Positions 1-58,890 of a stretch of DNA of 58,890 nt are shown here, one piece after another (position 1 is the first letter of the stretch; each line of letters opens with the position of its first letter). The position numbers were made by a program, and so were the translations under genes. Source of the DNA: a virus (lineage: Duplodnaviria; Caudoviricetes); the IMG/VR virus record IMGVR_UViG_3300044606_000078, positions 1 through 58,890 of that record; one strand, written 5' to 3'. Below the pieces are notes generated by a model. The model worked only from the letters and a program-made list of their open reading frames with translations, was not told the origin of the DNA and made no database searches.

Positions 1-55
1 AGTCCTACCCTCCGCCTTCTCGATAACCCCCGCATCCCGCAGCCGTTTCAGCACT
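1..55. repeat. 55-bp terminal direct repeat (copy 1), assembly overlap of a circular genome
   Basis: Bases 1-55 are identical to 58836-58890. Confidence 0.95.
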
Positions 56-336
56 GCGTTGACCTTCTCCATCGCGTCGTTGCTCGCTTCGAGCCATTCC
101 CTGTAAGCCTCCGGATCATCCTCGCACACGTTCGAGAGTTGATCCGCCCGTTCGACGGCCAGAAGCGCGGATTCCATGTCCGGAGATGCGGCGAACAGGT
201 GCGCATTTTCTCGCGGACTTGTCCCGGCTCCGTCGTCGATAATGGCGAGTCTTGCCATCCCATAACCGACCGGCGCTTGCACCCAGTATGTTTCACCTAC
301 CAACGCAACAGAGTACGGCCCAGATGTGCGCATCAT
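1..336 (-). CDS. Hypothetical phage protein spanning the circular junction (ends at 58830)
   Basis: ATG at 336 reads MMRTSGPYSV...NAHLFAASPDMESAL...EKAEGRT to base 1, then V-stop at 58835-58830. Absent from the ORF track because it wraps. Confidence 0.75.
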   Translation of the reverse strand, partial: MMRTSGPYSVALVGETYWVQAPVGYGMARLAIIDDGAGTSPRENAHLFAASPDMESALLAVERADQLSNVCEDDPEAYREWLEASNDAMEKVNAVLKRLRDAGVIEKAEGRT

Positions 337-617
337 GACTGAACCTCCTTCAGTTCTTCCTCCAGACGTCGCAGGAACGATTCTTCCCCGTCGTCATCCG
401 ACAGAAGCCAGTCGACCCGCTGTGCGTACACGTATGCTATGTGCAGATGCTTCACGGCCTCATTGAGTTTCGCGATAACCTCTGGACTGTACTGCCGACC
501 GCGAGGGTAGCCGAACTGGTCCGGCGTTGTGTCGTTGTTCTCGTTTATGACATCCTGTATGTCGTCCGCAATCTCTCTGATGCAATCCTGCCCGTAATCA
601 AAGTGTCCGCCGCTCAC
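333..617 (-). CDS. Hypothetical protein
   Basis: GTG start (SGGHFDYGQ...) overlaps the stop of the upstream gene. Confidence 0.65.
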   Translation of the reverse strand: MSGGHFDYGQDCIREIADDIQDVINENNDTTPDQFGYPRGRQYSPEVIAKLNEAVKHLHIAYVYAQRVDWLLSDDDGEESFLRRLEEELKEVQS

Positions 618-1243
618 GCCGCTTCCTCCCTTCCCATCCTCAGCAGGCTCGGCGCCTTCGTCGCGCCGCCGTGATGCGGAATCTTCGCCCCGAAGCACGT
701 CCGAATCTGGTACTCGGTAAACGACTCGATGCAGCCGCCGACCGACTCGAACATGAACAACCGCCCTCCCGTCGCGTGCGGAGCCTTGACCTCCCGGACG
801 AACCGCATCTTTTCGCAGTCGTCCGCCGCGAACCCCCCGGAATGGACACCCGAGACGAGCCTGTAGGATTCGCCGGGAATCAGGACCGGCAACGGAACCA
901 TCGGCGGCAGATCCACCTTCTGACGCATGACCCTGTGATTGACGCGAATCAGCGGCGCGCCCTCTTTCTCCTGTTCGCGACGGAAGAATGACCGGAGCGC
1001 CTCGTAGCTGAAGCCGAATCGTTCCGCCGTCTCGGTCAACCCGTGCCCGGCGTCCAGAAAGTCCTGCATCTCGTCCTTCATTTCAAGGAATCGCATTCGC
1101 TGTTTCGTCTGTTTGAGCGGCATTTCGGGAATGGGCTTTTCGAGGTATTCGGCCTTGCGTTTCTTCGTGGGCGGCTTCGTCGGTTTGATGAACATCGCTT
1201 CGACTTCGGCCATGCGTTGCTTTTTCTTGCTTTCTATGGACAT
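614..1243 (-). CDS. Putative HTH DNA-binding protein
   Basis: GHGLTETAERFGFSYEALRSFF is HTH-like. Confidence 0.55.
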   Translation of the reverse strand: MSIESKKKQRMAEVEAMFIKPTKPPTKKRKAEYLEKPIPEMPLKQTKQRMRFLEMKDEMQDFLDAGHGLTETAERFGFSYEALRSFFRREQEKEGAPLIRVNHRVMRQKVDLPPMVPLPVLIPGESYRLVSGVHSGGFAADDCEKMRFVREVKAPHATGGRLFMFESVGGCIESFTEYQIRTCFGAKIPHHGGATKAPSLLRMGREEAA

Positions 1244-1436
1244 CGCCCCCTTGGAACGGGCTTATGCGCTATGCGCGCATCGTTATGCCGCTTCCTTGAA
1301 CAACATGAAAACCTGCTCGTTGCACTCCTTCTTTCGCATCGACTCCAGGAGATCGTAGGTGAACCTGATGTTGGTCTGGATATCGCGCATTCGGCAGATG
1401 TTGCGGGCACGGTTATGGATCACTGGGAGTCACCCC

Positions 1437-1703
1437 TCACAGTCTCGCGCGCTCTTCGTCATGCTTCTTGACCGCCGCCGCGAGAGCCTCTTCGGACGTG
1501 TCGAAATGCACCTTTGCGTCGTGAACGGATGCGAACGGAAGCCATTTGCCAGTGTCCCTTTCAAGGCAGGCGTAGACGTTCGGATGCAGATCTGACCGCA
1601 CATACCACTTCCCGCCCGGCGCTATCTGGCAAACGAAGCTCGCGCAACAGTCGTCTATGCCGTCCGAAACCCTGTACGCAATCGCTCTAGGCATGCTGCT
1701 CAT
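1437..1703 (-). CDS. Hypothetical protein
   Basis: ATG at 1703 is coupled to the upstream stop. Confidence 0.5.
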   Translation of the reverse strand: MSSMPRAIAYRVSDGIDDCCASFVCQIAPGGKWYVRSDLHPNVYACLERDTGKWLPFASVHDAKVHFDTSEEALAAAVKKHDEERARL

Positions 1704-2083
1704 GCCGCACTCACCACCGTTATCTCTTCTGCAAGAAACTCGTCCGCTCTGTGGCACTGCCGCGCGATCGGCATTAATGCCGCTTGAGCCTGTTTGCACT
1801 CGTCATCGTCAACGATAACGCCGCACAGGTGCATCGCGAGCTGGGCGAATATCTTCTTGTCGACCTTCACGTTCTTGCTGCCGCACCACAACGGCCAGCA
1901 GGAAAAATCAATGTGGGCCTCGCGCAGATCGGCCTCGCGCAGATTGGCCCCGCGCAGATCGGCCCCGCACAGATCGGCCCTGCACAGATCGGCCCTGCAC
2001 AGATCGGCCCTAGTACCCCCATCTTCATCATTCAACCACTTCTTGTGCAGTCCCAAAACATTTCGCAGTTCTTCGGGTATCAT
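1700..2083 (-). CDS. Pentapeptide-repeat protein
   Basis: HKKWL...ADLCRADLCRADLCGADLRGANLREADL, encoded by 15-bp tandem repeats at about 1916-2010. Confidence 0.85.
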   Translation of the reverse strand: MIPEELRNVLGLHKKWLNDEDGGTRADLCRADLCRADLCGADLRGANLREADLREAHIDFSCWPLWCGSKNVKVDKKIFAQLAMHLCGVIVDDDECKQAQAALMPIARQCHRADEFLAEEITVVSAA

Positions 2084-2295
2084 GCCGCGTCCCCTCCCCC
2101 GAACGGATGAATCCCGAACGCCGCGTCGTTGATCGACATGCGGAATTCCAGCCGTTCCAACTCCCGAACCTGCCGCTTGCCGGACAACACCTCGTCCCGC
2201 AGCGCGGCGTGCTCTTCGATCATCCTGCATTGCTCCCGCTCAAGCAGTTCCCGCCGCTCCTTGCCTCGCGGCAGGAGGAGAATGCGTGCGTACAT
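2080..2295 (-). CDS. Hypothetical protein
   Basis: Short ORF coupled to the next gene. Confidence 0.5.
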   Translation of the reverse strand: MYARILLLPRGKERRELLEREQCRMIEEHAALRDEVLSGKRQVRELERLEFRMSINDAAFGIHPFGGGDAA

Positions 2296-2377
2296 CGTTG
2301 TCGCCTCCCATCATGCAGAAGTCTTGAGAATGCGGTGCTCTGCGCCCAGTTGCGGGTATTCGACGGCCCCGTCGATG

Positions 2378-3598
2378 TCAACCAATGCGATGGCGTTCAT
2401 ATCCGCCCTCCGTTCCCGTCGGAATGTCTATCGTCTCCGTCGCCTTCGTCAGAAGGTCGCCGATCTCATAGCACCGTTCCGCGCACTCCCGGATTGAAAC
2501 CGCGTTCGTCCATGCGGGGACGCCCTTGCGTGAGGCTTCTTCGATAAGCCCCTTCTGTTCGTTCAAAACCTCGCGGATCTTCCGGGCGGCGGACACAAGC
2601 GCAAGCGCCTGTTGCCGTTCCTCCTGCGCAAGATCGTTCTTTTCGGAAAGCTCCTTGAGAGATTTTTGGATGTCGTTTTTCTGGGAGAGAAGCGTTTCGA
2701 TATCCTTGCCGTGCTTCTTTGCGTCCTGAATGAGCCGTTCAAGTTCCGTCTCGCGCGACTTCGCCGCTTGCAAGTCCCCTTCAAGCCGGGCGAGCTGTTC
2801 CTTGATGCGGTCCGGGATGACTTCGCGAACGACTTCCTTCTCAACGACTTCGGGAACCTTCGTCTGCTTCGCCTTTGCCTGCGCCTCATTCAGCGCCTTG
2901 ACGAGTTCCTTGCGTTCCCGGTCGCGCTCGTCCTGTTCGTCCTTGAGGCGCTTCCGGAGGGAGTCGAGTTCCGACTGCTTGGCTTCGATCTCGGCGGTTG
3001 GGGCCTTGTTCCGCAGAAATTCAAGCTGATTCTTGACGGATATAAGATCGCCTTCCGCTCTTGCACGGGCTTCAACTTCGTGGCGATGTCTTTCAGCGAG
3101 CGAGTCCTTTTCGGCGCGGAGGCGTTCTATCTCCTGCTGCTTCGCTTCCAGTTCTTCGGTTGCGGAGGTGAAGTTAATTGGATTTTCAGCGAAATTTTGT
3201 CGCCCCTCTGGGACTATCCGCTGCACACTTCTTTGTGTAAGCCCTATCTTTTCCGCAATTGCCTTCTTGGATACCCCCGCCGCCGCCAGCCTCCTGATAA
3301 GCTCGTCCCTGTCCTCCTTTGAGAGATTCCGCCGCCCGAGCTGGTTCAGATCCATCCACGCCTTCACCGCTTCGATGTCCGGGAAGGATCGGTACACGAC
3401 CGAATAGGACAACCCATGCTTCCGGCAGATTGCTATCCGGTGGTGCCCGTCAACGAGGACGTTTTGCTCTTCCCAGACGACGAGAGGATCGCGGCAGCCT
3501 TCCGCAAGCAGAGATTCTTCGAGGATGCTGTTTTCCTCCTCGCTCTGCTTGCGGATGTATGATTCAATTTCGGGGTGGATGCGGAAGGTGGCGATCAT
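2378..3598 (-). CDS. ParB-N/Srx-like domain protein with HTH and long coiled coil
   Basis: EGCRDPLVVW...LVDGHHR...NQLGRRNL motifs, HTH (SKKAIAEKIGLTQRSVQR), coiled-coil C-terminus. Confidence 0.75.
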   Translation of the reverse strand: MIATFRIHPEIESYIRKQSEEENSILEESLLAEGCRDPLVVWEEQNVLVDGHHRIAICRKHGLSYSVVYRSFPDIEAVKAWMDLNQLGRRNLSKEDRDELIRRLAAAGVSKKAIAEKIGLTQRSVQRIVPEGRQNFAENPINFTSATEELEAKQQEIERLRAEKDSLAERHRHEVEARARAEGDLISVKNQLEFLRNKAPTAEIEAKQSELDSLRKRLKDEQDERDRERKELVKALNEAQAKAKQTKVPEVVEKEVVREVIPDRIKEQLARLEGDLQAAKSRETELERLIQDAKKHGKDIETLLSQKNDIQKSLKELSEKNDLAQEERQQALALVSAARKIREVLNEQKGLIEEASRKGVPAWTNAVSIRECAERCYEIGDLLTKATETIDIPTGTEGGYERHRIG

Positions 3599-4479
3599 GC
3601 AACCATCAGCTCTTCGATGATTATCTTGTTGCGTCTGTTCTTGTTTATGACCGCCAGCAGTCCGGAAGCGGCGACAAGATGCCCGCCATAGCCAAGAATG
3701 ATTTGCTGATTCTTGATCGTGGATACGATACTCACATAGCCGCAGGCAATCAGTTTGTCTCTGTAGTCGTAAACGAAGTCGCCGATCTTTTTCATTTTCT
3801 GGTTAAGGTAAAAAACTCCATTATACAAATCCTTGGTAATGGCGTGTTCTTTGGATATTTCTTTGCAAAGGACCAGGCATCTTTCCGCATCTTTCGCATT
3901 GGTTCTCCATGCTTTTATAAGAGCGTCGATGCAGTTCAAAGAGGAGTCTTCGCCAAGCGAATTTTTCCTTCTCCCGCCGCTTTTTTCTGGAATGGTCAAA
4001 CCAAGAGAGTCAGCCGTGTCTTTTATCCCTATTGCAACGGGGTCTCCGATTATCAAAAGCGCCTTGAATTTTTGAAGAGCCGTCATAGGCCCGCGAGATG
4101 TGTTCGTCACAAGGAAAACATCGGCCTCGTGCCCGCTCCCTCTTGAGCTGAAAACAACGCACGGGAGGTCTTTTATGTCCGATCTTTTTCTTGCCGCCAA
4201 AAGGCGATGCTGACCGTCAACGATAAAAAGGCTCCCGTCCGATCTACTCCCAACGAGCAATCGCCCAAAGGCTTCCCACTGCCAGTTTTTCGCTATTGTC
4301 AAAACTCTACTATCAGATATATTCCTCTGGTAGCTCGTATCTATATTTATCTCCCACTTATCTATCATCGTGTTGAACCCGAGTTCCCCGATTTGTGTAT
4401 TCCAATTAAATTTCTGTATCTTGTCAACCCGTGTATTTGTCCCCGGAATAGGGGCGCTTTCCATTTCGTGCATTATCAT
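3595..4479 (-). CDS. ParB-N-like (DUF6551-like) protein
   Basis: IDTSYQR...FIVDGQHRLLAA motif; visibly lower GC than the flanks. Confidence 0.7.
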   Translation of the reverse strand: MIMHEMESAPIPGTNTRVDKIQKFNWNTQIGELGFNTMIDKWEINIDTSYQRNISDSRVLTIAKNWQWEAFGRLLVGSRSDGSLFIVDGQHRLLAARKRSDIKDLPCVVFSSRGSGHEADVFLVTNTSRGPMTALQKFKALLIIGDPVAIGIKDTADSLGLTIPEKSGGRRKNSLGEDSSLNCIDALIKAWRTNAKDAERCLVLCKEISKEHAITKDLYNGVFYLNQKMKKIGDFVYDYRDKLIACGYVSIVSTIKNQQIILGYGGHLVAASGLLAVINKNRRNKIIIEELMVA

Positions 4480-5014
4480 TTTTCTAACCTCCTAATGTGC
4501 TAAAATAAAAAAATATTCATCCGTCAAGTTTCGTCGACAGATCCGTCCCCGCCCAGCCTCGCCAATCCGCGATCCTTGTTATTCCCGGCGGTGTTATCGG
4601 TCACCGCCGGGGCTCACGACACACAACACACAACGTTTCGAGCGAACTACGCTATATCGACGTTATTTCCTATCCACCCCGGAGCTTTCGCCCCTGCCGC
4701 GCTGTCGGTTTCATCCCTCCTTCGGCCTCATCGGTGGTCCGCATGACGGCCATACGCCATCGGCGTTTCGGCCTCTCGATTTTTGTTTCTCGCGCTTCAC
4801 TCCCCCGAGTGTTCGTTCTCCCTGATCCCTCTGCCTATTCGCAGCCCGTCCGATGTTCCGGAGAGCCGCTACGCTGGTCAGGGTATAGGCGACTCGTTCC
4901 AGAATCGCCCCTTCGACCTCTCAGCCTCGGGTTTCGCGTTAAGTTGTCTGTTGCCGGTTCAGTGGGAGTGATGGATGGTGCGGAGTGCGTCGAGGTGCCG
5001 TGGTGCGTGTGGCG

Positions 5015-5803
5015 CTATGCCGCCGTCTTGTTCAGGAAGTAGTTGATGAAGTAGAGTTGCCCTCTGCCCGTGACCTTCGTCGTCGTGACGATCTTCGGCT
5101 CCTTGTCAGGCCGCGTGATCGTCGTTTCCGTGACCACGAACAGCCCCATTTCCATCGCCCGCTGCGTCGGGATGTTCCTGCCCTCGCCGTTGAACATGAG
5201 AAACTTGTCGCTTCGGAGCTGCTTGAAAAGCCGGTTCTGCCCGACCTGAATCCCGTTCTGCCGCAGGATCTTCGCGAGTTCGCCGATCAGGATGGTCGTC
5301 GGAGAGGCTTGAACCGATTCGGCGAAGAGAACCTTCGGCGCGTCTTCCTTGACCTTCGTTTCGAGCGCGAGTCGCTTTTCTTCCGTCTCCGCGAGCGCCC
5401 GGAGCGCGTCCGGGAAGGTCTTCGGGAGTTGGGAGTAGAAGCCGCCGTAGAGCTTGATTTCGCGGAGCTTTCGCTCGCATTCGATGAAGTATTTCCGAAC
5501 CTGTCTGCCTCGGTCTGAGTTCTCCGCCATCGCGATTTCCTTTGCGCAGTCCAGCGAAAGAAAGTAGTCTTTAGCGTTATGGCCACCACTCCCGGTTTTG
5601 CTTCCCAAATTTGGGAAGCAAACTGCAAAATCCTCACCCTCGACAAATCCGTACTTCTCAATGCGATCAGTGACCCAATCCGCAAAACGTTTCCCAACTC
5701 CCAGAAACGCATGGAGTTCCCGCGCATTCACGACCTGCTTGTCTTCGTTCTCGTAAACCGGGACGATCCCGTTTTCCACAACCTTCAGATCCATGTCGTT
5801 CAC
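5015..5803 (-). CDS. ant: Phage antirepressor (AntA/AntB N-terminal, KilAC C-terminal)
   Basis: VNARELHAFL...F.DW...RI..YGF.EG.DF; PKVLFA...IGELAK...GQNRLF...TKVTGRGQLYF. Confidence 0.92.
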   Translation of the reverse strand: MNDMDLKVVENGIVPVYENEDKQVVNARELHAFLGVGKRFADWVTDRIEKYGFVEGEDFAVCFPNLGSKTGSGGHNAKDYFLSLDCAKEIAMAENSDRGRQVRKYFIECERKLREIKLYGGFYSQLPKTFPDALRALAETEEKRLALETKVKEDAPKVLFAESVQASPTTILIGELAKILRQNGIQVGQNRLFKQLRSDKFLMFNGEGRNIPTQRAMEMGLFVVTETTITRPDKEPKIVTTTKVTGRGQLYFINYFLNKTAA

Positions 5804-5970
5804 CTCCTACGCAACGAGCTTCAAAACCGTTTGCATTGCGTTGACTGATTCCGAAAGTTCCTTGATGATCCGAATCCGTTCCCCCGTGTTAATCCCATCA
5901 GCGAGCACCGAAGGATCAATTGCTTCCGTCGCCTCTCGCCCTTCTTTCCATGCCTTGAGTAGCGCGACAA

Positions 5971-6216
5971 TCAAGGCGTTTTCTTCGGGCTCCCCGGCGT
6001 TCGTCTGCGCCGGGGTCGTGTAGGGTTTGGAAGCGCAAGCTCCTTTTCGTCGTTGCCAAGCGCATCACAAAGCGACTGAAAAAGCGTTTTCTTCGGTTCT
6101 GTCTCTCCACGCTCCCATCGGCTGATCGTTACGCGGGACACGCCGATACGTTCGGCAACTTCTACTTGAGATAAATTTCTCTCAACTCTCGCCTCTCGGA
6201 TACCTTTCACGAACAT
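5971..6216 (-). CDS. Cro-like XRE HTH regulator (possible -1 frameshift extension to 5807)
   Basis: IREARVERNLSQVEVAERIGVSRVTISRWERG; RBS upstream of the ATG at 6216; divergent from the CI-like gene. Confidence 0.85.
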   Translation of the reverse strand: MFVKGIREARVERNLSQVEVAERIGVSRVTISRWERGETEPKKTLFQSLCDALGNDEKELALPNPTRPRRRRTPGSPKKTP

Positions 6217-6393
6217 CACCTCCCTTTTTCTGGTATGATGTGATTGTAAAGGCACAAATATGATACGTCTATAGTTCTTAAGGCCCATCTTTGTACGTTT
6301 TTTGGCACAGATGTGACTCTGGGTTGTTCTATTGTTGGTTCTTGATGCAATGTGCTGGGAATAGGACAATTCCGTACCAGGAGGGGATCAAAA
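6217..6393. promoter_or_regulatory. AT-rich divergent lysis/lysogeny control region with putative operators
   Basis: Related motifs GGCACAAATATGA (6251) and GGCACAGATGTGA (6304) lie between the cro and cI starts. Confidence 0.5.
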
Positions 6394-7140
6394 ATGAGCA
6401 TCGGAGAGAACTTGCGCGTCGCTCGCGAAAGTCGAGGGAAAAACCAGACAGAACTGGGCGCGTCCGTGGGATTGAATAGAAGGGTCATCAGCGAATGGGA
6501 AAACGGGAAAAAGGAGCCTACGATAGGGCAACTGCGCAAGATGGCGGGCTTTCTGGACATTCCGTTGTCGAACTTGACGGGAGAGATTAAAAGTATGGAA
6601 AATTCGACAATATTAACCGGTTCGGCGGCCAGAGACGGTGCTACTATATACAACAGTCCGGACGAATCATTGGAATCAAACGCAAAACCCATCGGAAGGT
6701 TGATATACATACCGGTCATTTCGCCGAGAGCAACGCTGTGTTGCGGAGAGGGGAATGGCCTTGAGGGGGTCGAACCTGAAGTGATAAACCATTTGCCTGT
6801 TGATCTGGACACTATTGACGCTTTCGGAATTGATGTACATGAACTCAGGGCTATGAAAACGGAGGGGTCTTCGATGGAACCGGCCGTAAGGGAGGGAGAT
6901 TTCGTCATTTATGATCCCACTGCCGAAGTCAGACATGGGGACATCGGAGTTGTCGAGTTTCGGGACAGGTGGTATGTCAGGGGCGTTCTGATAGAGCCGG
7001 AGGACAAAATCACGCTTCGGTCGAAAAACCGTGAGGAATACCCCGACATCGTCATCAAATGGGGAGACGAACGATACAAGGCGCACGGTCGGGTTATAGG
7101 GATTCAAACCCCGATGCGGCGCTGTTCCGGGATACTGTGA
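6394..7140 (+). CDS. CI/LexA-like repressor (XRE HTH plus S24 peptidase domain)
   Basis: N-terminal HTH (NQTELGASVGLNRRVISEWENGKKEP); GSSMEP.VREGDFVI S24 motif; GGAGG RBS. Confidence 0.9.
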   Translation: MSIGENLRVARESRGKNQTELGASVGLNRRVISEWENGKKEPTIGQLRKMAGFLDIPLSNLTGEIKSMENSTILTGSAARDGATIYNSPDESLESNAKPIGRLIYIPVISPRATLCCGEGNGLEGVEPEVINHLPVDLDTIDAFGIDVHELRAMKTEGSSMEPAVREGDFVIYDPTAEVRHGDIGVVEFRDRWYVRGVLIEPEDKITLRSKNREEYPDIVIKWGDERYKAHGRVIGIQTPMRRCSGIL

Positions 7141-7192
7141 GCTTCCGCGCCCTTCATCCGAAGGGCGCTTCGACTATAGGGAGGTGCATAGC

Positions 7193-7393
7193 GTGTCTGA
7201 TGATGATGAAATCAGATGCCCAAAGTGCAAGAGCAATCAGATAACGGCGAATCAGAAGGGGTTCGGACTCGGTAAAGCAGCCTTGGGTGGTTTTTTGTTG
7301 GGACCGGTGGGATTGCTCGGCGGTCTGGTGGGGAGCAAAAAGATGAAAATCACATGCCTCAAATGCGGGCATACGTGGACTCCTGGGAAGTGA
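7193..7393 (+). CDS. Small Zn-ribbon, glycine-rich membrane protein
   Basis: CPKC...CLKC flank a GxxxG-rich hydrophobic segment. Confidence 0.75.
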   Translation: MSDDDEIRCPKCKSNQITANQKGFGLGKAALGGFLLGPVGLLGGLVGSKKMKITCLKCGHTWTPGK

Positions 7394-7404
7394 GGAAAAA
7401 CACG

Positions 7405-7944
7405 ATGAAGCGGTTCTTCTTGGCTCTTGCGCTCGTTCTGGCGGCGTGCGGGATTGCGGTTGCCGAAGTCGTCCCGATACCGGAACCGGGAGTCTATTGG
7501 CTGTTCACCGGATCTGGCACGATAGACGGCGAGAGCTTCACCAGCGTCGGATGGTGGCAAATCACCGTTGAAACGGACGGGACGGATTATTATGTGTCAA
7601 ACTACACCATAACGGAGCGACGGACATTCGCATCTGGTCGGGTTGAGGACGGCGGCGGAGGATGTCAAGGTTTTTTGATCAACAGTTACACAGAACAGGG
7701 GTTCTCGTTCCAGAGAGGATCATCCACGCTCGCGTTCGGGATCCCCAATGCAAATAACATGACTATGACCGATACAAGCGGTGATGCCCCGGATAATATT
7801 GCCACCTACACCGCGACACGATCCACAGTCGAACCGACGACGTTTCCGCCGATTCAAAGCGGTTCCGGCGGCGGCGGTTGCTCCGTCGGCCTCTCCCCCC
7901 TCTTCGCCCTTCTCGCTCTCCCGCTCCTGCTGAAACGGAAATGA
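7405..7944 (+). CDS. Exported protein with a SYNERG-CTERM-like sorting signal
   Basis: Signal peptide MKRFFLALALVLAACGIAVA; C-terminus GSGGGGCSVGLSPLFALLALPLLLKRK. Confidence 0.8.
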   Translation: MKRFFLALALVLAACGIAVAEVVPIPEPGVYWLFTGSGTIDGESFTSVGWWQITVETDGTDYYVSNYTITERRTFASGRVEDGGGGCQGFLINSYTEQGFSFQRGSSTLAFGIPNANNMTMTDTSGDAPDNIATYTATRSTVEPTTFPPIQSGSGGGGCSVGLSPLFALLALPLLLKRK

Positions 7945-8035
7945 CGCCCGGCCCAGCCTGCCGGGAAAATACGCGCCGCTCCCGGGATGCTCACGCACTG
8001 GGAGCGGCGCGATTCCTTCTCCCTGCCGACGAAAA

Positions 8036-8302
8036 ATGACTGACCGGGTGGCATTCACCGGAAAGCTCTGCGTCAAGCGCGCGACAGCCGTCCTTCTCGC
8101 GAGACGCGCCGGGCTGGACGTGTGCCGGAGCGTCACGAAGAACACGACGCATGTGGTTGTGGGAAGGCTTCACCGGCTGTCCCGGAAGCTCGCGAAGGCT
8201 GGACGGTATAACGTAAGGGTTATATCGGAACGGGAGTTCATGCGGAAAGTCGGAGAGCCGGAACAGCTCGCTTTCGCATCTGAAAATACCCCAGTGGATT
8301 GA
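8036..8302 (+). CDS. Stand-alone BRCT-domain protein
   Basis: VAFTGKL...R..A...SVTKNTTHVVVG...KLAKA...VRVISEREF resembles the NAD-ligase BRCT domain. Confidence 0.8.
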   Translation: MTDRVAFTGKLCVKRATAVLLARRAGLDVCRSVTKNTTHVVVGRLHRLSRKLAKAGRYNVRVISEREFMRKVGEPEQLAFASENTPVD

Positions 8303-8355
8303 CAGAACGCCCCGAAACGTGCAACGATTCCCCCGTGTGAGAGGGGGAGAGCGTT

Positions 8356-9159
8356 TTGTCAAAGATCATCACCGTGGGACTCCAGAAGGGCGGCGTTGGA
8401 AAGACCACCTTCGCCGTGAACTTGGCGGGAATCACGGCATTCCTTTTAGCAAAGAGCGGCGCAAGAGTCCTGCTGATCGATGCGGACCCGCAAGCGTCCG
8501 CAACATCCTATTTCCACCCCGGAGCATTCCCTCCCGAGCTGTCCCTCGCGTGTCTCTTCGACGAATCCGACCGATGGAAGATCGTCACCGAGAACAAGGG
8601 GATCATCCACCGAACGCGATACCCGAATCTCTCTCTGGCCCCGTCGTCGATCCTGATGGCCGTCGCCGAAGCCGGGAATTTCGAGGAAGCCGGGCGTCGC
8701 TTCCAATACTGGATTGAGGGAAGCGCCGGCGACTACGACTTCATCGTCATCGACTCCCCTCCGTCGCTCGGTCGGCTCACGTCGAACTGTCTGATGGCGT
8801 CGGATTACGTCGTGATCCCGACGCAACCGGAGCCCCCGGCGGCCGAAGCCCTTCCGATCTACATCCGGACGATCAGTCAGGTTCGGAACGTCAACAAGCG
8901 TCTGTCGCTTCTCGGGATCGTCGTGAACATGTTTCAGGAACGGCAATCCGGGCATAAGTTCTACATGAAGAAATTCAAGGAGGATTTCGGGGACGGCGTT
9001 ATCGGCATGATCCATCGCGCCGCGCTCTTCACGGATCTGGCGCACCGGCAACAGCTTCTTGTGGACATGAGCAAGGACACGCGCCCGTACAGGGAATTTC
9101 GTATCGTAGCGTTGGAGATATTGCGGCGTATGGGAGTGTCGCTGAATGGCGGAGACTGA
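8356..9159 (+). CDS. parA: ParA/Soj family partition ATPase
   Basis: QKGGVGKTT, LLIDADPQ, YDFIVIDSPP motifs. Confidence 0.95.
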   Translation: MSKIITVGLQKGGVGKTTFAVNLAGITAFLLAKSGARVLLIDADPQASATSYFHPGAFPPELSLACLFDESDRWKIVTENKGIIHRTRYPNLSLAPSSILMAVAEAGNFEEAGRRFQYWIEGSAGDYDFIVIDSPPSLGRLTSNCLMASDYVVIPTQPEPPAAEALPIYIRTISQVRNVNKRLSLLGIVVNMFQERQSGHKFYMKKFKEDFGDGVIGMIHRAALFTDLAHRQQLLVDMSKDTRPYREFRIVALEILRRMGVSLNGGD

Positions 9160-10327
9160 GACGATGAAGAAAAAGCTCTACGACGAGGACGACCTGACGC
9201 AAGATCCGAAAATGGCGGCGATGTGGAGCCTTCTCGGGGTCGGGATGCCGGAAACTGAAAGTAAACATAACGACGCGCCGGAAGGGGTGCGGAAAAGCGC
9301 ACCGGTGCAGCATACCGCACCGGTGAAGGAAAGCGCACCGGTGAAGGATACCGCACCTCTTGCCGGTGCGGAAAACTGCACCGGTGCGGAAAAGCGCACC
9401 GGTGCTCCCGCAGAATCCCGCACCGGTGCAGAAAACCGCACCAGTCAACCCATGCAGGAAACTGCACCGGTGCGGAAAAGCGCACCGGTGAACGATGCCG
9501 CACCGGTGCAGTATAATGCACCGGCTGACGATGCTGCGACAGACGCCGTTCGGACGCTCAAAAATTGGGCCCAATTCGGGTTTCTTGCGTTTCTGCGAAT
9601 GACTCTCCCGCCGGATGGTGGCTTGCTTCGCGTCGGAGAACTCTCCCGGGATACAGGCATGTGCGTGAGGCAAATCCAGACGCACTTGGCGGCGCTTGAA
9701 TCCGCAGGGTTCATCGAAACCGTCAGCAAAGGTCAGGACGGAAGGGGTGTAGTATTCCGCACCGGTGCGGAATCCCTCACCACCCGTAGTTGTTGTTGTA
9801 TCTTAGATTCTAAAGAATCTAAAGAAACAACTACTACAGACAATGAAGTATACCGCACCGGTGAAGGAAAGCGCACGGATGCGGAATCCCGCACGGGGTA
9901 TCGCCACATTATCGACGCATCGAAACGGGCGCTCGTGTTTTTCGCTATGTTGACGGCAAGAAAACAACCGGAAACCTTGAGCGGGACGGCCGTGTCACGG
10001 CTCGTCGGATTTATTGAAGACACGTCGGATGAAAACGCAGTCGCTATGATCCTCGAATGCGCGCCGCGAGCGAGAGATAACATATCGGCGTACCTTATCG
10101 GAGCCGTCGAAAAGGGGGCTTCGCCGTCCGTCGCGTCGGTCGAACGCGCGAAAAACGTGATAGAATGCGCCCGAAAGGTTCGCGAACGGATTCAGGACAC
10201 GATTCTCTGGCGAGACTGGATCAAGGCGGCGGAGACGTTCGGAATCCGCATTCCGAAGTTGAGCGAGGAAGGCGCTGAAGCGGCTCAAGCCCAGTTATTG
10301 GAACGCCTCGCTAGATTCACAGGATAA
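9146..10327 (+). CDS. Putative replication initiator/partition protein (winged HTH, internal DNA repeats)
   Basis: Overlaps the parA stop; wHTH (VGELSRDTGMCVRQIQTHLAALESAGFI); C-terminal DNISAYL motif; iteron-like repeats inside. Confidence 0.6.
   Translation: MAETETMKKKLYDEDDLTQDPKMAAMWSLLGVGMPETESKHNDAPEGVRKSAPVQHTAPVKESAPVKDTAPLAGAENCTGAEKRTGAPAESRTGAENRTSQPMQETAPVRKSAPVNDAAPVQYNAPADDAATDAVRTLKNWAQFGFLAFLRMTLPPDGGLLRVGELSRDTGMCVRQIQTHLAALESAGFIETVSKGQDGRGVVFRTGAESLTTRSCCCILDSKESKETTTTDNEVYRTGEGKRTDAESRTGYRHIIDASKRALVFFAMLTARKQPETLSGTAVSRLVGFIEDTSDENAVAMILECAPRARDNISAYLIGAVEKGASPSVASVERAKNVIECARKVRERIQDTILWRDWIKAAETFGIRIPKLSEEGAEAAQAQLLERLARFTG
9295..9900. repeat. Iteron/parS-like array with palindromic core CACCGGTG and 18-bp period
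   Basis: Perfect cores at 9300, 9318, 9336, 9379, 9397, 9421, 9465, 9483, 9501, 9760 and 9856, plus degenerate copies. Confidence 0.85.
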
Positions 10328-10381
10328 AACGCCAGACCCCGCTTCATACGCTTATTTCCCCACCCGCCTGTTTTCGGAGAC

Positions 10382-10420
10382 AAAAAAAGACGGGGCAACC
10401 CCGAAGGATTACCCCGTACT
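10382..10420 (-). terminator. Rho-independent terminator
   Basis: ACGGGGTAATCC-TTCG-GGGTTGCCCCGT followed by CTTTTTTT on the minus strand. Confidence 0.8.
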
Positions 10421-10563
10421 GCGCGGACCCCGCTACGCAGTGCCCGCTCGATGCCGGAGACGCGGACAACGCGCCCCCGAATTCCCGCTTTCGCGGGTCC
10501 GTATGCTGGAACCGCCGTTCCCGACGGGCCCCGTTACTCCTCCTACACCTGGTAGGCGAGCTG
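10382..10563 (-). ncRNA. Candidate structured non-coding RNA (unassigned family)
   Basis: Extended -10 TGGTACAAT upstream, several GC-rich hairpins, intrinsic terminator with T7. Confidence 0.5.
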
Positions 10564-10618
10564 GTGGTATTGTACCATCCCGTTTCAGTTATCCGGAATC
10601 TCCGGATACCTCCACCGT

Positions 10619-11422
10619 TCACGGCGCGCACTGCCGGACGTCGAAACTCGCGCCGTCCGTATCCACGATTACATCTCCAGACGCCGTAGCGTACAGGACG
10701 ACGCCAGTGGCCCGCAGCGCGTCCAAAACCTCTCGGTGAGGGTGTTTGTACCTGTTGCCATTCCCGAACGTCGCCACGGCCAATTTTGGGGCTATAGCGG
10801 CCAAATGCGCCGCGTCTGTGCCCGTCCGTGACCCGTGGTGCGCGAGCTTCAAAATATCGCTTTTCGGCAGCGCGTGGTTCTCCCATTCGGCCCTTTCCAC
10901 ATCGGCCGTCATGAGGAACGAGACGCGCCCGTACGCGACCCGAAGGATGATCGAGTTGTTGTTCGCCCCGACGCCGCGCCATCTCCGATCCGGCGCCAGA
11001 ATCTCCACTTCGGCCTGACCGATCGTCTCCTTGAATCCGGCCTTCGGCGTGCCGAAACGGATCCCCTCCTTGAGTATCGTCCGCATGATCGACTGCTGGA
11101 GCCGGGAGCCCTGTTCGTATCCCGAATCCCAGACGCGCCCGACGCGGAACGCCCGGATCAATTCGTTGAAGCCGCCGATATGATCCTCGTGCGGATGCGT
11201 CAAGACGACGACATCGAGCGAAACGACGCCGGCGGAACGGAGATAGCCGACAAGTCGCTTCCCGGCTTCAGTCGGCCCGACATCGACGAGCATGCTCCTG
11301 CCGTCGTCGAACCGGAAAAGCGTCGCGTCGCCCTGCCCAACGCCGATGAAGTGCGCCGTAAGCGCGTGACAGGGGAAGGCGAGAAGCAGGAGAACGAAGA
11401 GACAGGAGAGAACGCGCCTCAT
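10619..11422 (-). CDS. Exported ComEC/Rec2-type metallo-beta-lactamase-fold hydrolase (probable nuclease)
   Basis: Signal peptide; VGQGDA, THPHEDHIGG, NNNS, HHGS and YKHPH motifs. Confidence 0.9.
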   Translation of the reverse strand: MRRVLSCLFVLLLLAFPCHALTAHFIGVGQGDATLFRFDDGRSMLVDVGPTEAGKRLVGYLRSAGVVSLDVVVLTHPHEDHIGGFNELIRAFRVGRVWDSGYEQGSRLQQSIMRTILKEGIRFGTPKAGFKETIGQAEVEILAPDRRWRGVGANNNSIILRVAYGRVSFLMTADVERAEWENHALPKSDILKLAHHGSRTGTDAAHLAAIAPKLAVATFGNGNRYKHPHREVLDALRATGVVLYATASGDVIVDTDGASFDVRQCAP

Positions 11423-11943
11423 GAGGAAAGGGCCTCTCCGATAGACTTGAGCTTGTCTCCCGACAGCCCCCGCTCGATCGCGACGTTGAACGCCGTTACG
11501 AGCGCGTCCCGCGAGTAGCCGAGTTCCGGACCGATGTCGAGAACGATCTTCGCGAGCTTCGGCAGGTACTTCTTGTCCGTCGCCCATTTCCCGGCCAGCC
11601 CCGACAGGAACATCCAGACGTTATCGGTATTGTCCCGACAGACCGGATAGAGCCGGGCTATCAGATCCTCGTACGCCCGGAACGCCGCTTCGTTGCTCGG
11701 ATACGACGCGAATCCGGAGACCTTCGTTTCCGGTCCCGACGGAAGGTCCTCCCACGTCCGGGCGTCGAAACAATCGCCCCCGAGACGCTTCCAACGACGG
11801 GTGCATTTGATTCCCCAGTGGTTCCGGTGGATCGTCATAGGTATCGACGAGAAGCGCCCCGTCTCCAGAACCGCCTGAGCGGTGCAGGCGAGGGCGTTCA
11901 CGCGATACCCGAGAGCCATTGCATGGAACGCCCTCGCGTCCAT
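11419..11943 (-). CDS. Glucosaminidase (GH73/FlgJ-like) endolysin
   Basis: AQAVLETG...NHWGIK...TWE...FASYPS...WATDKKY. Confidence 0.8.
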   Translation of the reverse strand: MDARAFHAMALGYRVNALACTAQAVLETGRFSSIPMTIHRNHWGIKCTRRWKRLGGDCFDARTWEDLPSGPETKVSGFASYPSNEAAFRAYEDLIARLYPVCRDNTDNVWMFLSGLAGKWATDKKYLPKLAKIVLDIGPELGYSRDALVTAFNVAIERGLSGDKLKSIGEALSS

Positions 11944-12362
11944 TACTTCCCGACCCCTTCGGCCTTCGCCACTTTCGCGACGGCTTCCTTCGACGTCAGG
12001 CCCCACTCCTTGCCGTATTTCTTGTTCAGCGCGGCCACGGCCGAATCGACGAGCCAACCGAGAATCATGTCGTCCACCCATTCCATGTAGACGGGCAGCT
12101 TGATCCACGCGTCGAGATACGCGACGGCCGCCTTTTTCTTCTCCGCGCTCGTCACGAGCACCTTCAGCTCGTTCTTGAGTTCCCCGGCGCAGTATTCGAC
12201 GCACAGCACCGCTCGCGCCGCAAGGTCCTGAAGCAGCGCCCAGTTCGCCTTGATCTCCGCGAGGGAATCCCACTCGCTCAATTCATCGCACTTGCCCCAG
12301 ACGTACACAAGATCCGAATACAGCGCCTTGACCTTCGCAAGAATCTTTTCCACGATATTCAT
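11943..12362 (-). CDS. Lysis-cassette hypothetical protein (possible holin-like)
   Basis: ATG at 12362 with an RBS; lies between two lysins. Confidence 0.55.
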   Translation of the reverse strand: MNIVEKILAKVKALYSDLVYVWGKCDELSEWDSLAEIKANWALLQDLAARAVLCVEYCAGELKNELKVLVTSAEKKKAAVAYLDAWIKLPVYMEWVDDMILGWLVDSAVAALNKKYGKEWGLTSKEAVAKVAKAEGVGK

Positions 12363-12373
12363 CCCCAGTCCTC

Positions 12374-12724
12374 CTATTTGAGATAGAGCGCGACCGCCGC
12401 AGATATCAGGCAGCCGGCCAGAATGACCGCGCACTCCCGCACGGCCCCCGCAACCTGGGAGTTCCACCAGCTTTGCGGATCGTGCCCCCCGCGTTCCAGG
12501 AACGCCTTCCCCTGTTCGTATACCGCTTCCCGGACGATGCAGGTTTCCCGGATCTTCGAGACGGTCTTGTAGAACTCCTTGATCTCCCCTCGCATGTCCG
12601 AAACGCTCTGTTCGAGCGTGTCGAGCCGCTGCGAGTGCAAGGCCAATTGCGTCATGGCCTTGGATATCTCCTTGATGCTGTCGCGGATTTCCTCGATGTC
12701 GCGTTCGATCTTTTGCGAGTCCAA
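12374..12724 (-). CDS. Coiled-coil protein with C-terminal TM helix (holin/hemolysin-like)
   Basis: Coiled coil then AVILAGCLISAAVALYLK; in the lysis cassette. Confidence 0.55.
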   Translation of the reverse strand: MDSQKIERDIEEIRDSIKEISKAMTQLALHSQRLDTLEQSVSDMRGEIKEFYKTVSKIRETCIVREAVYEQGKAFLERGGHDPQSWWNSQVAGAVRECAVILAGCLISAAVALYLK

Positions 12725-12727
12725 ACC

Positions 12728-13102
12728 CTACCCCCTCCACTCCCGCAAATGGCCGTCCGCCGCATGGAACACGTCCACATGCACGAACGTCTCGTACAGC
12801 CCGAGCCCGCCGAGTTCCGGCAGTTGCCCCTCCGACCATGCCCGGCGGATCATCGTGTGGAACGTACCGTTGCTCACCTTGTGCTGCCGAAGATCGGCGG
12901 CCATCCCGAGGACGTGCTTCGACCCCGATGCGGCGTTTTTGATTTCGGCGTTGTGCTTCGGGCAGCGGTAGCCGGACAGGACAATGACGGGCGCGTCGAT
13001 CATGGCGCGGATCTTCTCCAGAAGCTGGATCAGAACGTCGTTGCGGATGTACGCGCCGCAGCACTTGCAGCGCATTTCCGATTCGGCGAAATGGCCTCCC
13101 AC
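12728..13102 (-). CDS. Peptidase M15A family endolysin (D-Ala-D-Ala carboxypeptidase fold)
   Basis: HF..SEM.CKCCG, SGYRCPKHN, S.H..G.AAD, FVHVDV. Confidence 0.9.
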   Translation of the reverse strand: MGGHFAESEMRCKCCGAYIRNDVLIQLLEKIRAMIDAPVIVLSGYRCPKHNAEIKNAASGSKHVLGMAADLRQHKVSNGTFHTMIRRAWSEGQLPELGGLGLYETFVHVDVFHAADGHLREWRG

Positions 13103-13256
13103 ATCACCCACCTCCAAATGAAAGGGGCGGCCCCGAAGGACCGCCCCCAATGTGCGAAAACGCGTCGCGCCTATAATAAGGAATCTTGAACGCCCCCCTT
13201 ATTAAAGGCGGCTACCATACGACCGCCCCAACTGCCGAGGAATCCTCGGTAGTTCG

Positions 13257-13862
13257 CTACCACTCGACCGCATCTACCTCCGCAACGGTCGCCGCCGCGT
13301 CGATCAGAACGCACTTCGCCGCCTCCGCGTCGAAACACGCCTGAACGTGCGCCCGCACCGCATCGGCCACCGCGATTATCGTTGCCGCATTGAGCGAGAC
13401 GAACCCGCTCTCCGCTTTCCACGTGCAGGTGTATTCCGCGTCCTGCGTTGCTTTCAAAGCGGCCCCGGTTATGAGCGCCTGTGACTCCCGGTCAGTTCGA
13501 ACCGTCACGCCGCTGACCGTTACGCCTGCGATTTCAGCGGCATACCGCGCCGCTGCGATCTCCGCCCTTTTCGCCGCCTTCGCGTCCGAGAGAATGGACG
13601 CGATTTCCTCCGTGCTCAAGCCTTCCACCGTCCACGTCGCCGTCACGTGGTCCCCGTCGAGCGTCAGCATCGGCCCCACAAGTCGCTGCGTATTCGGGTC
13701 ATGCTCCGGCTGGTTGCCGACGACCGGATATACGCCGATCGCCGCAAGTTGCGATGCGGACAGTTCGGACAAAGACGTGCGGGTATTCCCGTCGACCAAC
13801 GTGACGCGGAACGGAAGGCAGTCGAAAATCAGCTTTTCGTCGTTTCGTATCTGACAGTACAT
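13257..13862 (-). CDS. Tail fibre assembly-like protein (DUF4376-like)
   Basis: AAARYAAEIAGV...TDRESQ...WK...HVQACFDAE...VEW. Confidence 0.75.
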   Translation of the reverse strand: MYCQIRNDEKLIFDCLPFRVTLVDGNTRTSLSELSASQLAAIGVYPVVGNQPEHDPNTQRLVGPMLTLDGDHVTATWTVEGLSTEEIASILSDAKAAKRAEIAAARYAAEIAGVTVSGVTVRTDRESQALITGAALKATQDAEYTCTWKAESGFVSLNAATIIAVADAVRAHVQACFDAEAAKCVLIDAAATVAEVDAVEW

Positions 13863-13870
13863 GGTTCCTC

Positions 13871-14578
13871 CTACGGATTCGGACCGTTACCGGCCAAGAC
13901 CGCGATTTCGACGGCCGTCAACGCTCTGGAATAGAGACGCACGTCGGCAATTGTGCCGTACCAGTAGAGCCCGGCATAGGCTCCCAGACGCCCTATCGCG
14001 AGGTACGTGTCTCCAGCGGCGGCCGTTACCACTTGGCTGCCGAGCAGCGTCGCGCCTCGGTATGCTTTGGCCGTCGAACCATCATACGACAACACCATGA
14101 GCGTTTTTACATTCGTAGGGTAATTCGTTATCGTCAATTCGTTTGTAACCATGAGTTCGGTAGTTGAGCATACACATGCTGACAGTGTCGTCAATGCCGA
14201 GGCTTGTGTGTATATACCCCAGATTGAGATGTTTGAACTGGTTGAGTCTCCCGCTGCGATTGCGCAACGACGGGCACTGAAGTTGACGGGCGTCACCCAG
14301 ACAGACATCGAAAACTGTGCCGGACGTGTTTTCGTGCACGAAAGCCATTGTGCGCTCCCATTGAACGAAGCGCCGTTTTCTGAGAATGTCACTGCTCCGT
14401 TGTTCGTTAAGTTGAGTGTTCCGACAATATCGTTGGCGTTCGACGTAAGCGGCCATCGGTGCAACAAGCCGTAAGTAACGTCGGTGAACCGTATTTGGTT
14501 TACGTTCAGAAGAACGTCCTTCAAGCGCCACAGACCGCTTTTCGATGTGTTCGGAGCGCCAATTATCCCGCCGTTCAT
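13871..14578 (-). CDS. LamG/concanavalin-like jelly-roll tail protein
   Basis: WPL..NANDIVG...GASFNG...G.IADVRLYSRALT..EI. Confidence 0.8.
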   Translation of the reverse strand: MNGGIIGAPNTSKSGLWRLKDVLLNVNQIRFTDVTYGLLHRWPLTSNANDIVGTLNLTNNGAVTFSENGASFNGSAQWLSCTKTRPAQFSMSVWVTPVNFSARRCAIAAGDSTSSNISIWGIYTQASALTTLSACVCSTTELMVTNELTITNYPTNVKTLMVLSYDGSTAKAYRGATLLGSQVVTAAAGDTYLAIGRLGAYAGLYWYGTIADVRLYSRALTAVEIAVLAGNGPNP

Positions 14579-14910
14579 CAGACGTCCTTCTCCATCCACG
14601 ACGCTGTTACTTCAAGGTCGCCCTCCGCGCTCGCCATCCCCTTCAGCGAGTCGCCAGCGCACAGTACGAGCTTACCTTCTATCGGGACGAACGCCGCGGC
14701 CGTAGGGACGGATACCGTTTTGCACAGGTACGCTTCCTTGTTGCTGTTGTTTGCATCGACCGTTGACAATGAAACGTCCGCTGCGTTCGTCCCGTCGATG
14801 TTCGATACCTGCATCCCGAGGATGATGTATACTTTCCCGGACGGAACCGTGAGAAGCGTTGCTGCGCTTGTCGTCAGGCTGAACGATTTCATTTCGAATG
14901 TCACTGCCAT
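14578..14910 (-). CDS. Tail-associated hypothetical protein
   Basis: Clean ORF with RBS in the tail-fibre region. Confidence 0.65.
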   Translation of the reverse strand: MAVTFEMKSFSLTTSAATLLTVPSGKVYIILGMQVSNIDGTNAADVSLSTVDANNSNKEAYLCKTVSVPTAAAFVPIEGKLVLCAGDSLKGMASAEGDLEVTASWMEKDV

Positions 14911-14925
14911 TTCTCCATCGCCTCC

Positions 14926-16389
14926 TTACGCGAGCGCGATTATCAACGCAACTACGTCGTCTTCTGTCAGTTGCGCCGCGTCGATCCCATCGAGTTTCGT
15001 TTTGTCCGTGGCGCTCATGAGCCCGTTCGAGCTCGTCGTCGCGACATCGGTGCTCGCAATTGTCTTGTCGCTAATCTTCGCGTTCAGCTCCGCGAGCGTG
15101 CACGCTGTATGAGAGTCGAGCGTGTGCGCCGCAGGTGCGTAGTCGGCGGGCGGATCCGTCACGCCGGACCACGGGCACGCCTCGGCCGTTCCCGCAGTCG
15201 TCGCGCTTCCGGCGGTCGTCGCGTATGCGGCAGTGTCGGCGGTTTCGGCGGCGTCCACCTTTCCGTCGTTGTCCGTGTCGTAGACCGCTTTCGTCATGTC
15301 GCCCGTGCCAGTGCCGTCCGCGCCCTTGAGCGCGAGAAAATCCCAGTACGCGTCGGCCGTGCTGACCGGCGGCGTCTGCCCCGTGCTCGACTGGAGCGCG
15401 ATGTATGAATTGCCGCCGTTCGACACGCCGTCGCCCGCTGCGTACGTCGTCCCGACCAGCCACGCGCCTTTCCACGTCATTCCGGCCGGACCGGTATCCC
15501 CCTTCAAGCCGGTCGGGCCCTTGATGGACCCCTTGATGCTCCACGCACCGGCGGCCTTCTGATAGACGTTGCCGGTGACAGTATCCAAGTTCCAGTCGCC
15601 GTTGATGCCGGTCGATGTCGAAGGAGCGCCGGACGAGGAATACCACTGGCTGCCGGGTGCTCCCGTCGCGCCGGTCGAGCCGGTCAAGCCGGTCGGCCCC
15701 GTCGGTCCCGTCGCCCCCGTAGGCCCCTTGAGCGAGAGAAGCAGCGTCCACGCGCCGGCAGAGCGGGAGTAGAAGTTTCCCGTCGCCGTGTCCATGTAGT
15801 AGTCGCCCGCGATGCCGACAGAGAGCGACGGCGTTCCGGAACCGTAGTAGATGACGGACCCGGCAGCTCCGGCCGCGCCCGTAGAGCCCTTGATGGAGCC
15901 GCGAGCGACCCACGCGCCGGCTTCCTTTTTGTAGAAGTCGAACGTGGTCAGGTTGATGTAGTAATCGCCGTCGATGCCTCCGGACACTGGTGCTCCCGCT
16001 CCCGACAGGATCGTATTGCCGTTGTCTCCAGAGTCGCCCTTGTCGCCTTTCAGGTTCGTCTGCAATGCAGTCTTCCATTCGGCCAAATACGCCGTTATCC
16101 GGTTCGCCAGGTTCGTGGACATGCTGGCCATCCCGGTGAAATTCCGCATGATCGTGTACGTCGCGCCCGATGCGTCCGCCCCGGCGTAGTTGACCTTCAG
16201 AACAACGTGCGTATTGTCCGTAACGCTCGCGATCTCATAGAGCGACGATGCGACGCCGTCCGTCGTGATCGCGAATATGTCTCCCGCATAGACCTGCGTT
16301 TCCCACGACGTTCCGGAGCCGACGACCGACGTGCTCCCGTTCGCCACCGTGACCGTTCCTGTGGTGTACCATCCTGCCAGATCGCTCAA
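14926..16389 (-). CDS. Tail fibre with collagen-like GXY repeats and a carbohydrate-binding-like module
   Basis: WY.TGTVTV.NGS N-terminus, GPTGATGPTG runs, three G.PS..GI.GD..K.AGAW repeats, W...TTY..GD.VS..G.SY. Confidence 0.8.
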   Translation of the reverse strand: MSDLAGWYTTGTVTVANGSTSVVGSGTSWETQVYAGDIFAITTDGVASSLYEIASVTDNTHVVLKVNYAGADASGATYTIMRNFTGMASMSTNLANRITAYLAEWKTALQTNLKGDKGDSGDNGNTILSGAGAPVSGGIDGDYYINLTTFDFYKKEAGAWVARGSIKGSTGAAGAAGSVIYYGSGTPSLSVGIAGDYYMDTATGNFYSRSAGAWTLLLSLKGPTGATGPTGPTGLTGSTGATGAPGSQWYSSSGAPSTSTGINGDWNLDTVTGNVYQKAAGAWSIKGSIKGPTGLKGDTGPAGMTWKGAWLVGTTYAAGDGVSNGGNSYIALQSSTGQTPPVSTADAYWDFLALKGADGTGTGDMTKAVYDTDNDGKVDAAETADTAAYATTAGSATTAGTAEACPWSGVTDPPADYAPAAHTLDSHTACTLAELNAKISDKTIASTDVATTSSNGLMSATDKTKLDGIDAAQLTEDDVVALIIALA

Positions 16390-16586
16390 ACGCTCTCACC
16401 TCCGCAAAAAGGAAGGGACTTCCTGATTTCAGAGAGCCCCTTCACGAGTTCGTTCAGTTTGTCCGGCCTGCCCTGCGCGTATTCCGTGATCGCTTCGAGC
16501 TGCGTTTCGACCGGGTATTTCTCAAGGTACTTCCTCTTGCGCCGCTCCCGCACCTCGTCGTCTGGGGGCCTATGCGTCACTCTCAT
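16386..16586 (-). CDS. Small tail-associated protein
   Basis: RRKRKYL..YPVETQLEA motif. Confidence 0.6.
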   Translation of the reverse strand: MRVTHRPPDDEVRERRKRKYLEKYPVETQLEAITEYAQGRPDKLNELVKGLSEIRKSLPFCGGESV

Positions 16587-16960
16587 GTCGTTACCTCCCC
16601 GCGCCACGTCCGATACGGCCACGAATCTATCGTGAGCTTGAACGTCGCGTGAATCGGCGTCTCGAACTCGAACGCTCCGTCATCGACCGTGTATTCCGTC
16701 CCGTCCACCGTGACCGTCGAAGGGACCGGAAGCCCTGATATGCAGAACCCGCCCGCGCCGGCAGTGATTGCCGGGTCGAGGGCGGGGCGCTCGGTCACGA
16801 TGCTTTTGTCCGTGACGTAAAACTCCGACGAATCGACCGGACCGTGCTTCAGAATCCGGCGTTTGTACGCGAACTGGAGCAACGTCGTCGGGTCGCGGTC
16901 GTCGAACTCGAAATACGAAAGGATCTCCCCGCGAGGGGAGAGGTTCAGATATTGGGCCAT
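16583..16960 (-). CDS. Tail hypothetical protein
   Basis: Coupled ORF between the tail tip and fibre genes. Confidence 0.6.
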   Translation of the reverse strand: MAQYLNLSPRGEILSYFEFDDRDPTTLLQFAYKRRILKHGPVDSSEFYVTDKSIVTERPALDPAITAGAGGFCISGLPVPSTVTVDGTEYTVDDGAFEFETPIHATFKLTIDSWPYRTWRGEVTT

Positions 16961-16969
16961 TTCGTCACC

Positions 16970-19900
16970 TCACCTGTAGTACGCGAACGCGCAGATGCCG
17001 ATGTTCAGGCATGTGCCGCCGCCGTAGACCGCCGATTTCACCTGTATCTGATACGTGCTCGTGCCGTTTATGGGAGCGTCGTCGATCATGTAGCCGTGTA
17101 GCGTCGTGTCGCTCATTGCCGACCCCATATCGACGGTTCCGTGTGGCCCGACAATCCGGGCGTAGGAGTATGAGCCGGTGCTTAATACGTGTGCGAACGC
17201 TATAACGAGCACCCGCCCCTTTGAATCAGTCGTGATCGGCACCACGCCGCCGGATGGTGCAACCCAGTCCGCCGTCAGCATGTATGAGCTGTTGGAATAC
17301 GCCTTGTTGCCCCACGACAGCCCGAACGTCGCGCCGCTCGCGACCTTGATGCGCCGTATCGTCAGGTCGTCGATCTTCGCGTTCTTTATCGCGCCGTCCT
17401 GTATGAACGCGTTCGCCATGCTGACCTTCGTTACCCCGTCCACGGTTCCGATGACGAACGGGTAATCTCGCGTTGCGCCCGGGCGACCGACGAGGAAGTT
17501 GTCAACGTGCAAAATCATCGACCCTTCGGACGGCCCGCCGATCAGTTCCCAACCGGTGATGTAGCCGTTCGAGTCGATACGCAACGCGTATTTCCCCTCG
17601 ATCCCGTCAACGCTTGACATGACCTGCTGGATTGATGTCGTATGCCCGTCAACCTTGGTCTGCAATGTCGTGACGTTGGACGCGAGCGCGGTATCTGCCG
17701 TCGCTCTTGCCGTCTGTTCCGTCTTGATAGCGGCATAGACCGTGTTCGCCGCCGGGTTTGTCGGGTTGCCTATGGATGCGCCGAGCGTCGTGATCTGCGT
17801 CGCAAGGGCAGTGTCCGCCGTCGCGCTCGTCGTCTTCGCGTCCTCTATCGCCGCGTAGACCGTTCCGGCGTCGGGATCGTTGGGATCGCCTATGACCGAG
17901 ACGATGTTATCGATGGACGTTGCAAGCGCCTCGTCCCGAGTCGCCCGCGCCGTGCGTTCCTCCGTAATCGCGGCATAGACCGTATCCGGTCCCGGATTCT
18001 CGGGATCTCCGAGCATCGCCGCTATCGTGGTGATCTGCGACGCGAGCGCCTCGTCCTCTTCCTCGCGGATGGTCTGCTCGGTCCTGATGAGCGCGTAGGA
18101 GTGCTTCCAGTCCTCGAAACCGCTGAAGGACTCCAAGAGCATGGCCTCCGCCTGAGCCTCGACCTTCCGGTCAACGAGGCTGGCGAACGTCGCATCCCGA
18201 TAGGACGAAATGGCCTCTTCGATTGCGGATTCCGCGATGGAGTCTATGCCTGTGTTCAGATCGTCCTCGATGCGCTGGAGGTATTCGGACTGTTCAAAGA
18301 GACGGTCTACGAAGTCTTGGTGCGATTCTTGATCCGAGTAGCCGTAGACCCCAGCTTCGGCGTTCCAAGGCCCCGCGTTGCCGCTCATGTCCACGGCGCG
18401 AGCCCAGTAGTATCGGCCTTGAAATGAACCAACGTATCTTTCAAACGACGTCCCTGCGACATCCGCGATCTTGACCGCGCCGCCCTCGCCGTCGCGCTGG
18501 TCTATCGTGTTCTCCCAGATCTCCGTATGGTGCCAGTCGGGATCAACCGGGTTGATCCAGTTGAGCCAGATGGAGCCGAACCACCCGAGAGCGGTCAAGC
18601 CAGTCACGGCCCCGGGCGGCGTCGTGTCCTTGCCTACGACGATTTGCGCCGATACGCCGGTTGTCTCTGCGCCGGATTTCATGCAGGTTATTTTTATCGT
18701 GTACGTCTGGTCCGTCTGGAGCCCGGAGATGTCGTACTGCGTGATGAGCGCGCCGGATTCCGTCGCGAGGACGAACGGCTCTTCGTCGCCCTCCGTTTCG
18801 GTGTTGTGCTGGTAGTAGACGCGGATCGAACTCGGCGTGAAGCTGCTCGGGTTCTGCCACTCGGCCCGGACTATCGGAACCCACGTCCCGTCGTCGTTGA
18901 CGTGCCCGACATCGGAGAGCGTCAGCCCGTATACGTCTTCGTGATTGACCGGCGTCACATCCGGCGTAATGACCGGCGTCACGTAGGCGTCGTTGTCGAA
19001 AACGTCCGGATCGTACTCGACGCAGGAACACTTGATCGTGTCGTCCCCGGCGTCCTCGATCTTCAGCACGCGGAATTTTTTGTTGCTCCAGCCGGTGAAG
19101 CTCGTGTAGCTGATCGCTATCACGTCTCCGGCGTCGATGTCCGCATCCTGGAGCGACAGCCCGAACGAGCAGAAGTTCCGAAGGAGCCGCCCGGTGTCGT
19201 AGAGGTATTGCCCGAGTCGTCCGACCTGCGACGCCCGCGTCACGCCCAAGAGCGTGAATTTCTGTTCGATGACGCCCCGGCGCGTCTGGTCCGCGACGTC
19301 CTCCACGGTCGGGAACGACGCTGAAACGCGCTCGTAACTGTTGTCGGGGTCCACCCATTCGATGACGACGCGGTTGCATACGTCCTCGTCAGGCTTCTGC
19401 CACCACGAGAACGAACCCTTGATGAAATTGTCCTCGTCGATCGACTTGTACGCCGCCGCGACGGGCATGTCGCAGTGGAGTTCGATCTTCTCCCGGCAGG
19501 AGAAGTACCCGTTGAACGTCGAGAGCATCGACTGGAGGTGATCGATGGCCGGCTGCTGCGTGTCGATGATGTAGTCGAGCGTGTAGCGGACTTCCTCGCC
19601 GTCCAGCGAATCGCAGTACGCCGCAACCGTCTCGAACGAATCGAGGTCGATGAGCCCCGTCGGGATTCCGACGCCGTATCGCGTGTTCGTCAGGAAGTCG
19701 TAGATGCACCACGCAGGGTTCCGGCTGTACATCGTCCCGGTCGGCGTCCAAACCTCGCGGCCTTCGACGATGGAAGTTATCGTCGGATTGCCGGAAAGGT
19801 CGTTGTCCGCCCGGAGCGTCAAGGCGATGTAGGCCGTGTTGCCGTAGTTCGTCGTCCCGTCCGGCTCCCGGGAGTCGACCGTCTGATCCGCCGTTCCGAG

Positions 19901-20320
19901 GTGGACGTTGTGGCTGCATTCCGGCTTATCAGACCGAACCCACGTTCCCGAGTCGTCGGTGAGCTGCACGTCGTTCGCGTAGATCTCTTTGATGGAGTGA
20001 ATCGGCCCCTCGCTGATCCCGACGAACATGTCCACCTTGGTCTGCGTGTTGTCGTAATACTGCTGAAGGAACACGTTCCCGGCGACTTTGCACTTGCCGT
20101 AGACGATGGGGACAGGAAGGAGCTGCGATTTCGTATTGGTAAGAGGTCCGAAGGCGTAGTTGGGGGTGCTGCCGATGTCGCCGAGGTCCACCTGATCGAA
20201 CAGGGAACCGATGGACGCGCCTATCATGATCGCGCCAAACACCGATGTGGCAAGCCCCCACGCGATGAAAGACCCTGAAAGAGCCCACCCGATAACCGCT
20301 CCGATTAGAGTATTCGGCAT
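16970..20320 (-). CDS. Tail tip / host-specificity protein (lambda J-like, FN3 domains)
   Basis: PVPIVYG, SEGPI, SRNPAWCIYDFLTN.RYG, FN3-like segment, ARATAD coiled repeats, DUF1983-like end. Confidence 0.9.
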   Translation of the reverse strand: MPNTLIGAVIGWALSGSFIAWGLATSVFGAIMIGASIGSLFDQVDLGDIGSTPNYAFGPLTNTKSQLLPVPIVYGKCKVAGNVFLQQYYDNTQTKVDMFVGISEGPIHSIKEIYANDVQLTDDSGTWVRSDKPECSHNVHLGTADQTVDSREPDGTTNYGNTAYIALTLRADNDLSGNPTITSIVEGREVWTPTGTMYSRNPAWCIYDFLTNTRYGVGIPTGLIDLDSFETVAAYCDSLDGEEVRYTLDYIIDTQQPAIDHLQSMLSTFNGYFSCREKIELHCDMPVAAAYKSIDEDNFIKGSFSWWQKPDEDVCNRVVIEWVDPDNSYERVSASFPTVEDVADQTRRGVIEQKFTLLGVTRASQVGRLGQYLYDTGRLLRNFCSFGLSLQDADIDAGDVIAISYTSFTGWSNKKFRVLKIEDAGDDTIKCSCVEYDPDVFDNDAYVTPVITPDVTPVNHEDVYGLTLSDVGHVNDDGTWVPIVRAEWQNPSSFTPSSIRVYYQHNTETEGDEEPFVLATESGALITQYDISGLQTDQTYTIKITCMKSGAETTGVSAQIVVGKDTTPPGAVTGLTALGWFGSIWLNWINPVDPDWHHTEIWENTIDQRDGEGGAVKIADVAGTSFERYVGSFQGRYYWARAVDMSGNAGPWNAEAGVYGYSDQESHQDFVDRLFEQSEYLQRIEDDLNTGIDSIAESAIEEAISSYRDATFASLVDRKVEAQAEAMLLESFSGFEDWKHSYALIRTEQTIREEEDEALASQITTIAAMLGDPENPGPDTVYAAITEERTARATRDEALATSIDNIVSVIGDPNDPDAGTVYAAIEDAKTTSATADTALATQITTLGASIGNPTNPAANTVYAAIKTEQTARATADTALASNVTTLQTKVDGHTTSIQQVMSSVDGIEGKYALRIDSNGYITGWELIGGPSEGSMILHVDNFLVGRPGATRDYPFVIGTVDGVTKVSMANAFIQDGAIKNAKIDDLTIRRIKVASGATFGLSWGNKAYSNSSYMLTADWVAPSGGVVPITTDSKGRVLVIAFAHVLSTGSYSYARIVGPHGTVDMGSAMSDTTLHGYMIDDAPINGTSTYQIQVKSAVYGGGTCLNIGICAFAYYR

Positions 20321-20718
20321 ACTCTCACCTCCCTTGCCGCGAAGTAGCCCCAAACCCTATTTCTATGAGCGTTTAGGCTTGTTATTATGCTTTTGTGTTT
20401 GGGATATATGTGCAATATCAAGTTGCGATCAATTATTGTCGCAATATGCTTATACCCGAATTTGTTTATTACAAATTCAAAAACAACGACTCCTCCGATA
20501 ACCGGCGCGTCGCATGTGGGCAATACTTGCGGAATCCATTGACATATCGCTGTTTCAAGATTTACGTCGCGCTCCGGGTTGTAGTCCCACGGGAACGAGA
20601 GTTCCCGCCCCCACAGCTCGCGTTGCGCGAGGAGCGCCAGTCCGACGCAATCGACGCCGTCGAACGAGCGCCCCCCAACGCGCCACGGGATACCGACGAA
20701 CGATTGAAGCGGCGTCAT
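20305..20718 (-). CDS. NlpC/P60 tail protein (gpK-like)
   Basis: VGIPW..GGRS.DGVDCVGL...HI...ILH. Confidence 0.85.
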   Translation of the reverse strand: MTPLQSFVGIPWRVGGRSFDGVDCVGLALLAQRELWGRELSFPWDYNPERDVNLETAICQWIPQVLPTCDAPVIGGVVVFEFVINKFGYKHIATIIDRNLILHIYPKHKSIITSLNAHRNRVWGYFAAREVRVCRIL

Positions 20719-21266
20719 GGCGTGCTCTTCACGTATGCGGTTCTGGGATCCTTGGAACTCGGAAGGTGCGGGAAGGCTTGCGGCCAGTACATCCGGCGCG
20801 GGCACTTGGTCTTGAGGGAAAAGTCCGTCGTCACCGTCGCTTCGAGCGCGTGCTCCGATATCACGCACGCCTGGATGTGCCCCCGGAATACAAGCTGCGC
20901 CCCGTCGGGCGACGAGAGCGTATTTGTGAATCCCCGAAGGACGTGGACCGTCGCGCCGTTGAGTTCTACCATCTTGGCAAGCTCCGAAAATCTCGTGTCC
21001 ACATTGTCAATGCGGAGCGTACAAGACCCTATTTCGTTTGATGTCGAAGCCTCGGCGTCCGAATAGGAAAGTCCGCAAGACAGGTAGGTTTTTGCCGCAT
21101 CGTTTTCGTCAAAAAAAACGACATTGGCAGGGGCGTCGGTAAAATAGTGTGAATATGTCGTAGACGGGGCGCTTCTATCTGGAATGTTGAGCACTCGGAC
21201 GAAGATGATGGGCGAAACTTCGGGCTTTGCGGCTTCCGCGTTGAAGGTGGCGGTTCCGCGAGGCAT
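20715..21266 (-). CDS. Minor tail protein (gpL/hub-like)
   Basis: Position in the tail module; L.IDNVD...F.G.I motif. Confidence 0.65.
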   Translation of the reverse strand: MPRGTATFNAEAAKPEVSPIIFVRVLNIPDRSAPSTTYSHYFTDAPANVVFFDENDAAKTYLSCGLSYSDAEASTSNEIGSCTLRIDNVDTRFSELAKMVELNGATVHVLRGFTNTLSSPDGAQLVFRGHIQACVISEHALEATVTTDFSLKTKCPRRMYWPQAFPHLPSSKDPRTAYVKSTP

Positions 21267-21598
21267 TACAGCACCTCCTCGAACTCTACGGTGAAAATCC
21301 CGTTCAATTTGAATTCCGTTTCCCAGTCCTGCTCGTCGTTCTTGAACCGGACCGTCTTTGACGTCCCGCTCCATGTATCAATCCACGTGAACGACTCGTA
21401 CGAACCCCTCCGCGCGACGAAAAACGCTCTGATCGCAGTCATTTCCGCCCACGTGGTCTTGAATTCGAGCGTCCAGACGCTCGGGAGCTGGTTCTTGTAC
21501 CGCTTCTGCTTCTTGCCGCTCTCGAACTCGCTTGTCAGGACATAGAACGAGTCCTTGACCTTCGGGTGGTAAAACGGCACCCACGAAAACGTAGCCAT
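21266..21598 (-). CDS. Distal tail protein (gpM/DUF2460-like)
   Basis: SEFESGKKQ.R...FFVARRG....F.W; directly after the tape measure gene. Confidence 0.75.
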   Translation of the reverse strand: MATFSWVPFYHPKVKDSFYVLTSEFESGKKQKRYKNQLPSVWTLEFKTTWAEMTAIRAFFVARRGSYESFTWIDTWSGTSKTVRFKNDEQDWETEFKLNGIFTVEFEEVL

Positions 21599-21601
21599 GC
21601 C

Positions 21602-24130
21602 CTACGCCCCCTGAATGGCCTTGCGGACGGCCCCGTTGCTTCTGATGTTGCTCACGATGACGCTGGAGATAGTCGCCTTCTGGGATTCGAGCGCGCGCTG
21701 GAAGGACTGAGAGTCGATGGCCTGAACGTTCATCGTGATGTTGTAGATGTCGCCGTTGCCCGCCCGGTTCGCCGCCGTTGCGGACGCGCCGGACGACATT
21801 GCGGGAGTCGCGTTGCGGGAAAGGGCTCCTGTCGATGTCGCAAGCCCCGGAATGGTGACCGGACTTGACGCCGCAGCCGTCTTGATCCCGAGGAAGCTGA
21901 ATATCGACTTGAGAAGAACGGCCTTGAGGAACGCGAAGGCGATGTCCCTTGCGAGCTGCTGCAACGCTTCGCCGAGATCGTTGGAGTACGCGATGGCTCC
22001 GGCGAAGGCCCCCGACAGTTCGTCGGGAACGGACGCGAGCTTGTCCTTGAGCGCGGTTTCGGCCTCTCTTACGAAAAGAGCGAGGTTTTTGGTGGCGAGG
22101 CCTATAGTGTTATCGAGTCCCTTGATCTTAAGGTCGATATCCGACACGACCATGGGGAAACCAGAGAACTGCGTTTTCAGCCCTTCGAGTCCCGCTCGGT
22201 ATTGATCCGCCGTGATGGACCCCTTCTCGAATTGCATGTTGAGCGCATCCATCGACGTGCCGGCAAGTTTCGATGCGAACTGTTGCAACGCTTCGTATGC
22301 CGCCCGTATTTCGGGAGGCCAGTTCCGCCAGTTGTTGGGATCAACGCCTATCGCCGCAAGCCCTGCCTTGAGGGTTGCGAGGTTCTTGACCATCATTTCG
22401 AGGTATTCGTTGTTGTCGAGAAGCCCTTGAGCGTTGCCCCACGCCGCGTTGTCCATGTAGCCCTTCGCCGCGTCGAGCATGACCTGCTGCCGTTCAAGCT
22501 CCGTCCCTACTCCCTTGCTCGCCTCGAACTGCGCCGCGTACGCCGTCGCAACCTCGTTCGCCTTGATCGCGATAGCCGTTTCGTCCGCGACCTTCCGCGC
22601 CGCGTCGTTCTTTATCTCCCGCTGTAAATCGACGATGGTCCGCCAGTCCTGCGACAGCGGCTTGAGCTTCGCCGCCCACGCGTCGAGAATCGGCAGGAAG
22701 GCCTTGCCGTCAGCGAAGAGGTATTTCATCTTGGCCTGGATGTTCTCTACGAGAAGTTCGGCGGCGGATTTGTTGGAGCTTTTTTTAATCGGAGCCAATT
22801 CGCTAGGCTTACTGTACCCCGTGATATTGCTCCCGCTCTGCCGGAATACGGCGGCCGTGTCGTATGCGGCAAGCTGCGCGGCGACGCTGAGCGCCAACGC
22901 CTCTTCCTTGAGCGCGGCGGTTTCTGTTCGCAACGCGGCCATTCTCGACTGGACCCCGGACAACTCGGAAGCGATCTTTTCCGCATAGCTGACGTTCCCG
23001 AGATTAAGGGCGTTCCTGAGTTCCGTTTGGAGTGCTTTCGACTCTTCTTCCAAGGACTTCATCTTGGATGCAGCCTTTGACAACGCATCGTCTGCCACCG
23101 GGTATTGATCCGCCAGATATACGAGCGCAGCCCCGGTTGCCGTGATACCCAGAGCGACTGGGTTTGAAATGCCGAAGAGCGCCGCGAATGCCCCGGTTAT
23201 TTTGTATGCGACAAGCGCCTTGAGTCCCGAGACGACCTTATCGACGTTCTCCGCTGCAACGCGGAACACACTACCTATGGTATTGCCAAGGGATTCAATG
23301 CTTTTCAGCGCGTCTATGGCCGCCTTTTGAACCTTTTGGATGAAGGTCTGGTAGTCGTTGCTTCCCATCCACTTGGTAAACTCGTCCCGAACTCGTTTGA
23401 GCATGTTCAGGAGCGCCGCAAAGGGTCCGTTGCTGTCGGCCGTCCCCATGACCTTCATTCGGATGAGTTCGAGCTGACCGAGGATCGTTTCCGTAACGCC
23501 GGAAAACGTATCGGCCCGCATCGCAAGCGCGTTCGGATAGTTGAGCTGCGTGATTTCGATGATTGCGGCGCGGATTGCGGCCATGTCGTCCTTGACGACG
23601 CGTCGGAATTGCCCGGACTGGATGACTGCTTCCTTCCCGTTGCGCCGGACGATGACGCCGAGCCGACGAAGCGCTTCCGTCTCGCCCGATATCATCGACG
23701 CGGCCACGTCGCGCATGTCGCGGTTCATGACACTGGCGAGGTTTGCTACGGCAAGCGTCGCTTCCTCCGCATTGGATACGGCAGCGGCCTTCATTTGAAC
23801 GAACGCGCCGATGGCCTCAGCCGTGGTTATGGGCGCTTCGGCAGCCCATGTGACCATTTTGCCGAAGACTTTATCCGCTTCCGACTGGTCCTTTATGACC
23901 GCCCGGAGCCGGACCCGGTAATTTTCCATTTCGGTGGCCGTGTCGAGGAAGGACTGTGCGACGTTTTTGATGGCATACGCGGTGAACACAGTCGCCATCA
24001 TTTTCTTGAGGCCCGACAGTGCTGATTGGAACTGGTTCGTCTTTTGCGTCATGCCGTGGACGGCCTTTTCAACGTCTTTACCTCCGCTTATTGCCTTGGT
24101 TGGATCAATGATGACGTCCAATATCGGCAT
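21602..24130 (-). CDS. Tape measure protein
   Basis: 842-aa Ala-rich helical protein following the chaperones. Confidence 0.9.
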   Translation of the reverse strand: MPILDVIIDPTKAISGGKDVEKAVHGMTQKTNQFQSALSGLKKMMATVFTAYAIKNVAQSFLDTATEMENYRVRLRAVIKDQSEADKVFGKMVTWAAEAPITTAEAIGAFVQMKAAAVSNAEEATLAVANLASVMNRDMRDVAASMISGETEALRRLGVIVRRNGKEAVIQSGQFRRVVKDDMAAIRAAIIEITQLNYPNALAMRADTFSGVTETILGQLELIRMKVMGTADSNGPFAALLNMLKRVRDEFTKWMGSNDYQTFIQKVQKAAIDALKSIESLGNTIGSVFRVAAENVDKVVSGLKALVAYKITGAFAALFGISNPVALGITATGAALVYLADQYPVADDALSKAASKMKSLEEESKALQTELRNALNLGNVSYAEKIASELSGVQSRMAALRTETAALKEEALALSVAAQLAAYDTAAVFRQSGSNITGYSKPSELAPIKKSSNKSAAELLVENIQAKMKYLFADGKAFLPILDAWAAKLKPLSQDWRTIVDLQREIKNDAARKVADETAIAIKANEVATAYAAQFEASKGVGTELERQQVMLDAAKGYMDNAAWGNAQGLLDNNEYLEMMVKNLATLKAGLAAIGVDPNNWRNWPPEIRAAYEALQQFASKLAGTSMDALNMQFEKGSITADQYRAGLEGLKTQFSGFPMVVSDIDLKIKGLDNTIGLATKNLALFVREAETALKDKLASVPDELSGAFAGAIAYSNDLGEALQQLARDIAFAFLKAVLLKSIFSFLGIKTAAASSPVTIPGLATSTGALSRNATPAMSSGASATAANRAGNGDIYNITMNVQAIDSQSFQRALESQKATISSVIVSNIRSNGAVRKAIQGA

Positions 24131-24131
24131 A

Positions 24132-24473
24132 TCAGCTGTCCCCTCCCTTCCTGTGATCGCGGATGTACTTCAGATAGGCGTCGTCGAGCCTCTGGACTAC
24201 GGTCAGAAGTTCCGCGCGCTCGTCCGGATCGTCGATTCCGACCAGTTCGCAGTACGCGAGAACGTCCGACAGCGCGATGGCGTTGACTTCCATCCCGACC
24301 TGACGGCCCGCGTTGAGCGTCAGGAAGGCCTGCCACAAAAAAACGCAGCGGGGCGCTATCTCCGGCTCCCTGTCGAGAGCCTTGACGTGCGTCCCGCGTG
24401 CTTCTATTTCTTCCAGGAAATCGCGACGCGCCCCCCATTCGAGATTCCAGAGAAGCGCGTCGGTCAGTTTTTT
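24132..24473 (-). CDS. Tail assembly chaperone, frameshifted gpGT-like C-terminal portion
   Basis: The -1 frame from slippery A-AAA-AAC (24473-24467) is open: KLTDALLWNLEWG...LWQAFLTLN...LDDAYL. Confidence 0.75.
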   Translation of the reverse strand, partial: KKLTDALLWNLEWGARRDFLEEIEARGTHVKALDREPEIAPRCVFLWQAFLTLNAGRQVGMEVNAIALSDVLAYCELVGIDDPDERAELLTVVQRLDDAYLKYIRDHRKGGDS

Positions 24474-24943
24474 ACGTCGTCCTCAAGGGATTCGATGCGG
24501 AAGTTGTCGATGTCCGCGACGAAGCCGCGAATGGCCTCGAAGATTCTGGGGTACTTTTGGAACACCGACGCCATGTATTCCGGCGTGTACGGGATCTCCT
24601 TGCCGTTCGCGTCCGTGAATCCGCGCCAGTCGAGTACGACCGTTTCGGCGTAGGTCTTACGCTCCGCTTCGCCCGAAGCCTCGATGTCTGAATCCAGATC
24701 CTCAGCGCTGATTTCGCGGATCTTGCCCTTGTGGATCTTCTTCAGGACGTCGCCCTTGGAAAGCTCCTTCCGAACCCTGCGAAGGAAATTCGGGTTCGCG
24801 GTCCCGGCTCCGGCGAGCTTGATCTCGGCAGGGTCCTTTTCGTCGACGAACCCCGGAACGTCCCTGAACACGTCGACGGCCTTGAACCAGTAGCCTTCCC
24901 GTTCCGCACGCGCCGGGGCTCCGAATGATTTCTCCAGATTCAT
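24464..24943 (-). CDS. Tail assembly chaperone (gpG-like)
   Basis: MNLEKSF...VLDWRG.TD.NGKEIPYT...DDVKN ends at the slippery site. Confidence 0.8.
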   Translation of the reverse strand: MNLEKSFGAPARAEREGYWFKAVDVFRDVPGFVDEKDPAEIKLAGAGTANPNFLRRVRKELSKGDVLKKIHKGKIREISAEDLDSDIEASGEAERKTYAETVVLDWRGFTDANGKEIPYTPEYMASVFQKYPRIFEAIRGFVADIDNFRIESLEDDVKN

Positions 24944-26190
24944 TACGCCACCGCCCTCGTGATGCTCAGCGTGCACTCCTCGCTTACGTCGTAGAGTCCG
25001 GCGAAGGTGAGCTTGCACATCATGTCCTGATCGTTCCCGCCCGATTCGGTGTTGGCCGTCTCGAACTTGAGGTTCGGAACGAGGAAGGTATACTTCTCGC
25101 CCGTCGTCCCGCCGATGGTGAACGTCAGGCTTGCGGCGGTTCCGGCGAGGAAGAGACTGTAGAGCGTCGTATCCTCGAAATAGACATCCATCGAGCCGGA
25201 CACCTCGAACCGCCCGTAGCCGATTCCGAGCGAATCGACGGAGCCCACGGCGTTGGCCGCACGGAGGTTGTTGTTGACCGAGAGTTCGATTCCCTGGATG
25301 TGCGGATTCGACACGCCGCCGACCGTGAGCGACGCGAAGTGAGCCGCCGCGTTCATGACGTCGTTGTCGTTCGGGTCGACGTACGTCGCGCCGGAGATGG
25401 CCGTCTGCGCCACGGAGCCGCCCTTGCCGATGAACGACATGGACCCGGTGACGATCTCCTTGGCCTTGACGGAGAGGGAGAATTCGTTGACTTCCATCCC
25501 GGTGTAGCGGAGGTATTCCGTCGTCGCGCCGCAGGGAACCTGCTTTTCGAGCGTGAAGCTCTTCGGCGTCGAACCGTTCTTGATGACCGTTCCGACCGCC
25601 GCGACGCCGACGGTGATCTGGTCCGCCGTTCCGTCGCTTGCCCATCCGGAGCCGACGACGTGCGTCACGGTCTTGAACGTCTTGGTCCCGCTCACGGTAA
25701 CGCCGGTGGCGCCGGGAATGATGTCTTCGGTGATCGCGTCGTCGCCGGAGTCGGTGCCGGTGATCGTGATGATTCCGGGAGTGTCGGCGCTCCCCGCCAC
25801 GGTCCGCGTGACGGTGATCTTCGCGGGCGATGCTGGCTGCGCGGCGACCGTGTAGACGCCGTTCACCATGTCCGTTGCGGTCACGATCTTGTCGGGGTCG
25901 GCGGCCGTCCCGCTTCCCCACGTGCTGTGCATCGCCGATTCGATGAAGTCGTCGAGCGTCCCGTAGGACAACTCGAAGTCGATCCCTCCGGACGCCCCGC
26001 CGCCGACCTGAATGAGGTCCGTCACGTTCCGGTCGAGCCGGGTTTCCGAGGATTTGACGTTCTCCCGCTCTATGGAGAGGCTGTCCCCCGTTTTCCGGAA
26101 AATCTTAAACGCCGGAGTCGCCGGAGTCGTGCCCCACGTCGCTTCGGCGATATGCGCGATCTGGATTGCCGAGGTGCTTGCAATCGTCAC
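24943..26190 (-). CDS. Major tail tube protein
   Basis: E.TWGTTP, SSETRLDRN, GGIDFELSY, SFTLEK, G...VSGS..VYF; extra Thr/Gly-rich internal domain. Confidence 0.85.
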   Translation of the reverse strand: MTIASTSAIQIAHIAEATWGTTPATPAFKIFRKTGDSLSIERENVKSSETRLDRNVTDLIQVGGGASGGIDFELSYGTLDDFIESAMHSTWGSGTAADPDKIVTATDMVNGVYTVAAQPASPAKITVTRTVAGSADTPGIITITGTDSGDDAITEDIIPGATGVTVSGTKTFKTVTHVVGSGWASDGTADQITVGVAAVGTVIKNGSTPKSFTLEKQVPCGATTEYLRYTGMEVNEFSLSVKAKEIVTGSMSFIGKGGSVAQTAISGATYVDPNDNDVMNAAAHFASLTVGGVSNPHIQGIELSVNNNLRAANAVGSVDSLGIGYGRFEVSGSMDVYFEDTTLYSLFLAGTAASLTFTIGGTTGEKYTFLVPNLKFETANTESGGNDQDMMCKLTFAGLYDVSEECTLSITRAVA

Positions 26191-26210
26191 GGGTGTTCCC
26201 CCTTTCGATA

Positions 26211-26246
26211 AAAAAAAGGGGAACCCCCGCGAAAGGGATTCCCCTT
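26211..26246 (-). terminator. Rho-independent terminator-like hairpin
   Basis: AAGGGGAATCCC...GGGTTCCCCTTTTTTTT on the minus strand. Confidence 0.6.
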
Positions 26247-26273
26247 GACTCTGCCGTTATTCGGTTGTCGCTG

Positions 26274-26738
26274 TTACATGAATTCGTCCCGCGTGAACGG
26301 GACCGTTACGTTGATCTGGCGCCAGCCGTCCACGAGCGAATAGCCTTTCTGTCCCGAGTTGGTCGTCACGGCTGAGACGTAGGCCGGTCTGAATCGGTAT
26401 CCGGCGAGCGTCAGTCCGGAGAACAGCGTTATGACGTTGTCGCCGAGCGCCCGCGCCGCCGATTCGCCCTGATGGAGCGGGACGAATATCTGAATCACGA
26501 CCATTCCGACGTGCCGAACGACGTTGTTTCCCGGAGCGCCTGCCGATATCTGCTGCGCCTCGCCGTTTACGACGTTGAACGCGACCCACGGAACGCCTGC
26601 CGTCGGCTCGTACGGTACGTTCGGCCAAGCGATGGGCGTCCGGGCTTCGTAAACGATGGGCGGTCCTGCACTCTTAACCTTGATCCATCCGATGTTGAAC
26701 GCTCCGGCGAGCGCGCTGTATTCCGATGCGTAGCTCAT
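26274..26738 (-). CDS. Tail terminator-like protein
   Basis: IAWPNV.YEP, G.V.IQIFVP, W.QINV.VPF. Confidence 0.75.
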   Translation of the reverse strand: MSYASEYSALAGAFNIGWIKVKSAGPPIVYEARTPIAWPNVPYEPTAGVPWVAFNVVNGEAQQISAGAPGNNVVRHVGMVVIQIFVPLHQGESAARALGDNVITLFSGLTLAGYRFRPAYVSAVTTNSGQKGYSLVDGWRQINVTVPFTRDEFM

Positions 26739-27238
26739 CTCTCGCGCGTCAGGAACGCCTTCACCTCCTCGATCGAGATGCCGAGCATGCCTTGCGGAGC
26801 CTGCGTGGAATATCCGTTGATGGTCTTACCCTCGCCGCCCTTCGGATTGAGCGGGTATCCGCCGTTTTCGAGGATCCCGGCATACGGAAGGTTGTTCGAC
26901 ACGTGGACCGGAACTCCGAACGCAAGGGACGCGAGCTTCTGCTGTCCCCTGGACATCGCCGACGGCGATACGCTCCCGTGCGCGTCGGTTTCATCGACGT
27001 CCACGATGCTTTCATCCGCCGCGCCTATGCCTACCATCCAGTTGGCGCGGAATCGGCCCGAATCGACCGGGCTTTTCATCATCGCTCGGCTGAAAACCTC
27101 AAGGACGATCTTCTTCACGAACGCGACGTGCGCCTGCGGTACGAGCTGTTCCGCCCACTGTCGGCACTCAAGAGAGAACTGGCGCTGCCCGACGGGACGA
27201 CCGTTCGGCATGAAACCGGGTGTTTTCGCTCTCGGCAT
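26735..27238 (-). CDS. HK97 gp10-like tail completion protein
   Basis: SPVDSGRFRANW, NNLPYA..LE.G, STQAP.GM. Confidence 0.85.
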   Translation of the reverse strand: MPRAKTPGFMPNGRPVGQRQFSLECRQWAEQLVPQAHVAFVKKIVLEVFSRAMMKSPVDSGRFRANWMVGIGAADESIVDVDETDAHGSVSPSAMSRGQQKLASLAFGVPVHVSNNLPYAGILENGGYPLNPKGGEGKTINGYSTQAPQGMLGISIEEVKAFLTRER

Positions 27239-27242
27239 GTCG

Positions 27243-27608
27243 TCACATCCTCGCCTGAATCTCGTACAGGACGACCGTAGCTCCGGGCGACAGCGGCTTC
27301 ACGTTGACGACGCTCCATACGTCGGCCCCAATGGTCAGGGTATCCTTGACTGTAGGCGCGACCGTCAGCCCGAGCGCCGATAGTAAAATCTTCCTGTCTC
27401 CTGCGAGGATGGATGTCCCGTTGACGAGTCCGTCCTTGTAGGTTTCGACGACGATCTGAACGGCGTGCGTCGTCGTGGTGGTAGTCGGCGATTCCCACGG
27501 GTTAGACGCCGGGACCGTCGCGTTGTGCGTCAGCGTCGCGGCCTGACCGAATTTCCGTATCAGCCTGTCGGCGGCGGACTGGGATGCGGCGTAGTCGAAA
27601 GACGACAT
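27243..27608 (-). CDS. Head closure protein
   Basis: RLIRKFG, NGTSILAGDRK, V.PL.PG...LY..Q.R. Confidence 0.75.
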   Translation of the reverse strand: MSSFDYAASQSAADRLIRKFGQAATLTHNATVPASNPWESPTTTTTTHAVQIVVETYKDGLVNGTSILAGDRKILLSALGLTVAPTVKDTLTIGADVWSVVNVKPLSPGATVVLYEIQARM

Positions 27609-27618
27609 GGCATGTCGC

Positions 27619-28653
27619 CTACCGGAACGAAACTTCTATCGTCGTGTCTGTCCCGCCGAGAAGCGGGGCCGAATCCGGGACGGCGATATCCGCGCCGGTC
27701 GTGCTCCCCTCGGTCGTCAGTCCGCACGTGACGTACGTCGCTCCGGTCACGGGCGCCGCCGTCCACGTCGCATCCGCCGTAACGGTCATCGCGGCGAGGA
27801 ATTCGTCGAAGTCCGTTCCGGTGAGGTTGCGGATTGCGGCCTGTATCGCGGCGGCCGTGTTGTTCGACGCCGTTGTGCTCGCAAGCAGAATTTCGACCTG
27901 CCCGAGTTCGTTGACAGACACGGCCAGTTCGTCCGCCGTGTTCGCGCCCCACGACGCATTGCTCACGAAATTTCCGCCCTCGCCGCCGAGTCCGGCCGTC
28001 AACGTCAGCGAACCCTGCGCCGTCTCTTCCGCGTCCAAAAACGCGATGACCGCAACGGCCTTCGTCGCGGCGGGACGCGCGGCGGCATATCCCGCCGATT
28101 CCGCTACGGTCAGCCCCGTCACGTCGATGTCCGCTACCGTAGCGCCCTGTATCGCGGCCTCGATCAGCGCCGCGCTGTTGCTCGCAGCCGTATCGCACGC
28201 GAGCTTCACGGTGACGGTCTTCCCAGATACCGCTACCGATAGCGCGTCCTCAAGCGCCGTCTCGAACACGAATGTCATTTCGTTCCCGACGGTCCCATTG
28301 ACGCCGCTCGTTATCGTCAGCGTCTTGCCAGTTCCGAACGCGTAGACGTTGCTCGCGGCGGCATTGCCCTGCACGACGGGCGTCTGCGCTGTCCCCGACC
28401 GGATCTTGACCAGCTCGAACGGCGCGAGCCCCAGGTATTTCGTATCGAGCGACACGGCGCGGGAAGCCGCCGCCTTCACCGTCACTTCCGTTCCCGCGTC
28501 GCTGTAAAGATCGCTCCACGTCACTCCGTCCAGCGATGCCTGGAAGGTCAGATCGGCGGTTTCCCACGATGCGGGAATCACCACTCCGATCCGCTCTCCC
28601 GACACGACGACGGCGGGCGTCAGCGAATTGCGAAACGCCAGAGTCTGGCGCAT
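27619..28653 (-). CDS. Ala/Thr-rich structural protein
   Basis: 344-aa ORF in the neck module with beta-rich, internally repeated SN.AA.I.AAI segments. Confidence 0.65.
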   Translation of the reverse strand: MRQTLAFRNSLTPAVVVSGERIGVVIPASWETADLTFQASLDGVTWSDLYSDAGTEVTVKAAASRAVSLDTKYLGLAPFELVKIRSGTAQTPVVQGNAAASNVYAFGTGKTLTITSGVNGTVGNEMTFVFETALEDALSVAVSGKTVTVKLACDTAASNSAALIEAAIQGATVADIDVTGLTVAESAGYAAARPAATKAVAVIAFLDAEETAQGSLTLTAGLGGEGGNFVSNASWGANTADELAVSVNELGQVEILLASTTASNNTAAAIQAAIRNLTGTDFDEFLAAMTVTADATWTAAPVTGATYVTCGLTTEGSTTGADIAVPDSAPLLGGTDTTIEVSFR

Positions 28654-28669
28654 GGTGTCGTCACTCCTT

Positions 28670-29152
28670 TCATCCGCGCTCGATCCGGACGTTCCCGCGC
28701 GAACCCGTGAGCCCGGAAAGCATCCTGTCGATGCGGCGGAACCGCGTTTCGGACGGAGCGCCGTCCATGTACGTGACGGACAGTGATCCGACCGATTCGG
28801 ATTTGATCTGCCCGCCCCTGTCCTGATCCGGGTCGAGTTCCGTTCCTCCGATGATCCGGAGCGCAGCCTCGCACGTCGCGTTGACGACTGCCGACGGAAT
28901 GGATTCGGAATCGACGTACAGCCCGTCCTCGTCCCTCACGTCCCACCGCGGCCACGCGAGCGTCTGCGTCGTGTCGCACCGCCGCCCCTTCCATCGTCCG
29001 CGATAGGCATTGTCAATCCAGAGAGTCGCCTTGCGGATCGCGGCTTCCTTCGCGGCGTCGAGCCCCGCCCACGCCGTATTGCCGAGCGCCGTATGGTATG
29101 CGTCGCAGTCGGCGACGGAAACATACGCATCGGTTCCGACGGTCAGCGACAT
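28670..29152 (-). CDS. Head-tail adaptor (DnaT-like ssDNA-binding family)
   Basis: YVSVADCDAYH, KEAA.RKAT..ID, Q.LAWPR, IP..V..ATCEAA, ESVGSLSVTY. Confidence 0.8.
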   Translation of the reverse strand: MSLTVGTDAYVSVADCDAYHTALGNTAWAGLDAAKEAAIRKATLWIDNAYRGRWKGRRCDTTQTLAWPRWDVRDEDGLYVDSESIPSAVVNATCEAALRIIGGTELDPDQDRGGQIKSESVGSLSVTYMDGAPSETRFRRIDRMLSGLTGSRGNVRIERG

Positions 29153-29155
29153 CGG

Positions 29156-29362
29156 TTATTTCCTCGTCCTGACGCGAGGTTTCGGCTTCGGAGGGGCCGG
29201 AGTCTTTCGCGGCGGCGGGTTATTGACGACGGGTTCCTTCTCCGGGACGGGAACGGGGTCCGGTTCCGGCTCTGTGTACAGCTCGTGTTTCGTCGCATCG
29301 AATTCGTTCCGGGCGAGCAATGCAAAACCGCCCTTGAACCGGATGCGGACGTAATCAATCAT
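29156..29362 (-). CDS. Small Pro/Lys-rich protein after the capsid gene
   Basis: MIDYVRIR...F....HELY; GGAGG RBS. Confidence 0.6.
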   Translation of the reverse strand: MIDYVRIRFKGGFALLARNEFDATKHELYTEPEPDPVPVPEKEPVVNNPPPRKTPAPPKPKPRVRTRK

Positions 29363-29415
29363 GTCGTCACCTCCGGAATGGGAAAGGGGGCCGATTCCGG
29401 CCCCCTGATTCATGG

Positions 29416-30570
29416 CTACTGAACCATGCGCACCGCAAGGTTCGGGTCGAGCACCTGAACGCCCCAGAGTGCATCGATGCCGACCTTGACCGTGCTCTTG
29501 TCGCCGTCGTACCACATGCGCGAGCGGAGCGCGAGCCCGGTCACGGGGTCGACGACGGACGCGATGCGGGCTCCGAGCTGTTCTCCGATGTTCGGCAGCG
29601 GAGCCATTGCGAGAGCGAAAGCGTTCCGGTGGAACGCAAGGCACTGATTCTTGGTCGCGCCGGTGCCGGACGGCAGGTAGATCGTTACGACGGCGTTTTC
29701 CGCAGCCGCCTGCTTGAGCGCCGGGTAGATGCTGATGGACGTCGCGCTGTTCACGGTCGCGTTCGCCGTGATGGTGTACCGCTGGCTGTCGCCGGTGATC
29801 GCGAGGATGTCCCCCGCCTTGACGGTCTGCGCATCCGTGAGGCTCTTGACGACGATCGCAGTGGCCCCGGCCGCAGTGTCCGCGTTGACCGCCCCTGCGG
29901 TGTCGGCCATGGTTCCGGACAGGTGCGCAGGGGTGTTCTGGTTGGCGAAAACCTCGAATCCGAACTTGCGGCCGAGCGTTCCCCGCATCTGGGTTTCAGC
30001 GCCGGAAGCTCCGGCCCCATCCACCGTATGGAACACGGAAATGTTCTGGAGTCCGGCCTGCACCGCGCCGTCGACCATGAAGTGGAGATTCCCGTCCTCC
30101 ACGGGAGCCTTCAGGTCGAAGAGCTTCTGATACGCCTTCGTGATGTCCGCGACGGTCGGGGTCGAAGCGATGGTGTCGTGCCACGGAATCTGCTTGTAGA
30201 GCGCCACGAGGGTCAGGTCGATCTTGTCCGCGATCGAGTAGGCCGCAGGACGGATGTGCTTCTCGATGATCTGTTCCTGGGTGAAGGAGAGTTCCTTGTC
30301 GGAGAGGGCGAATTTCGTCTCCCACCACTGATCGAGCGTGATGTTGACGGTGTCGGGCGCTAGCTCCTGCGTGGTGCCTCCGGTGGTCGTGTTGACTTCG
30401 GTTGCGGTGAAGCTCGTCGGGCGGTCGATGGAGATGACGGAGCCCTTCTGACGCTGCTCCTTGTCGTATCCTCGATAGACGCGTCCGGCCATGCCGAGCG
30501 CCTTTTCAAGCTGGATCAGGGACTCCTGCGCATAGAAAATGGGATCGTAGTTGCCGAGAGAATTCGACAA
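29416..30570 (-). CDS. Major capsid protein (P22 coat-like)
   Basis: KG..ISI.RP, I.PAA..IADKID, G.LGRKFGF....NQN, AFH.NAFALA..PL, D.LWGV..L.P.LAV. Confidence 0.9.
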   Translation of the reverse strand: MSNSLGNYDPIFYAQESLIQLEKALGMAGRVYRGYDKEQRQKGSVISIDRPTSFTATEVNTTTGGTTQELAPDTVNITLDQWWETKFALSDKELSFTQEQIIEKHIRPAAYSIADKIDLTLVALYKQIPWHDTIASTPTVADITKAYQKLFDLKAPVEDGNLHFMVDGAVQAGLQNISVFHTVDGAGASGAETQMRGTLGRKFGFEVFANQNTPAHLSGTMADTAGAVNADTAAGATAIVVKSLTDAQTVKAGDILAITGDSQRYTITANATVNSATSISIYPALKQAAAENAVVTIYLPSGTGATKNQCLAFHRNAFALAMAPLPNIGEQLGARIASVVDPVTGLALRSRMWYDGDKSTVKVGIDALWGVQVLDPNLAVRMVQ

Positions 30571-30634
30571 TTCGATTACCTCCTATTGGGTTTTTGGGTT
30601 ATGGGATTTCGGTCCCGACTGGGACCTGTGGGGG

Positions 30635-31426
30635 TTACTCTCCGGCGATCTGGAACGTCGCCCCGGATTTCGCGGCGGCTTCCCGCGCCGCACGGTATTT
30701 CGCCGGATCCTTCGCGTCGTCGCGGGAGAGCGTGAACATGCCGCTTTGCTGCGAATTGCCCGGTTTCATCCCGCCGCCGCTCGCGCCGGTTCCCTCGAAC
30801 GCACGGCCGTAGATCTCGTTGCTCTTGAGCTCCGCGATAAGGTCCTTGACGCCGAGGTATTCGCCCTTGCTGTTCATCCGGGGGGTTCCGTCCGGAGTCA
30901 GCACGCGGACGACGTATTTCCCGTTTTCGTCGAAAACCTTCACCTGCCGCTGGACGTGCGGGAGAAGAAGCTCCGGGATGCCCTTTTCGGCGGCGATGGC
31001 GGATGTCGCGGCGGCGTCGATCAGATAGGACTCCAGCGCTTTCTGCCGCCGCTGGATTTCGGCGTCCTTTTCCGCAATCACCTTGTCGCGGGCGGAAAGT
31101 TCCTTGCCGTGCGAGTCCACGAGCTGAGCCCGCAGCTTTTCCCACTCGCCTTTCTGTTCCAACTTCGCCTTTTCCGCTTCCTCCTGCTGGCGCAGAAGGT
31201 CCGCTATTTCCTCCGGGCTCTTCCCGAGCCCCTGATACTGCTTCGCGAGCTTTTCAAGCTCCCGCGCCGTCTTGCGTTCCTTCTCCAACGCGGACTTGAG
31301 CCCGCTCGTATCCTCGACGCCCTCCACTCCAAGGACGTAAGAGCCGTCCTTTTCCTCGTAGAAGCCCCGGATTCCCTCCGGCAGCCCCTTGTATTCATCC
31401 GTACTTACCTTGAGTTTCAGAGTCAT
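30635..31426 (-). CDS. Capsid scaffolding protein
   Basis: GLKSALEKER coiled coil, GASGGG C-terminal region; precedes the capsid gene. Confidence 0.8.
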   Translation of the reverse strand: MTLKLKVSTDEYKGLPEGIRGFYEEKDGSYVLGVEGVEDTSGLKSALEKERKTARELEKLAKQYQGLGKSPEEIADLLRQQEEAEKAKLEQKGEWEKLRAQLVDSHGKELSARDKVIAEKDAEIQRRQKALESYLIDAAATSAIAAEKGIPELLLPHVQRQVKVFDENGKYVVRVLTPDGTPRMNSKGEYLGVKDLIAELKSNEIYGRAFEGTGASGGGMKPGNSQQSGMFTLSRDDAKDPAKYRAAREAAAKSGATFQIAGE

Positions 31427-31484
31427 TGGTGAATCACCCTCCCGGTGAGATTTGGATTCCCCGCCGCTTCCCGCGCGCGGGCAC

Positions 31485-31516
31485 AAAAAAAGGCCCCTCG
31501 GGTTTCCCCGAGAGGC
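31485..31516 (-). terminator. Rho-independent terminator
   Basis: GGCCTCTCGGGG-AAA-CCCGAGGGGCC followed by T7. Confidence 0.75.
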
Positions 31517-31531
31517 CGTAATGAGCTTGGG

Positions 31532-31894
31532 TTATTTGGATAGGGTTAGGCTATATGGTTGCGGCCACAGCCCTTGAATCTCCGCGATCAGGGCCGGGTT
31601 GTCGCGGATGACCTGAAGAAGACCATGCGCAAAGCCGTCGATGGCGCGCTCTTCGTCGTCGTTGTCCTGAAATACATCCCGAAGTTTCGATAGTCTCACG
31701 ATGCCGTGAAGCACCTCATGAAGGATCGTCTGCGCCTGAGCCTGTTCCGACAGACTCGGTTCGATTTCGATTCTTGAAACGTTGACGCATATCCTCCCGC
31801 ACGCATTGGCCGCAATGGACAGTTCCGGATTCGCCCTTACATCGAAGTCAACGCCGCCTATGCGGATCTTCTTGATTCTGTCCAGAATGCTCAT
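31532..31894 (-). CDS. HExxH zincin-like small protein (paralog 1)
   Basis: IRIGG..F, CG.I, TILHEVLHGI. Confidence 0.75.
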   Translation of the reverse strand: MSILDRIKKIRIGGVDFDVRANPELSIAANACGRICVNVSRIEIEPSLSEQAQAQTILHEVLHGIVRLSKLRDVFQDNDDEERAIDGFAHGLLQVIRDNPALIAEIQGLWPQPYSLTLSK

Positions 31895-32268
31895 GCCGCG
31901 TCCTCCGGGACTTCCTCGCCGCCGTCTACAGCCTCCATCCGAAACTGCATTCCGCAGATGTCGCAGACGAGAAGGACGTTGTCCTTGAGGAACGCGTGGA
32001 TCCCATGCGTTAGGGCCTCGACAATCGGCTCGTAGGCTTCGGGGTCGTCGGAATTGTCGTGCCCGGATTGCAGCAGAATCGCATGAATCGTTTCATGGAG
32101 AAGCGTCGCGTGCATAGCCTGTTGCGACAGCTCGGACGACACGCGTATCTCGGTGCTCGCCTCGTCGATCATGCCACACATTTCGCTGGTCTTGAGCATT
32201 CCGTCGTCGAGCGTTATTTCGTAGTCCGTTCCGCCGATGCGGACGGCGTGGATTTTGTCGAGGATCAT
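31891..32268 (-). CDS. HExxH zincin-like small protein (paralog 2)
   Basis: VRIGG.DY, CGMI, TLLHETIHAI. Confidence 0.75.
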   Translation of the reverse strand: MILDKIHAVRIGGTDYEITLDDGMLKTSEMCGMIDEASTEIRVSSELSQQAMHATLLHETIHAILLQSGHDNSDDPEAYEPIVEALTHGIHAFLKDNVLLVCDICGMQFRMEAVDGGEEVPEDAA

Positions 32269-32368
32269 TCGGACCTCCTTCGTCAATCGTCGTCGCCGAC
32301 GAGTCTGCGAATCAGCTTGTCTCCGGCCACCAAATCTGCAATCAGGTCGTCCCATCCGCCTTCGTCGC

Positions 32369-32954
32369 TCATTCGGGGCCTCCCGCAGCCGCTTTCGGCG
32401 CGAACCGGCCGTCAATGCGTTCGATCAGCCGCTTGCACGCCTCGATCTCGCGCGCCACAAGAGGGTCGTTCTCGTTCGTCGAAAGAAACCGGATCAAATC
32501 GACGAGCTTCCGCTTCCCCTTCTCCCTGTTCGCCACGAACGACTCGTACCCTGCCTGTTCCGCCTCGTCCATCTTCCGGATGGCGTTCGACAGGGTGCGG
32601 AGGGGGTCAGCATCCACGGGATTCCACCTCCCCATAAAGCGACTTCGCCGCTCTCACGGCCATGTCGCGTATCGTCTCGTCCTCGCTCCTGTCGTGGATC
32701 ATCAGGAGCGCGTTCTCGAGCCTGCCGATCATCACGTCCTGCGTATGCCGCGTCTGGGCGTCGATCTCCGCAAGCGACGCATACCCCTGTCTCAACTGCG
32801 CTATCTCGCGTTCCTGCGCGTGAGCCCGCTCCACCAGAGCGCGATTCCCGTTCCGGAGGACTTCAACCAACGTCGCAAGCTCCGCGTTCTTTGCCCTTTG
32901 CCGCTGGTACGCCGCCTTGTAGTGCCTTCCTGCAACAGCGTCGTCATCGCTCAA
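32369..32954 (-). CDS. Two small hypothetical proteins (32369-32635 and 32607-32954)
   Basis: Adjacent helical ORFs in the accessory block. Confidence 0.5.
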
Positions 32955-33110
32955 ATCGTCGCCTCCTGATAGGCCACAGAATCAGCGGGGTATTTGATAC
33001 GAACCAATACGAAACCGAACCAAACGCCGCGAACCGTTGCAGCGCAATATGGCCCGTAATTGATGCGCAACAAAAAAGCCGCCCCCGAAGGAGCGGCCAA
33101 TCAAACAGGA

Positions 33111-33413
33111 TTATTCAAGTTCAAGTCCGATGCTGCCTGTGACGTCTCCACTGATCTTGCACGTTATCTCATACGGCGGTTCCCACGGCTTTTTCGTGCT
33201 CGGAGCCGAGGGCCAGCGTATCGGCTCCCATATTTGCCCAGGGGAGGGTGGGTCAGATATGGCCGGGACCGGCAACGGAACGGATCTCATGCCTTCGATC
33301 TTCCCCTTGAGGAACGACACTTCGTTCTCAAGCTCGCGGATGCGGTTCTCAAGGTCTGAGCGAGGCGGGACTTCGCATCCCCTTGCCCTGAATTCCCTTT
33401 CGACATCGATCAT
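33111..33413 (-). CDS. Hypothetical protein
   Basis: Coiled coil plus Pro-rich tail; GGAGG RBS; terminator-like hairpin downstream near 33072-33097. Confidence 0.55.
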   Translation of the reverse strand: MIDVEREFRARGCEVPPRSDLENRIRELENEVSFLKGKIEGMRSVPLPVPAISDPPSPGQIWEPIRWPSAPSTKKPWEPPYEITCKISGDVTGSIGLELE

Positions 33414-33426
33414 GGCTACTACCCTC

Positions 33427-33816
33427 CTACCGGGATAGGTTATTTGCGAAACACTCAATCGCATTTTCAAGCCTCGTGATCCGATTACCCAAATCGTAGA
33501 TTTCGCAATCTCGCGCCATGTCTTCTACCGGAATGTCTTGGCCCGATACCAGGTTGTATGTTTTGTCAAAACTATTCATAGAGCACGGACAGATTTCTCC
33601 GGAGGACTCGTCGCGGACGATATAGCCCCCATACTCGACCTCATCCCATCCGCTCCGTGTTTTCACGTACATAGAGCGGCTGCCATCAGCTTTATCTACT
33701 ACGTCGATGAATCCAGCCTTGATAGCGTTACTGATCCATTCCGGGTATATTTCTGGGGTTCTTCCCCCACGTTGAAACGCTTCGAACGTCGCGGGTCTTT
33801 TGATACATCTCACCAT
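33427..33816 (-). CDS. Hypothetical protein (PGDYG-like)
   Basis: G.YIVRD..GEI.PC....F.KTY motif. Confidence 0.65.
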   Translation of the reverse strand: MVRCIKRPATFEAFQRGGRTPEIYPEWISNAIKAGFIDVVDKADGSRSMYVKTRSGWDEVEYGGYIVRDESSGEICPCSMNSFDKTYNLVSGQDIPVEDMARDCEIYDLGNRITRLENAIECFANNLSR

Positions 33817-33832
33817 GTCCGCACCCACCTCC

Positions 33833-35824
33833 CTATCCGAACATCTCGATCAATTCCTTCAGCGTCAGCTCCCGCCCGGTCTGGTCCGTCATGTCGCGGA
33901 TGCTGATCTTGCCTTCCTCCCACAAGCGCGCCTTGCCCTTGCCGAACATCTCCGCCACGAAACCGGGTTGTTCGTCCTCTTTCTGCCGCAGCCACTCGTC
34001 GAACGTCATGCCGGCGGGAACCTGACCGTCCATAGAGGCGCGCGTCGATTCGGGGATCTCGTCGAGGTCGATGCCGAGTTCGCGGAAGCTCTTCAGCACT
34101 GGAACCGTCGTACTCCGGCAGCCCCAATGCCTGGGGGGTGGTTCGAACGTCTTGCCGTGCCCTATAGGATTGCCTTCCAGATCCCACGTCAGCCCATCCA
34201 GAGAGGCGCAATTCTTGACAAGAAAACCACTTGCGATGTATAATCCTAGACTAGATTGGAGGTTATAAACATGGCAAGATCTGTGCTCTCGCCTTACGCC
34301 AACGACGTTATCGCGCAATACCGTTCCGGGAAAACGGCTTGCAAAATTGCTAAAGACTTCGGGGTGAGTACCACCACAGCTACCAAATTCCTGATTGGGG
34401 CGGGGGTCATGGAATACTCCCCCAGAGACGGGAGAAACACTTTGAGCGCCGCAGATGCCCGTCTTGCCGTTTGCCTTTTTAACAAAGGGATTTCGCCGTC
34501 CCAAATATTGAAACAACTTCCCCGGAAACGAAGCAAGTCTTGGCTTTACTCTGTTTTCAAAGAATTCAACTGCGACCTTCAAGGGTGGTACGGTTGGAAA
34601 CAGACGCAGGAAAATCTTGAAAAACAGTCCATGACCAAAGAGAGAACCGGGTTCTTGACTCCTGCGGAGGATGCCCTTTTTTCCATGCTCTCCAAAGAAG
34701 GGCGCCTTGACATTATTCCCCAAAAGTCTATTGGGGTTCACAATGCAGACTTCCTCATCGCCTCCCATTCCGTCGCCGTGGAATTGGCCTGTAGAGGATC
34801 TTTCATGAGATACCTCAGAAAAGGGATGTGCATAGATCGAATCAAAGAGTTCGGAAAAGCTGGTTGGCACACTTACGTTTTGTTCACCAAAGACAGAGAA
34901 TTTCTCATCAGGGACGGCATAACAGACCTCTTGGCCTGGCTTGACTTTATCAAGCGCCAACCACCCACTCGGCGTCAGTATAGGGTGGTTCGGAGTCCCG
35001 GTGATCTCCTTGCCTGTGGCTGTAGTGACGACGACAAATTCCCCGGAATAGAACCTTTTATAGACTCTTTGAAGTGAACCTACAGGAATAACGGGTGTTT
35101 CCCCAGGGAAACATTCGATTGTCGTCCGCTGGTCGAGCGTCGCTACCCACATGACGCCCTTCACCACGTCGGAGTTTTCTTTGTACACGAGCATGTGGGC
35201 GTCGTTCGCGATCTGCTGGACGGACGATCGGATGACCGCCTCCGCCCCCCGGCGAGTGCCCATTCGGAGGTCGAATATCGGATTGCCTTCCTCGTCGGTG
35301 CTTTTCGTCAGTCGCCGGAGAAGCTGCGCGTTCGTCTCGCCGCGCAACCACCCCTGCCGGATGGTGTCCTTGAAGTTGTTCAGGAGCTTCGCCGACTGCC
35401 GGGACCACCATTCGGACGACGGGGCGTTCAGAATCAGCGCGTCGGACGCGGCCGACATGATCTGTTCCTGAGTCAGCCCGAGGGTTATCAGCTCGATGCC
35501 GATGCCCTTGTTGAGCGCGGCGACGAGCCACGCCGTCTCGGTTTCCATCAGCCCGGAGAGCGTGCGGGTCATTTCGCCCGATATGTCGTCGTAGACTGCC
35601 TGTATCGCGTTCTGTGCGGTCTTCCACAGCTCTTTCAGCCGGTATTTCTGGTAGTCCGTCCCGTACTCGCCGCCAATGCCGATGTCCGACATGTCGAGCG
35701 CGAGCTGACCCAAGAGCTTGTCGAGCATCTTCAGGATCTTCTTCCGCTGCGACGCTTCGAGCCGCGACAGGACGATTCCCCTGCTTCGGATCGCGTCGGC
35801 TATCGTCTCGTTGACCGATTTCAT
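33833..35824 (-). CDS. Phage head morphogenesis protein (MuF/SPP1 gp7 family) containing an intein
   Basis: WVATLDQRTTIE|CASLDG...PPPRHWGCRST motifs; the predicted spliced product is 362 aa. Confidence 0.92.
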   Translation of the reverse strand: MKSVNETIADAIRSRGIVLSRLEASQRKKILKMLDKLLGQLALDMSDIGIGGEYGTDYQKYRLKELWKTAQNAIQAVYDDISGEMTRTLSGLMETETAWLVAALNKGIGIELITLGLTQEQIMSAASDALILNAPSSEWWSRQSAKLLNNFKDTIRQGWLRGETNAQLLRRLTKSTDEEGNPIFDLRMGTRRGAEAVIRSSVQQIANDAHMLVYKENSDVVKGVMWVATLDQRTTIECFPGETPVIPVGSLQRVYKRFYSGEFVVVTTATGKEITGTPNHPILTPSGWLALDKVKPGQEVCYAVPDEKFSVFGEQNVSVPTSFSELFDSIYAHPFSEVSHERSSTGQFHGDGMGGDEEVCIVNPNRLLGNNVKAPFFGEHGKKGILRRSQEPGSLFGHGLFFKIFLRLFPTVPPLKVAVEFFENRVKPRLASFPGKLFQYLGRRNPFVKKANGKTGICGAQSVSPVSGGVFHDPRPNQEFGSCGGTHPEVFSNFASRFPGTVLRDNVVGVRREHRSCHVYNLQSSLGLYIASGFLVKNCASLDGLTWDLEGNPIGHGKTFEPPPRHWGCRSTTVPVLKSFRELGIDLDEIPESTRASMDGQVPAGMTFDEWLRQKEDEQPGFVAEMFGKGKARLWEEGKISIRDMTDQTGRELTLKELIEMFG
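34215..34263 (+). promoter_or_regulatory. Consensus sigma70 promoter and RBS, antisense within the intein
   Basis: TTGACA 34215-34220, 18-bp spacer, TATAAT 34239-34244, GGAGGT 34258-34263, ATG 34271. Confidence 0.85.
34271..35077 (+). CDS. HTH plus Vsr/DUF559-like (PD-(D/E)xK) endonuclease, nested antisense in the intein
   Basis: HTH (YRSGKTACKIAKDFGVSTTTATKFL), second HTH-like segment, then LTPAEDALFSML...PQKSIG.HNADFLI....VAVEL...DRIKEFGKAGW.TYVL. Confidence 0.8.
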   Translation: MARSVLSPYANDVIAQYRSGKTACKIAKDFGVSTTTATKFLIGAGVMEYSPRDGRNTLSAADARLAVCLFNKGISPSQILKQLPRKRSKSWLYSVFKEFNCDLQGWYGWKQTQENLEKQSMTKERTGFLTPAEDALFSMLSKEGRLDIIPQKSIGVHNADFLIASHSVAVELACRGSFMRYLRKGMCIDRIKEFGKAGWHTYVLFTKDREFLIRDGITDLLAWLDFIKRQPPTRRQYRVVRSPGDLLACGCSDDDKFPGIEPFIDSLK

Positions 35825-35825
35825 G

Positions 35826-37217
35826 TCATGCGGCCGGTTCCGTCAGGTCCGGCCCCTCCGAATCGACCATTTCCAATTCCGCTTCCGCGTCGAACTCCTC
35901 CGGCAGCAGCCCCCTTCTGACCGCTTCCGCCAAGAGCGTCTTTTTGGTAATGATTCCGCCCATCTGCATCTGCATGAGGCTCTTGATGTCCTCCGCCGAC
36001 TCGCCGGGCATAGAGAACGCCCCCTGTAGCTGGATCGATCCCCCGTCCTTCAACCCGATCCATTCGGCCATGATTTGCAACACGTTCTCTAGCGCGTCCT
36101 TGACGCCGATGGACATTCGCCGGAGGTCGGAGGTCGAGTTCGCGTTGGAGATTTCGGATTCCGTCGCGGTCACGTCGGCGCCCGTCGCACGCGGCATTTG
36201 GAATTGCAATCCCTCCATCGCCATATCGACTTTCAGATCTTGGAGACGGGTCCGCCCCGCGTTGATAGCGGTTCCGGCATGTTCGAGGTAATAGAATTTC
36301 CCGCCGGGGTCGGTCATGGACAGGAACCGGAAGGGAGAAAGCACTACTTTCGGATCTTCCTCCGGCTTCCAGCCCGACGCGGCGAGGATCGGAAAACTCG
36401 CCACTGTGATAGCGTTCGCGTAGTCGCTGTAGTCCTGCCAGTAGGCGACGTTCATGTAGGCCAAATCGAGCAGCGGCGGGCGGCAGAGAAACGCGCCGGT
36501 GCGCTCGCCGTAGAGCGGGACGAGCGGTACGCGGGGCAGCGAAGTCGTTCCGTTTTCGACCATCGCCCACTCTTCCGTCTGGCCCTTGCGGACACGCTCC
36601 CAGACCTCATACGCTCCGGGAGACAGGACGCGGACCCGTTCGGCGGTCGTCTCACCGTAGGCCCCGTCCGGCACGGTCGCGTTCTCGCGGATTCGCGCCT
36701 GAATGATCGTCCGACCGTCTGGGGAGAGACGCACGCCGATGACGCTTTCAGCCGGGAGTGAGACGACATACGGTCTTGCGCCGGACGCCCGCTCGTCGGC
36801 GAGTGTGCGGATTCCGTCGGTGCGCGGGTACTCGACGAGCAGATAGTGGATTCCTTTCGATAGCGCCCCGCGCAGAGCGTCAGGGGCCATAATCGCGAGG
36901 TGGGAACCCTGCATGTCAAGGTCTTCGCAAAACTCGCGGATCTGAGGCGGCACGTCGTTCTGTAGCACGGGCTCCTTCGCAAAGATCTTCCCGGCGAGGT
37001 GCCGGACCGTGCCCTTGAAATAATTGTGGAGGATCGCTCGGGAGAGTCGGTACCGGTAGTCCTCATCCTCCTCCGCCCTGTGCTTCGGGAGGTACGCGGT
37101 CCCGGCATCCCGCATCGCCCGCGTGCCTCCAAGCAGCGCCTCGATCATGTTCCAGTCCGGCACCCTCGCGGCGTACGCAGCCGATGGCGTCGATACGTCT
37201 GTTTTGATGTCGCCCAT
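35826..37217 (-). CDS. Portal protein (DUF4055-like)
   Basis: GGTRAMRDAG..YLP...E....Y..RL.RA, PPLLDLA..N, TATE; follows terL. Confidence 0.88.
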   Translation of the reverse strand: MGDIKTDVSTPSAAYAARVPDWNMIEALLGGTRAMRDAGTAYLPKHRAEEDEDYRYRLSRAILHNYFKGTVRHLAGKIFAKEPVLQNDVPPQIREFCEDLDMQGSHLAIMAPDALRGALSKGIHYLLVEYPRTDGIRTLADERASGARPYVVSLPAESVIGVRLSPDGRTIIQARIRENATVPDGAYGETTAERVRVLSPGAYEVWERVRKGQTEEWAMVENGTTSLPRVPLVPLYGERTGAFLCRPPLLDLAYMNVAYWQDYSDYANAITVASFPILAASGWKPEEDPKVVLSPFRFLSMTDPGGKFYYLEHAGTAINAGRTRLQDLKVDMAMEGLQFQMPRATGADVTATESEISNANSTSDLRRMSIGVKDALENVLQIMAEWIGLKDGGSIQLQGAFSMPGESAEDIKSLMQMQMGGIITKKTLLAEAVRRGLLPEEFDAEAELEMVDSEGPDLTEPAA

Positions 37218-37232
37218 GCCCTCACCATCCCC

Positions 37233-38465
37233 CTATACGTGCCCTATCCAGCCGGAACCGACATGACTCCGACGGATGAGCTTGTTTAATGCGTACCTAA
37301 TACTGTCAATACAATGGTCGTTTTTCCCGTCTATCACCGGCAGCACGTCCCCGGTCACGGCGTCGGTCTTGTACCGGTACATCCGGCACTCCTCCGCCGT
37401 ATGGCGGCAACGCTCATGTACGACGATCTCCTCAAAGCTCCGCAGGTACGCTATCCCGTCCTCGACGGAGCCCTTCCACTTTTCCGCCGGTCGGATGTCG
37501 AAACCGCGCTGACGGACGTACGAGATCGTCTCCGGTCTGGCGCAGTCGGCCCAGATCGTCCATCGGCGGGATTCGGGCACCTCGTCGAACATGCTCCGCC
37601 CCGGCTCGCCCTGACGCCGGGCGAGGTCGTCTATGTCCACCCCGATCCCGTACGCCTCCCGGTCGATGTAGAGCGTCCGGTCGATGATAAAGCACCGGAC
37701 AAGCGCGGTCGGGTCTTGGCTAAAGCCCCAGTCCGCGCCGAAATAGAATCTCGCATCGTCGGGCGTCTGAAACGCGGCGACTCTGTACTTGCCGCGCAGA
37801 ATCACGGCGTCGGAGACAGTCCGCGTCTCGCCCTCCCAGACGTGCTGATAGGCTTCGGGATCGACGCGCCTCAAATACTCCATCTCGTCGCGGAGGACGT
37901 CGGGAAACCACGGGTTGTCGCGCCATGTCACTTTTTGGACGACGGAATTTGGCGGGGGATCGAGCACGAAGCGCCGATAGGTCGGGTCGTCCGCGTCGAT
38001 CGGGTTGAAGCTGATCCAGATCTCCGAACCCGCCTGACGGATCGTCGGTATCAGGACATCCCAGCTCTGCTCGGAGACGCTGACCGCCTCCTCGACCCAG
38101 CAGATGTCCACGCCCTCGGTTGATTTGATCTCCTGGATGTTGTGCCGAAGGCCTTTGAAAATGAACTCTGTCCCGTTGGCCCCGACTATTCGCGTTTTCT
38201 GGACGTCGTACCAGCGGGACAATCCGAGGTCGACGAGTTGCTCACCGAGTAGCTTGTGGACGCTGTCGGCTATGGACGTCTGATACTCACGGGCGCAGAG
38301 GATGCGGAGCTTGCGCTCGACGCCCTTGAGGAGCAGCGCGCGGGCAAATTCCCAGCTTTTGGCGCCGCCGCGTCCGCCGTAGAAGACCTTGTACCTGGCC
38401 GGGCGGAAGAGGTCTTGAAACGGCAGTGCGAACTCGATCTTTTTGGGCTCGATTTTTGGCTGCAT
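37233..38465 (-). CDS. terL: Terminase large subunit, PBSX family
   Basis: YGGRGGAKS, CARE.Q.SI.DSV, WVEEA, SFNP, GADWGFS.DP, DHCIDSIRYA; ATG at 38465. Confidence 0.95.
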   Translation of the reverse strand: MQPKIEPKKIEFALPFQDLFRPARYKVFYGGRGGAKSWEFARALLLKGVERKLRILCAREYQTSIADSVHKLLGEQLVDLGLSRWYDVQKTRIVGANGTEFIFKGLRHNIQEIKSTEGVDICWVEEAVSVSEQSWDVLIPTIRQAGSEIWISFNPIDADDPTYRRFVLDPPPNSVVQKVTWRDNPWFPDVLRDEMEYLRRVDPEAYQHVWEGETRTVSDAVILRGKYRVAAFQTPDDARFYFGADWGFSQDPTALVRCFIIDRTLYIDREAYGIGVDIDDLARRQGEPGRSMFDEVPESRRWTIWADCARPETISYVRQRGFDIRPAEKWKGSVEDGIAYLRSFEEIVVHERCRHTAEECRMYRYKTDAVTGDVLPVIDGKNDHCIDSIRYALNKLIRRSHVGSGWIGHV

Positions 38466-38712
38466 TTTTGGGTTCCTTTTTCGGGATGGATTTTTCCGGG
38501 GTTCGGACGATAATCCAAAAGCCCCGGTGATTTTGGGCCTGTAATTTCGCTCCAAACGAACGAGAACGGGGCTAGGTTGAACTTTGTGGGGCTAGGTGGT
38601 GTATCCGTACCTTTTTGCTAAGTTAGGTGCCTTGTAGGGCCTCTATGCGCGTCGTTCGGTTCGGGGTGCGCGGATTTGGGGGAGAGAGGAGCTCCTTGAA
38701 CGGCGAAGGTCA

Positions 38713-38741
38713 TTGAAAACTGACGAAAACGAGCGTATGCT
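38713..38741 (+). promoter_or_regulatory. Putative sigma70 promoter for the resolvase
   Basis: TTGAAA-N17-TATGCT. Confidence 0.5.
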
Positions 38742-38771
38742 ATTTTCATCCCACGGAAAGGGGCGGTAAGA

Positions 38772-39494
38772 ATGGCGCGAAAGGCGGGTCAGGAAGAAGC
38801 GGCAGTGCTCTACATCCGGGTCAGCACAATGGATCAGGCGGAGCACGGGGTATCCCTCGACGCACAGGAGCAGCGGCTTCGGTCGTACGCGGCGGCGCAG
38901 GGGCTTTCGGTCGTCGCCGTCCTTCGGGAAGAGGCAATCTCCGGGACCGTCCCGCTGTCCGAGCGCCCCGAGGGGCGGGAGCTGGTCGGACTCGTGACGT
39001 CCGGGAATGCGGCTCACGTCGTCGCGCTGAAGCTCGACCGGCTCTTTCGGAGCGCGGTCGATGCGCTCCAGACAACCGCCGAGTGGGACCGGCGCGGCGT
39101 CTCGCTCCACCTCGTGGACATGGGCGGACAAAGTCTCAACACCGGGTCCGCGATGGGGCGGATGATGCTCACCATGCTGGCCGGGTTCGCGCAGTTCGAG
39201 CGCGACCTGACGGCGGAGCGTACCAAGGCGGCGCTCGCCCACAAGCGGGACGCGGGCACGGCGTACTCTCCGACTCCCTACGGCAAGGTCCGCGAGGGGG
39301 AAACGCTCCGGGACGACGCTACGGAGCAGTCGATACTCGCGAGGATACGCGCGATGCGGGCGAAGGGGCTCGCGCTCCGGCGGATCGCGGACCGGCTGAA
39401 CGGCGAAGGGATCGCAAGCAAACAGGGGCGCACCTGGTACGCCTCGACCGTAGCGTACATGCTGAGACGGACGGCGGCAGAGGTGAGCCGATGA
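38772..39494 (+). CDS. Serine recombinase (resolvase catalytic domain plus short recombinase/HTH C-terminus)
   Basis: YIRVST.DQ...G.SL..Q, SG....RP, KLDRLFRS, FAQFER....ERT. Confidence 0.92.
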   Translation: MARKAGQEEAAVLYIRVSTMDQAEHGVSLDAQEQRLRSYAAAQGLSVVAVLREEAISGTVPLSERPEGRELVGLVTSGNAAHVVALKLDRLFRSAVDALQTTAEWDRRGVSLHLVDMGGQSLNTGSAMGRMMLTMLAGFAQFERDLTAERTKAALAHKRDAGTAYSPTPYGKVREGETLRDDATEQSILARIRAMRAKGLALRRIADRLNGEGIASKQGRTWYASTVAYMLRRTAAEVSR

Positions 39495-39691
39495 CAGAGC
39501 GGCTCTACAGCGTCGCAGAGGCGGCGGCAGTCATGGGGATCTCGCCCCTGACTCTGGGCGACTGGCTCAGGGCGGGGAAGATCACCGGCACGAAGATCGG
39601 CAGGAAGTGGCGCATCACGGAGAGCGATCTACAGGCGTTCATCGACGCCGGGCGACGGGCGCGGATCAGCTCCGGCACTGATCCGGAGTAG
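39491..39691 (+). CDS. Excisionase-like (HTH_17) DNA-binding protein
   Basis: LYSVAEAAAVMGISPLTLGDWLRAGKI.G.KIGRKWRI; ATGA-coupled to the recombinase. Confidence 0.85.
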   Translation: MTERLYSVAEAAAVMGISPLTLGDWLRAGKITGTKIGRKWRITESDLQAFIDAGRRARISSGTDPE

Positions 39692-39743
39692 CTGGATCCG
39701 TACAAATCCGGTCGGTTTTGTACAAGAGACGAATTAAAATATT

Positions 39744-40145
39744 TTAATCGTCGCTCTTCCTCGCGTCAACGAACGCAATCTGAATGAGCGGCGGCAGGAT
39801 CGCCTCGCCGTTCGGCCCTCCGATTCGGTCCAAAAAGTCTCCCTCGGAACGGCCGAGCAATTCAGCGGCCTTCAGACGATTTTTCATATCCTCGTCGGCG
39901 TCGCGCAGGACGGTGGTCCAGAAACTTTGTCGCTCCTGACGGTCGGCGATGCGAGCGGAAACCTCTTTTTTTTGCCTCGCGGCAATAGCCTCAGCGATGC
40001 AAGGTTTTTTTAAGTTTTCAACTCCAATTACATGCGCAGTTTTTTTCGAATAACCTGCAATCAGTGCCGCTTCAGTTGCATTCCCGCAATAAGCCTCAAT
40101 AAATGCTTTTTGCTTTACAGTCAATCCATCTCTTGTTCGCGGCAC
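39744..40145 (-). CDS. terS: Terminase small subunit
   Basis: LT.KQKAF...Y..NATEAA..AGYS.KTA..IG.ENLKKP, RLKAAELLG. Confidence 0.92.
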   Translation of the reverse strand: MPRTRDGLTVKQKAFIEAYCGNATEAALIAGYSKKTAHVIGVENLKKPCIAEAIAARQKKEVSARIADRQERQSFWTTVLRDADEDMKNRLKAAELLGRSEGDFLDRIGGPNGEAILPPLIQIAFVDARKSDD

Positions 40146-40149
40146 TTTT

Positions 40150-40460
40150 CTTCACCTCCACATACTTCTTTTTTGTCCTTATACTCTTATATATACTTTA
40201 TATCTCTACACATATAGACAAAAGACTCTATATACCAGCTATGAGCTGATACATAGAGTCTACAGTCAATATATAGTGCTGTAAGTACCACTACATTACG
40301 TAGTATATATCTAGTACTGTGTATAACTATATAGCTTTGAGGTACTCTATAGTACGCTAAAAGCCAATACCTTGTACATAAGCTCCTGTACCTAGGTATT
40401 GGCTTTGGCTTTGGTATCTAGTCTCTAAAGACCTATAGTATTAAGTACATATATATACAT
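40150..40460. other. AT-rich non-coding island with inverted repeats
   Basis: Abrupt composition change; inverted repeats at 40224-40260 and 40360-40406. Confidence 0.7.
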
Positions 40461-40490
40461 AGGCCTTGCGCTTTTTTTCACGCGTTCTGC

Positions 40491-40640
40491 TCACTCGTTT
40501 TCGGCAAGGTATTCGTCGATCAACCGGCGCACGATGATCGCGGCCTTTGTATCTTTTTTGAGCGCCACCATATGCAGGCGCTTGATTTTTTCCGGCTCCA
40601 TCAGTACCGTCAGATGGCGCATTTTTTTGTCTTCCGTCAT
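40491..40640 (-). CDS. Ribbon-helix-helix regulator
   Basis: MRHLTVLMEPEKIKRLHMVALKKDTKAAIIVRRLIDEYL; strong RBS. Confidence 0.75.
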   Translation of the reverse strand: MTEDKKMRHLTVLMEPEKIKRLHMVALKKDTKAAIIVRRLIDEYLAENE

Positions 40641-40684
40641 TTCGTTCCCCTCCTCCCCATTTCGGAGGGGAGCATAGCACAAAA

Positions 40685-40753
40685 TACCGCTATAAACAAT
40701 GCGGTAAATGAGTCTAAAGACCCATTTACATGAGCGGTATCGCGGTATATACT
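40685..40753 (+). promoter_or_regulatory. Promoter of the rightward gene cluster with GCGGTA boxes
   Basis: TTTACA(40725)-N17-TATACT(40748); TACCGC at 40685; GCGGTA at 40701, 40734 and 40742. Confidence 0.6.
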
Positions 40754-41010
40754 TTGACCATCGAGCGAGAGAGAAGCCCGAGAAAAAGGGACCAGAGAAC
40801 ATTGAAAAGTCGAAGCCTAGCCGGGACAGGCAGAAAACGCCCGGACGCGCAGGAGCGGGAGGTTTTTGAGCCGAAAGGGCGATGACCCCATGGATCGCGA
40901 CGAAAGCGCGGAGCACAAAACGAAAAACATGGGCCCGACACCCTCCGCCTGCACGCGGCGGGCCTGCGAATCTGCCGAGAGAGGGACAAAATCAGGGGAG
41001 GCGACAGAAA

Positions 41011-41283
41011 ATGACGAAAACGGTCATGGCAACGCATTTTTTCACTGGACAAGGAGTTGAGGTGACGTATGACCCCGCGAAGGTCGAAAACTTCCGTGAC
41101 GAAAGCAACCTCTCGGCGTGGGAAACATCATGGGGGACGCGGGTTGAAGTCGTGGGCGGCACATTGTACCCGACTCTCTCCCGGCACGGAGAAAACCACA
41201 TCGTTACGCGCCACAATGTTTTTCGACCGGATCCCGAGCAGTACGAGATACCGCAGGCGCCTGATTTGAGCGAATTTGTATAG
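41011..41283 (+). CDS. Hypothetical protein
   Basis: ATG 41011 with GGAGG RBS. Confidence 0.65.
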   Translation: MTKTVMATHFFTGQGVEVTYDPAKVENFRDESNLSAWETSWGTRVEVVGGTLYPTLSRHGENHIVTRHNVFRPDPEQYEIPQAPDLSEFV

Positions 41284-41416
41284 CACCAAGCCGCCTCTCA
41301 CCGGGCGGCGCAAGCCCGCACTCCCCAGCCCCCAGCCGGATAACGGCATGGCGCGGGCGGACGTAGACCGATGGGGAAAATCTCATGTGTCCGCGAGGAC
41401 GAGGGAGGAAAAGAAA

Positions 41417-41596
41417 ATGGAAGTCGCGATGCAGTACGCTTCGCTTTGCCAAGAGTCCGCCGAGATAGCCGAGCGGATAGTCGAGATCCTTCTTGACCAC
41501 CGGGGCGCTGACCCCGATTCGGTCACGTGGTCCCATGTGTCCGAAGCCGAAAGCATCCTGAATCGGCTTCGGGAAATCGAAACTTTGTGCAAGTAG
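41417..41596 (+). CDS. Small acidic hypothetical protein
   Basis: GGAGG RBS; D.V.W.HV motif. Confidence 0.65.
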   Translation: MEVAMQYASLCQESAEIAERIVEILLDHRGADPDSVTWSHVSEAESILNRLREIETLCK

Positions 41597-41616
41597 ACGA
41601 AAGGGAGGAACGAAAA

Positions 41617-41871
41617 ATGGTCACGATCACGAGCGCACGGGAATACAACCTTTGGCTCGGAAACGACGAGGGGATCTATCACGCGGCGGTCGAACTGGCG
41701 AAGACAAAACAGAAAAGCAGAGCGGGAAAGGTCACTGCGGTTGCTGCGCGCCGGTTTGTCCGGGAATGTTTTCCGGACGGCACGCCGGACATGAACCAGA
41801 TCCCGGGACGAAAATACGCCAGCGTCGATTTCAAGGCGATCGCCGACGCGATCAACGAATTTATTGAATGA
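41617..41871 (+). CDS. Hypothetical protein
   Basis: GGAGG RBS; LWL.NDEG.Y...VDF..IA motif. Confidence 0.7.
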   Translation: MVTITSAREYNLWLGNDEGIYHAAVELAKTKQKSRAGKVTAVAARRFVRECFPDGTPDMNQIPGRKYASVDFKAIADAINEFIE

Positions 41872-41974
41872 CCGCCGCAAGGCCCCGCATGTGTCCCGTG
41901 CGGGCCGGTGCAAGTCCGGCGCCCCTGACCATCGGGGCGGCGCTCATGGCAAAATCACAGGGGAGGGGACAGAA

Positions 41975-42316
41975 TTGATAGACGAGAGCAAACACGACAT
42001 CGAAACACGGTATCCCGACCACGAGTGCGTCGAAGAATTTTTCACGGTTGTCAGAGAGCAGACGGGAGAAACACTTGCCACAGAAGAGGCCCGTGACAGG
42101 TGGATTCGCAAGCTTGAAGAGAGCTGTGCCGAGAGTGAGTTCCGGGAGCTTGAGCATCAGCAGTTCCGTATCATCGGAGACTACTGGTACCACTATCGTC
42201 ACCCCCGTTCCGGCAAATTCTTTGAGTCAAACCGGTACTGGTTCGTACATTGGAGCCAGAGAGGAATTGACTACCCAGGCGGCCATCGGCCGCGTACGTC
42301 GCCCGAAGGAGAATAA
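41975..42316 (+). CDS. Acidic hypothetical protein
   Basis: TTG start after a GGGGAGGGG RBS. Confidence 0.55.
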   Translation: MIDESKHDIETRYPDHECVEEFFTVVREQTGETLATEEARDRWIRKLEESCAESEFRELEHQQFRIIGDYWYHYRHPRSGKFFESNRYWFVHWSQRGIDYPGGHRPRTSPEGE

Positions 42317-42501
42317 AGTGACAAAATGACTCCCGCCGAAATCATCGCCGAAGCGAAGCGCACGCACGCCCGGATGGTATCGGCCGGGCATGGAGACGAA
42401 GCGGACCGTGGATTGCTCGCGGTCCTTTTTCTCGCTGATCCGGATTTCCGGAAACGGGTCGAGTCGGCAACCTGGGCGAAAGCGGAGGCGGAGGCGCTCA
42501 A

Positions 42502-42786
42502 ATGACCAAAAAGGGCGAGTACGCCATACTCCACACGACGCGCCGGGCAATCAGTCACCCGGGCGGCGTCACCGAAACTCACAAATGGTCATGTGTCCGC
42601 GCCGTCGCGTGTTACCGAACCGGCGGCGTGAAGTTGTACCAGGAAGCGCCGGGACGAATTGAGATCCCGGCAGATTCATCGCGGGAGTTTTTGGACACAC
42701 CGTATCAGGACGCAGCACGGCGGATCTTCGAGGCGCAGCGGCGTTTCGAGACGGTGGACGAGCTGACGGCGGCATTGAGAGCATAG
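42502..42786 (+). CDS. Hypothetical protein
   Basis: ORF followed by two terminators. Confidence 0.6.
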   Translation: MTKKGEYAILHTTRRAISHPGGVTETHKWSCVRAVACYRTGGVKLYQEAPGRIEIPADSSREFLDTPYQDAARRIFEAQRRFETVDELTAALRA

Positions 42787-42867
42787 GGGCCTTTGGGCCC
42801 CTTTTTTGCATGGGGAGGTGCGCGACTGGAACGGAAGTCAGAAGCGGGGCTTGTCCCCGCTTTTTTT
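42786..42867 (+). terminator. Two tandem intrinsic terminators
   Basis: GGGGCC-TTTG-GGCCCC-T6 and AGCGGGG-CTTGT-CCCCGCT-T6. Confidence 0.7.
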
Positions 42868-42923
42868 GTGCCCAAATGCGGTATCATAGCCATGTGTCCC
42901 ATGTGTCCCGGAGGTGATGTATT

Positions 42924-43943
42924 TTGATCGAGATTTGCAGACCGTTGCAGGCCCTGCGCGACATCGAAGCGCAATACCCCGGCGCGTGGGATATGGCGAC
43001 GCGGGCGCGGATACTCCGCGAAAAAGCGGAGGTCCCGCACTGGCCTGACTGGTGCTATGTGCCGGTCGAGGCGTGGCTTATGATCGCGCACACAATACGC
43101 GAGTCGCAGTCAAAGCCAGATGTGTCCGATTGGATAAAAGACCTCGGGGAACTCGCAGCGCTCGGAGCGTGGCGCATGACTCGCGGGATCTATCGCTTCG
43201 ACCCTGACGTCTACACTCCGCTGGTCGAATCGGGGTATAGCGGCGACATCCCGACAGAAGTGCTTTTGAGACTCCCCGAATGGGGAATCTATATCGAAAC
43301 GCCAGGACTGACCTTTTTTGACGAATGTGTTTTCGGGGCGTTCATTTCGCTGGACTACGACCCTCCGACAAAAGCGCGAGAATTGCGGATGGTACTCGAC
43401 TGCGCATCAAATCTAGTACCCGTACCGCTTCCGTTTGAGCACAAAACCTTCGAGGAGTCCTTCAGGTCGATCAAATGGGGCGGGATAGCGCAAGACGATA
43501 ACGGAAAAATAACGACATTCGCGGCTCAAAAAATGGACATCGTCCCGCCGATCTACGGGCAAATCCTCCCGCTCATCCTGTATCTTTGCTCCGACGAGCC
43601 TGACATCACCGGGAAAATAGGACACCCGGGGAATCCGGCCCCGATTCGGACAAAACGCGGAGAGCGGCTTTTCGCCGCGTCGGGGGAAAAGGTCTGGGAT
43701 GTCGGCGTGCGCATGGGGGCCGCAATCCGGAAATGGACCAGAGATGAAACCCATCATGTGTCCGATGTGCCCGGCACGCACGCGAGTCCGCGGCCGCATA
43801 TCCGCAGGGCGCATTGGCACGGCTTCTGGAGCGGACCACGGAGCGGCAATCGGCGATTCTCGTTGAAATGGATGCCGCCCATCCCGGTCAACATGATCCT
43901 GGGCGACGAAGCGCCGGCAGTCATTCACCCCGTGCGCAAATAA
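42924..43943 (+). CDS. AcrVA2/FinQ-family protein
   Basis: LGAWRMTRGIY, PTEVLLRLPEWGIYI, LPLILYLCSDEPDIT and RPHIRRAHWHGFW match AcrVA2 motifs recalled from memory. Confidence 0.8.
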   Translation: MIEICRPLQALRDIEAQYPGAWDMATRARILREKAEVPHWPDWCYVPVEAWLMIAHTIRESQSKPDVSDWIKDLGELAALGAWRMTRGIYRFDPDVYTPLVESGYSGDIPTEVLLRLPEWGIYIETPGLTFFDECVFGAFISLDYDPPTKARELRMVLDCASNLVPVPLPFEHKTFEESFRSIKWGGIAQDDNGKITTFAAQKMDIVPPIYGQILPLILYLCSDEPDITGKIGHPGNPAPIRTKRGERLFAASGEKVWDVGVRMGAAIRKWTRDETHHVSDVPGTHASPRPHIRRAHWHGFWSGPRSGNRRFSLKWMPPIPVNMILGDEAPAVIHPVRK

Positions 43944-44175
43944 GGCCGTATTGTGTCCTGCCACTTCGCCGCTATGCCCTGTTTTTTGACAGCGTAGCTA
44001 TGCCCTTTTGTCGGGACGTGTATCCGGTCATTCCGGCGAAACCGCATAGCTTGGCGGTCAAATTTAAGGGGATGGCCATGCCTCATGTGTCCGGGCTCAT
44101 GTGTCCGCGAGCCCCATGTGTCCTGAGGGGTACTGTGCTCATGTGTCCGACAAGTTTCAAAGCCTCATGTGTCCG

Positions 44176-44349
44176 CTACTCGGTAGCCTCGCCGGACTGC
44201 GCCTTCAACGGAGCTTCGATCATGTCGATCATGACGTCGATCGTCTTCAGCGTCTCGATGCGGCCGAAGTAAAACCCGATGGTGGCGGATCCCGCAGCCG
44301 CGAACGCGAAGGCCGCCAGCAGCAGCCACAGATTCAGCGAAACGCTCAT
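44176..44349 (-). CDS. Small membrane protein
   Basis: MSVSLNLWLLLAAFAFAAAGSATIGFYFG; its ATG lies in a motif copy. Confidence 0.5.
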   Translation of the reverse strand: MSVSLNLWLLLAAFAFAAAGSATIGFYFGRIETLKTIDVMIDMIEAPLKAQSGEATE

Positions 44350-44723
44350 GTGTCCGACCTCGCATGTGTCCTGCGCTTCGGCCGGTCCACGGGGATCCCG
44401 ATGCGGTCAAGGTACCAGCACACCACGGTCAGCCGCTCGTCCCAGTTCATCGCTCGCCTCATGTGTCCGACCCCCTCACAGAAACATCCGGGACTCGACA
44501 TGTGTCCCGCTCTCTTCCATCCGCTCAGCCCATTCCCGCGTCAGCTCCAAATCTATCCGGCAGTCGTCGCGGCACAGGACCGATGCCGTGCGAGGAACGG
44601 ACGTTATGTTGAGATTCAGCACCGCGAACGAGACGCGCCGACGGGACGCGAAACGGACCAGCGCATATTTTCCGTACCCGACAATCCCCACCGCATCCAC
44701 AACCGCACCTCCGTTCAGGCATG

Positions 44724-44761
44724 AAAAAAGGCCCGGAACCCCGTTTTGGGGGCTCCGGACC
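44724..44761 (-). terminator. Terminator-like hairpin
   Basis: GGTCCGGAGCCCC-CAAAAC-GGGGTTCCGGGCC followed by T6. Confidence 0.55.
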
Positions 44762-44822
44762 GTCTGCTTAGACTATTCCATCATAGATTATATCATGCGT
44801 GTCAAGCCCGAAAACCACGTAT

Positions 44823-45224
44823 TCAGCGTGGGGAAAGTGATTCGATAGCGCGTGCGACTCGTGAAGACATGTCTTCAACGGTCCTGATGTCTTGTCCGAG
44901 GTGCGCGGCTATTTCAGACAGCTTCATTCCCTTCCGGTACCTGAGGTAGACGAAAAGACGCTGCTTCGACGTGAGCGCGGCCATGATCCGAAGGTATTCC
45001 ATGTCCACCCGCACAAGTTCGTTGCGGATGACATCCCCGTCTTTGAGCGCGGCGACAATGTTTTCCGTCGTTGTGGACGTTCGCGTTTTCTGCACAACGT
45101 CCTTGCTGTAGTCCATCCCGATGTCGTCTGCCATCGCCCGAAGCTCTTTCTCCCGCTCCCGTATCGCCATCGGCATGTCCGCACCGATTTTCAAAACAGT
45201 CGTCGCTTGTGTCCGGGTCAACAA
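44823..45224 (-). CDS. Sigma70 region-4-like late transcription regulator
   Basis: ALTSKQR.FVYLRYRKGMKLSEIAAHLG..IRTV; at the end of the replication arm. Confidence 0.7.
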   Translation of the reverse strand: MLTRTQATTVLKIGADMPMAIREREKELRAMADDIGMDYSKDVVQKTRTSTTTENIVAALKDGDVIRNELVRVDMEYLRIMAALTSKQRLFVYLRYRKGMKLSEIAAHLGQDIRTVEDMSSRVARAIESLSPR

Positions 45225-45615
45225 TCACAATCACCTCGACAGTCGTGGTTTCCTCCGACCCCTCCCGCCGGGCGACGCTCAATCCCCATATCTGCGAATC
45301 GTCCAGGATCACCCCCGCAGCCGCGAGACAATCCTGCACCGACTTTATCCTGTTGTCGCAATCCATCCGCCGCTTCGTCCTCGTCGTCAGGACGATACGG
45401 CATTCGACGCGACCGGGATACGGAGCGTCGCAGAGTCTCCCGCGCCGGAGACAGAGCGACGCCAGCTTTTGCCACTGTTTCGCCGATGCGTCCTTGTACA
45501 CCGTTCGGCGGCCGTAGGAGTACGTATGGTTCACCGACGGCGGCAATCCCGGAATCACGGCGCACACAAGCGAAAGGGCGGCCTCTTTCGACCGCCCCGC
45601 TCCGGTAGTTCTCAT
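44914..45615 (-). CDS. rusA: RusA-family Holliday junction resolvase
   Basis: PPSVN..Y, DCDNRIKSVQDCL..AGVI.DDSQI; the frame stays open past the domain. Confidence 0.85.
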   Translation of the reverse strand: MRTTGAGRSKEAALSLVCAVIPGLPPSVNHTYSYGRRTVYKDASAKQWQKLASLCLRRGRLCDAPYPGRVECRIVLTTRTKRRMDCDNRIKSVQDCLAAAGVILDDSQIWGLSVARREGSEETTTVEVIVIVDPDTSDDCFENRCGHADGDTGAGERASGDGRRHRDGLQQGRCAENANVHNDGKHCRRAQRRGCHPQRTCAGGHGIPSDHGRAHVEAASFRLPQVPEGNEAV

Positions 45616-45714
45616 GTGTCCCGCACCATCTTCCTCGCTATCTCCCTGCACCGCCCCGCCGTTTCAGCGCCCTTCTCAAGCTCAGTCGGACCATCCACGG
45701 CGCGACGCACGATC

Positions 45715-45930
45715 TCACGTTCGGCGCTTGTCAGATCGTCGCTCATGTGTCCGGCCCTTCCAGTCGAACCCGTGTTCCCGCTTCCACTCGTCCATCTGCG
45801 ACTCCATCCGGTTCCTTGTGTCCGACACGTGCCGCAGCCAGAACACGAACGACAGGAACCCGAAGAACGCCACCGCCAGTACGCCGTTCAGCGCGTATTC
45901 CGCCAGATTCAGAATCGTCGCTTCGCTCAT
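45715..45930 (-). CDS. Small membrane protein
   Basis: Single TM segment. Confidence 0.5.
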   Translation of the reverse strand: MSEATILNLAEYALNGVLAVAFFGFLSFVFWLRHVSDTRNRMESQMDEWKREHGFDWKGRTHERRSDKRRT

Positions 45931-45938
45931 GTGTCACC

Positions 45939-46757
45939 TCACGCGGCGTTGTCCCTGAGCGGGCAATCCGGCCAGTGATACGACTTGTACGCTTCCGCCA
46001 TGTCGGTGACGTACCATCCGCGTTCCGTCTCAAGCAGGTCGATAGACCACGATCCACCTACGGCGCGACCGGCCGCACATGCTAGTTCGCGCAACCCTTC
46101 GTTTTCCGGAAACCTGCAAAGGCCCTCATAGTCCAAGTCCTTAGGTGCTTTGCCTTGTTCCAGCGCTTCCACAGGCCAATACGGATGCACGCATCTCACA
46201 ACCCCGTCATCGACGAAAAACCGGAATTCCTTGCAAATGGGCATGTCGTTGTATCCCAGGAATACTCCATACGGCTTGGTCGGAAGGAATTCCCTGACGA
46301 ACCACACGCCCCACGGAATACCAAGAAAACCGGCCAACTCGGAATAGTTCGCTATGGAAAGGATGTGGTCGATGATGTCCGATCCCTTGTCGATGAAGCA
46401 TGTACGTTTCCATTCGTGTTTTCCGGATGTCTGGTCGGTCCTGAGAAAGAACGGATATCCGCCGCACACCGTTTCGCCGAGTTTCGCGATACGACGGGCG
46501 AATTCCGAAAGCGCTTTTTCCTCTTCGTCGCTGCCGCGTTTCCCGTCGAACCTCGCCCAAACAGCCTTAACCGCCAGCTTCGGGATTGGCAACCTCGCCG
46601 TTTTCGGAGTCGGCAATCCGGCGGCTTCGAGCTTCGGCAGCCAATACGACATCGCGGTTTTGTCTTCCTCCGCTTCGTCGTTCTCGTGCTCCTCAAACTT
46701 CTGGATCAATTTATCGTTGTATGCCTTGAGCGCCTCCACGTTGATTCTTTTAGCCAT
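45939..46757 (-). CDS. ATP-grasp (R2K/DUF4343-like) protein
   Basis: PFFLRTD..SGKH.W, VREFL, EFRFFV..G, PYW, WSID......WYVTD. Confidence 0.7.
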   Translation of the reverse strand: MAKRINVEALKAYNDKLIQKFEEHENDEAEEDKTAMSYWLPKLEAAGLPTPKTARLPIPKLAVKAVWARFDGKRGSDEEEKALSEFARRIAKLGETVCGGYPFFLRTDQTSGKHEWKRTCFIDKGSDIIDHILSIANYSELAGFLGIPWGVWFVREFLPTKPYGVFLGYNDMPICKEFRFFVDDGVVRCVHPYWPVEALEQGKAPKDLDYEGLCRFPENEGLRELACAAGRAVGGSWSIDLLETERGWYVTDMAEAYKSYHWPDCPLRDNAA

Positions 46758-47018
46758 TTGATACTCTCTCCCCTCACGCCGCGAGCTTGTAGCGGACGAT
46801 TCGCAGCTCGCGATTGTCGATGAACCGAATGACACTGTCGAACCCATCCTCCGCCCGGAAGTTCTCCCGGAGCTGTTCCCACGCCCACGCCCCGTCGCTT
46901 CCACAAAACACCTCCGCGCACTCGTCCGACAATAGCGAATGCACGAATATCACCGGACGCTTTGCCGGTAGGTACGCCACCGATACGAACTTGTTCCGAA
47001 GCAGATGGTCAGTGTTCG

Positions 47019-47603
47019 TCATATTTTCACCAGCTTTCGATGTTCTTCCGGAAGCGCATCGGCCATCGCAAACGCGATTTCCTGAAACTCGCGAAGCGCC
47101 CTCGACGACGAGCGGAGCTTGTAGATGTGCCGGAACTCCCGCAGGTTGCACGTCAGGATGAGATTCGTCGTGAAGCACTCCGGAAGCAGGTATTTTGCGG
47201 AGTCGTTGCCGCGCTTCCACTGCTCCAGGAAGGACTGCGCGAGGATGTTCTCGATCGCTTCTTCGATGACCGGGGTCCGCAGCACGTCAGACAGACGGAC
47301 CCTTTCGCGCCAGTGTTGCATGTCCAGCGTCTTGCCGAGCGCCCATCTCGTGGACTCCACCGACAGACTGACAAGCCGGTGCCGCGATATTTCCTGCAAC
47401 ACAGCCCTCGATATTCCCTCTATCCGCCACGTCATGACTATGTGCTCGATGACGCTCTCGTGCCCGGAATTGATTATCTTGGTCAGGAAGTTGATCCCGC
47501 CGTCCCACATCCGTTCTTCGAGCTTGTCTACCGACGCCGTGCACGTCAGCGCCGCTTCGACCGCGATTTTCAGCGGCGTGCATTGCAATAGGGTGATGTT
47601 CAT
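47019..47603 (-). CDS. thyX: FAD-dependent thymidylate synthase
   Basis: GHESVIEH, GISRA...EISRHR..SLSVESTR, NLREFRH...LR. Confidence 0.92.
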   Translation of the reverse strand: MNITLLQCTPLKIAVEAALTCTASVDKLEERMWDGGINFLTKIINSGHESVIEHIVMTWRIEGISRAVLQEISRHRLVSLSVESTRWALGKTLDMQHWRERVRLSDVLRTPVIEEAIENILAQSFLEQWKRGNDSAKYLLPECFTTNLILTCNLREFRHIYKLRSSSRALREFQEIAFAMADALPEEHRKLVKI

Positions 47604-47790
47604 CGTCTGCCTCCGTTTCTGCGTATCAGTTCGTCCATGCAAGCACGCTTGAACTGGCGAGAGATATCAACGGCATCGCTCATTCTGGATTGACGTTCTC
47701 TCTCGTCCGCATCGAAACATTCCCGCGCCGACCGTTGGCAACACGAAGCGAAATACCCGATCGCGAACCCGATTGTGATGTACAGGAGAA

Positions 47791-48273
47791 TCATTTCCCG
47801 GTGCTCCCGAATCCGCCGGTTCCCCGCTGCGTGTCCGGCAGCTCGTCCACCTCGACCAGTTCCGCGCGGGCGACGGGGCAGAGAACGAGCTGAGCGATGC
47901 GATCCCCGCGATTGATCCGGCACAGGGCTTCGGTACTGCCGTCAAGAGCAGCAAAAAGGCATTCATGCACGCGTAACTGTGGTGACGTGTTTTCGATGAG
48001 GACTCCGATCTCTCCGCGATAGTCGCTGTCGATGGTCCCGGGCGCGTTCGGAAGCCGGAGCTTCGTTTTGAGGCTCAATCCGGATCGCGGTCTGACTTGA
48101 AGCTCGTACCCTTCCGAGACTGCCGCAGCGAAGCCGAGCTTTATCATCACCGTTTCCCCAGCTTCAATCGTGACGTCAACCGGGCTCGCGACGTCCATTC
48201 CGGACGCTCCCGGCGTCGCATATTCCGGAATGATCGCGTCGGGGCGCAGGCGCTTGAACAGGACCTTAGGCAT
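47791..48273 (-). CDS. dut: Trimeric dUTPase
   Basis: SGMD, RPRSGL, GTIDSDYRGE, GDRIAQL, RGTGGFGSTG. Confidence 0.95.
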   Translation of the reverse strand: MPKVLFKRLRPDAIIPEYATPGASGMDVASPVDVTIEAGETVMIKLGFAAAVSEGYELQVRPRSGLSLKTKLRLPNAPGTIDSDYRGEIGVLIENTSPQLRVHECLFAALDGSTEALCRINRGDRIAQLVLCPVARAELVEVDELPDTQRGTGGFGSTGK

Positions 48274-48747
48274 TCTTTTCTCCCTCCCTGATTTCCCTCA
48301 CGGTCTCTTCGATCAGCCGTTTCGTTTCCTCCGGAGACAGCAACGGACGCTCTCTCAAGCGTCCGATCTTGTAGCCCGCATGGAATCCCACCATGGCCGC
48401 CGCTAATGTGACGGCGAAGGGAACGAAGATGTTCATCGGCGCTTCCCCCTGTGCGTGACAACGATGCGCGGAGGATTCTGGAGCTTCGACGCTACGCAAT
48501 CACACACCTCGTCAAAAGTCTTGCTCCAGTCTTGACGTACTCCCCACGGATAAATCCGGGGGCTTTACGGCGTTTTCTTTGTAATCGCTATTGGGTTTCG
48601 GTTTCTCGCCATCAGAAATGCCGAAACGCTCTCGCAGACCATAACGGATATATAGGTCTGCGATCTTGTTCAACACAGCGATAAGCACTGCCCCGAAGAT
48701 CGATCCGATCACGAACGCAATTCCCGCAATAGTGACCCCGTCGTAGG

Positions 48748-49131
48748 TCATCCCATCGCCCCCTCAAGGAGCCGTTGGGAGCACTCCCTTTTCGTGGCAT
48801 GATCTTTAGGAACTGGCATGAAAGGAAAGCTCTCCGGATGGCGAGAAAAACATCCGCTAAACGCAGACATTAAGCGATTCGCCAGGTTCCACTTACGGCT
48901 AAAGAGCATGGCATGGTTCCACGCTGTAATAGCGTCCTCGTATGTATCGAATTCGGGTCCCATTGCCCGGCAGCACCGACAAAATACTTGGTAGCCTCGT
49001 CCGCACGAAATGACATCCAAAAACGTCCCACCGCATTCTTCACACGCTATTGCATGAGTGATTCGCTCATCCATGGCAACGAACGAATATCCGTGCTCCT
49101 TGCACCAGAGGACGGCCTCCTCGCGTGTCAC
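48748..49131 (-). CDS. Lar-like zinc-finger protein
   Basis: CEECGG...VFCRCCRAMGP....EDAI.AWN. Confidence 0.6.
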   Translation of the reverse strand: MTREEAVLWCKEHGYSFVAMDERITHAIACEECGGTFLDVISCGRGYQVFCRCCRAMGPEFDTYEDAITAWNHAMLFSRKWNLANRLMSAFSGCFSRHPESFPFMPVPKDHATKRECSQRLLEGAMG

Positions 49132-49766
49132 TTCGCACCCTCCCCCAACTCGATCTCCCGTTCCACGCACCTGATGCACTTGCGCAGATCGTCGACGGCC
49201 CCGCCCTTCTTCCCGGCGCGCAGCAGGTACTTCAACGCCATCGTCGAAGCAGGAGTCAGCCGGGCAGACTTCGCGATGTCGAACACGTCGCAGTCGGCGC
49301 CATTGATGCGGAAGCGGTAGTAGGCAGGCGTTGCGGAGTTGTCCGCTTTGTGTGTCTCGCGTTCAGCGCGCTGCTTGACCGCTCGTTCGATGATCCCGTC
49401 TATGTTCTCGAACGGACGAGCTTCCACGTGTTCGTTGCAGCCGTCCGGGAAGTGAACCGTGTGGCCGGCGTCATTGTTGCCGATCGTGATTTTGCATGAC
49501 TGCGCGATGCCAGTCCCCATAAATTGAGCCGGAATTGCCATCGACTTCTTGAGTTTTTCTATATCGCGCCGTATCGCTTGTTTGATCGCTCGCGCGGTGA
49601 TGCTGCACGCGCTTTCCTTCATCAAGTCGATGTTTCTTCCCACCGTTTCATCCGGTAGTCCGAAAGGCATTTTCACAAACGCCTCCGTTCTGTCGTCGTT
49701 GAATGACACGTTAATCGCAATATTGTCTATCACAGAGTCCTTCAAAAAATCCAACAGGTCCTTCAT
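49128..49766 (-). CDS. DUF3310-like C-terminal domain protein
   Basis: PAYY...D..DI...ALKYL.RAGKKG...DDL.K. Confidence 0.7.
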   Translation of the reverse strand: MKDLLDFLKDSVIDNIAINVSFNDDRTEAFVKMPFGLPDETVGRNIDLMKESACSITARAIKQAIRRDIEKLKKSMAIPAQFMGTGIAQSCKITIGNNDAGHTVHFPDGCNEHVEARPFENIDGIIERAVKQRAERETHKADNSATPAYYRFRINGADCDVFDIAKSARLTPASTMALKYLLRAGKKGGAVDDLRKCIRCVEREIELGEGAK

Positions 49767-49777
49767 ACCGGCACCCC

Positions 49778-50182
49778 CTAGAACGGAATCTCAACGTCAT
49801 CACCTGCATCCGCCGGCGCGTCCATCTCTTCCGGCTTCTGAGCATCATCGACCTTCTTCCCGTTCGCCAGAAACCGCACCTCCGACGCAACGATCTCCGT
49901 CACGTACCGCTTCGTCCCGTCCTTCGCGTCGTAGCTCCGCGTCTGGATGCGCCCCTCGACCAGCACAGGACTCCCCTTCTTCAGGTATTTCCCGCAGGCC
50001 TCCGCCACCGCGTTCCACGTTACGATGGGCAGGAAGTCGCACCCCAGATCCTTGCCGTCCTTCCCGTTGCCGCGTCCGCACGCCACCGTGAAGCTCGTGG
50101 TCGACTTCTGGCTCTGCGTGTATCGCGTCTCTGGGTCCTTCGTCAGATTGCCCATGACGACCGCCTTATTGAAACCCCTCAT
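49778..50182 (-). CDS. ssb: Single-stranded DNA-binding protein
   Basis: NK....GNLTKDPE.RYT, LKKGS.V.VEGRIQTRSY, acidic IPF tail. Confidence 0.95.
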   Translation of the reverse strand: MRGFNKAVVMGNLTKDPETRYTQSQKSTTSFTVACGRGNGKDGKDLGCDFLPIVTWNAVAEACGKYLKKGSPVLVEGRIQTRSYDAKDGTKRYVTEIVASEVRFLANGKKVDDAQKPEEMDAPADAGDDVEIPF

Positions 50183-50541
50183 GCGTTCGTTCCCCCCTTA
50201 TTCCTGTTGTGCCTGATGCGCTTCCGACGCCATTCCGCCTTGGCTATCGCGGCGCGGGCTTCGTCAAGTTCGATATCCCCAAAGTTCAAGTTTCGATTTT
50301 GCGCACGTACGGCCGAATTCCACAGCTCAATCCGCTCTACCAGCTTTTTCAGCGCCATCAGAAGCTCCGGCGTGGCAGCGACCAGATGCCCAATTGCAAC
50401 GCACCCTTCAACATCATCGTCTATAACGATGTCGCAAATATCGCGGCTCTCGTCGGCAACGTATACGGTGATTTTCCCTTCGTTGTCTTCGTCGACTGCC
50501 CATGGTCCGTCAGGCTCATATCTCGGATCATCCCAGCTCAC
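50179..50541 (-). CDS. Hypothetical protein (GPW...AA.PELL...AAIAKAE family)
   Basis: Shares motifs with the genes at 54331 and 57951. Confidence 0.65.
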   Translation of the reverse strand: MSWDDPRYEPDGPWAVDEDNEGKITVYVADESRDICDIVIDDDVEGCVAIGHLVAATPELLMALKKLVERIELWNSAVRAQNRNLNFGDIELDEARAAIAKAEWRRKRIRHNRNKGGTNA

Positions 50542-50765
50542 AACTCACACCTCCCCGAACAAATTCCCCTGTTGCTCGTCCTCTATCGCGGCGATTTTAG
50601 CGGCGATGTCCTCCAGTTTCGCGTTGAGATCGTCTCTCTCGTGCTTCAGCACCCCCTGCATCGACGGCAGTTTTGCGCGAAACAACGACATCTCCACGTC
50701 GCACAGGCTGGACTTGATCCTGTTGCGCTCCGAGTACAGCATCGCAAGGTCCGATATGGCCGTGG

Positions 50766-51428
50766 TCATTTCGTATCATCCTTTCCTCCGTCGATCACCC
50801 GGAACCGGCTCACCAAACCGTCGAAATTCACCGCTTCCTTCAAGGCGGTCTCTCCGCTTCCAAGCGCCGGGACGTCGCCGATAGGCTTCCCCGTAGCGGC
50901 ATCTATAGCCGGTGGAATCCATTGCTCGAACCCGGCCGATAGGTTGTTCCGCTCGTGGTACCCCTTCAGCGACTTCGGCACGTTGTTCCATGTCGCATTG
51001 CGTTCCCCCATCCTGTACAGCGCGATGAAATCCTTTTCCCGAAACGGTTCCTCGCTCTCGAGCATCGTCGAACAGAGTTTTTCCCACCCACCCATCCGAT
51101 CGAGACACCAGTGAATGGCAGGGTCGTCGAACCGGACCGAGTTCGTATGCCCGAATCTTCGGATGGCGGTTTTCACCTTGTGCCATGCGGTTAATGCGCG
51201 GTCTTCCTGATTGCCCTTGAGGAATTCGAGAACATCCGACGGCTTGGGGGGATACGGCGAGGTGGAAGCATGGTGCATCAAGGCCCTTTTCACGTCTTCG
51301 AGTTCATATTCCTGTACGAGAAGAAAAAAGAATTTCACGACCTCCGGAGTCGGCCGGTCCGATCTGCACAGGCTATGACACAGCACGAGGCACTCCGTGA
51401 ATGTCCCCAGGTCACGGGTCAGATCCAT
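50766..51428 (-). CDS. Replication-associated protein (DUF6475-like, helicase-loader position)
   Basis: PKPSDV...AW..V..AI...G...SV.FDDP.IH.....MGGW. Confidence 0.75.
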   Translation of the reverse strand: MDLTRDLGTFTECLVLCHSLCRSDRPTPEVVKFFFLLVQEYELEDVKRALMHHASTSPYPPKPSDVLEFLKGNQEDRALTAWHKVKTAIRRFGHTNSVRFDDPAIHWCLDRMGGWEKLCSTMLESEEPFREKDFIALYRMGERNATWNNVPKSLKGYHERNNLSAGFEQWIPPAIDAATGKPIGDVPALGSGETALKEAVNFDGLVSRFRVIDGGKDDTK

Positions 51429-52506
51429 GGGTATCAACCTCCACATCGATGAATTCGGTACGAGACGACGATTCGCCGCGAAGGATCGCGTCGGTTACGG
51501 ACTTCGCATAGTCCTTGACGCTTTGGGGATTCTTCCCGCGCGAGAAGTCGATTTTTCCCCGGTGGTATTTCCCCTCGAACGCCTTGACTATTACGTCCGG
51601 GCGAAGGACAAAATCGAAATCCGGGACCCAGTTCCCGCGTTCGCCGCTGGATCCGTTCAGAAACGGCGATGATGCGAGAAGCTGAAAATATTCGGTCCAC
51701 CATTCGAGATTCGATCGTTCCTTCGATTTGGTCCATGCGGCGTGGATGGCTTTTCGGCGCTTGTCCGTGAGTTCGCGGATTTTCGAAAACGACTTCGGGG
51801 CGCAAATCTCGGCATATAGGTCCTTGATGCGTTCGTAGGGAATGGGGTCGCTTTTATCGGGCGATTTCTTGACCTTTCCCGCTTTCGTCGGTGGAGTTGC
51901 GGATGAGTCCGCGCCAGCGGGCGAAAGGTCTTTTCCTTTTTCCTCTTCAACTTCCTTTTCCACTTCATATTCAAATTCCCTTTCAACTTCCTTTTCAACT
52001 TCAACTTCATATTCAACTTCCAGACATGGTATCTGGACCTCTGAATACCCTTTGATATGGTCTGATATGGTTTGAGATGGTATCGAACCATATACCTGTT
52101 GTTCTATAGGGCTTGAATCCATATCTGACCCTTTGAGGAATTGGTATTTCGACAGGAGAACCCTTCTGAAGGATTGTATTTCGAGCTGGTCGAAAAGAGC
52201 CTGAAGTCCTGATATGACAAGTTTTGATGTCGATGTCTGGTTTTTGATGAAATTTATCAGGAGGATCGATTCCCTATCTTGGAATACCTTGCCGTCTTTA
52301 ACGAATCCAGCAATTATCTTGTCTATTTCCTGTTCCGGGAGCCCTGTTTCATACGCTATTTTCCTGCGAGTTATCGTCAAGACCCCCAGATTGTCAGTAT
52401 GTTCCGAGGAAATGAGGTAGAGATATAGGAGCTTGGCGAACACCGGGAGCCGCTCAATATACGTGTCGCTCCAGAAGTCCATCTTGAGAGTTCTGTATTG
52501 TGCCAT
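51412..52506 (-). CDS. Phage replisome organiser / replication initiator
   Basis: YR.LK.DFWSD...KLLYLYL, IAYETG, low-complexity EVE linker, SPFL.G....W..DFD...R.....K..EGKY. Confidence 0.85.
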   Translation of the reverse strand: MAQYRTLKMDFWSDTYIERLPVFAKLLYLYLISSEHTDNLGVLTITRRKIAYETGLPEQEIDKIIAGFVKDGKVFQDRESILLINFIKNQTSTSKLVISGLQALFDQLEIQSFRRVLLSKYQFLKGSDMDSSPIEQQVYGSIPSQTISDHIKGYSEVQIPCLEVEYEVEVEKEVEREFEYEVEKEVEEEKGKDLSPAGADSSATPPTKAGKVKKSPDKSDPIPYERIKDLYAEICAPKSFSKIRELTDKRRKAIHAAWTKSKERSNLEWWTEYFQLLASSPFLNGSSGERGNWVPDFDFVLRPDVIVKAFEGKYHRGKIDFSRGKNPQSVKDYAKSVTDAILRGESSSRTEFIDVEVDTHGSDP

Positions 52507-52527
52507 TCACATCACTCCATTTGCCAT

Positions 52528-52592
52528 TAGTGCCATAGGCACTATAAGTATACAGTTTATCTGTGGTATTGTCAATAGTGCCGCAGGCAACC
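52528..52592 (-). promoter_or_regulatory. Sigma70 promoter of the replisome organiser flanked by two operators
   Basis: TTGACA(52575-52570)-N17-TATACT(52552-52547); palindrome TAGTGCC-ATA-GGCACTA at 52528-52544; related site at 52576. Confidence 0.7.
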
Positions 52593-52614
52593 ATTAATTA
52601 GGGAGTGGATAACC

Positions 52615-52797
52615 TTGGAAGGTGTTTACAGGACGCAAGTGCGAATCCCCGATGCTGTTTTCGAGAAGTCAAAAATACTCGCATCGATTCATGGCGTTTC
52701 GTTCAACCAGCTTGTCGTTGACCTTTTAACGCAGAAGATATCGACGTGGGAAGCTGGTCATGGTGCGATTCCAACGCTTCCGAAAGAAGATCCATAA
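52615..52797 (+). CDS. Arc-like ribbon-helix-helix protein
   Basis: RTQVRIPDAVFEK...LA...GVSFNQLVVDLL. Confidence 0.65.
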   Translation: MEGVYRTQVRIPDAVFEKSKILASIHGVSFNQLVVDLLTQKISTWEAGHGAIPTLPKEDP

Positions 52798-52900
52798 TAG
52801 CTGAGTTTACAGATCGCTCCGTTGATGCAGCGACGTGCCGAACTGCCGAATAAAGGTCTTCCGGGATTCGTATTTGTCTCCGTACAAGGGCGGCTGCCAT
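52703..52900 (-). CDS. Arc-like ribbon-helix-helix protein
   Basis: RRQIRIPEDLY..V...A....RSVNS.I..LL.EAL. Confidence 0.7.
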   Translation of the reverse strand: MAAALVRRQIRIPEDLYSAVRHVAASTERSVNSAIMDLLSEALESHHDQLPTSISSALKGQRQAG

Positions 52901-52973
52901 TGTCCCATCCCCCTTTCTTGTCGCGTTACCGTCACGGATACCCCTTCGAACGGTATAGCACCCTATAGATACC

Positions 52974-53327
52974 CTATCGATATGGTTTGAAACGGTATCC
53001 GATACCCTTCAGCGCGTTCTCCAACTGCTCGAACTGCTCCGTCGGAGCGCCTATCACCGCGTCTGTGTAGCGGGCACGATACGCATGGTCGAAAATGGAC
53101 TGCGCCGCTTCCGCTATTTTCAGCAGATGCGGCGCGGCCTTGAGCACTTCGGCGATATACGCGCCATGAATCTCTTCCTCCCCGTTGTCCGATTCCGCGC
53201 CGTACGTTTCGATGTACGCGATTTCGGACTCTCCGTCACGGACGCGGACGTTGCACCAACACCTCTCGATCTTGAGCCTGTCGGCATGGATCTTGTCCGA
53301 CAGACTGCGCAGCGTTGCGAGTGTCAT
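52974..53327 (-). CDS. Hypothetical protein
   Basis: Coupled to the methylase stop; AAPHLL motif. Confidence 0.6.
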   Translation of the reverse strand: MTLATLRSLSDKIHADRLKIERCWCNVRVRDGESEIAYIETYGAESDNGEEEIHGAYIAEVLKAAPHLLKIAEAAQSIFDHAYRARYTDAVIGAPTEQFEQLENALKGIGYRFKPYR

Positions 53328-54334
53328 GAGGCTTCCTCCATTTCGAAAAGCGGCAATGTTTCCGAAAACAGGCAATGCGGCGAAAACCAGACTCGTTCAC
53401 GCGCCGAGTTATCGCGCCCCTGCCCCGTTCCCTGATTTCCGTATCCACCAACGGCTTTCCACGCCACAGCCTTCCAGCTTGCAGGGAATTCGTGTTCCCC
53501 TTCGTAGCCGCACAAGGCAATCCGCATTAGGGGATCTTCGCCGCGCTCGATAGCCCATCGAACAACGTCGTGTGATATTTCAAGGTCATCATAGGCATAG
53601 ACGGCTTCCCCTCTGTTTGAAGCTGCCGAATAGGGTGGATCAAGAAAAACTCCGGTAAGACCTATCTTCGTTGTGGGGGAAAACCCGCACACGCGCGACC
53701 AGTCGCCGCAACAAACGCGGACATCTCGCAACCGTTCCGAAAGCAACCGGAGCCAATCCAAAACGATATTGCACTTGCGATTCACACCCCTACCCGAATT
53801 GCCAATATCCGGCAACTGCCTGTTTATGCCCCTGACCCTATCTCCAACGTGCGGCAGTTTACGGCTTATTTCACCTTCGCCATCTTTTTTAAGCACCAGC
53901 CTCCCCCCCATCTGAACCCACGGCCCTTTCCCTGAGCACCACCCGCTGCCAATCCATGAACACAACCCCCAGCACCACCACCCGGCTATTTTGGGATCGT
54001 AAAAATCGGGATCTCCTTCGAGCCGGGATACAAAGCGCTCTTTCTGCGCAACAAGCCAGGCATGCCGGGCGTGAAGGTCGTTTTCGTTGACCGGCCAATC
54101 GACGAAGTGCGCGACCGCTTCCGGGTCAGCGGCCACCGACCTCCAGAAGTTGGCTACATATCCGTCCTTGTCGTTGACCGTCTCCGTTCTGGCAGGATTC
54201 GGACATCCGAGAAGCACCGCACCGCTACCAAAAAACGGCTCTACGTAATTTTGCACAGGGCCGAACCTCTCCCAAACGAGCGAGGCAACCCTTGATTTCC
54301 CGCCGAACCACGGGAAGGGCGCTTGAAGCGTCAA
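53324..54334 (-). CDS. DNA adenine methyltransferase (Dam/D12-like)
   Basis: PFPWFGGKS, YVEPFFGSGAV, FLDPPY. Confidence 0.9.
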   Translation of the reverse strand: MTLQAPFPWFGGKSRVASLVWERFGPVQNYVEPFFGSGAVLLGCPNPARTETVNDKDGYVANFWRSVAADPEAVAHFVDWPVNENDLHARHAWLVAQKERFVSRLEGDPDFYDPKIAGWWCWGLCSWIGSGWCSGKGPWVQMGGRLVLKKDGEGEISRKLPHVGDRVRGINRQLPDIGNSGRGVNRKCNIVLDWLRLLSERLRDVRVCCGDWSRVCGFSPTTKIGLTGVFLDPPYSAASNRGEAVYAYDDLEISHDVVRWAIERGEDPLMRIALCGYEGEHEFPASWKAVAWKAVGGYGNQGTGQGRDNSARERVWFSPHCLFSETLPLFEMEEAS

Positions 54335-54675
54335 TCCTCCACCCCCTCCTGCAATGCGAAGGCGGCGAGTATCCCCTCCGCCTTGGCAATGGCGGCCTTC
54401 GTAAGAGCCAGCGCGTATAGGCGCTTCTCATTCCCAGGGTTCGGATCATCCAATACCATAAAGTTGTACTTCAGCGCGGCGAGCATGTCCGGCGCGGCGG
54501 CAATCACCATCCCGTTGGCCTTGCATGGCATCTTCGTTGATACCAATGGCGGGATATCCGGACCTGTCTCCGTATTGACGTTGGCGATAATGTTTTCATG
54601 GGAGTCAACAACGAGCCCCCATCCAGACGCGAGTTTACTTTCACTGAACTTCCACGGTCCCGGCGTGTGTGTCAT
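54331..54675 (-). CDS. Hypothetical protein (HTPGPW family)
   Basis: MTHTPGPW...AAPDMLAALK...AAIAKAEG. Confidence 0.7.
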   Translation of the reverse strand: MTHTPGPWKFSESKLASGWGLVVDSHENIIANVNTETGPDIPPLVSTKMPCKANGMVIAAAPDMLAALKYNFMVLDDPNPGNEKRLYALALTKAAIAKAEGILAAFALQEGVED

Positions 54676-55058
54676 ACCGATTCCTCCCCCCTCACCGCAC
54701 GCAGCGCAGCGGATGCAACTCGCACAGCTTCGTATCCGAAATCGTTATTTTCCGGACGGAAGACGAAAGATGCCTTCCCCCCATCGACAAGCGTTTCTTT
54801 GACGCATACCTCACTCTGGGCAATCTGTTCAAGCGCCTCAATCGCCCCCGGAACGGCGGACATTCGGATATGGGCTTTGACGACTTCCCCCACATCCTCC
54901 TTGTATATGACGTATGTGCTCGACCGCCAGCACCCCAATTCTTCGGCGTCGAAAAACTCGCCCCATGTACCCGTAACGCAAAACCAGCCATTCGCGCCCC
55001 ACTCAGCGTTGTCGATGTAGACCAAGTCGTGGATCTTGATGTCCTCGAACCGTGTCAT
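54672..55058 (-). CDS. Hypothetical protein
   Basis: Coupled ORF with RBS. Confidence 0.55.
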   Translation of the reverse strand: MTRFEDIKIHDLVYIDNAEWGANGWFCVTGTWGEFFDAEELGCWRSSTYVIYKEDVGEVVKAHIRMSAVPGAIEALEQIAQSEVCVKETLVDGGKASFVFRPENNDFGYEAVRVASAALRAVRGEESV

Positions 55059-55118
55059 TACTCGCTCCTCCCGGAATGGAAAGGGGCGGTTTCCCGCCCC
55101 GTCTGCGCCACGCCGCTT

Positions 55119-56045
55119 TTATGCGGCCTTGCCGTTCTCGTCGGAGAGCGGAAGGGGATGCTCGGTCCCTTCGGCCGGTTCCTGTTCCTCGTCGCGCATC
55201 GGAAGGACGTCGATGATGTCCTTCTCGTCCTTCACGTTCGTCAGGTCGTCCTTCGTCGTCTCGTCCTGCGCCATCGCCATCATGACCTCGGTCGAAACCG
55301 GAAGATATTTCCAGATCGCCATAATGAGCGTCTTCTTCGCCATCGCCTCGAAGTCGGTTTTCCACGGCGAATTCGGGTCCTCGGTCTTCTCCTTCGTTTT
55401 GTAGTCCGTCTTCCAGAAGCTCTTGGAAAACTTCTTCGCGTGCGCGATGACCTTGGCGACCGGCCAGACCTCGAACGCATATCCGCCATTCGTCAGATTC
55501 GCGACGGCGTAGACGAACTTGGGTTCACCCCTGTCCTCTTCGAGCGATTCCTTATGGTCCAAGTCGGGATGCAGGCCCTTGGAATAGACGAAGTGGTCTT
55601 TCTCCCGCACCACGTCGGCGGCGATTCTCGCGACTTCTCGAGATCGCATGATCAGTGCGATAGCCCCGCGCCAGCCGATCTGGAACTGCGCTTCCGGCAC
55701 AGTCACCCACTCGTTGCCGACCTTTTTCCGGTTGTTGTACGGGATGATGTAGCACTGTCCGAGTTGCGGAGTAAGATCCAGCCCGAGCGAAGACGCCGTC
55801 ATGAGAGACGAGAGGATCGTCACCGGGCGGCACTGCTGGAGCTTCGGATTTGCGCTGAAGAGCGAAAGGCACTGTCGTGCGTACTTCTCCGCGTTCGCCT
55901 TGAGATGGACCGGGAGCGCGAGGGAAATTTCCTTTTGGAAGGATTCGAGCACCGTACCGAATTCCTTCTTGGTAACGACTCCGTTCTGTACTTTCGTCGC
56001 GAGCGCCTGCGTCAGTTTCGCGTTGTCGCCTGTAGCCGATGCCAT
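55119..56045 (-). CDS. recT: RecT-family ssDNA annealing recombinase
   Basis: NPKLQ.C...T, LGL.....LGQCYIIPY, AQFQIGWRG...L..RS, SPW.TDFEAMAKKT...KYLP.S.E. Confidence 0.93.
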   Translation of the reverse strand: MASATGDNAKLTQALATKVQNGVVTKKEFGTVLESFQKEISLALPVHLKANAEKYARQCLSLFSANPKLQQCRPVTILSSLMTASSLGLDLTPQLGQCYIIPYNNRKKVGNEWVTVPEAQFQIGWRGAIALIMRSREVARIAADVVREKDHFVYSKGLHPDLDHKESLEEDRGEPKFVYAVANLTNGGYAFEVWPVAKVIAHAKKFSKSFWKTDYKTKEKTEDPNSPWKTDFEAMAKKTLIMAIWKYLPVSTEVMMAMAQDETTKDDLTNVKDEKDIIDVLPMRDEEQEPAEGTEHPLPLSDENGKAA

Positions 56046-56047
56046 GT

Positions 56048-57028
56048 CTATGCAGCCTCCTTCTGTGCCTGGGGTTTGTACTTGAACAGGAACCTGCGCG
56101 AACCAGGCTTTAGGATCGAATACCGTTCCATCAGTTCGCGTTGCACCTTGTCGCCGTCCGGAATCAACCGCGCCATATCGGACATGACGCGTTCCAGATC
56201 GACCTTCACCGCGTCCTTGCTCTTCCTCCACGTCGCGATCCCCTCGATGCCCTGACGGTCGCCGATGATCTCCTGCAACCTCAGGATCAGCGCGTTTTCT
56301 CGCGACTCCGCTTCGCCCTTTTCCTGCCTCGCCACCTCAAGCTCGATCGCGAGTTGTTCCGCGATTTCGTCTGCAGGCACCATCTCTGCGTCCGAATCCT
56401 CCGGCCAGATCTCCGCAGCGTTGTCGGCGAAACCGATAGCCGGGGGTACATCTTTCAAGACGTGTTCCTCCCAGAACTCGCGCTCCTTTTCGACGATCTG
56501 CGAAATGAGCGCGTCGTTGCGTTCGACCTTCTTGAACAGGAACCGCTGCCCGCCGATCAGGACCGCGACCCAGCACGCTTCCCATCCCATGACCTCGATG
56601 TAGTGCTGAATCTGGAGGTAGTATTCGTCCGGGAGCTCGTCGTCCTTCCATTGCTCCGACTGGTATGCGGATGTCGTTTTGCATTCAAGCCCGACGTTCG
56701 CCCCGACCATCTCCCTGTCGACGTCGGCCAGCATCCACGGATACCTGGGATGCCGAAACATCGCATTCCGCTTCCTGACCCTGAGCCCGGTCCGTTTCGT
56801 GAACTCCTTTGCTACCACGTCTTCGAGCGTCGTTCCCCAATAGGCCGCTTCGCCGGGGTCCGAGCGTTCCAGAAGCCCTTTCTTTTCCATGTAGACCGTG
56901 AGGGGTCCGCGCCATTTCGATACGCCGCACACAGCAGCCGCGTCGCTGCCGCCTATGCCCCGCTTGCGCCACAAGAGCCAGTCCTCGCGCGGCATGTTCT
57001 CCGTGCGCGTCAAGATAATCGGTTTCAC
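56048..57028 (-). CDS. YqaJ-like viral recombinase exonuclease
   Basis: WL..R..GIGGSDAA, WG..LE..VA, PWMLADVD, LECKT, YYLQ.QHY. Confidence 0.93.
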   Translation of the reverse strand: MKPIILTRTENMPREDWLLWRKRGIGGSDAAAVCGVSKWRGPLTVYMEKKGLLERSDPGEAAYWGTTLEDVVAKEFTKRTGLRVRKRNAMFRHPRYPWMLADVDREMVGANVGLECKTTSAYQSEQWKDDELPDEYYLQIQHYIEVMGWEACWVAVLIGGQRFLFKKVERNDALISQIVEKEREFWEEHVLKDVPPAIGFADNAAEIWPEDSDAEMVPADEIAEQLAIELEVARQEKGEAESRENALILRLQEIIGDRQGIEGIATWRKSKDAVKVDLERVMSDMARLIPDGDKVQRELMERYSILKPGSRRFLFKYKPQAQKEAA

Positions 57029-57029
57029 A

Positions 57030-57302
57030 CTACGCCGCCTCCTCCGTCTCCATCCGAATAACCGGATGGACGATGTTGTACGCGAGATCCTTCACGCATT
57101 CGTCGATAGCGCCGTACGCGTCGCGTCTCGCGCACGCCGCCGAATCCGGCTCGTATCCGGCTTCGCAGTCCGCTTCCCTCTGACATCCGGAGCAAAGCCG
57201 GCCCAGAACGTCCTCCCAGATGGATTCGTGGATGCGCGTCGCCAGCTCGCTCGTTGCGCGGTCGGATTCGTTGCATGGGGATGATATAATGACGTCAGAC
57301 AT
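57030..57302 (-). CDS. Hypothetical protein
   Basis: ORF with RBS upstream of the exonuclease. Confidence 0.5.
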   Translation of the reverse strand: MSDVIISSPCNESDRATSELATRIHESIWEDVLGRLCSGCQREADCEAGYEPDSAACARRDAYGAIDECVKDLAYNIVHPVIRMETEEAA

Positions 57303-57654
57303 CCTCCGACGCCTCCTTTCGTTACAGCGGCCCCGAGCGGTTGCGCCCCGTTCGGGGCCTTTTCGTTCACCGCCGCGCCTCCCAGAACGGACACGAATCG
57401 TTTTCAGCCATGATTCCGCCGGTTATCTCAGCCTCCAGCGTCATGCCGAGCTTCGAGCTGTCGCAGTCGCCCCACGTCGTGCCGTAGCAATCCGGGGCAG
57501 CGTGCTTGCGCCACTTCCGGCATTCGGCGCACGTCATCGTTTCAGTCGCGACAGTCATAGCAGCCCATCCTGTACCGGAGCATGACGACGAAGGCGGCGA
57601 GCGGGAGAACCAGAATCAGCGAGACTATGAACCAGCAGGTGCGGAACATGTGGG

Positions 57655-57954
57655 TCATGCCGGATCACCTCCGCGTGCTTTCTTGCATTTGCCGAAGCAT
57701 GCCCGCTTTAGCTCTCTGACAATGGACTTGTTGAGCCGCGTTATGAGCTTGGTTTTTTCCTTGTCAGTGATGAGAGAAGAAAAAAACAGGTTGGTAATGC
57801 TTATCTTGTGGTCCTCCCATATTCGGGTGCTTTGCAACCACGGCTCTTGTCCCATCCGCTCAACAATGTCCGGGATCTGCACAAGAATCTGTTCGCTCAA
57901 GCTCGGAACCAGGGCCCCGAAGCGCAGCACGATTTCGTGCGGTATATCGCTCAT
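57655..57954 (-). CDS. Hypothetical protein
   Basis: Coupled ORF. Confidence 0.55.
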   Translation of the reverse strand: MSDIPHEIVLRFGALVPSLSEQILVQIPDIVERMGQEPWLQSTRIWEDHKISITNLFFSSLITDKEKTKLITRLNKSIVRELKRACFGKCKKARGGDPA

Positions 57955-58223
57955 GCCGTCCTCCCCTCCGCCTTGGCAATGGCGGCCTTCGTAAGAGCCA
58001 GCGCGTATAGACGCTTCTCGGTCCCAGGGTTCGGATCATCCAATACCATCATGTTGTATTTCAGCGCGGCGAGCATGTCAGGGGCGGCGGTGTATAAATC
58101 TGCATTTTCCTCGTCGATCAGTTGGTCTCCGGCTATTGCCTCTGTCCAAGGCCCGTCATGTTTTCTGCCGTACCGCAACAGCTCGTAGAGCGCACTTCGT
58201 TCCGGCCCCGGCGTGTGCGTCAT
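57951..58223 (-). CDS. Hypothetical protein (HTPGP family, paralog of 54331-54675)
   Basis: MTHTPGP...AAPDMLAALKYN.MVLDDPNPG.EKRLYALALTKAAIAKAEG. Confidence 0.7.
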   Translation of the reverse strand: MTHTPGPERSALYELLRYGRKHDGPWTEAIAGDQLIDEENADLYTAAPDMLAALKYNMMVLDDPNPGTEKRLYALALTKAAIAKAEGRTA

Positions 58224-58833
58224 TACCTCTTCCCTCCGTTCCTCATGTACGACAGCGCCCGTGTCAGGTCCAGACTGGAGCGCTTCGCGGCGGCGTATGC
58301 GGCGCAATAAAAATGGTCCCCGTGTCCTGTTTCCAGTGCAAATATAGCCTCGTTGCATTTGGAGACAAACCGTTTGGCTTCCTGCTGCGCCTCTTTGATG
58401 CGGACTATCATTTCGTGCTCATTCGCTCCGACCTTGGCGAATTCGCTCATGCCGTCCTCCCCTCCGCCTTATATTCCACAAGCTCAAAAACAAAACCGCA
58501 TTCCTTACATGCCACGCACCCGTATCCTTCGCGCCGATTAAAGGTCCAGCAATTCGGACACGGCCCTCTTTTGCCGTCATTCATTATTCCGCATTCCGCC
58601 TCTACCTCTCGTTGCGGACATTCCGCAATATTACACGGCTCACAAATTCCAGAGAGATTCCCGCCAGACCCGAGCCATCGCAACGGATCGATTCTTCGTG
58701 CCATTGCTGTTTCCGTCATGCGCAATAGACATAGCGCGGAGGGCGTCATCGTTTCCATGCGAAGGCATGTCCCGCCGGGATGATAGTTAAGCGATTCCGG
58801 GATATGCCTATATTTGCAGTCATCGGGGTTCAT
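58223..58833 (-). CDS. Two hypothetical proteins (58223-58450 and Cys-rich 58447-58833)
   Basis: Coupled ORFs. Confidence 0.55.
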
Positions 58834-58835
58834 AC

Positions 58836-58890
58836 AGTCCTACCCTCCGCCTTCTCGATAACCCCCGCATCCCGCAGCCGTTTCAGCACT
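58836..58890. repeat. 55-bp terminal direct repeat (copy 2)
   Basis: Identical to 1-55. Confidence 0.95.

Follow-up and report, generated by a model that had tools for sequence, protein, structure and literature searches.

An intein in a phage MuF gene with a predicted Vsr-like nuclease encoded on its antisense strand

Described systems and the MuF intein

Full inteins of actinobacteriophages have been reported to carry endonucleases of the LAGLIDADG and VSR-like types on the anti-sense strand (Gosselin, Arsenault, Gogarten, bioRxiv 10.1101/2025.01.02.630785). According to this preprint the minor-capsid inteins carried only non-canonical nucleases, and the VSR-like endonuclease was matched to 1CW0 and 3R3P. 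The layout of an antisense VSR-like nuclease in a full intein is therefore already known, contrary to the preliminary description of the present locus, which had taken it to be undescribed. The expression and homing role of these nucleases are argued there from trees, and the main text of the preprint mentions no promoter, start codon or ribosome-binding site (Gosselin et al.). Vsr-like genes were also found between split inteins (Dassa et al., 2009, PMC2677866). I-Bth0305I, encoded in a group I intron, is an EDxHD homing endonuclease with E170, the metal-binding D196, the His general base H213 and the last Asp D222, of which the His and the final Asp are called catalytic (Taylor et al., 2011, PMC3239194). 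A cyanobacterial dnaX intein carries an out-of-frame LAGLIDADG endonuclease (Phillips, DeSimone, Gogarten, bioRxiv 10.64898/2026.09.14.751524).

The locus analyzed here resembles the inteins of Gosselin et al. in having an intact antisense ORF within a contiguous intein and a predicted Vsr-like C-terminal fold. The antisense position in an unbroken intein distinguishes it both from the genes between split-intein halves (PMC2677866) and from the group I intron enzymes of the I-Bth0305I type, which in addition have NUMOD repeats where tandem helix-turn-helix (HTH) units are predicted in the present protein (PMC3239194). Like the dnaX intein it codes in two frames, with the nuclease frame under purifying selection and selection relaxed in the intein interior, but the LAGLIDADG enzyme is read there in a '+2' overlapping frame of a bacterial gene, while the Vsr-like gene here lies on the opposite strand of a phage head gene.

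The window, i.e., the whole stretch of DNA analyzed, is an entire virus record, 58,890 bases long and bounded by direct terminal repeats. Its head module, with terminase, portal, MuF, scaffold and P22-type coat genes, is that of a tailed phage and is located on the minus strand, while RecT, YqaJ, SSB, a serine recombinase and ParA are encoded outside it. The main features of the locus are the following.

33833..35824, minus strand: MuF-like minor capsid / head morphogenesis gene, 663 aa with the intein (PF04233, phrog_241, TIGR01641)
35826-37217: portal gene, on one flank of MuF
30635-31486: scaffold gene, on the other flank of MuF
29416-30570: major capsid gene, on the same flank as the scaffold gene
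34211..35113, minus strand: class-1-type intein, 301 aa (C1, TPNH, HVYNL, Lys-Asn, +1 Cys)
34985..34996, minus strand: intein block B TPNH, with the nuclease C-terminal QYRVVRS opposite on the other strand
34271..35077, plus strand: antisense gene, 268 aa, from ATG at 34271 to the stop at 35077 (HTH-HTH-helix-Vsr-like nuclease)

The intein is inserted in frame between RTTIE and CASLDG and has the C1 residue, block B TxxH, block F, terminal Asn and +1 Cys of class 1 inteins. Its penultimate residue is the non-canonical Lys and not His. These motifs, together with a TIGR01445 match scoring above the cut-off, confirm the 301-aa intein proposed at this site in the preliminary description. Splicing is predicted to leave a MuF protein of 663-301 = 362 aa. 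The GC content of the intein is ~0.49, compared to ~0.61 in its flanks. Elsewhere in the window, a metallo-beta-lactamase-fold gene (10619-11587, minus strand; PF00753, E 1e-14) was found near the lysis genes, this fold being common to many hydrolases, and the serine recombinase gene (38772-39494, plus strand) is placed between the large and small terminase genes, on the opposite strand.

Coding on both strands and candidate signals in splicing motifs

The antisense ORF was found to lie entirely within the intein and to overlap block B, as first described, in exact codon register with the sense frame. An antisense stop in this register needs a sense TTA, CTA or TCA codon, and together these account for only 13 of the 2443 codons counted in the phage genes. 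The probability that the antisense frame is open over 268 codons is ~0.23-0.24, and openness of both strands is by itself weak evidence. Both frames are indeed open over the ~800 bp originally remarked upon, yet not beyond chance expectation, and the stop-free stretch was rejected as proof of a gene. The case for an antisense gene rests on selection and homology. A search of positions 33800-35400 found no plus-strand terminator 3' of the ORF.

The per-frame dN/dS comparison that had been suggested was made for eight homologue pairs, one of them identical and none including the window. In the seven informative pairs the antisense frame was the more constrained in the intein interior (dN/dS 0.20-0.35, compared to 0.66-1.05 for the sense frame), while the splicing regions were constrained in the sense frame. 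In four taxon-disjoint pairs, changes silent in one frame only favored the antisense frame by 147:48 in the interior, and the corresponding ratios in the splicing regions were 22:47 and 7:22. Interior identity was higher in the antisense frame in 11 of 12 loci; the window and its closest relative are 75% identical in the antisense and 52% in the sense reading. Selection at these loci, as judged from sequence comparison, is frame-swapped, with the antisense frame favored in the interior and the sense frame in the splicing regions. The ORF could also be a mere shadow of the open sense frame and not a gene. Open antisense frames are common in this register and, in GC-rich loci, the frame continues into the extein. 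The interior selection favoring the antisense frame, the confident predicted fold and the homologues of its product, and a sense interior with neither a family nor an atlas match all argue against this reading, which is largely refuted by the selection and the predicted fold and which we regard as highly improbable.

The sense interior had been thought to contain no recognizable domain. No family, atlas or significant solved-structure match was found for it, which is not evidence of disorder, but one motif within it is constrained.

34772..34786, minus strand: sense motif QFHGD, family [DNQ]F[HY]GD, opposite nuclease V168-A169-V170-E171-L172

As previously recognized, the sense FHGDG is the antisense image of a nuclease motif, being the codon-for-codon reverse complement of SVAVE. 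Among 14 loci, which are related and not independent draws, the synonymous positions opposite V168-E171 were frozen: GCC was used in 14/14, GAA in 13/14 and GTG for 11/11 Val, against a background use of 47, 44, and 17%, respectively. Variation at the motif keeps the sense reading [DNQ]-F-[HY]-G-D in 13 of the 14 loci, and together with the frozen positions this indicates that the sense frame is constrained exactly at the catalytic strand of the nuclease. The sense interior is thus not wholly inert, as the aligned sequences have it, since five residues are constrained in both frames. FHGDG may resemble the GDG of LAGLIDADG motifs. The FHGDG-type signature was present in 85 of 120 sense-frame relatives.

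Candidate expression signals of the antisense gene coincide with codons of the splicing motifs.

34215..34244, plus strand: putative sigma-70-like promoter, TTGACA-18-TATAAT (12/12), reverse complement of block G codons
34258..34273, plus strand: GGAGG ribosome-binding site (34258-34262) and ATG

Read in reverse complement, the block F His281 codon gives the ATG and the Asn-Leu-Gln codons give GGAGG. The start codon was found opposite the block F His codon in 17/17 parsed loci, with GTG where His is encoded by CAC. In the Idiomarinaceae phage 1N2-2, Pro takes the place of the block F His, and another ATG serves as the start of the antisense gene. The promoter-like site of the window scored p = 0.002 compared to synonymous recoding. 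A 12/12 promoter was found in two of 16 distinct intein tails (window and L001) and p was below 0.05 in four of 16. The kagunavirus tail had 11/12, most of the 16 tails were weak and three Vividuovirus tails had a score of 5; the embedded promoter is not universal among related inteins. The codon for the penultimate Lys of the intein (window 34211-34220) contributes to the -35 box of the antisense promoter. The three top promoter scores (window, L001, L006) all belong to inteins ending in VKN, and L003, which also ends in VKN, scores 8. The 5' region of the antisense gene is not stably folded (z = +1.29). The gene is likely to be expressed from its own promoter, judging from these signals; the 14 runs consist of contigs, three of the four examined are probably DNA, and the runs indicate neither strand nor level.

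The predicted nuclease and its homologues

The antisense protein was divided into domains by structure modeling and profile searches.

34289..34564, plus strand: two predicted helix-turn-helix units (residues 7-43 and 57-98), helices in the structure model
34652..35020, plus strand: predicted Vsr/DUF559-like nuclease domain (residues 128-250)

The HTH part gave a profile match to 2LVS (E 7.8e-14), while Pfam HTH_23/HTH_7 matches fell below the cut-off. The model and profiles agree with the two HTH units and the Vsr-like domain of the preliminary description but lend no support to its NUMOD-like linker: residues 113-126, between the HTH part and the nuclease domain, are modeled as a helix, and no NUMOD family was among the Pfam matches listed in the profile search (best 25 of 55 families). 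The C-terminal domain is confidently predicted to have a Vsr-like fold. As a single sequence the antisense protein matched none of the nuclease families of Pfam, PHROGs or NCBIfam, and Foldseek gave no match at E <= 0.001.

The nuclease domain retains E133, Q151, N158, D160, and E171. It keeps the first Glu, the metal-binding Asp and an extra acidic residue of the EDxHD family but lacks the His general base and the last Asp (PMC3239194), the correspondence of E133, D160, and E171 to I-Bth0305I residues being judged from motif order. F178 occupies the position of the EDxHD His and no conserved Asp follows it; the initial doubt about the active site was justified. Four residues after E171 an Arg (R175) is fixed in 24 of 120 distinct motifs, which form a coherent E-x-x-x-R clade. 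R175 likely stands in for the absent His in an active site with E133, D160, and E171. The protein of this clade could instead be catalytically dead and kept as a DNA-binding protein, the intein being spread by phage recombination or by the His-bearing nuclease of another phage. The missing His and final Asp are what a dead enzyme would show, but E133, D160, and E171 are invariant in 42/42 aligned proteins and the Arg is fixed throughout a coherent clade.

A word search identified four homologues of the antisense protein with 40-75% identity, and 20 representatives were recovered by profile at E <= 1e-30. Homologues occur in E. coli, Salmonella, Gordonia, and Idiomarinaceae phages and in metagenomes. 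Window included, 17 of the 21 loci examined parse as full inteins, and the reverse ORF, whose conservation was to be checked, is intact in 17/17 of these, ends inside the intein and has a length of 250-297 aa. L001 and L011 (phage 1N2-2) also carry an antisense ORF, and two of the 21 loci are incomplete. Its presence in all parsed loci is partly built in, since the nuclease served as query in the searches that yielded most loci; however, L012, L013, and Snoke have intact antisense ORFs though absent from the tblastn matches of the nuclease. Seven of the 110 phage records matched by the sense intein were examined. The sense intein and N-extein had no match in the viral contigs searched, and the nuclease alignment none in GTDB genome contigs. 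MuF inteins of Gordonia phages contain homologues of the antisense ORF (E 3e-14 to 5e-8), which unlike the window clade lack E-x-x-x-R, although the compared set may not be the VSR-like inteins of Gosselin et al.

A second MuF site (HPN|CRS) was found to hold a related intein of 272 aa, which in turn contains an antisense ORF of 250 aa (L012:1501-2316 and L042), carried by Salmonella phage vB_StyS-sam and E. coli phage Snoke, and 63 Salmonella phage records match the sense intein. Sense-frame relatives were also found in proteins carrying a uracil-DNA glycosylase (PF03167) or a deoxycytidylate deaminase (PF00383) domain (P0012, P0013, P0060, P0067, P0088, P0097, and others), and antisense nucleases may, given the frequency of the FHGDG-type signature among the relatives, sit in host genes besides MuF. 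The antisense gene was annotated in none of the E. coli, Gordonia, and Idiomarinaceae records examined, and the Salmonella phage record annotates only a 133-aa part of it; annotation overlooks antisense intein genes of this kind.

Probable recent movement of the intein

The intein of locus L015 differs from that of the window by one of 903 bases, a change silent in the nuclease, while the MuF exteins are 82% identical and the nearest extein mismatches lie 6 and 10 nt from the junctions. The portal genes of the two are 98% identical, and by this comparison MuF is exchanged as a module between otherwise close phages and recombination has also reshuffled it. Downstream of MuF the DNA of the two is unrelated. 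In wastewater run X1 the intein was present within a third flank, and one contig skips it, reading RTTPL|C; this joint is a single contig of depth 7.7 with 49 nt on the short side and, at 85% likeness, may belong to a phage that is less closely related. The intein-less target initially proposed, ending in RTTIE|C, is probably not natural, as this one empty allele has RTTPL|C and, in kagunaviruses, codons immediately before the site move along with the intein. A pattern search across 15 C-extein loci (L022-L036) for empty sites gave no match of either kind, and these loci are uninformative.

In E. coli kagunaviruses the intein-bearing gene is covered in full by four of 269 records. The four inteins differ at 1-4 of 894 bases and the exteins at up to 11%, and their nucleases belong to the same E-x-x-x-R clade as that of the window. 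The four alleles form no clade among the 11 alleles examined, in a tree blurred by phage recombination; the other seven are empty at the MuF site, and empty alleles are common among relatives. All four occupied alleles read STT|C while six of the seven empty ones read STI|C, which suggests short co-conversion, with the codons just upstream traveling with the intein. BEU33 and BEU35 (L043 and L037) have exteins that are 99.9% identical; BEU33 lacks the intein, is one codon shorter and reads LDSRTST|C, a site that would represent imprecise intein loss or a cleavage scar.

These observations bear on the dead-enzyme reading introduced above. It gains from the RecT/YqaJ genes of the genome and from the exchange of MuF between otherwise close phages, but sequence identity breaks off within 6-10 nt of each junction, as expected after a cut at the site, and a search of the window's genome found no other Vsr-like gene; we consider this reading unlikely. 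The nuclease could also be active and kept mainly to damage co-infecting intein-free phages, with homing as a by-product. A host-type sigma-70 promoter would permit expression straight after infection and empty alleles are common among relatives, but near-identical inteins in divergent exteins mean that copying does occur, and this reading is also unlikely.

The antisense gene in the intein is real and under selection, and very likely mobile. Frame-swapped selection, the predicted Vsr fold, the promoter-like site, ribosome-binding site and start, and signs of recent movement support the design originally proposed, and an intein with a separate antisense HTH/Vsr-like nuclease gene that homes into empty MuF alleles is the probable explanation. 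The 301-residue intein would splice itself out of MuF, and the antisense gene would be transcribed and translated from its own promoter, ribosome-binding site and start. Its product would cut intein-free MuF alleles by means of E133/D160/E171 and R175, and repair during co-infection, for which the phage may use its RecT/YqaJ genes, would copy the intein in. More tentatively, the clade may represent an actively homing subfamily with a new Vsr-fold active site (Glu/Asp/Glu and Arg, no His), with signals in splicing motifs and a catalytic strand locked to a functional sense motif.

Literature searches, with subscription papers and bioRxiv supplements outside their coverage, found no description of the His-less clade, the dual-constrained motif, the embedded promoter or the start opposite the block F His, features on which the supplement of the preprint (Gosselin et al.) may bear. 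The locus provides sharp evidence of recent movement for a version without the textbook catalytic histidine. The exact putative promoter, ribosome-binding site and start of the antisense gene are now named, and both an occupied and an empty allele are available in cultured E. coli phages (BEU35 and BEU33, respectively). Altogether, the locus is a natural example of ~800 bases coding on both strands and, if the proposed reading is true, intein and nuclease would be mutually entangled and hard to lose apart.
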